Assembly: GCF_001659685.2 (NCBI RefSeq)
Contig: NZ_LXYE02000051.1
Location: 467 to 24,466 of the forward strand
DNA: 24,000 nt
Reading direction: 5' to 3'
Origin: Labilibacter marinus
GTDB taxonomy: Bacteria; Bacteroidota; Bacteroidia; Bacteroidales; Marinilabiliaceae
Positions 1 through 24,000 of the stretch are shown piece after piece. A program made the position numbers and the translations under genes. Below the pieces are notes generated by a model. The model saw only the letters and a program-made list of their open reading frames with translations. It ran no database searches and was not told the origin of the DNA. Each line of letters opens with the position of its first letter. Within the stretch, counting starts at the first letter, position 1.

Positions 1-401
1 TCAGCAAACTCTAGATTGTGTTTTAAAGTCAACTTCTTATTGTTGGGCCAATACAAAGAATATCCTTGATATGGTGATATCTCATAGGCATTTTCACTGT
101 CTATAAAATCAATAAAATAAAAATCAACACCTCCGTAAACAGTTTCTTTATGTTCAAAATTTTTAAATATGAGATGCTGAAGATTATATGAGATTTCAGA
201 ACTAAGGTATAGCTTATTCCAAACCTTTGGGGAAACAGTTTTAGCGCCAATTTTAGCGTAAAAATTTATACTTTCAGAAAGTGGTGTACTTACATTCAGG
301 TCAAACCAAATCTGATTCGTTTTAAACGAATTTAAAGTGCCTTGCGAATACCCTGCATGTACAATAAACAGAACCGATAACAATATTTTAAAACGATTCA
401 T
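1..401 (-). CDS. Signal-peptide-bearing hypothetical protein, N-terminal 133 codons only (gene runs off the window start)
   Basis: Hand translation of the minus strand from ATG 401..399 gives MNRFKILLSVLFIVHAGYSQGTLNSFKTNQIWFDLNVSTPLSE...KKLTLKHNLEFA with no stop through position 1. The N-terminus is a hydrophobic leader. It is missing from the ORF track only because no stop lies in the window. Confidence 0.6.
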   Translation of the reverse strand, partial: MNRFKILLSVLFIVHAGYSQGTLNSFKTNQIWFDLNVSTPLSESINFYAKIGAKTVSPKVWNKLYLSSEISYNLQHLIFKNFEHKETVYGGVDFYFIDFIDSENAYEISPYQGYSLYWPNNKKLTLKHNLEFA

Positions 402-461
402 AAGATTTTATCAAGTTTTAAAAAATAGAAATCAATTTGGTTGTATCGATTATTAAATAAT

Positions 462-842
462 TTAATCACCGCTAGTATTCTTACAAAAATGTTTCGCTTT
501 ATCATATGTAGAAAACAAATAAACTGACCAATTAGACCCTTCCATTAATTTACCATATTCTAACGCCAAATTTCTTACATACTCCATTGTAACCACCAAA
601 GCAATACAAACATTCCTGTTCCATCTACTTGCAGATCTATCTAATACACCAACTATTTTAAGTTCTTTTGGGGTCAATAGCAATTCTGATACCCTACTAA
701 AATCAAAAATTTGATATTCCATTTTATCAAAACGAGCATCACCATACACTTTCTCATTTACCTTTTTAATTTCACTAAAGGTACATGATTCACAAAAGCT
801 TACTTCCAGATTATTCTTTACCCAAGATATTTTTTCAATCAT
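462..842 (-). CDS. Small cytoplasmic hypothetical protein, 44 nt downstream of the BatD-like gene
   Basis: 126-aa ORF on the same strand as the Bat cluster. I can name no motif. There is only a weak impression of a STAS/SpoIIAA-like alternating pattern. Confidence 0.55.
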   Translation of the reverse strand: MIEKISWVKNNLEVSFCESCTFSEIKKVNEKVYGDARFDKMEYQIFDFSRVSELLLTPKELKIVGVLDRSASRWNRNVCIALVVTMEYVRNLALEYGKLMEGSNWSVYLFSTYDKAKHFCKNTSGD

Positions 843-886
843 ATCGTAACATTATCAAGTGTGCTTTAAAGTATAGTAATAATTCT

Positions 887-2230
887 TCACCTAGGATTAA
901 TATCCTTTATTGAAGAAAGAATTTTATTAGAACTTTGTTCAGCTTCTTGCATATGATTGGTTCTTTGTTTCTTAATACTTGATTTAAGTTTATTTAAATC
1001 AATCTTTTGCGAGGCTTCTTCAGAATAGGCATTCTTCTTGAGTGTGGTTAACAAGCTATTAAGAGTCTCGTCACCTTGAGAAAATGTATTTAAAGTATTA
1101 ATTTTATAATTGCTCTTATAATGGTCGAGCCATTGATATAGCGTTCTTAAGATAGGTTTTTCTTTGGACTGCTGCATCACCTGCTTAAACCAAAATACTT
1201 CGCTGTTTGTATATTTGGCTCTTCGTCTTTTTAATACTACGAGAATATTTAAGATTGTTTTAATCACTACGTATAGAGCAATGATCCCAATTATTAAAAA
1301 TTTAACTAGCAAGATCCAATTCTCGTGATTAGCCTCTTCTTTGTTTGATAAAGTTTCCTTTGAAATGATTGGATTAAGTGCGTTTAATGAATCTTTTAGG
1401 CTCACTAAACCTGCCAATTCTGCATTTTTATTGATATTGATACTTACAGCGGCAAGTTTCTTTCTATAGAATCTGCTTACATAGGGATTATACCAAGTCA
1501 GTTCCACTTCAGGAATAGTAAATTCTCCTTCTCGTTCTAGTAAATAAGAATAGGTATCAATTCGTTTACCATTAACCGACTTTGAGTCGCGTTCATCTAT
1601 ATACTTTGGCTCTGAAGTATAAATATTGCCAAAATCAACATCTTCAACCATAGGTTCATCAATGAATGATGGCAAAGTCCCATGAGCCGAAGTTGTAATT
1701 GTTCGTTCTAGAACGTCTCCTACTTTAAGTTGATGAATATCTCTACTCCACTTACTCGAAATACTCGCATTATTAGCTACCAACCAATGTTGACTATCGG
1801 CATCTTTAGGAATGGGCTTAACAATTACCTTAATAGCATTTGTTTTTAGGGTTACCAATTTTCCTTTGAAATCACCTTCTGGAGGTGTTTCGGTAATGAT
1901 ACTAAGGGCTGGAAAACTCAACTCTCCATCCCGATATGGAAAAACGATATAATAAAATTCTAAACATGCATATTTCTTTTTATCTACATATTTGATGGCA
2001 CTTTGTGTTTGCTTAAAAGACTGTACAAATGCACCTTCTACTTGCAAATTCTCAATTTGAAGTGGTTGAGTAAACCAAGTACTTGTGTATACGGTAATCG
2101 TCACCTTTAGAGGCTGCTCAATCAATACTGATTGTCTGCTACTTTTAGCCACAGCAAAGGCATTTACATTTTGTGCCTGACTCGCAATGCAGCTCAAAAA
2201 TAAACTTATTATGATGCCTATTTTTACCAT
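887..2230 (-). CDS. batD: BatD-like (oxygen-tolerance) membrane protein
   Basis: 447 aa with an N-terminal signal peptide (MVKIGIIISLFLSCIASQAQ), a large extracytoplasmic domain and one C-terminal TM (WILLVKFLIIGIIALYVVIKTILNILVVL). Its start overlaps the upstream VWA/TPR gene by 7 nt, in the position BatD occupies in Bat operons. Confidence 0.75.
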   Translation of the reverse strand: MVKIGIIISLFLSCIASQAQNVNAFAVAKSSRQSVLIEQPLKVTITVYTSTWFTQPLQIENLQVEGAFVQSFKQTQSAIKYVDKKKYACLEFYYIVFPYRDGELSFPALSIITETPPEGDFKGKLVTLKTNAIKVIVKPIPKDADSQHWLVANNASISSKWSRDIHQLKVGDVLERTITTSAHGTLPSFIDEPMVEDVDFGNIYTSEPKYIDERDSKSVNGKRIDTYSYLLEREGEFTIPEVELTWYNPYVSRFYRKKLAAVSININKNAELAGLVSLKDSLNALNPIISKETLSNKEEANHENWILLVKFLIIGIIALYVVIKTILNILVVLKRRRAKYTNSEVFWFKQVMQQSKEKPILRTLYQWLDHYKSNYKINTLNTFSQGDETLNSLLTTLKKNAYSEEASQKIDLNKLKSSIKKQRTNHMQEAEQSSNKILSSIKDINPR

Positions 2231-3960
2231 AATCTCTTCGCTGGCTTTTCGTTGGTATAATATTTCTTTTTCTGATATTCAAAACGACGTCTTAAAAACT
2301 CCGACGGATCAGCCGATATTTCTCTTAAGAGAACATTTTGTGCGTTATCCACTTTTTGTGCCTGAAAATTTTCTGGTGGAGCTTCCATTTCATCTGCTTT
2401 ACGCATTCCAGTTTCTTGTTCATCCGTTACTCTATTACCATCTTTGGGCAACTCCTTCACCTCGTTATCTGCTGACAGTTCTTCATCTTTACCTTCCGCC
2501 TTCCTCTCTTTTAATTCGCCTAAATCTTTTTTCTCCTCAACTATTGTAATGGCTGAGTCAGGATTCATTTTTGCAATTGAATCCATTTGTGCCACCACAC
2601 GTTGATTATTCTCCTTGGCATTTTTGATAACCTCATTATTCGGTGCTAATTCTTCTGCCAATAATAATGCCTCTGAAGCTAAATAGTTTTGTCCATTAGC
2701 AGCATACGCTAAACTCAAGTTATACATCGATGTTGCATTGGTGTCCAGTTTAAACACCTCAATGGCGGCTTCATAATCTCCTGCCTTGTAAAGCGCAACT
2801 CCCTTATGAGTATAGGATTCAAACTTTTGAGATGCTTCAGCATAGTGTTCCTTAGTCATAGCCTTTTGCCCTTGATAATCCTTTGTATACCATAAATCTT
2901 CCCAAGTATTTATTTGGCTATTACATGATGAAACAAAGACCAGTAAAACACACCACTGAATCATCCAACCTTTTCTAAACCATAAAACCAGAATAATCAT
3001 CGCAATCCAAAGCAAAGGAAAACCATTTTCCTCCCATTCTTCTTCGCTCTCTTGTTCAACACTTCTATACTCCAAGTTCTTGCTTATTAATTGGGCTAGA
3101 TTCTCAACATCTTCATTACCTAAAGTAAGTGGATTAATGTTTATATTTTTGTGCTTTTGTAAGCGGAAAAGTTCGTTCTGATTTAAACGTGAAATAATAT
3201 ACTCCCCGTTTTCTTTGAAGTAAGTTCCTTTTCTAAAACCAGGTATGCGACCTCCCTGAATAGAAGCCATAGTCATGATTTCAATATGATTATCGCTCCT
3301 GTCAGCAAAGTTAAGCAAGAGATTACCTTGCTGCGTTTCAATATTATCTGTAACAAGAAGCAAGGTACTGGGCGCATCAACTCTACTAAAAATAGTATCT
3401 ACCAATGTCAACATATGTGTATAGTTGGTTCCTTGCATAGGCATAATGTATGGCGTTAATGATTGCAACTGATAAGTCAACAACTCATAATCATTACAAG
3501 GAGAAATTACGGTATGCGCCGTACCTGAAAAAGCTAAAAGACCTACTTTGGAACCTGGGTTAGCTTTCAATAAATCCTGAATCTTGAACTTAGCTCTTTC
3601 CAAACGATTTGGAGAAACATCATCAACCAACATAGATGGGGACAAGTCGAGGGCTATCATTAAGATAGCTTCACTTTTTGCACCTGGCACCTCTACCTTT
3701 TTCCAAGTAGGACCTGCCACTGCTAAAATCATTAAAGAAATTGCAAAAGCAAAGGCTAAAAGGGGACCAACAACAGCAAAACGATTACCTTTATTTACCA
3801 TATATGGTAACAAATTGGATGCAATACTCTTCTTCCACATCTGTTTATCTTTTCCACCAAACCAAACAAATACAAGAACCAGGAGCATGGGAACAAACAT
3901 CCATAGCCATTGAGGGCGCATAAAATGAAAAAGCTCAGTATTAATATTTATCCAATTCAT
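2224..3960 (-). CDS. batB: VWA-domain protein fused to a TPR region (BatB-BatC-like fusion)
   Basis: 578 aa. N-terminal TM segments are followed by a VWA domain with a DxSxS MIDAS motif (ALDLSPSM), another TM (FPLLWIAMIILVLWF), TPR-like repeats (ALYKAGDYEAAIEVFK, YNLSLAYAANGQNYLASEALLLAEEL) and a charged tail. Confidence 0.85.
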   Translation of the reverse strand: MNWININTELFHFMRPQWLWMFVPMLLVLVFVWFGGKDKQMWKKSIASNLLPYMVNKGNRFAVVGPLLAFAFAISLMILAVAGPTWKKVEVPGAKSEAILMIALDLSPSMLVDDVSPNRLERAKFKIQDLLKANPGSKVGLLAFSGTAHTVISPCNDYELLTYQLQSLTPYIMPMQGTNYTHMLTLVDTIFSRVDAPSTLLLVTDNIETQQGNLLLNFADRSDNHIEIMTMASIQGGRIPGFRKGTYFKENGEYIISRLNQNELFRLQKHKNININPLTLGNEDVENLAQLISKNLEYRSVEQESEEEWEENGFPLLWIAMIILVLWFRKGWMIQWCVLLVFVSSCNSQINTWEDLWYTKDYQGQKAMTKEHYAEASQKFESYTHKGVALYKAGDYEAAIEVFKLDTNATSMYNLSLAYAANGQNYLASEALLLAEELAPNNEVIKNAKENNQRVVAQMDSIAKMNPDSAITIVEEKKDLGELKERKAEGKDEELSADNEVKELPKDGNRVTDEQETGMRKADEMEAPPENFQAQKVDNAQNVLLREISADPSEFLRRRFEYQKKKYYTNEKPAKRLW

Positions 3961-3961
3961 T

Positions 3962-4945
3962 TTATTCCTTTTTAAATTGTGACAGGATAACCCGAATGGA
4001 AATTAGCACGAGAGACAATACAATGGCAACAACTAATGGATAAAAAAACAAATGCGTAATGGGTTTATAGTCTTCTTCTTCAAACTCCATCGGTTCAAGT
4101 GTTTCTAATTCTTCAGATGCCTTCTGCAGTTGCTTTTGATCAATTGCTCTGAAATACTTACCTCCTGTGATTTTACTAATTTCTTTTAGTGTTGCTTCAT
4201 CTAAATCAGAGTTAGGGGCTTGTGGATCGCCTATCCCCAAAGTATAAATTTTGACACTATCTGCTTTTGCTAAATAGGCTGCATCAATGGGAGACATACC
4301 TTTACCGCCATCCTGTCCATCTGTTAAAAGAAGCATCACTTTATTCTCGATGGTATCTTGTTCAAACAGTTTCATGCTCATTCCAATAGCCTTACCTACA
4401 CTGGTCATCTGTCCCGCCATACCTACGTCTGTTTCTTCCAAAAACCAATTAACCACTTCTAAATCGGTGGTTAATGGAGTTTGAACATAGGCATTGGTTC
4501 CAAAAAAAATCAATGCCAATCGGTCGCCATCTCTGGTTTCAATAAAATTTCCTAGTACTTGCTTTACCCCTTCCCAACGTGTATATCTATTTCCATCTAC
4601 TACCCAATCTTTACTTGCCATACTAAAGGAGATATCCGCTGCAATTACAAAACTACGGGCCGTCTTTACCTTCATCTCAGGTTTACCAACCAATTGGGGT
4701 CTGGCAAAAGCAACAATAAATGATATCCAGGTTAGCAAAAGTAAAATCCATTGAAAAAGATTTCGTTTTGAAATCCAAGCACCTATACGTAATTTGTCAC
4801 CTGTGGCTTCAGCAGCTTGATGAATAAAAGGTACCATCAAAGCCTCAGCCCTACGATGAACTGGCGGAAAAAACCAATATATCAGTATTGGTAAAGGCAG
4901 TATCCAAAACACCCATTGATTAGCAAATTCAAACATCGTGCTCAT
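3962..4945 (-). CDS. batA: VWA-domain membrane protein (BatA-like)
   Basis: 327 aa. TM segments flank a VWA domain with a MIDAS DxSxS motif (AADISFSM) and an LLTDGQ motif. Its stop lies 1 nt from the start of the next gene. Confidence 0.88.
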   Translation of the reverse strand: MSTMFEFANQWVFWILPLPILIYWFFPPVHRRAEALMVPFIHQAAEATGDKLRIGAWISKRNLFQWILLLLTWISFIVAFARPQLVGKPEMKVKTARSFVIAADISFSMASKDWVVDGNRYTRWEGVKQVLGNFIETRDGDRLALIFFGTNAYVQTPLTTDLEVVNWFLEETDVGMAGQMTSVGKAIGMSMKLFEQDTIENKVMLLLTDGQDGGKGMSPIDAAYLAKADSVKIYTLGIGDPQAPNSDLDEATLKEISKITGGKYFRAIDQKQLQKASEELETLEPMEFEEEDYKPITHLFFYPLVVAIVLSLVLISIRVILSQFKKE

Positions 4946-5405
4946 TTATCCAGTTTATACTTTGGCGGTGTAATAATTCTAATTCATTATTAGTAAGCTC
5001 AGCTTTATTTCCTTCGTACAAATGCTTTGTGAATATGATTTCAAGCTCATCGGAGAATACAGCTGTATTGGTTTTACTCTTCAAAAATTGAAAAAAAAAG
5101 CTTCCATTTATTGAGGCAACTTCCTTTCTTCCATAGGCTGCTATAGCAACACGCTTCAGCAAGAATATTGTATTAAGTATAACAGCACTAATTTCATTAT
5201 TGCTGTTATTTAAAGCGTTTAATTCGTTTATGGCTACACGTCGGTATTTGTTCTTTTTATATTGATAGCGTTTCCAAATAGCAAATGCCAATAATACAAG
5301 AAGTATAAGCAGAAGTAGCATCATCCACCCAGGTGCAGCAAAGCTAAAGGCAATTGCTTCGGGCTCCATTAATTCACCTATGGAAGAGTTGTTTCGTATA
5401 TTCAT
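4929..5405 (-). CDS. Small single-pass membrane protein of the MoxR/Bat operon (DUF4381-like)
   Basis: 158 aa with one TM (WMMLLLLILLVLLAFAIW) followed by a basic stretch. It overlaps the upstream DUF58 gene by 4 nt and the downstream BatA gene by 17 nt. The family name is assigned by position and architecture only. Confidence 0.65.
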   Translation of the reverse strand: MNIRNNSSIGELMEPEAIAFSFAAPGWMMLLLLILLVLLAFAIWKRYQYKKNKYRRVAINELNALNNSNNEISAVILNTIFLLKRVAIAAYGRKEVASINGSFFFQFLKSKTNTAVFSDELEIIFTKHLYEGNKAELTNNELELLHRQSINWINEHDV

Positions 5406-6319
5406 CTTCGTCCAAATATGCGTTTGATTTGTTCTACCAATGTTTCATGGGTATTGAATTCCATAAATGGAATCCCATACTTTCTGAAGTATTCAATCGT
5501 TTCCTCTCTGTGTTTCCAAGAAATATCCCGAAACTTACTTAGCACTTTCTCTTTGTTTTTAATCATCACCTGAAATTTCCCATCAGAAACCGGAAGGTCA
5601 TGGCTTGGTAAACTCTGCTCCATTTTATCATTTACCATGACAGCTATTACATCGTTGTGCTGAGCTATGGAAGTTAGATACTTAACACCTTGTTCGTTGA
5701 TATTGCTGAAATCACTAATCACTACTACGACATAATCGTGAGTGATGACATTTTTTGCTTTAAACAATACCTTGTTAATAATATCTTGCTTGCCTTGCAT
5801 TCTCTTTCGTTTAACCAAGGCCTGATTTTTTGCCACTATACTTTCAAGCAAATGCATCATGTTGTTTCTGCTTCGCTTAGGTTGGATAGTTTTAAAACTA
5901 TCATCATCAAACACCAAACCTCCTAAACGGTCGCCCGCTTTTAAAACTTTAAAACCACTAATAGCTGCTACCTGCGCTGCCAAAACAGATTTAACTTTCC
6001 CCTCTGAAGCAAAAAACATAGAGGAACTTTGATCCACAATAACAAAACAAGGTCGTTCTTTCTCTTCGTTAAAAACTTTGGTGTGAGTTTGCTTGGTGCG
6101 TGCCGTTACTTTCCAATCAATATTACGTATATCATCGCCATACACGTACTTTCGTACTTCAGAAAAATCTAAACCTCGCCCACGTAGCTTTGAGGCATGT
6201 TTACCCGACAAAACGCTATGAACAGGTTGATTAGGTAACAAGCTGAAATTACTAGTCAAAAATTCAAGACGCATTAATTCATCCAGTGTGGTCGCTATTT
6301 CTTTAGGTAGCTTTTTCAT
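5402..6319 (-). CDS. DUF58-domain protein (VWA-like partner of MoxR)
   Basis: 305 aa with the DUF58-type signature GDDIRNIDWKVTART and a degenerate MIDAS-like VDQSSSM. It sits immediately downstream of the MoxR ATPase. Confidence 0.88.
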   Translation of the reverse strand: MKKLPKEIATTLDELMRLEFLTSNFSLLPNQPVHSVLSGKHASKLRGRGLDFSEVRKYVYGDDIRNIDWKVTARTKQTHTKVFNEEKERPCFVIVDQSSSMFFASEGKVKSVLAAQVAAISGFKVLKAGDRLGGLVFDDDSFKTIQPKRSRNNMMHLLESIVAKNQALVKRKRMQGKQDIINKVLFKAKNVITHDYVVVVISDFSNINEQGVKYLTSIAQHNDVIAVMVNDKMEQSLPSHDLPVSDGKFQVMIKNKEKVLSKFRDISWKHREETIEYFRKYGIPFMEFNTHETLVEQIKRIFGRR

Positions 6320-6327
6320 ATGATTTA

Positions 6328-7287
6328 TTATAGCACCGCTACTGATCTTAATAGTTCATCAATCACCATATCCGGACTAATGCGTTGTGCATTTGCTTCA
6401 TAGCTTAATATTAATCGATGACGCAATACTTCATGTATTACATAGCGAATATCATCTGGTTCAATATAGGTTCGTTCATTTAACCAAGCCATCACACGGG
6501 CACATTTTTCAAGTGCTATCGTTCCGCGTGGACTAGCACCAAAGTCGATCCACTTATCCAGATCTTCACTGTATTTAGAAGCATTTCGTGTGGCGTTAAT
6601 CAGATCTACAATATATTTCCGAGAAGCCTTCGACACCTCTACTTGCTTAATCTCTTCTCGTGCTTTAAACACAACTTCTTGTGAAATGGGTTCATTGCTA
6701 ATAAATTCGCCACGACTTTCAGCACTCACCAATTCTAATATCTTTTCTTCCGATTCACTATCAGGATACTCCATCAGAATTTTCATCAGAAAACGATCCA
6801 TCTGAGCTTCTGGCAAAGGATAAGTTCCTTCTTGCTCCACTGGATTCTGAGTGGCCATCACCAAGAATAAATCTTCCATTTTATAAGTCTTCCCGGCTAC
6901 CGTAACCTGACGCTCCTCCATGGCTTCAAGCAAGGCTGCTTGAACTTTTGCTGGCGCTCTATTAATTTCATCTGCCAGAACCAAATTGGCAAATATAGGA
7001 CCTTTCTTAAACACAAAAGGATCTTTTAATTCGGGCTGAAAAATTTCAGTGCCAGTAATATCAGAAGGCAATAAATCAGGTGTAAACTGAATACGAGACA
7101 AGCTGGCCTTCAATTCTTTTGACAAGCTTTTGATAGCTCTGGTTTTAGCTAATCCAGGTAAACCTTCCAAAAGTAAATTACCATCTGCTAAAAAAACCAC
7201 AAGTATTTTTTCCACTACACCTGCTTGACCAATAATAGATTGATTAATCCGTTTTTGTAATTCTTTAATTTCCTCTAGAGCATTCAT
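6328..7287 (-). CDS. MoxR-family AAA+ ATPase
   Basis: 319 aa with Walker A GLPGLAKT, Walker B plus sensor VLADEINRAPAKVQAALLEAMEERQVTV and the motif ATQNPVEQEGTYPLPEAQMDRF, which is characteristic of MoxR/RavA-type ATPases. Confidence 0.95.
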   Translation of the reverse strand: MNALEEIKELQKRINQSIIGQAGVVEKILVVFLADGNLLLEGLPGLAKTRAIKSLSKELKASLSRIQFTPDLLPSDITGTEIFQPELKDPFVFKKGPIFANLVLADEINRAPAKVQAALLEAMEERQVTVAGKTYKMEDLFLVMATQNPVEQEGTYPLPEAQMDRFLMKILMEYPDSESEEKILELVSAESRGEFISNEPISQEVVFKAREEIKQVEVSKASRKYIVDLINATRNASKYSEDLDKWIDFGASPRGTIALEKCARVMAWLNERTYIEPDDIRYVIHEVLRHRLILSYEANAQRISPDMVIDELLRSVAVL

Positions 7288-7428
7288 ATAAATATATTCA
7301 ATGTCGAATAAAGCGTTTATTTAGAAATAAAATAAAAACAAATAGTTATTCATAAATGCGGTTCTACTCATTTTAAAAAGTCATTCTGCATTGCGAACAT
7401 CCATTTGCTTCTATCTAAATACAATGAG

Positions 7429-7632
7429 TCACTTCTCAAATTTCTTTAAAAATTTTTTCACTTGCATTTCGGCTTCTTCAGCTGTTTTACCATACTTTTC
7501 TTGGATTTTTCCTTGCAGAATTTTGGCTTCACCATTTACTTTTTCAATATCATTTTTGGTAAACTTTCCCCATTCTTTAATTACTTCTCCTTCTAACTGT
7601 TTCCATTTACCTTTTAAAATATCTTCATTCAT
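7429..7632 (-). CDS. CsbD-family general stress protein
   Basis: MNEDILKGKWKQLEGEVIKEWGKFTKNDIEKVNGEAKILQGKIQEKYGKT matches the CsbD pattern (KGxWxQxxGxxKxxWGxLTDDD...GxxQExYG). I chose the internal Met at 7632 to give the typical 67-aa length; the ORF-track start at 7668 is the alternative. Confidence 0.85.
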   Translation of the reverse strand: MNEDILKGKWKQLEGEVIKEWGKFTKNDIEKVNGEAKILQGKIQEKYGKTAEEAEMQVKKFLKKFEK

Positions 7633-7789
7633 AATTCTATTTTTTATGTGATTTAACTTCACCTTCATTACATGAATGAAAGTAGATTTTTGTTAACTTT
7701 TACTTCGTTATTTTAGCATTCGGTAAACAACCAATACCAAGTGCATATGAGAATAGAAATCAGTTTTTCTTCATTATTGGAGATACAAA

Positions 7790-8971
7790 TCAAAAGGCCT
7801 GATTAAAATTAAAATAGATTCCACTTGTCTCTCGCCCTATTCCATAATCAAGACGCATGTGCATTCGAGGTTGAAGTTCAAGTCTATAACCAACACCAAA
7901 ATTTGGTAGCCATTGATTAGTATTATCTGCTAAGGTGTCAAAATCAAATATGGTACCTGAGCCAGCCCAAACAACAGCTCCATGCTTGCCAACTTCTCCC
8001 GATTTGTCCAAAAACATATGGCGATATTCAGCCAAAAAGAAAAACATGCTTTCATCACGAAACCTACCCCATTGGTAACCTCGCAAATCAAATGGTGTTC
8101 CTAGTTGGGACATTTCTCCGTAAGGAACATCACCTGCAGCTATCCTTGCCTTTAATTGCCAAGCCAGTGTCATTCCTTCTCTATTAACGGTTTCAAACTG
8201 ACGATAATCAAGTGAATATATCTGGTATTTATTATCGCCTCCTAATCCTGTAGAGTAAAAGGTGCTTACTAAATCCACTAGCATACCTTCTCTTGAATCA
8301 ACAGGAATATCTCGAGAATCATACCTTAGCATTAAACCCAAACCAGAATTCAAAGGTTTATCCTTATATTTTATGTAGTTAGGATCCTCCCCAACACCTG
8401 CACTAGGGTTGGTTCCTTTTGTATAATTATAATCTACATTAAGTCCAACAAAATAATTCTTCTTGAATTGATAAAGAAAACGTGGGTTAAACCACCACCA
8501 CTGGCGATTATAGGACGTAGTTTCTTCACCCTTAGGTTTTTCATAGCCATTTTGATAACCAATTCCCCAATAATGGTCTGGCATATCCTTATACCAGAAA
8601 TCGCCGTAAATTCGTAACTTATCTTCAAACCAATATGAACTTAAAATACCATTTGCAACAACTGCTCCTGTAGTAGTATAAGCTAATGTAACTGGAAACG
8701 AAGATCTTTGAATTAAATCATCCGTTGGATTGGTTTTAAAACTCATTAAACCACCAAAAGCTACCAATCCTCCTAGCTCAGGTGTATAACCAGGAGCAAC
8801 AATTGGGCTAATAATAAATTTTCCTTCAGCCACCTTTTTGTTCCTAATGGAGTCTTTTGCAGCCTTCTTCTGCAGCTTTATGCGTTCCTTATTTGAAACT
8901 TCAGTATCCTGTGCAATTAAAACTTGCGACAGGACAAATAGAGTAGTGATTAAAAATATTTTGATTTTCAT
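7790..8971 (-). CDS. Omp85/BamA-family outer-membrane beta-barrel protein lacking POTRA repeats
   Basis: 393 aa with a signal peptide and an alternating beta-strand pattern. It carries an Omp85-like DSRDIPVDSREG motif and the C-terminal FGVGYRLELQPRMHMRLDYGIG...FNFNQAF, ending in the typical terminal Phe. Confidence 0.75.
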   Translation of the reverse strand: MKIKIFLITTLFVLSQVLIAQDTEVSNKERIKLQKKAAKDSIRNKKVAEGKFIISPIVAPGYTPELGGLVAFGGLMSFKTNPTDDLIQRSSFPVTLAYTTTGAVVANGILSSYWFEDKLRIYGDFWYKDMPDHYWGIGYQNGYEKPKGEETTSYNRQWWWFNPRFLYQFKKNYFVGLNVDYNYTKGTNPSAGVGEDPNYIKYKDKPLNSGLGLMLRYDSRDIPVDSREGMLVDLVSTFYSTGLGGDNKYQIYSLDYRQFETVNREGMTLAWQLKARIAAGDVPYGEMSQLGTPFDLRGYQWGRFRDESMFFFLAEYRHMFLDKSGEVGKHGAVVWAGSGTIFDFDTLADNTNQWLPNFGVGYRLELQPRMHMRLDYGIGRETSGIYFNFNQAF

Positions 8972-9060
8972 TATTCAGTCATTAAAATCAAGTATAAAAT
9001 TATTTCTTCATTGAACATAGGCGTAAAGATTATTTTTCTATAAAACCTTTAACCCCAACT

Positions 9061-9585
9061 TTAGAAATTATATCCTATGGCTATAGATGTTGAATAAGTA
9101 CTATGAACATCTTTGTAATCATAAAATATTCCAGGACTTAGAACCCACTTATCTGACAGATGAAAACCATATTCAGTCCCAAATCTTCCTACAAATAGCT
9201 GGTGATGCTTGTCCATTTCAATCCCAGCACCAACCATAACACTCCAGTGTTCTATTAGATTATACATAGCGCCGACTACAACTATTGTTGCGTTCTCTCT
9301 TATTATGTCCTTTCCCGAAATTAAATAATGATCCAACTCAAAATCTACAACAGCTAACAATTCTAGCTTATGCGATATCTTTCTTATATAGTCTATACCA
9401 ATGGAGGGTACAAAGTAACCTGGTTCACTCGATGATTCTATTTTTACCCCATCAGGCAAGTAAGCATAACCAAAAGCAACTGATATTGTATTTTTGTTAT
9501 CATGTAACTCAGTTTGCTCGTGTTCCTGTGCTTGTACGAGTATATTGGAAAAAAAGAATAAACCTAAAATGATATTCCTTATCAT
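9061..9585 (-). CDS. Small outer-membrane beta-barrel protein
   Basis: 174 aa with a signal peptide (LGLFFFSNILVQAQ), amphipathic beta-strand periodicity and a C-terminal aromatic residue (AIGYNF). Confidence 0.65.
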   Translation of the reverse strand: MIRNIILGLFFFSNILVQAQEHEQTELHDNKNTISVAFGYAYLPDGVKIESSSEPGYFVPSIGIDYIRKISHKLELLAVVDFELDHYLISGKDIIRENATIVVVGAMYNLIEHWSVMVGAGIEMDKHHQLFVGRFGTEYGFHLSDKWVLSPGIFYDYKDVHSTYSTSIAIGYNF

Positions 9586-9602
9586 ATTAAAAGATTTAGA
9601 TA

Positions 9603-9634
9603 AATTGGGCTGGAAATAGTATGCCAGCCCAATT
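9603..9634 (-). terminator. Hairpin downstream of the HdeD-like gene (probable intrinsic terminator)
   Basis: A perfect 11-bp inverted repeat, AATTGGGCTGG (9603-9613) / CCAGCCCAATT (9624-9634), encloses a 10-nt loop. It lies 24 nt after the stop at 9658. The minus-strand tail TATCTAAATCTTTT is only moderately U-rich. Confidence 0.45.
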
Positions 9635-9657
9635 ATTAGTCACAAATATTAATTCGA

Positions 9658-10305
9658 TTATTTTCCAGATAACTCAGAGCGCAACTGGCTTTTTAGATCT
9701 TCAAATTGATTTATTAATTCGCCTTTTATGCCTTTAGCAAGCTTGTTTAATTGCTTAAGCTTTACGGAGTAATAAATAGTGTAAATGCCCATAATAACAA
9801 AGGTAATCCCTGTTAATACAACCAATGAAAGCCCTGAAAATAAAGGGTTAACTATCAATAGAAACGAAAATAACAAACCTATAATTCCAATGGCCAAAAG
9901 GTTTCCCCACTCCATTACTCCATAATTACGAAGGTCAATAGACATACTGATGGCATAAACAGACCGGTACATTACTGTGAAACCAACAAAGAATGGCAAT
10001 GTCGTGATAGATATAGCTGGATGAATAAATAACAACACTCCTATGATAACATTTAATAAGCCCATGGAAAGTGTCCATCCCCATCCATCAATCTCTTTTC
10101 TGTTTGAAATGGAGAATATGATTTCAGAAATACCCGAAACCAAAAATGACAACGTAAATACTAGTGCCAATGTTAAATATGATTCAAGTGGGGTTGCAAA
10201 AACCCAAATGCCAAGTGCTATAAAAACTACACCTGAAATGGTTAATAGATACCAATGCTTAACTGAGTTTTTAGCAACTTTTAAAAAATTTGTCATGATA
10301 AACAA
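9658..10305 (-). CDS. HdeD-like / DUF308 repeat membrane protein
   Basis: 215 aa with about six TM helices arranged in repeated DUF308-like units (WYLLTISGVVFIALGIWVF..., LNVIIGVLLFIHP...), followed by a short amphipathic tail. Confidence 0.75.
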   Translation of the reverse strand: MFIMTNFLKVAKNSVKHWYLLTISGVVFIALGIWVFATPLESYLTLALVFTLSFLVSGISEIIFSISNRKEIDGWGWTLSMGLLNVIIGVLLFIHPAISITTLPFFVGFTVMYRSVYAISMSIDLRNYGVMEWGNLLAIGIIGLLFSFLLIVNPLFSGLSLVVLTGITFVIMGIYTIYYSVKLKQLNKLAKGIKGELINQFEDLKSQLRSELSGK

Positions 10306-10323
10306 TTTAATAACGTTAATACT

Positions 10324-11832
10324 CTACATCTCAGTTACATTCCATGTGGCTGGCTTTTGGGCTGCTGGAAACTCCTTAAACGTTGACTTAAACTCCATTA
10401 CATAGCTACCTGCCCATCCAAACATAAATATATGACGTGCATACCAATCGTGATATGAGTTTGTTTCGCGAGCTTTCTCAAATGGATCCATTCTTAAATC
10501 AAACAACAAAGGTGCTTTTAAAGGTTCTAATTTGTAAACCCATACATCCTGTCCATAATGTTTTTGCTCCATATACATGGCTTTCCATCTATCAGCAAAA
10601 CGAATGGCAGAGATTTGTGCAGCATCAGTACCATAAATAAAATATTTTCTTGGATTCTCTTCAGTTTCACCACTCCACAATGGTAACATATTGTAACCAT
10701 CTAAGTGATTTTTAAATGTTTTACCATTAGATTTAAAGTTTCCTGTTTTTAATTTTTCCCCTATTTCAGGATCACCTGCTGCTGCAACCAATGTAGGCAC
10801 CCAATCGAGATGAGAAGTAACATCATTAATAACAGTTCCTGGTTCAACGCCAAACTTCTTAGGAAATTTAGCCACACATGGAACTCTAAATCCACCTTCC
10901 CAGTTAGTAGTTTTTTCATTATTAAACCAAGTTACACCAGCATCTGGCCAAGTTGCTTGATGAACACCATTATCCGTTGTAAAAATTACAATGGTATTCT
11001 CATCAACACCTAATTCCTTTAGTTTAGCCGTGAATTGTCCTACAATCCAGTCTAATTTTAACATACCATCTGCATAATCATTTAAACCTGATTTCCCTTT
11101 CCATTCTTCACTAACGTGAGTCCAAAAATGCATACCTGTTGTATTCATCCAAGTAAACCACGGAGTTCCTTCATCCGTTTTGTTTTCCATAAATTCAAAA
11201 GCAGCTGCCATAAATTCATCATCAACAGTTTCCATGCGCTTCTTGGTTAATGGACCAGTATCTTTTATAGGACCATCAGCAGAAGATTTTATTACGCCTC
11301 TAGGTTTGGGTACACGTGCAGCTTCTGCACCGGTAGGCCAGTCTTCATGCTCAGGTTCTTCTTCTGCATTTAAATGATATAGATTTCCGAAAAATTCGTC
11401 GAAACCGTGTTTAGTAGGAAGGTATTTATCTTGATCTCCAAAATGGTTCTTACCAAACTGGCCTGTTGCATACCCAAGAGGCTTAAGCAATTCTGCTAGT
11501 GTAGCAGTTTCATCTTGTATACCAACATCAGCACCCGGTAGTCCAACCTTAGAAAGACCCGTACGAATAATATGTTGACCGGTAATAAAGGCTGATCTAC
11601 CAGCAGTACAAGACTGCTCTGCATAATAATCGGTAAACATTAGGCCATCCTTACCAATTTGATCAATATTAGGGGTTTTATACCCCATCATTCCATGTCC
11701 GTAAATACTAAGGTTAGGTGCACCAACATCATCACCCATAATTACCAAAATGTTTGGCTTTTTATTCTTTTGCGCAAATCCAGTTAGGGATAAGCAGAAT
11801 AGTAGTAAAATTAAAGAACTAACTTTTCTCAT
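10324..11832 (-). CDS. Secreted Cys-type sulfatase (arylsulfatase family)
   Basis: 502 aa with a signal peptide, the metal-binding NILVIMGDDVG, the formylglycine motif C-x-A-x-R within SCTAGRSAFITGQ, plus GKNHFG and TTDNG motifs. Confidence 0.9.
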   Translation of the reverse strand: MRKVSSLILLLFCLSLTGFAQKNKKPNILVIMGDDVGAPNLSIYGHGMMGYKTPNIDQIGKDGLMFTDYYAEQSCTAGRSAFITGQHIIRTGLSKVGLPGADVGIQDETATLAELLKPLGYATGQFGKNHFGDQDKYLPTKHGFDEFFGNLYHLNAEEEPEHEDWPTGAEAARVPKPRGVIKSSADGPIKDTGPLTKKRMETVDDEFMAAAFEFMENKTDEGTPWFTWMNTTGMHFWTHVSEEWKGKSGLNDYADGMLKLDWIVGQFTAKLKELGVDENTIVIFTTDNGVHQATWPDAGVTWFNNEKTTNWEGGFRVPCVAKFPKKFGVEPGTVINDVTSHLDWVPTLVAAAGDPEIGEKLKTGNFKSNGKTFKNHLDGYNMLPLWSGETEENPRKYFIYGTDAAQISAIRFADRWKAMYMEQKHYGQDVWVYKLEPLKAPLLFDLRMDPFEKARETNSYHDWYARHIFMFGWAGSYVMEFKSTFKEFPAAQKPATWNVTEM

Positions 11833-12080
11833 ACGATTGAATTTATATTTATTAAAAAAAGAAACAGTAAGTGCAAGCTTTAAGTATAAACTTGTTTAAT
11901 GTTATATTAAATATAAGGGATCGTATTTAGTTATGGTTCATAAAGGTTACAATTGCTTATGGATATAGAGTTGTTTTACAAGCTTAACAATCACAAATAG
12001 TGGACATTACAAGAATTGTGTCATTTGAAGACATCATTTTCTTTCAGGTAATATTGAAGTGAAATGAGAGAATCCTAATA

Positions 12081-13046
12081 TTAGTGTTCTCTATAATTCA
12101 TTGGAGATACTCCAGTCCAGCGCTTAAATGCCCGTATAAAATTTGAGTGATTTGCATAACCTAACTCATGAGCTAATTCATTAATGGAGGTTGCTTGATT
12201 TTCTATTGATATAATTGCTTTTTTTAAGCGCCAAGTTTCAATTATGGATGCAAATGACCTACCTTCTGCTTGAAGTTTCCTAATCAAACTACGTGAGGAA
12301 ATGTTCATAACATCAGAAAAATACGAGATATTAGGAATTTGACCTGTTTTTATTGAATTCAAAAGCAGTTCTATTCTCCCCGCTAAGCATGTATCATTTA
12401 CATTCCATTCTAGTTCTTGCTTTCTATTTACCTTGAACTTTGTTAAATCCGCAGTATTAAAAACAAAGCCAGAATATGGCATATTGTATTTAATATTAAC
12501 ATTTTTACCTAAATCAATGAATGGATCTTCTATAGCAGGTTTTTTAAACTGATAATGTATTTCAATTGGCATCCAATCGTTTCCTGCTGCAACCTGAATA
12601 CCATCTAAGGTATATAGCATGGATAATTTAATAGCTAACTCACGACCTAATGATGGGCGATTATCTACTTGTAACTGTAAAGTAGAGATAGGTCCCTCAA
12701 TATTTAAAGTCATAAGCTCATTGCTCATAATTAAGTGATTGAATTGACAAGTTGTTTGTACAATATGTAATAAATCAGGTGTACGAATAATGTCTTGAAC
12801 ATTGTCAGATAAATCATTTATATTGATGGTATCTCTAAAAAAATCCAGAAATTGTACACCCTGAGATTTTTCTATTGTTTCAAATAATGAATACATTAAT
12901 TCAACAGGAATATAGGTGTTTGCACTAAGTCTATATTTGTTTAAAAAATTAGCCTTAATGTATTTATCAGTACTAACTCCTACAGCATTTAGTTTCTGTA
13001 TGATAGGGCAAACGTACCCAGCTTCTACAATATGTAAAGCACCCAT
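12081..13046 (-). CDS. AraC-family transcriptional regulator with an N-terminal ligand-binding-type domain
   Basis: 321 aa. The C-terminal double HTH is ...INELAHELGYANHSNFIRAFKRWTGVSPMNYR. The roughly 220-aa N-terminal domain is of the AraC ligand-binding class. The gene lies 6 nt downstream of the lipid-kinase gene. Confidence 0.88.
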   Translation of the reverse strand: MGALHIVEAGYVCPIIQKLNAVGVSTDKYIKANFLNKYRLSANTYIPVELMYSLFETIEKSQGVQFLDFFRDTININDLSDNVQDIIRTPDLLHIVQTTCQFNHLIMSNELMTLNIEGPISTLQLQVDNRPSLGRELAIKLSMLYTLDGIQVAAGNDWMPIEIHYQFKKPAIEDPFIDLGKNVNIKYNMPYSGFVFNTADLTKFKVNRKQELEWNVNDTCLAGRIELLLNSIKTGQIPNISYFSDVMNISSRSLIRKLQAEGRSFASIIETWRLKKAIISIENQATSINELAHELGYANHSNFIRAFKRWTGVSPMNYREH

Positions 13047-13052
13047 ATTTTT

Positions 13053-13955
13053 TTATTTAGCTAATATGTAAGTATTGCTTTTGGTACTAATAAGTTGAAC
13101 AGCTCCTTTAAGCATTTCGATACTGATTTCTTTATAAAAATCAATTACTTCTCCGTCGAGCTGCAATAAGCGAGGGGTATCAAAGGTAATTTTAGCACTT
13201 TGCGCAGTAATAACCTGGCTGCTTTGATCGTCCATAAACTGTTCATCAAACTTTGAAAGTCCTGCTTTAATAAGAGATGTGAAATTAATTTGTTCAATCA
13301 AAACTATCTCAAACATACCATCCATTGGATTACTTATTTTGTTTAAAGGCACACCTGTTCCATATTTTCGGGCATTACAGATAGCTGTCATTAATACATT
13401 GCTCGTCACGGATTTACCATTTGCAGTAACCGTTGCTTTAAATGGCGATAAGGTCTTTAATTCTTCAATAAAATATTTAGCATAGGTGGCCATGCCTCTG
13501 TTTTCATCTTTCTCATAGGCTTCAACAATACTTGCATTTAAGCCAACATCGCCAATATGCATAGTATAATGCTCATTGTTAATTAAAAGCATATCCAAGC
13601 CACCAATCACATTCGACATAATAATATCTTTTAAAGCTTCCGTAGGATTAAGGTTGACGGATAACTCTACTGCCATACCATTAGCTGAGCCTAAGGGAAT
13701 AATACCCATGGGTATATTTATGTCGAGTAAAGCTATTGCGGTAAACAAAGTGGTTCCATCTCCTCCAACCGAAATTACTTTATCTGGTTGAAAAAGATGA
13801 ATCACTTTTCGTACTTTAGCTTCATCGTTATTACCACTTGTTTTAAAAACTTCATGTACAATTCCATAGTTCTCGCAAAGCACTCCGGCTTCCTTCAAAA
13901 ATGGTTCTTTATCAACTCCTCCCGAAATAGGATTTACTATAAATAATAGTTTCAT
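13053..13955 (-). CDS. Diacylglycerol-kinase-like lipid kinase (YegS/BmrU/DagK family)
   Basis: 300 aa with NPISGG near the N-terminus, the catalytic-domain signature VGGDGT and PLGSANG. Confidence 0.88.
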   Translation of the reverse strand: MKLLFIVNPISGGVDKEPFLKEAGVLCENYGIVHEVFKTSGNNDEAKVRKVIHLFQPDKVISVGGDGTTLFTAIALLDINIPMGIIPLGSANGMAVELSVNLNPTEALKDIIMSNVIGGLDMLLINNEHYTMHIGDVGLNASIVEAYEKDENRGMATYAKYFIEELKTLSPFKATVTANGKSVTSNVLMTAICNARKYGTGVPLNKISNPMDGMFEIVLIEQINFTSLIKAGLSKFDEQFMDDQSSQVITAQSAKITFDTPRLLQLDGEVIDFYKEISIEMLKGAVQLISTKSNTYILAK

Positions 13956-14878
13956 AATACTCGTTTTAAATGGTCTGAATTAAAAGTATCAAATGGTTTA
14001 AAATAGTTGACAGGAACACCTTCCGCCGCCAAACATTCCCAGCTTCTCTGTTGAAGTCTAGTACGAAATGGTTTGACTTGGCGAATAAAAACCATCTTAA
14101 TTCTGGTCCTATATTTTTTAACTACTTCTAGGTACACATGCATGTCATGCTGGGTGTCATCACCTATTAAAATAAATGTTTTACCTTCTGATTGTTCAAT
14201 TAATCGACTAATTACATTGAATTTATGCTGCCTAGATTTATTGGGTTTTAATAGTTGGTGCCATTGTAGTAATGGAGTTAAAAACAATACACCTTTAGGT
14301 AAATCGTGGTGAGATATTGTATCACAGAGTAAGCTAAAAAGGTTGCGTTCACTTCTAGAAACATAGAAATAATTTGGTGCATATTTCCGTGTAAACTCAA
14401 GCAAACCTTTTGTGTAAGATACTGCTTTTCGATTTTTAGTTGTTTTAAATAGAGTAGTTAATATCCGTTTAAAGTGGTTTAAAGTATGGGAAACAAGAAT
14501 GGTGTCATCAATATCTGAGATAACATCAAATTGGCTCTCTGATACATTAAAAAAAAATGGATAAGACTGTACTATATCCAACACATAATTCCCTCCCGAA
14601 ATTGTAATTTTAGAACCAGGATCACACGATTCATTAATAGAAAGATTGAACTCGCCTTGCTCGTCTGTTTTGCAATGATAGTTCGAATTATTAATACTTA
14701 TTTGGATGCTTCTTTGCGAATAAGGCAATATAAAGTAGGATTTAACCGTATTAAAAAAATGTGCTACCATTCCTTTACTTTCACTACCAACTAGTTTCTT
14801 TCCAGAACATATCGAACCCTCTAAATAAGTGAGCTTACTGTTAAACTTAATAATTGATAAATGCCAAACAACGAACAT
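13952..14878 (-). CDS. App1-like phosphatidate phosphatase (DUF2183)
   Basis: 308 aa with the HAD-type DxDxT motif (SDIDDTILV) and the second motif LIGDDTQHD. The stop overlaps the lipid-kinase start in a 4-nt ATGA. The true start may be an internal Met. Confidence 0.78.
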   Translation of the reverse strand: MFVVWHLSIIKFNSKLTYLEGSICSGKKLVGSESKGMVAHFFNTVKSYFILPYSQRSIQISINNSNYHCKTDEQGEFNLSINESCDPGSKITISGGNYVLDIVQSYPFFFNVSESQFDVISDIDDTILVSHTLNHFKRILTTLFKTTKNRKAVSYTKGLLEFTRKYAPNYFYVSRSERNLFSLLCDTISHHDLPKGVLFLTPLLQWHQLLKPNKSRQHKFNVISRLIEQSEGKTFILIGDDTQHDMHVYLEVVKKYRTRIKMVFIRQVKPFRTRLQQRSWECLAAEGVPVNYFKPFDTFNSDHLKRVL

Positions 14879-14901
14879 ATATTAGATAATCGAAGGTAAA
14901 A

Positions 14902-15999
14902 CTATAATACAACAGTATCGACTGCTTTGTTTAATGTTGGCTTAACAAGCTCGAGAAAAGAATCTATACCTATTAAAGGAGGAACTTCTATTCCTTTTCC
15001 TAAATTTTTATGCGATTGAGACCAAACAATAATTGCATTTCTGGCAATACTAATTTTTTCATCCACCTGACTGTGCCAACGACTTATTTCCTCTTTCATA
15101 TCCATGTACTCCTTTTTATCATCATCTAACTGACGTAACATCGTATCTATATTAGCAAGACGTTTGAAAAGAAGCTCTTCTGCAGTATCATAATCAGCTT
15201 GCTCAAGACTTCTTTCTTTTTTAAGGTATGGAACAATAGAGTGATCTGAAATAATTAAGGAGTCAATATAAGAGGCATCAATGGATTGTGCATAGTAAAG
15301 CTGAGTAATCTTTTTCTGAGTTGAATTTTGAAGTTTTTTAAGCGTTATATAATTATCAATAGTTGCTTTCGTATCATTATAGATATTTGCATCAAACGAA
15401 ACTATAACTTCACCAATCAAGGCTTCTATTTCATCAAGCCGATCAGAAAGAGATAGTACAATTGTATTAATAATAGGGTCAGAAGCTTCAATTCCTTCAC
15501 GATAAGTCTCAGCCTTTCTTATTTCACCTAAAGAAAATTCCACTTGCGAATAGGACAAACCAATACTATCCATTCTTTCTTTGTGTTTAACACGTTCAAA
15601 CGCATCACTAAGATATTTTGCTAACTGGTCATTTTTACCATTCTCCGACATACTGGAATTGGAAATAGCAACTAACTGATTAGAATAATATACAATACCT
15701 TTTAATGCATGAATTAATGGTAAAGATTTTTGTTTTATCGATGTATAAGCGGTTATGTCTGTATATGTCGATAAACTCTTAAATTGAAAAGGACGACTAA
15801 TCTTCATGGCTTCATTAAATAATACGTTAGTATTATCAGAAAAGGGTTGCATATCCAATTCTTGTCTTCCTTTAAAAACAGCACATGACTGAGTAAGAAT
15901 CAGAAAAACAAAAACTACTATCGTTTTAAATTTGATCTCTATCATCATTAATTTTTCATTTGCAAAATTAGGTTTATCAACCAAGCTAAACTGTTTCAC
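14902..15999 (-). CDS. Predicted lipoprotein, mostly alpha-helical, unknown function
   Basis: A lipobox-like LILTQSC follows a hydrophobic leader, so the likely real start is Met18 at 15948 (MMIEIKFKTIVVFVFLILTQSC). The gene lies 23 nt upstream of the App1-like gene. Confidence 0.7.
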   Translation of the reverse strand: MKQFSLVDKPNFANEKLMMIEIKFKTIVVFVFLILTQSCAVFKGRQELDMQPFSDNTNVLFNEAMKISRPFQFKSLSTYTDITAYTSIKQKSLPLIHALKGIVYYSNQLVAISNSSMSENGKNDQLAKYLSDAFERVKHKERMDSIGLSYSQVEFSLGEIRKAETYREGIEASDPIINTIVLSLSDRLDEIEALIGEVIVSFDANIYNDTKATIDNYITLKKLQNSTQKKITQLYYAQSIDASYIDSLIISDHSIVPYLKKERSLEQADYDTAEELLFKRLANIDTMLRQLDDDKKEYMDMKEEISRWHSQVDEKISIARNAIIVWSQSHKNLGKGIEVPPLIGIDSFLELVKPTLNKAVDTVVL

Positions 16000-16067
16000 A
16001 ACCTATCGGTAGTTACCTTAGGTTCAATGACGTTAAGTTACTAAACTACTATTATAAATGAAGTGAT

Positions 16068-17711
16068 TTACTTACCTTTTGTTCGATTAATACTTCTAAT
16101 CAAGGATACACCAAGATAAATAGATGAAACAATTCCAGCAATCCCAGGGAAGGAATAGTTATTAATTATTGGAGGTACCTTTAAAGCCCAAAGTAACGAA
16201 GAGCCTAGAAATAATGAAGCTGTGAGCAATCCAAGTACAATACGATTTACGGACTCTTCAAGGTTTCTGTGCTCAAGATTAACCTCAAAATTGTCATTAC
16301 CTGCTTTTCTAAATAATTTTTCCAAAGCTTTTGGAACCAGATCAACGATACGCTCCCAATGATGTATATTTCTCATCGCTCTTTTTACAAGGGCAGTTGG
16401 GGCATAACGACGTTTTAATATTTTATGATGGTAATTTTTAAATAAAACAACAATATTAAAATTAGGGCTTAATAATCTCGAAGAGCCTTCAAGCAGCATA
16501 ACCACCCGAAAGAGGTTGGACATACTAGCAGGTAGTATCATATGGTATTGATGAATAATTGAAGTACACTCTTCTATTGAGGCACTCATATCAAACTCAT
16601 TTAAAGGAAGATCAATGTATTTATTAATAAACTCTTCTATCTGACTGCTTAATTCATCGTAATCAATATCTTTGGGTATTGCGCACATATCCAATATAGT
16701 ATTTTTTATATGCTCAGTATCCTTTTGGGCAACGCCAATAATTAATTCCTCAAGTATATTATTAGTTTTTGCATCAACCTTTGCCACCATCCCACAATCA
16801 ATAATACCAAGAGAACCATCTTCTCTCACAAATAAATTACCAGGGTGAGGATCGGCATGATAAAAACGATCTCTAAACATCATTTCCATGAAAACATCTG
16901 CACTCTCTTCTGCAAAATTTGTTTTGTCTTCTTCTGGCCATTCTAAATCCTCAACTTTAGGCAAGGGCACCCCATCCAAAAAAGACATTGTTAACACCGT
17001 TTTACCTGAGTGATTTGTATAAGCCTTAGGGAAAACAACCCTGTCATCATATTCAAAATTTGATGTGAAAAGATTTAAATTTCTCAATTCCTTATTAAAA
17101 TCCAACTCATCGAGCATACTTTGCTTAAACTGTCGAACAAAAGCAGCTGGCTGAAAGGCTTTAAGAGGTCCTCCATGCCTTTGTGCCATAGAAGCAAGTG
17201 ATGTAATTATGTCCAAATCAACAAGAATAGTTCTTTCAATATCATGATGCATGACTTTAACAACAACCTCTTCTCCTGTTTTTAGTTTTGCCGTATGCAC
17301 TTGCGCAATAGATGCTGAAGCAATCGCTTCATTACTAAAGTCATCAAAGAGCTCTTCCACCGATTCTATTCCAAACTCGTCTGTTATCCGTTGATGTACC
17401 TTTGTAATATCATCGGCCGGTGTAGATGACTGTAATTTAGAAAGTTCATTAGCTATAGGTTCTCCCACCAAATCAGCTCTGGTACTTAAGATTTGTCCTA
17501 GCTTTATAAATGTTGTGCCTAACTCTAAAAATGCCAAACGTATACGTTCTTCGCGCGAATAATCAATCAGTTCGTTATCAGGTAACTTTTTTAACTGTTT
17601 CTTTATCCAATCAATATTTGTATTATTCATCCAATCGGCAATTCCATACTTTATGAGTACCGAAACAATTTCTCGTAAGCGAGAATTATTAGTGAGCGGA
17701 AGTTTATCCAT
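16068..17711 (-). CDS. ABC1/UbiB/AarF-family atypical protein kinase with C-terminal TM helices
   Basis: 547 aa with AIASASIAQVHTAKL, VVVKV (Lys), the catalytic FYHADPHPGNLFV, IIDCGMV, and two C-terminal TM segments. Confidence 0.92.
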   Translation of the reverse strand: MDKLPLTNNSRLREIVSVLIKYGIADWMNNTNIDWIKKQLKKLPDNELIDYSREERIRLAFLELGTTFIKLGQILSTRADLVGEPIANELSKLQSSTPADDITKVHQRITDEFGIESVEELFDDFSNEAIASASIAQVHTAKLKTGEEVVVKVMHHDIERTILVDLDIITSLASMAQRHGGPLKAFQPAAFVRQFKQSMLDELDFNKELRNLNLFTSNFEYDDRVVFPKAYTNHSGKTVLTMSFLDGVPLPKVEDLEWPEEDKTNFAEESADVFMEMMFRDRFYHADPHPGNLFVREDGSLGIIDCGMVAKVDAKTNNILEELIIGVAQKDTEHIKNTILDMCAIPKDIDYDELSSQIEEFINKYIDLPLNEFDMSASIEECTSIIHQYHMILPASMSNLFRVVMLLEGSSRLLSPNFNIVVLFKNYHHKILKRRYAPTALVKRAMRNIHHWERIVDLVPKALEKLFRKAGNDNFEVNLEHRNLEESVNRIVLGLLTASLFLGSSLLWALKVPPIINNYSFPGIAGIVSSIYLGVSLIRSINRTKGK

Positions 17712-17748
17712 TAATTATCTATTATAAAACAAGTTGCAATAGGAAAAT

Positions 17749-17788
17749 AAGTAAGGTAAACCTTTTTCGAGAAAGCCTTACCTTACTT
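17749..17788 (-). terminator. Intrinsic terminator after the DUF1269-like gene
   Basis: An 11-bp perfect stem, AAGTAAGGTAA (17749-17759) / TTACCTTACTT (17778-17788), starts 12 nt after the stop at 17800. It is followed on the minus strand by ATTTTCCT. Confidence 0.55.
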
Positions 17789-17799
17789 CTGAGAAAAAA

Positions 17800-18612
17800 T
17801 TAGTTTTTATACGATTCCGTTAGTTCATCATATAATTCTTTCTTAATTGATTCAAGTCTATTCTGATAGTTGGAATAATTATCGTGTACTTCTGTCATTA
17901 ATTTATTTAGTTTGGTTTTCTTTTTTTGAGAGGCTTCTTCTAACTGCTGCTTTAGTGATTCTAATTTAGCATCACTTTCTTTCTTTTGTTCAAGCAATCG
18001 CTTCTCGGTTAAAATACTCAATGCTTCCATTTTTGATTTAACCTTTTCTATTTGGCTTTTCAAAGACGCCTTCATTTCATCATTAGCATCTTTCATTTCA
18101 TCTTTTAACTCAAGCATTTCTGCTTTCATCTCTTTTGATTCTCTTTCTAGTTGCTCATCAATAATTTCCTTTCGATTCCTTCTAAAAATCATTCCGCTCA
18201 ACTCTTCGATGCGCGTATCAAGAGGTGTTTCCCAACTCTCTTCAATATTAGCTATTAATGCAACTTTACCTGGCGATAATGCTTCTGATACCTCATTCAT
18301 AAATTCAACATCAATACCAGATTTGTGTAGATCGGCGATAACACCTGTCATTCCCCCTATTCCTGCGCCTATCAATACACCAACAGGTCCACCAAGCATA
18401 CCTATTAAACTTCCAGTAAAAAGGCCTATCGAAGTCCCCAAAGGACCGTTTTCTGCAGCTTCTTTTACCTCTACAACATTATCAATACTTTTGGTAACTA
18501 CGGATGTCGCGTAAACACTAATTGAACCTTCTTTATTTAAATCTTTAAGCGCAGATAATCCTTCATATCCTTGTTTTTCTGTATCAAATACAGACACTAT
18601 CATTTTATTCAT
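17800..18612 (-). CDS. DUF1269-like glycine-zipper membrane protein with a long C-terminal coiled coil
   Basis: 270 aa. The N-terminal beta-alpha module (MIVSVFDTEKQGYEGLSALKDLNKEG) precedes a glycine-zipper TM (GLFTGSLIGMLGGPVGVLIGAGIGGMTGVIA). The last roughly 120 aa are a heptad-rich, K/E-rich coiled coil. Confidence 0.7.
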   Translation of the reverse strand: MNKMIVSVFDTEKQGYEGLSALKDLNKEGSISVYATSVVTKSIDNVVEVKEAAENGPLGTSIGLFTGSLIGMLGGPVGVLIGAGIGGMTGVIADLHKSGIDVEFMNEVSEALSPGKVALIANIEESWETPLDTRIEELSGMIFRRNRKEIIDEQLERESKEMKAEMLELKDEMKDANDEMKASLKSQIEKVKSKMEALSILTEKRLLEQKKESDAKLESLKQQLEEASQKKKTKLNKLMTEVHDNYSNYQNRLESIKKELYDELTESYKN

Positions 18613-19044
18613 GATTACTTGGTTTTAAGTAAATATTTGACTTTTTATTTATCAAAAAATAAAAGATAAACATGTCTTATTATAAAATCAACATCATGTA
18701 ATTAATATTTTCATCATCCACCAAAACATTCACATACCACTCTGTTTCATATGAACATACAACATTGTGTCATTTGGCGACATTCTGTTTTAATAATGAT
18801 AATTTGCCTTATTATTAAAGAATAACGGTTAAAATACAGCACAATTAATATCTTTAACTAAGTTTCATAATTAACAAAACAGTATTCAATTTAAATTGTA
18901 ATTTTAGATAACAACATTTTATCAGCTCTGCAGTAAATTGAGCTTATTAAAGCCTTTATGTTCCAACGTAAAAACAAATTAGTCAGATGCTGTGTTTAAA
19001 TGGTCTAACGCTCCATTAAAACACATTGTTTTAAAATCTATAAT

Positions 19045-20100
19045 ATGCAGAACAAAACGATAATAATATCTCCCATTTTAAAACTTGCCGGAATAATAAT
19101 TATTATTGCAGGACTCAAAGTTGCCAATTCTATTTTACTGCCACTTTTGTTAGCCTTATTTGTAAGTATAATCTGTGCACAACCCATATTATGGCTGATT
19201 AAAAAAAAGATTCCTAATTGGCTATCTATACTAATAGTATTATCTGGCTTATTAATTATTCTAATCGTATTAGCAAGTATAATAGGTAATTCACTTTCGC
19301 AGTTTACATCTAAACTTCCAAAGTATGAAGAAGGTCTAAATAATATATTAATATCATTAAGCCATCGGTTTAACTTTATAGAAAGTGGGATAAGTTTTGA
19401 TCAGATAATTGAACAAATAGATACCAGTAAAGTACTACAGTTTTCTAGTAATCTACTTGGTCAATTAGGTAATTTAATGTCAAACTCATTTGTAATTTTA
19501 CTGGTAACCATATTTATTCTTGCAGAAATGAATGTGGCCAACGTAAAAACCAAATTGTTAGAACAAGAATTTAGCCAATCGCTTGATTACTTAAATGAAG
19601 TAGGTAGAAAAATAAGACATTATTTATCGTTAAAAACGCTCATTAGTTTAATTACTGGTATATTAATTACCATTTGGTTGTTAATATTTAAAGTTGAATA
19701 TGCAATACTATGGGGTGTGATAGCTTTTCTTCTAAATTATATTCCGAATATTGGTTCAATTATTGCCGCCGTACCAACTATGCTATTGGCATTAGTTGAC
19801 ATAGGATTTTCTGGCTTTTTATGGACTGGAGTAGGCTATCTACTTGTAAATGTTTTAATGGGAAGTATTATTGAACCTAAGCTTATGGGTAGAGGTTTGG
19901 GATTATCTACCTTAGTAGTATTTATATCGCTCATTTTTTGGGGGTACATTTTTGGTGGTGTTGGAATGTTTTTGTCTATACCAATTACTATTTCGTTTAA
20001 AATAATACTCGAAAAAAATGAAAATACAAAATGGATATCACTACTTCTTTCCTCTGGTGAAGAAGTAGATAAAATGTTAAAAGCAAACACTAAAAACTAA
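19045..20100 (+). CDS. AI-2E-family (PerM/YdiK-like) transporter
   Basis: 351 aa with about 8 TM helices. It has the characteristic NYIPNIGSIIAAVP and GLSTLVVFISLIFWGYIFGGVGMFLSIP regions. Confidence 0.88.
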   Translation: MQNKTIIISPILKLAGIIIIIAGLKVANSILLPLLLALFVSIICAQPILWLIKKKIPNWLSILIVLSGLLIILIVLASIIGNSLSQFTSKLPKYEEGLNNILISLSHRFNFIESGISFDQIIEQIDTSKVLQFSSNLLGQLGNLMSNSFVILLVTIFILAEMNVANVKTKLLEQEFSQSLDYLNEVGRKIRHYLSLKTLISLITGILITIWLLIFKVEYAILWGVIAFLLNYIPNIGSIIAAVPTMLLALVDIGFSGFLWTGVGYLLVNVLMGSIIEPKLMGRGLGLSTLVVFISLIFWGYIFGGVGMFLSIPITISFKIILEKNENTKWISLLLSSGEEVDKMLKANTKN

Positions 20101-20184
20101 ACTTTAAAGTGATTTGCCAATTCAGATAGAACCTAAATACAAACCCTTACTTTGTGCAATCTCATAGGCAAAAATCAAGATGGA

Positions 20185-21603
20185 TTACAAATGTCTTTCT
20201 TCAACAATAATTTTAATCAATGTACCTTCAGGAAGAATTGCATCAGTATTACGACCATTAATCAATGCTATTAAGTCAGATTTTAAAAAACTATTATGAC
20301 GTTTGCATAATGTATCAAAACTATCCCCATGTTTACTTTTAACAACGCGTATTACTTTCTTGGTTATTTTATTCTTTTCAACATCTGTAAGTCTATGAAT
20401 GCTTAATACTGACTCTTTCAGTTTATCTTCTGCCGCTTTGGGGCCAATTCCTATTATCTTAAACATATGATTATCCATATTCATCCAAAGTGTATGAATA
20501 TACATGTCTTTACTTCCTGAATTATCCTGATAAGAAACCAAATAACCTTTATAATCATTTATCTTATAATAGTCTGAAAATAAAGGCTTAACGTCATTAT
20601 TTTTCTCAATGCCACGTATAAACTCAAGAGCCAATGTTTTGGGCGATTTAGACGCATCATCCATACCTAAAAATAAAGCTGCACTTTGATCTTTATTCAT
20701 CCCATTCACCGAAGTTGGTTGGTTCTCGGTATGCCAATCATCAGGAAATTGAAAAGAAAAATTTAATATAGGGTGGATGAAAGTGTTGTTTTCAAAAAAT
20801 CCTTTATCTGGGTTTGCACCAAATAGTAATGAGTTTAACGGTTGAGGAAAATCATTTGATATTTTTTCATTGCTCTCCCAATTTAATTTTGCTGAAGTCT
20901 TAGATATACTTTCTAATCTATCAGGAGTATATGGATGATCATTAAAATAACCTTTCTTCTCTTTTTGTTTAGTTAAGATTTCTATTGATTTGGACAGTCG
21001 TGTTAAAATAGATTTCATTGCATCAGGATCATATCCAGCTTTAGAGGCTAGAGTAACCCCTTCTTCATCCGATTCTTTTTCATGCGATCGACTATAAGAA
21101 GCCAGTAAAAGAGTATTACTTGTTGCAATAGGGGCAGTTAATATTCTACCTACATCTTCATTAATCACTTGTCCAACTATTCGTCCTGGCAATTCGAGCA
21201 ATTTAGGTATTATACTATTACCTAATTGTTTCACGGAGTGCCGATTTTGAGCATGTATAATTTCATGCGCCATAACACATGCTAACTCATCTTCACTAAC
21301 TATTATTGATAAAATACCTCTAGTTACATAGATATATCCACCTGGCGTGGCAAATGCATTGGGTATAGGGTCATCAACAACATGAAATTGATATTCAAAT
21401 AAAGGATTATCTAAGTGAGAGACTAGACGTTGACCAATGGCAGAAATATAGTTTGATAGACTTTCATGATCATAAATACCCATTTCGGCTTCAACCGATT
21501 TTGCACTCTCTGCCCCAAGCCTTTTATCAATTTCTATACTTTGCGAATAGAGACTAGTTGTAGAAAAATATAATAATATTATATAGAATATAAGTGTTTT
21601 CAT
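20185..21603 (-). CDS. Secreted M48-family zinc metallopeptidase with a C-terminal LysM domain
   Basis: 472 aa with a signal peptide and the HExxH motif in MAHEIIHAQNRH. The C-terminal LysM-like sequence is VVKSKHGDSFDTLCKRHNSFLKSDLIALINGRNTDAILPEGTLIKI. Confidence 0.85.
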   Translation of the reverse strand: MKTLIFYIILLYFSTTSLYSQSIEIDKRLGAESAKSVEAEMGIYDHESLSNYISAIGQRLVSHLDNPLFEYQFHVVDDPIPNAFATPGGYIYVTRGILSIIVSEDELACVMAHEIIHAQNRHSVKQLGNSIIPKLLELPGRIVGQVINEDVGRILTAPIATSNTLLLASYSRSHEKESDEEGVTLASKAGYDPDAMKSILTRLSKSIEILTKQKEKKGYFNDHPYTPDRLESISKTSAKLNWESNEKISNDFPQPLNSLLFGANPDKGFFENNTFIHPILNFSFQFPDDWHTENQPTSVNGMNKDQSAALFLGMDDASKSPKTLALEFIRGIEKNNDVKPLFSDYYKINDYKGYLVSYQDNSGSKDMYIHTLWMNMDNHMFKIIGIGPKAAEDKLKESVLSIHRLTDVEKNKITKKVIRVVKSKHGDSFDTLCKRHNSFLKSDLIALINGRNTDAILPEGTLIKIIVEERHL

Positions 21604-21714
21604 AAATGAAGGTCTAAGTAATAAATGAGTAGTTTAAACATTTAAACACCTTTTTATAACGAATGTTCAGTATACCTATTACTGGTAAATCGGTGTTCGT
21701 CATCACTTGTCAGC

Positions 21715-21786
21715 AAAAAAACACGCCAAGCCTTTACTGCACTTGTTTTACTTCATTTTAAAAAGCTAAAAACAAAAGCAGTAAAG
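21715..21786 (-). terminator. Long AT-rich hairpin plus T7 run, possible 3' end of the minus-strand noncoding transcript
   Basis: CTTTACTGC (21732-21740) pairs with GCAGTAAAG (21778-21786), and TTGTTTT (21743-21749) pairs with AAAACAA (21769-21775). On the minus strand the hairpin is followed, after 10 nt, by T7 (21715-21721). The spacing is non-canonical, so confidence is low. Confidence 0.3.
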
Positions 21787-22612
21787 CCCGTCATTAGAAA
21801 TCCGTTTGAACATCTCCGTAAACTCCGGGCTCAATCGTCTTTTCTATTTCCGGGTGCACCAGGTGCAGCTAAACCATGCATAGCCTGGTTGTCATGCTTT
21901 TTGCGTTCCGCCCTCTTCCTCACGGTAGCTCACTTGTATTTTCAAGCCTTTCGTATGCACTTCAATACTTAAAAATACAACCGCTGCCCATATTAGGCTC
22001 GCCTGCGCTCGCCAGTTGCTGCGCTTGTCACACTTTTTGCAATGGCCACTTACCTGCAAACACCTCTCAATATACTAATTCTGCTGGTGCGTGAGTCCTC
22101 TCGCGTTCCTAACCTAATTTACATGAGTTAGTTTATACCTAATAATAGCCCTTCCAATGCGCTTATTTGCATTTTTATTGATAACTGTTTTCTCATCAAC
22201 CGGTATTTTCAGTAACCCACAAAAGCAAAATGCATTCACTCCCGAGCATCCTAATGGTAGTTTTAATAAGTCGGTATTAGGAGGATCCACTCCCTTCATC
22301 CATTTTACTTTCCTTTGCCATCCCTCGCAAAAAATCCGCCAAGCTTGTGTTGGGTGCTAATCACTTATTAACGATATCACTATACAATAATATCACATGG
22401 TATTACCCGATACTTTTTTCATTTCATTAACCGCCCCCAACATATGCCATCCCTCTGTATTCGTACCTCATCCTCTCAGTTTGCCACAGCTGGCTCAACT
22501 CGCAGGCGGCTCGCACTACGTTCCCTTCGCTTCGGTGCAATACGCCATTTTACAAATGCCTGCTTGCTCCTTCGCCCTGCCGCTAGCTGTAGGCACCTTT
22601 ACCAAACTGTTC
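21715..22612 (-). ncRNA. Candidate large structured noncoding RNA(s), unclassified (G+C-rich core; the 5' boundary could lie anywhere up to 22822)
   Basis: There is no protein-like ORF in six frames. Hand count gives 377/840 G+C (45%) over 21781-22620, against 119/360 (33%) in the neighbouring M48 gene. The plus strand is strongly C>G (22 C vs 8 G in 22441-22500; 21 vs 13 in 22501-22560), so a minus-strand RNA would be purine/G-rich. Three G+C-rich blocks (about 21790-22115, 22215-22375, 22430-22612) are separated by AT-rich linkers. Several helices contain G-U pairs only when read on the minus strand. The region is bounded upstream by a strong minus-strand terminator and downstream by a hairpin plus T-run. 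Confidence 0.4.
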
Positions 22613-22822
22613 TTATCTGTGAAAAACTATTCCAGGGAATACTAATGGGCTTTCAAAAGTTAATTTGAAAGAATAAAAAGTAAAGGCCGTGCATAGTTTG
22701 GATGAAATTAAATTTCTTGCATCCAAAGCCTTGACTATTTTTATTCTTTCTGAAATAAAGGGTTGTTTACGCCCGTTAGTAAGCTCCTTATCCATTGTCC
22801 TCGAAAGAAATATTCGCCCATT

Positions 22823-22850
22823 AAAAAAGGCCCCTGATTTCTCAGAGACC
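22823..22850 (-). terminator. Rho-independent terminator of the two-gene unknown operon
   Basis: The minus strand reads GGTCTCTGA-GAAA-TCAGGGGCC followed by TTTTTT. This is a 9-bp stem (two G-U pairs) with a GNRA tetraloop and a U-tract, starting about 30 nt after the stop of the 60-aa ORF. Confidence 0.78.
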
Positions 22851-22882
22851 TCACAACAACCAACCATAAGTAGGGAACCAAC

Positions 22883-23065
22883 CTACTTTTTTTTAACCAA
22901 ACCAACTAAATATCTTAATAGCATTGAAACGACAAAACTAACTACAGTTCCAATAATGGCATAAACTATGGTTTCCATGATGTTTTCTAGAGCCACGCTT
23001 TTAAATAAGCTAACCAGGCACCCTCCTAAAAAACCCGCTTTCCCATCTTGTTGAACCTGTTCCAT
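22883..23065 (-). CDS. Small hydrophobic membrane protein (60 aa), unknown function
   Basis: MEQVQQDGKAGFLGGCLVSLFKSVALENIMETIVYAIIGTVVSFVVSMLLRYLVGLVKKK has one clear TM, possibly a second weak one, and a KKK tail. It is immediately followed by a canonical terminator. A 31-aa version starting at the internal Met is possible. Confidence 0.5.
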   Translation of the reverse strand: MEQVQQDGKAGFLGGCLVSLFKSVALENIMETIVYAIIGTVVSFVVSMLLRYLVGLVKKK

Positions 23066-23096
23066 TTTTGTAATCTTTTAAATCAAACCCCAAACC

Positions 23097-23139
23097 AATG
23101 ACCATCGACTAGTAAACTATTGACCAATGACTATTGACT
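23097..23139. repeat. Array of five 7-nt repeats (plus strand AWYGACY; minus strand RGTCRWT) in the intergenic spacer of the unknown operon
   Basis: Plus-strand units are AATGACC (23097-23103), ATCGACT (23104-23110), an 8-nt gap, ATTGACC (23119-23125), AATGACT (23126-23132) and ATTGACT (23133-23139). Confidence 0.6.
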
Positions 23140-23143
23140 AATA

Positions 23144-23899
23144 TTAAGGCATATCAACAGCTACCATGGCCAATGATCTGCTATCTTTATTGTTGATTAT
23201 ATAAAGCTCACCATTTACAGTTTGATAGTACTCTATACCCAATACCACAAACACAGGCTGGGTACTATTGGCCGAAATGGACGCGTTAGTATCAATCGTA
23301 GAAGCTACTTTCGAAGCAATATCAATAGCTGCAGATTGAACAACATCTACTTCAAATTCCGAATTGCTAAAGTCAACCCCTGCAACACCTACTGTTAAAC
23401 GAGCTTGTGTAGCTCCTTCAACCTGCTCTAATTCCATACTCGGATCAAAAAATTCTACAGAAACCTGTGCCTGACCAGTAGCTCTATCAAAAGAAACTGT
23501 GTAAGTAGCTTTAATAACCTCATCCAAACCTGTTTCTCCATTAAACTCAAATCCTTGGAGCAAATTCAAATCTCCATCAATCACATTTCTTTCACCTCTA
23601 CCATTAGTGGTATCCGCCTGCACTACTTTCAACATCGCAGTAGTCAAACGACTAGCCACCTTCTTATCTGCCGACTGTGAAATAGGAGCCTTAAAAACAC
23701 CTCTTAAAAGCTTACTCGCTTTTCCTGCTGCACCAAATTCAGCACCATTCTCTCTGGTCCTCGCGAATGCCGGATCATTTTTGATTCTATCACCATCCAC
23801 ACCACCTTTTGCTCGTGCCAGGTATTCGCCACCACTCTTGTAAAACGACAAATCGCCAATGCGACCTTCTAACTTAATAATTCCTTTTTGCCTTGCCAT
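23144..23899 (-). CDS. Hypothetical protein with a basic N-terminal half and an acidic beta-rich C-terminal half
   Basis: I start at Met17 of the track ORF (ATG 23899..23897): MARQKGIIKLEGRIGDLSFYKSGGEYLARAKGGVDGDRIKNDPAFARTRENGAEFGAAGKASKLLR... I recognise no enzymatic motif. Four hand-counted lines give 104/240 (43%) G+C, above the window norm. Confidence 0.7.
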   Translation of the reverse strand: MARQKGIIKLEGRIGDLSFYKSGGEYLARAKGGVDGDRIKNDPAFARTRENGAEFGAAGKASKLLRGVFKAPISQSADKKVASRLTTAMLKVVQADTTNGRGERNVIDGDLNLLQGFEFNGETGLDEVIKATYTVSFDRATGQAQVSVEFFDPSMELEQVEGATQARLTVGVAGVDFSNSEFEVDVVQSAAIDIASKVASTIDTNASISANSTQPVFVVLGIEYYQTVNGELYIINNKDSRSLAMVAVDMP

Positions 23900-24000
23900 A
23901 ACACACATTTTTAATGAACAATAGCAATGTAACGACTGTGATTCCACTAAAACAAATGAAGGTGTCCCAAGTGTCCTATATTGGATTCTTTGACACTAAA

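Follow-up and report, generated by a model that had tools for sequence, protein, structure and literature searches.

A conserved, covarying non-coding region downstream of a 251-aa protein gene in Labilibacter marinus and other Bacteroidota: a candidate large structured RNA

Near one end of the 24,000-nt stretch of Labilibacter marinus DNA analysed here (the window), five elements follow one another on the minus strand. These are a gene for a 251-aa protein, a gene for a 60-aa hydrophobic protein, an intrinsic terminator, an AT-rich spacer with a promoter-like motif (22613-22826) and a G+C-rich region of about 0.9 kb, beyond which lies an M48 peptidase gene. In the direction of the minus strand the features are:

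23144-23899, minus strand: gene for the 251-aa protein, conserved and marking the loci that carry the RNA
22883-23065, minus strand: gene for the 60-aa hydrophobic protein, second in the conserved module
22827-22852, minus strand: intrinsic terminator of the 251-aa/60-aa operon, with 11 pairs and a T-run
22620-22632, minus strand: promoter-like motif AAUAGUUUUUCAC, which includes TAGTTTTT at 22629-22622
21682-22605, minus strand: the putative RNA itself, spanning about 924 nt with both strands of its closing helix P1 included; P1 was placed by homology and folding
22594-22605, minus strand: P1 5′ strand UUGGUAAAGGUG, which pairs with 21695-21682 in MFE and centroid folds
22435-22593, minus strand: 5′ G+C-rich domain, with GCGAGCCGCCUGCGAGUUGAGC at 22514-22493 and the recurring loop motif UGAGGUACGAAU at 22470-22459
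22130-22434, minus strand: variable middle region, made up of the AT-rich linkers 22381-22440 and 22141-22200 and the middle G+C-rich block
21981-22003, minus strand: central conserved motif GGCGAGCCUAAUAUGGGCAGCGG, common to the related loci L017 and L018 (78-nt blastn match)
21682-21902, minus strand: conserved 3′ domain, matched by covariance model R1 at 98.3 bits (E 1.5e-26)
21730-21786, minus strand: long hairpin inside the 3′ domain, corresponding to helix 36 of alignment A2 and helix 3 of alignment A6
21682-21695, minus strand: P1 3′ strand CACCGAUUUACCAG, preceded by the conserved motif AUGACGAACACC

A first-pass annotation of this DNA had proposed that 21715-22822 holds a large structured RNA of unrecognised family, citing a G+C content of 45% over 21781-22620 against 33% in the M48 gene, an excess of C over G on the plus strand, the presence of short ORFs only and three G+C-rich blocks separated by AT-rich linkers. 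Recounting bore out all four observations. G+C is 44.9% over 21781-22620, compared with 32.5% in the M48 gene and 34.8% in the whole window; the plus strand of 21781-22620 holds 243 C and 134 G (61% pyrimidine); no ORF in the region is longer than 84 aa; and the AT-rich 60-nt bins between the three blocks lie at 22381-22440 (33% G+C) and 22141-22200 (32%). Moreover, among all 924-nt windows of the 24 kb the one with the highest G+C starts at 21676. The proposed edges had to be moved, as the functional unit is 21682-22605 rather than 21715-22822: the RNA extends 33 nt past the former left edge, and 22613-22826 is spacer. Its membership of the RNA family is based on nhmmer and the covariance model. 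The primary transcript may start some 10-15 nt upstream of 22605. The region had also been described as bracketed by terminator-like elements, and here the upstream half of the claim held, the operon terminator being real, whereas the distal hairpin (21786-21730) and U-run, tried as a terminator, proved to belong to a conserved internal helix of the 3′ domain. The U-run at 21715-21722 is the 3′ strand of that domain's outer helix, with GCAAAAA as its partner.

Long open stretches on the antisense strand might suggest a pseudogene, the remnant of a protein-coding gene, or else a gene that uses an alternative genetic code. The pyrimidine-rich plus strand of the window is open for stretches of 67-82 codons and the antisense strand of the relatives for up to 245 codons, and public gene callers place hypothetical ORFs there, such as one of 113 aa at 10253-10594 of L189. 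However, the antisense frames are not conserved, 1-2-nt indels are frequent, and every frame is interrupted, with stop codons of all three types; in the core the plus-strand frames hold 9, 10 and 16 stops and the minus-strand frames 13, 22 and 24. Across six full-length relatives the frequent 1-2-nt indels shift the frame, and each sense frame holds 12-22 stops. The test for codon periodicity suggested at first pass gave no sign of it, codon-phase bias of substitutions being absent in 15 pairs (chi-square p 0.30-0.99), and searches of the region's ORFs against Pfam and PHROG returned no match. Coding would, furthermore, leave the compensatory base-pair changes described below unexplained, and we find a coding origin barely credible.

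All relatives were retrieved via the 251-aa gene, so that the linkage of RNA and gene is measured in one direction only. They come from Marinilabiliaceae, from Chitinophagaceae (Flavisolibacter sp. BT320) and from other Bacteroidota metagenome contigs, and conservation accordingly reaches beyond this strain to at least two Bacteroidota classes, Bacteroidia and Chitinophagia. From the window, nhmmer links lead to L017/L018, L088, L096, L051 and L069 (E 4e-7 to 9e-3) and to L187 (E 1.4e-54). Model R1, a covariance model of 156 positions built for the 3′ domain, detects L187 (74 bits) and L189 of Flavisolibacter sp. BT320 (149 bits), both of which lie outside its training set.

Conservation is unevenly spread along the RNA. 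Alignment of the window with the Chitinophagaceae-type RNAs is confined to the P1 strands, the 3′ domain, the central motif and the UGAGGNACGA motif, and even the one with the closest relative, L187, is limited to the 3′ 340 nt and the 5′ motifs. Some 300-500 nt of the window RNA lacks a homologue among the relatives collected, and no aligned homologue of 22130-22434 was found among them. The central motif (GGCGAGC...AUGGGCAGCGG at 22003-21981 of the window) occurs in the Chitinophagaceae-type family as GGCGAGCAAAAAUAAUGGGCAGCGGGUGGA and also in L187, L057, L044, L091 and L097, where the 5′-domain motifs recur as well; in Chitinophagaceae-type RNAs the 5′-domain motif reads UGAGG(A/U)ACGAAU. 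Applied to other G-rich regions downstream of the 251-aa gene, R1 gave no significant match in L019, L020, L023, L024, L027, L032 and others, and likewise none in L066, L075, L087 and L098. The links to these R1-negative G-rich regions consist only of short common motifs, blastn/nhmmer chains and composition.

The 5′ and 3′ ends of the RNA are paired by P1 (GGUAAA/UUUACC), the window having a GGUAAA-type 5′ strand that pairs with a 3′ tail of the type ACACC-N2-UUUACC. Both strands change together among the relatives, as CCGGUAAA/UUUACCGG, GCAGGUAAA/UUUACCUGC, AAGGUAAA/UUUACCUU, CAGGUAAU/AUUACCUG, CGGUUUA/UAAACCG and GUUAAA/UUUAAC, and at least five compensatory variants are seen in L029, L189, L057, L044, L187 and L097. 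In the 3′ domain an outer helix, GCAAAAAGCAUGACAACC/GGCUUGGCGUGUUUUUUUGC, surrounds a small CCCGNNGGG-type hairpin and the long hairpin, and the P1-forming tail follows. Equivalents of the long hairpin at 21730-21786 (helix 36 of A2, helix 3 of A6) carry compensatory changes in 13 of their 14 pairs. Purine-rich "ladder" helices with GA-type mismatches and GNRA-like loops are also present.

Covariation was tested on 6-11 related sequences and lay well above both shuffled and slid controls. Alignment A2 has 93.4% of its cells paired, and double changes occur in 54 of its 209 pairs, compared with 16.6 ± 3.1 in shuffles (0 of 500 reach the observed count) and 8-16 in slid controls. Alignment A6 covers the 3′ domain in 11 sequences and, being aligned to the model, favours the structure of the model; 95.1% of its cells are paired and 64 cells show double changes, where shuffles give 18.4 ± 3.3 and slid controls 6-17. 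Folding energies said less. The fold z-scores are modest (-3.1, -3.9 and -2.9) and much alike on both strands, and can therefore serve neither to confirm the structure nor to choose the strand. The strand is indicated instead by the many conserved G-U pairs, which on the opposite strand would be A-C mismatches and which point to the G-rich strand. Taken together, these data show a non-coding region conserved from Marinilabiliaceae to Chitinophagaceae, with a covarying P1 and 3′ domain, and they support the earlier proposals of a large structured RNA and of its minus-strand orientation; none of the refuting tests named at first pass that were run here told against them.

In some loci small modules resembling the 3′ domain flank the RNA, a hint of a modular RNA building block that duplicates.

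We infer the minus strand, both ends and the promoter of the RNA from sequence. Within the motif at 22620-22632, TAGTTTTT at 22629-22622 resembles TAnnTTTG, the Bacteroidetes -7 box, and a similar motif, AATRGTTTTYCA, occurs at the equivalent position upstream of the relatives' RNAs; 22620-22632 is thus a candidate promoter. This bears on the idea that the RNA is no independent gene but belongs to the 251-aa/60-aa operon as a processed tail or a long, structured 3′ UTR. Such a tail would fit an RNA that always lies downstream of the 251-aa gene and in the same orientation and that, in Marinilabiliaceae, comes directly after the 60-aa gene. Against this, a good intrinsic terminator follows the 60-aa gene, the promoter-like motif is conserved just 5′ of the RNA, and in many loci genes on the opposite strand (DUF6876; HipA with an HTH partner; DUF1016) stand between operon and RNA. 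We give the UTR explanation a small chance.

At the other end, the M48 peptidase gene is on the strand of the RNA with its start codon 79 nt past the RNA 3′ end, and a cis-acting leader or riboswitch-like 5′ UTR of that gene might be proposed. However, the M48 orthologues of Carboxylicivirga and Saccharicrinis are without the element, and in other loci the downstream genes are unrelated to M48 and often on the opposite strand. The leader idea was dropped because the orthologous M48 loci lack the element, and we assign it next to no probability. Synteny with these two genera upstream of the M48 gene resumes at about 21673-21669, just past the P1 3′ strand; that is, it is broken exactly at the 3′ end of the RNA.

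The RNA family is new, being unmatched both in Rfam 15 and in the literature searched, where no earlier description was found. As the first-pass annotation had anticipated, cmscan against Rfam 15 at gathering score gave no match in the window or in 14 related loci, and permissive searches of the window region, L088 and L187 returned only chance-level matches to miRNA models and sRNAs (E ≥ 0.14); within the region and its relatives no match had an E below 0.28. Its reading that the region bears no signature of tRNA, tmRNA, RNase P, SRP RNA, rRNA or group II intron agrees with the absence of covariance-model or ARAGORN matches to housekeeping RNAs (RNase P, tmRNA, SRP, 6S, rRNA and tRNA). The GOLLD and ROOL models matched neither the window and the 14 loci at gathering score nor the window, L088 and L187 at E up to 1-5, and the HEARO model had no match in the window or the 14 loci. 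For OLE there was no match in the window, where the neighbouring genes (251-aa, 60-aa and M48 peptidase) are not of the oapA/oapB/oapC type. Genes for IscB, TnpB, IS110 and reverse transcriptase, sought as a test for the guide RNAs of mobile-element nucleases or recombinases, such as IscB omega RNA, TnpB reRNA and IS110 bridge RNA, and for the ncRNAs of retrons and DRT systems, were absent from the window and the related loci. DNA similarity to phages or plasmids was not detected.

A catalytic or self-mobile RNA, either intron-like but without an ORF or a large ribozyme of a new kind, would agree with the size, with a closing helix that unites the 5′ and 3′ ends, with GA-rich non-canonical helices, with a mobile-element location and with the synteny breakpoint exactly at the RNA 3′ end. 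The Rfam group I, group II and ribozyme models nevertheless gave no match even at E = 5, no reverse transcriptase or homing-endonuclease ORF lies within the RNA, and the RNA interrupts no host gene, its flanks varying among loci. In the window the group I and II intron models likewise had no Rfam match in the region, which has no ORF above 84 aa and intergenic flanks. We consider a catalytic or self-mobile RNA decidedly unlikely.

The region had been placed between two operons in the first reading, a context that did not survive comparison with other loci: the RNA belongs with the upstream 251-aa/60-aa gene module and is island-borne in L017. In all of the at least 20 loci with a recognisable RNA it lies downstream of the 251-aa gene and is co-oriented with it. 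About 41 of 58 loci with the 251-aa gene have, downstream and on the strand of the gene, 400-nt windows that are G-rich, enriched in G+C and full of stops; the corresponding counts are 1 downstream on the other strand, and upstream 2 of about 40 on the same strand and 2 of about 40 on the other. Behind the 251-aa gene comes a DUF5675 gene of lysin-like type, a gene for a small membrane protein, or both, and the 60-aa gene, whose product has no confident family match, follows the 251-aa gene in L018, L019, L020, L186, L187 and L190. The 251-aa protein has 1934 homologues, none with a Pfam domain, the best being 98% identical and from Labilibacter marinus. Its N-terminal 60 residues are nearly invariant and basic; in an AlphaFold2 model (pLDDT 82.5) the first 40 residues are of low confidence and are followed by helices and a beta-sandwich. 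As to function, the AlphaFold2 model with Foldseek searches of PDB and BFVD, a PDB profile search, and scans against Pfam, PHROGs, NCBIfam and PADLOC were uninformative.

Only 100 nt of the window lie upstream of the 251-aa gene, and the integrase and attachment sites are known from L017. There the RNA module sits inside a 9-kb island that encodes a tyrosine integrase and is bounded by tRNA-Lys attachment repeats, which are direct and 30 nt long (9365-9394 and 18386-18415); an intact tRNA-Lys at 18390-18465 adjoins the integrase. The island also carries PHROG-matching ORFs and a lysin-like gene; its genes recur in L019 and L187, where the RNA is the last feature. No capsid or tail genes were seen. 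The 251-aa family is absent from IMG/VR, and the 84 pattern matches there to two conserved RNA motifs were all attributable to chance by nhmmer.

That the RNA region is the terminal island feature in the window, L019 and L187, together with its strong strand asymmetry and the integrases nearby, might suggest a DNA-level element, such as an origin of replication or transfer, a site of recombination or another single-stranded-DNA structure of the island. However, strand-specific helices that covary over about 900 nt, with G-U pairs conserved and loops of GNRA-like type, go far beyond what known origins and attachment sites have, the L017 attachment repeats are the 3′ end of tRNA-Lys with the RNA element internal to the island, and a conserved promoter-like motif lies upstream of the RNA. 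An element acting as DNA is very improbable.

We consider it likely that the region encodes a noncoding RNA of about 0.9 kb, representing a new Bacteroidota family with its own promoter and an architectural role in trans for the element that carries it. The RNA (22605-21682, minus strand) would be transcribed from its own promoter and would act in trans for the carrier element, either as a scaffold that binds protein or as an RNA particle that assembles itself. The conserved gene next to the RNA points to a possible protein partner, and the 251-aa protein that it encodes is the most likely one predicted. By its setting the RNA would work as GOLLD and ROOL do in prophages, though it is a member of neither; our best guess, by analogy, is a structural RNA serving the island, like GOLLD and ROOL in setting and not in sequence.

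A bolder version, which we hold to be possible but doubtful, is that a new class of giant ornate RNA, forming particles, is the hallmark cargo of widespread small tRNA-integrating Bacteroidota islands. Such islands would comprise an integrase, an excisionase-like HTH protein, a lysin-/holin-like cassette, the 251-aa protein and the RNA. The particle might be built from RNA and 251-aa protein via the invariant basic N-terminal arm, or be an RNA-only multimer like GOLLD and ROOL, and it might be needed for transfer of the element, for lysis timing or for phage interference.

Few bacterial noncoding RNAs longer than about 500 nt have extensive conserved structure, namely the rRNAs, group I and II introns, OLE, GOLLD, ROOL and HEARO. 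The present family adds a new RNA in a phylum with few known large RNAs, with cultured hosts in which to study it (Labilibacter marinus and Flavisolibacter sp. BT320) and a fixed genetic partner, an unannotated 251-aa family of about 1900 homologues. The mobile-element setting suggests testable functions, and the RNA accounts for spurious antisense "hypothetical protein" calls. Moreover, long G+C-rich intergenic regions of AT-rich Bacteroidota still conceal large RNA classes missing from Rfam. Large-RNA classes have each opened new biology, most recently RNA-only nanocages (PMC12286853).

Lastly, we compare the RNA with known systems. GOLLD and ROOL occur in prophages, near tRNAs, with a conserved 3′ and a variable 5′ region (PMC12286853). 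Like the new RNA, GOLLD is very large (about 800 nt or more) and highly structured, with a conserved 3′ and a poorly conserved 5′ region, and the two may have in common their carriage on an integrated mobile element near tRNA genes and lysis functions, seen for the new RNA in L017 (PMC12286853). Unlike that of GOLLD, the host phylum here is Bacteroidota and the carrier is an integrase island of about 9 kb not recognised as phage; the new RNA also differs in its terminal closing helix and its many GA-type ladder helices. ROOL (rumen-originating, ornate, large) occurs in phages and prophages, in many cases close to tRNAs, and is not known to have a protein partner or a function (PMC12286853). 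It shares with the new RNA the character of a large ornate RNA, but the new RNA differs in size, motifs and taxa and, unlike ROOL, has a conserved protein-coding neighbour, the 251-aa gene.

OLE, whose partners are OapA, OapB and OapC, is likewise large and structured and lies beside genes for small membrane proteins or proteins of unknown function, whose products may act together with the RNA. However, OLE is about 600 nt long, chromosomal and confined to Gram-positive extremophiles and anaerobes, and the neighbours of the new RNA encode unrelated proteins. In OLE a GA-rich motif of the kink-turn type serves in protein recognition (PMC9723947); the GA motifs of the new RNA may form kink-turns. 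The tRNA and tmRNA genes that anchor islands resemble the new RNA in that a structured RNA gene edges a variable, integrase-bearing region. In L017, however, a genuine tRNA-Lys provides the attachment site and the large RNA lies within the island, so that the RNA is cargo of the element and not its target.

The DNA between the M48 peptidase gene and the upstream operon very probably holds a conserved structured RNA gene (22605-21682, minus strand, ~924 nt) whose family is absent from Rfam. The first-pass annotation, made from the sequence alone, had proposed a large structured RNA of unrecognised family at 21715-22822, and the stretch is indeed covarying, non-coding and without a match in Rfam 15. 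The G+C enrichment and plus-strand excess of C over G noted there were reproduced (44.9% G+C over 21781-22620, C 243 and G 134), against 32.5% G+C in the adjacent M48 gene and 34.8% in the entire window. Moreover, the richest 924-nt window of the 24 kb is the one starting at 21676. The longest ORF is 84 aa and every frame on both strands is broken by stops, as the ORF-free description implied, and the good intrinsic terminator that it placed after the upstream operon is present at 22852-22827 (minus strand). An 84-aa ORF (22613-22867, minus) extends across this terminator and the AT-rich spacer that precedes the RNA; as it matches no family and the relatives lack a counterpart, it is probably not a gene. 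A known family was not found: Rfam 15 gave zero matches reaching gathering score across the window and none under E = 0.28 within 21500-23000. ARAGORN detected no tRNA or tmRNA in the window, phage and plasmid collections contained no DNA resembling the region, and no earlier description of the family was found in open-access papers and bioRxiv. Predicted folding energies were better than those of shuffled sequences, but only moderately and alike on both strands (z -3.1, -3.9, -2.9), and we give them little weight.

The M48 gene was rejected as a handle on relatives, as its Carboxylicivirga and Saccharicrinis orthologues (72-76% identity) lack the RNA region. Nucleotide similarity of these genomes to the window starts only at ~21673-21669, in the M48 promoter region, so that the synteny break coincides exactly with the 3′ end of the RNA. 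In both genera the ABC1 kinase gene comes straight after the M48 gene, and the window carries ~2.5 kb extra at 17800-20100. The upstream gene, encoding a 251-aa protein, was a useful handle.

17800-18612, minus: DUF1269-like gene, within the ~2.5 kb of extra DNA
19045-20100, plus: AI-2E family transporter gene, within the ~2.5 kb of extra DNA
23899-23144, minus: 251-aa protein gene, upstream of the RNA

The 251-aa protein has 1934 homologues across Bacteroidota, often several per genome, and is 98% identical to one Labilibacter marinus protein; the family has no match in Pfam, NCBIfam, PHROG or PADLOC. Its N-terminal 60 residues are basic and near-invariant (MARQKG...RTRENG.EFG; alignment A1). 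The AlphaFold2 model comprises helices and a beta-sandwich, with the N-terminal segment predicted at low confidence, and its structural neighbours were all uninformative. Neighbourhoods of the gene (loci designated L) were gathered by exact-protein look-ups and one metagenome scan. In Marinilabiliaceae loci it is followed by a gene for a 60-aa hydrophobic protein, and elsewhere by genes for a DUF5675 protein (phrog_1501) and a ~78-aa protein. As a rule, DUF5675 and a small membrane protein come after the 251-aa gene (L051 3421-3816; L021 5098-5574 and 5826-6281; most loci from L023 to L101), and L021 additionally holds a holin-like 158-aa protein (phrog_3427). A 2026 preprint (10.64898/2026.04.11.717860) presents DUF5675 as a peptidase C82-like lysin candidate, and together these genes look like a lysis-type cassette. 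Separately, L024 26-126 matches domain V/VI of group II introns (43.5 bits, above gathering score); this match, upstream of a 251-aa gene on a metagenome contig, is unrelated to the RNA studied here.

Searching these loci with nhmmer revealed a ~850-nt family (L088, L096, L069, L063, L051 and L029, with L037 partial), of which L189 (Flavisolibacter sp. BT320) is a further member; the 251-aa proteins encoded there are nearest to proteins from Chitinophagaceae. The window resembles this family and L017/L018 at three places.

21902-21682, minus: 3′ domain
22003-21981, minus: central motif GGCGAGCC-UAAUAUGGGCAGCGG
5′ end, minus: GGUAAAGGUGCC

R1, a 156-position covariance model for the 3′ domain, gave the window a score of 98.3 bits (E 1.5e-26) and picked up two sequences outside its training set, L187 (73.9 bits) and L189 (148.7 bits). 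The closest relative is L187, a Marinilabiliaceae-like MAG contig, which matches over the 3′ 340 nt (E 1.4e-54) and shares the 5′ motif GCGAGCCGCCUGCGAGUKGAGC. L057, L044, L091 and L097 make up a further subgroup, with which the window and L187 have the 5′ motif, the central motif and the 3′ tail in common. In the window's RNA, the middle third lacks a homologue among the loci compared. A second Marinilabiliaceae type of G-rich noncoding element occupies the same position (L019 8300-9500; L020 7100-7870; L186 8880-10010), its three copies being 77-86% identical to each other. It is undetected by R1; its 5′ module (UUUCAGCCUGGGGGUUUGGGG...) is also found in L187 (6170-6520), upstream of the window-type RNA and there containing a short tandem repeat (AAAGGUUAAAGGAUAAGGG, ~6240-6300), and the GCAAAAG-NN-AUGACA...GCACC-N-GAAGG 3′ motifs are likewise shared. 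Lastly, mini-modules of ~100-140 nt (CCAAAAGGAAACGGAAUAAG-UCCCGAAGGG-hairpin-CAUUAUGCCGUAGUCUUUUGG, then a U-run) are similar to the large RNA's 3′ domain (R1 E 0.0016-0.013).

L069 6242-6382 and 7554-7647: mini-modules bracketing the large RNA as direct repeats ~1.3 kb apart
L033 6100-6198 and 7454-7553: the second just upstream of the RNA, the first ~1.35 kb farther upstream
L095 2296-2382: single mini-module seen, upstream of the RNA

A protein-coding reading of the region was rejected. Among six full-length relatives substitutions fall evenly across the three phases (15 pairs, p 0.30-0.99), so the absence of 3-nt periodicity bears out the non-coding call; 1-2-nt gaps occur often, and each sense-strand frame holds 12-22 stops. 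Open stretches are found on the pyrimidine-rich antisense strand, where the frame is not conserved. The antisense 'hypothetical proteins' of 99-243 aa called there by gene callers or ORF listing (L189 10253-10594, minus; L088 5486-5785 and 5962-6471; L096 7165-7896) are probably annotation artefacts.

The structure itself is recorded in compensatory change, with 6-11 sequences behind each test. For the six-sequence alignment (A2), the RNAalifold consensus contains 209 pairs, with 93.4% of cells in standard pairs; 54 pairs changed on both sides, compared with 16.6 +/- 3.1 in column shuffles (0/500) and 8-16 when partners were slid by 1-3 columns, and thus the covariation expected of the first-pass proposal is found. 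For the 3′ domain (11 sequences including the window, in an alignment fitted to the model and hence biased towards its structure), 95.1% of cells are paired and 64 are double changes, against 18.4 +/- 3.3 shuffled and 6-17 slid. Its long hairpin varies at both sides in 13 of 14 pairs. This hairpin (21786-21730), with the adjoining U-run, is a terminator-like element of the first-pass annotation, a reading that fails: the U-run is the 3′ strand of an outer helix with GCAAAAAGCAUG as partner, having the counterpart GCAAGCAGCAUG/CAUGAUUGCUUGC in other members. The most telling feature of the family is P1, a long-range helix between the two ends of the RNA, which in the window (22605-22594 with 21695-21682) is present in both MFE and centroid structures.

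P1 variants and the RNAs that carry them
CCGGUAAA/UUUACCGG: most Chitinophagaceae-type RNAs
GCAGGUAAA/UUUACCUGC: L029
AAGGUAAA/UUUACCUU: L189
UUGGUAAA(GGUG)/(CACC)GAUUUACCAG: window
CAGGUAAU/AUUACCUG: L057 and L044
CGGUUUA/UAAACCG: L187
GUUAAA/UUUAAC: L097

Many invariant G-U pairs would become A-C mismatches if the opposite strand were read; hence the G-rich, window minus strand, also favoured in the first-pass annotation, fits as the functional one. 'Ladder' helices arise between two purine-rich strands: GA/AA mismatches alternate with 1-2 Watson-Crick pairs at a time, and several of these pairs covary. The helices may be tandem sheared G-A modules. The loop motif UGAGGNACGAAU is recurrent. 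The fold is conserved, non-coding, strand-asymmetric, covarying and multi-domain, with its ends clamped.

The RNA is genetically linked to the 251-aa module. Same-strand sequence farther downstream of the 251-aa gene very often includes a stretch that is rich in G, enriched in G+C and devoid of long ORFs. A blind composition scan (400-nt windows) was positive there in ~41 of 58 loci, compared with 1 on the other strand and, upstream, 2 of ~40 on each strand; some matches at small offsets may straddle gene junctions and, as all relatives were gathered via the 251-aa gene, the linkage is shown one way only. Metagenomic contig PNRO01000063.1 carries two 251-aa modules ~55 kb apart (L032 and L075), each with its own ORF-free G-rich noncoding element (up to 60% G+C; L032 ~8300-9000). 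The two elements are 80% identical over ~1 kb and what they have in common with the window's family is limited to short motifs (GAGGUACG, GAAGGACACAG, CCCGAAGGG). Such a duplication speaks for a module that is repeated and mobile, and against a lone housekeeping gene.

In at least one locus the RNA lies on an integrative island. A 30-nt direct repeat occurs in L017 (9365-9394 and 18386-18415). Its second copy is the 3′ end of tRNA-Lys(UUU), whose intact gene (18390-18465, minus) adjoins a tyrosine integrase. The ~9.0 kb between the repeats contains 66-aa, 251-aa and 60-aa genes, an IS fragment and the RNA, then several small ORFs (some with PHROG matches only), HTH_17 (excisionase-like) and 389-aa genes, and the integrase. 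Repeats of a tRNA end together with an integrase are the classical signature, and L017 9365-18415 is thus a tRNA-integrated island with the RNA as cargo. A tRNA-Met lies just outside it (9147-9221). L019 and L187 share this gene set, and their order is integrase, 385-392 aa, HTH_17, ..., DUF5675, 67-68 aa (minus), 251 aa, 60 aa and the RNA, the last feature ahead of unrelated genes; the window has the same 251 aa, 60 aa, RNA order, with the upstream part beyond position 24000. The interval from the 251-aa module to the RNA is a hot spot of unrelated insertions, which differ by locus (L186 7172-8738; L019 7037-8074; L096 6544-7086; L088 4009-4359; L018 1927-2600) and include a HipA toxin with HTH partner, DUF1016/YhcG and GIY-YIG nucleases, DUF6876 and IS remnants including a DDE transposase. 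Searches of IMG/VR for the RNA motifs and for the 251-aa family were both negative, and therefore the carrier looks like a small integrative island and not a recognised prophage.

A conserved AATRGTTTTYCA motif just upstream of the RNA (22632-22620), the operon terminator and the opposite-strand genes that intervene between operon and RNA in other loci suggest that the RNA would be transcribed separately from the operon. It might act in trans in an architectural role serving the element, and may partner with the 251-aa protein, whose N-terminal ~60 residues are near-invariant, basic and predicted at low confidence, as expected if the segment folds on a partner. We offer this specific functional reading tentatively, as a possibility we consider rather unlikely. 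GOLLD and ROOL are large ornate RNAs of unknown function found in prophages near tRNAs, and in GOLLD the 3′ region is conserved and the 5′ region variable (PMC12286853). When tested for membership, the RNA was placed in neither family. They are nevertheless its nearest analogies, and the layout of conserved 3′ and variable 5′ regions is common to GOLLD and the RNA.
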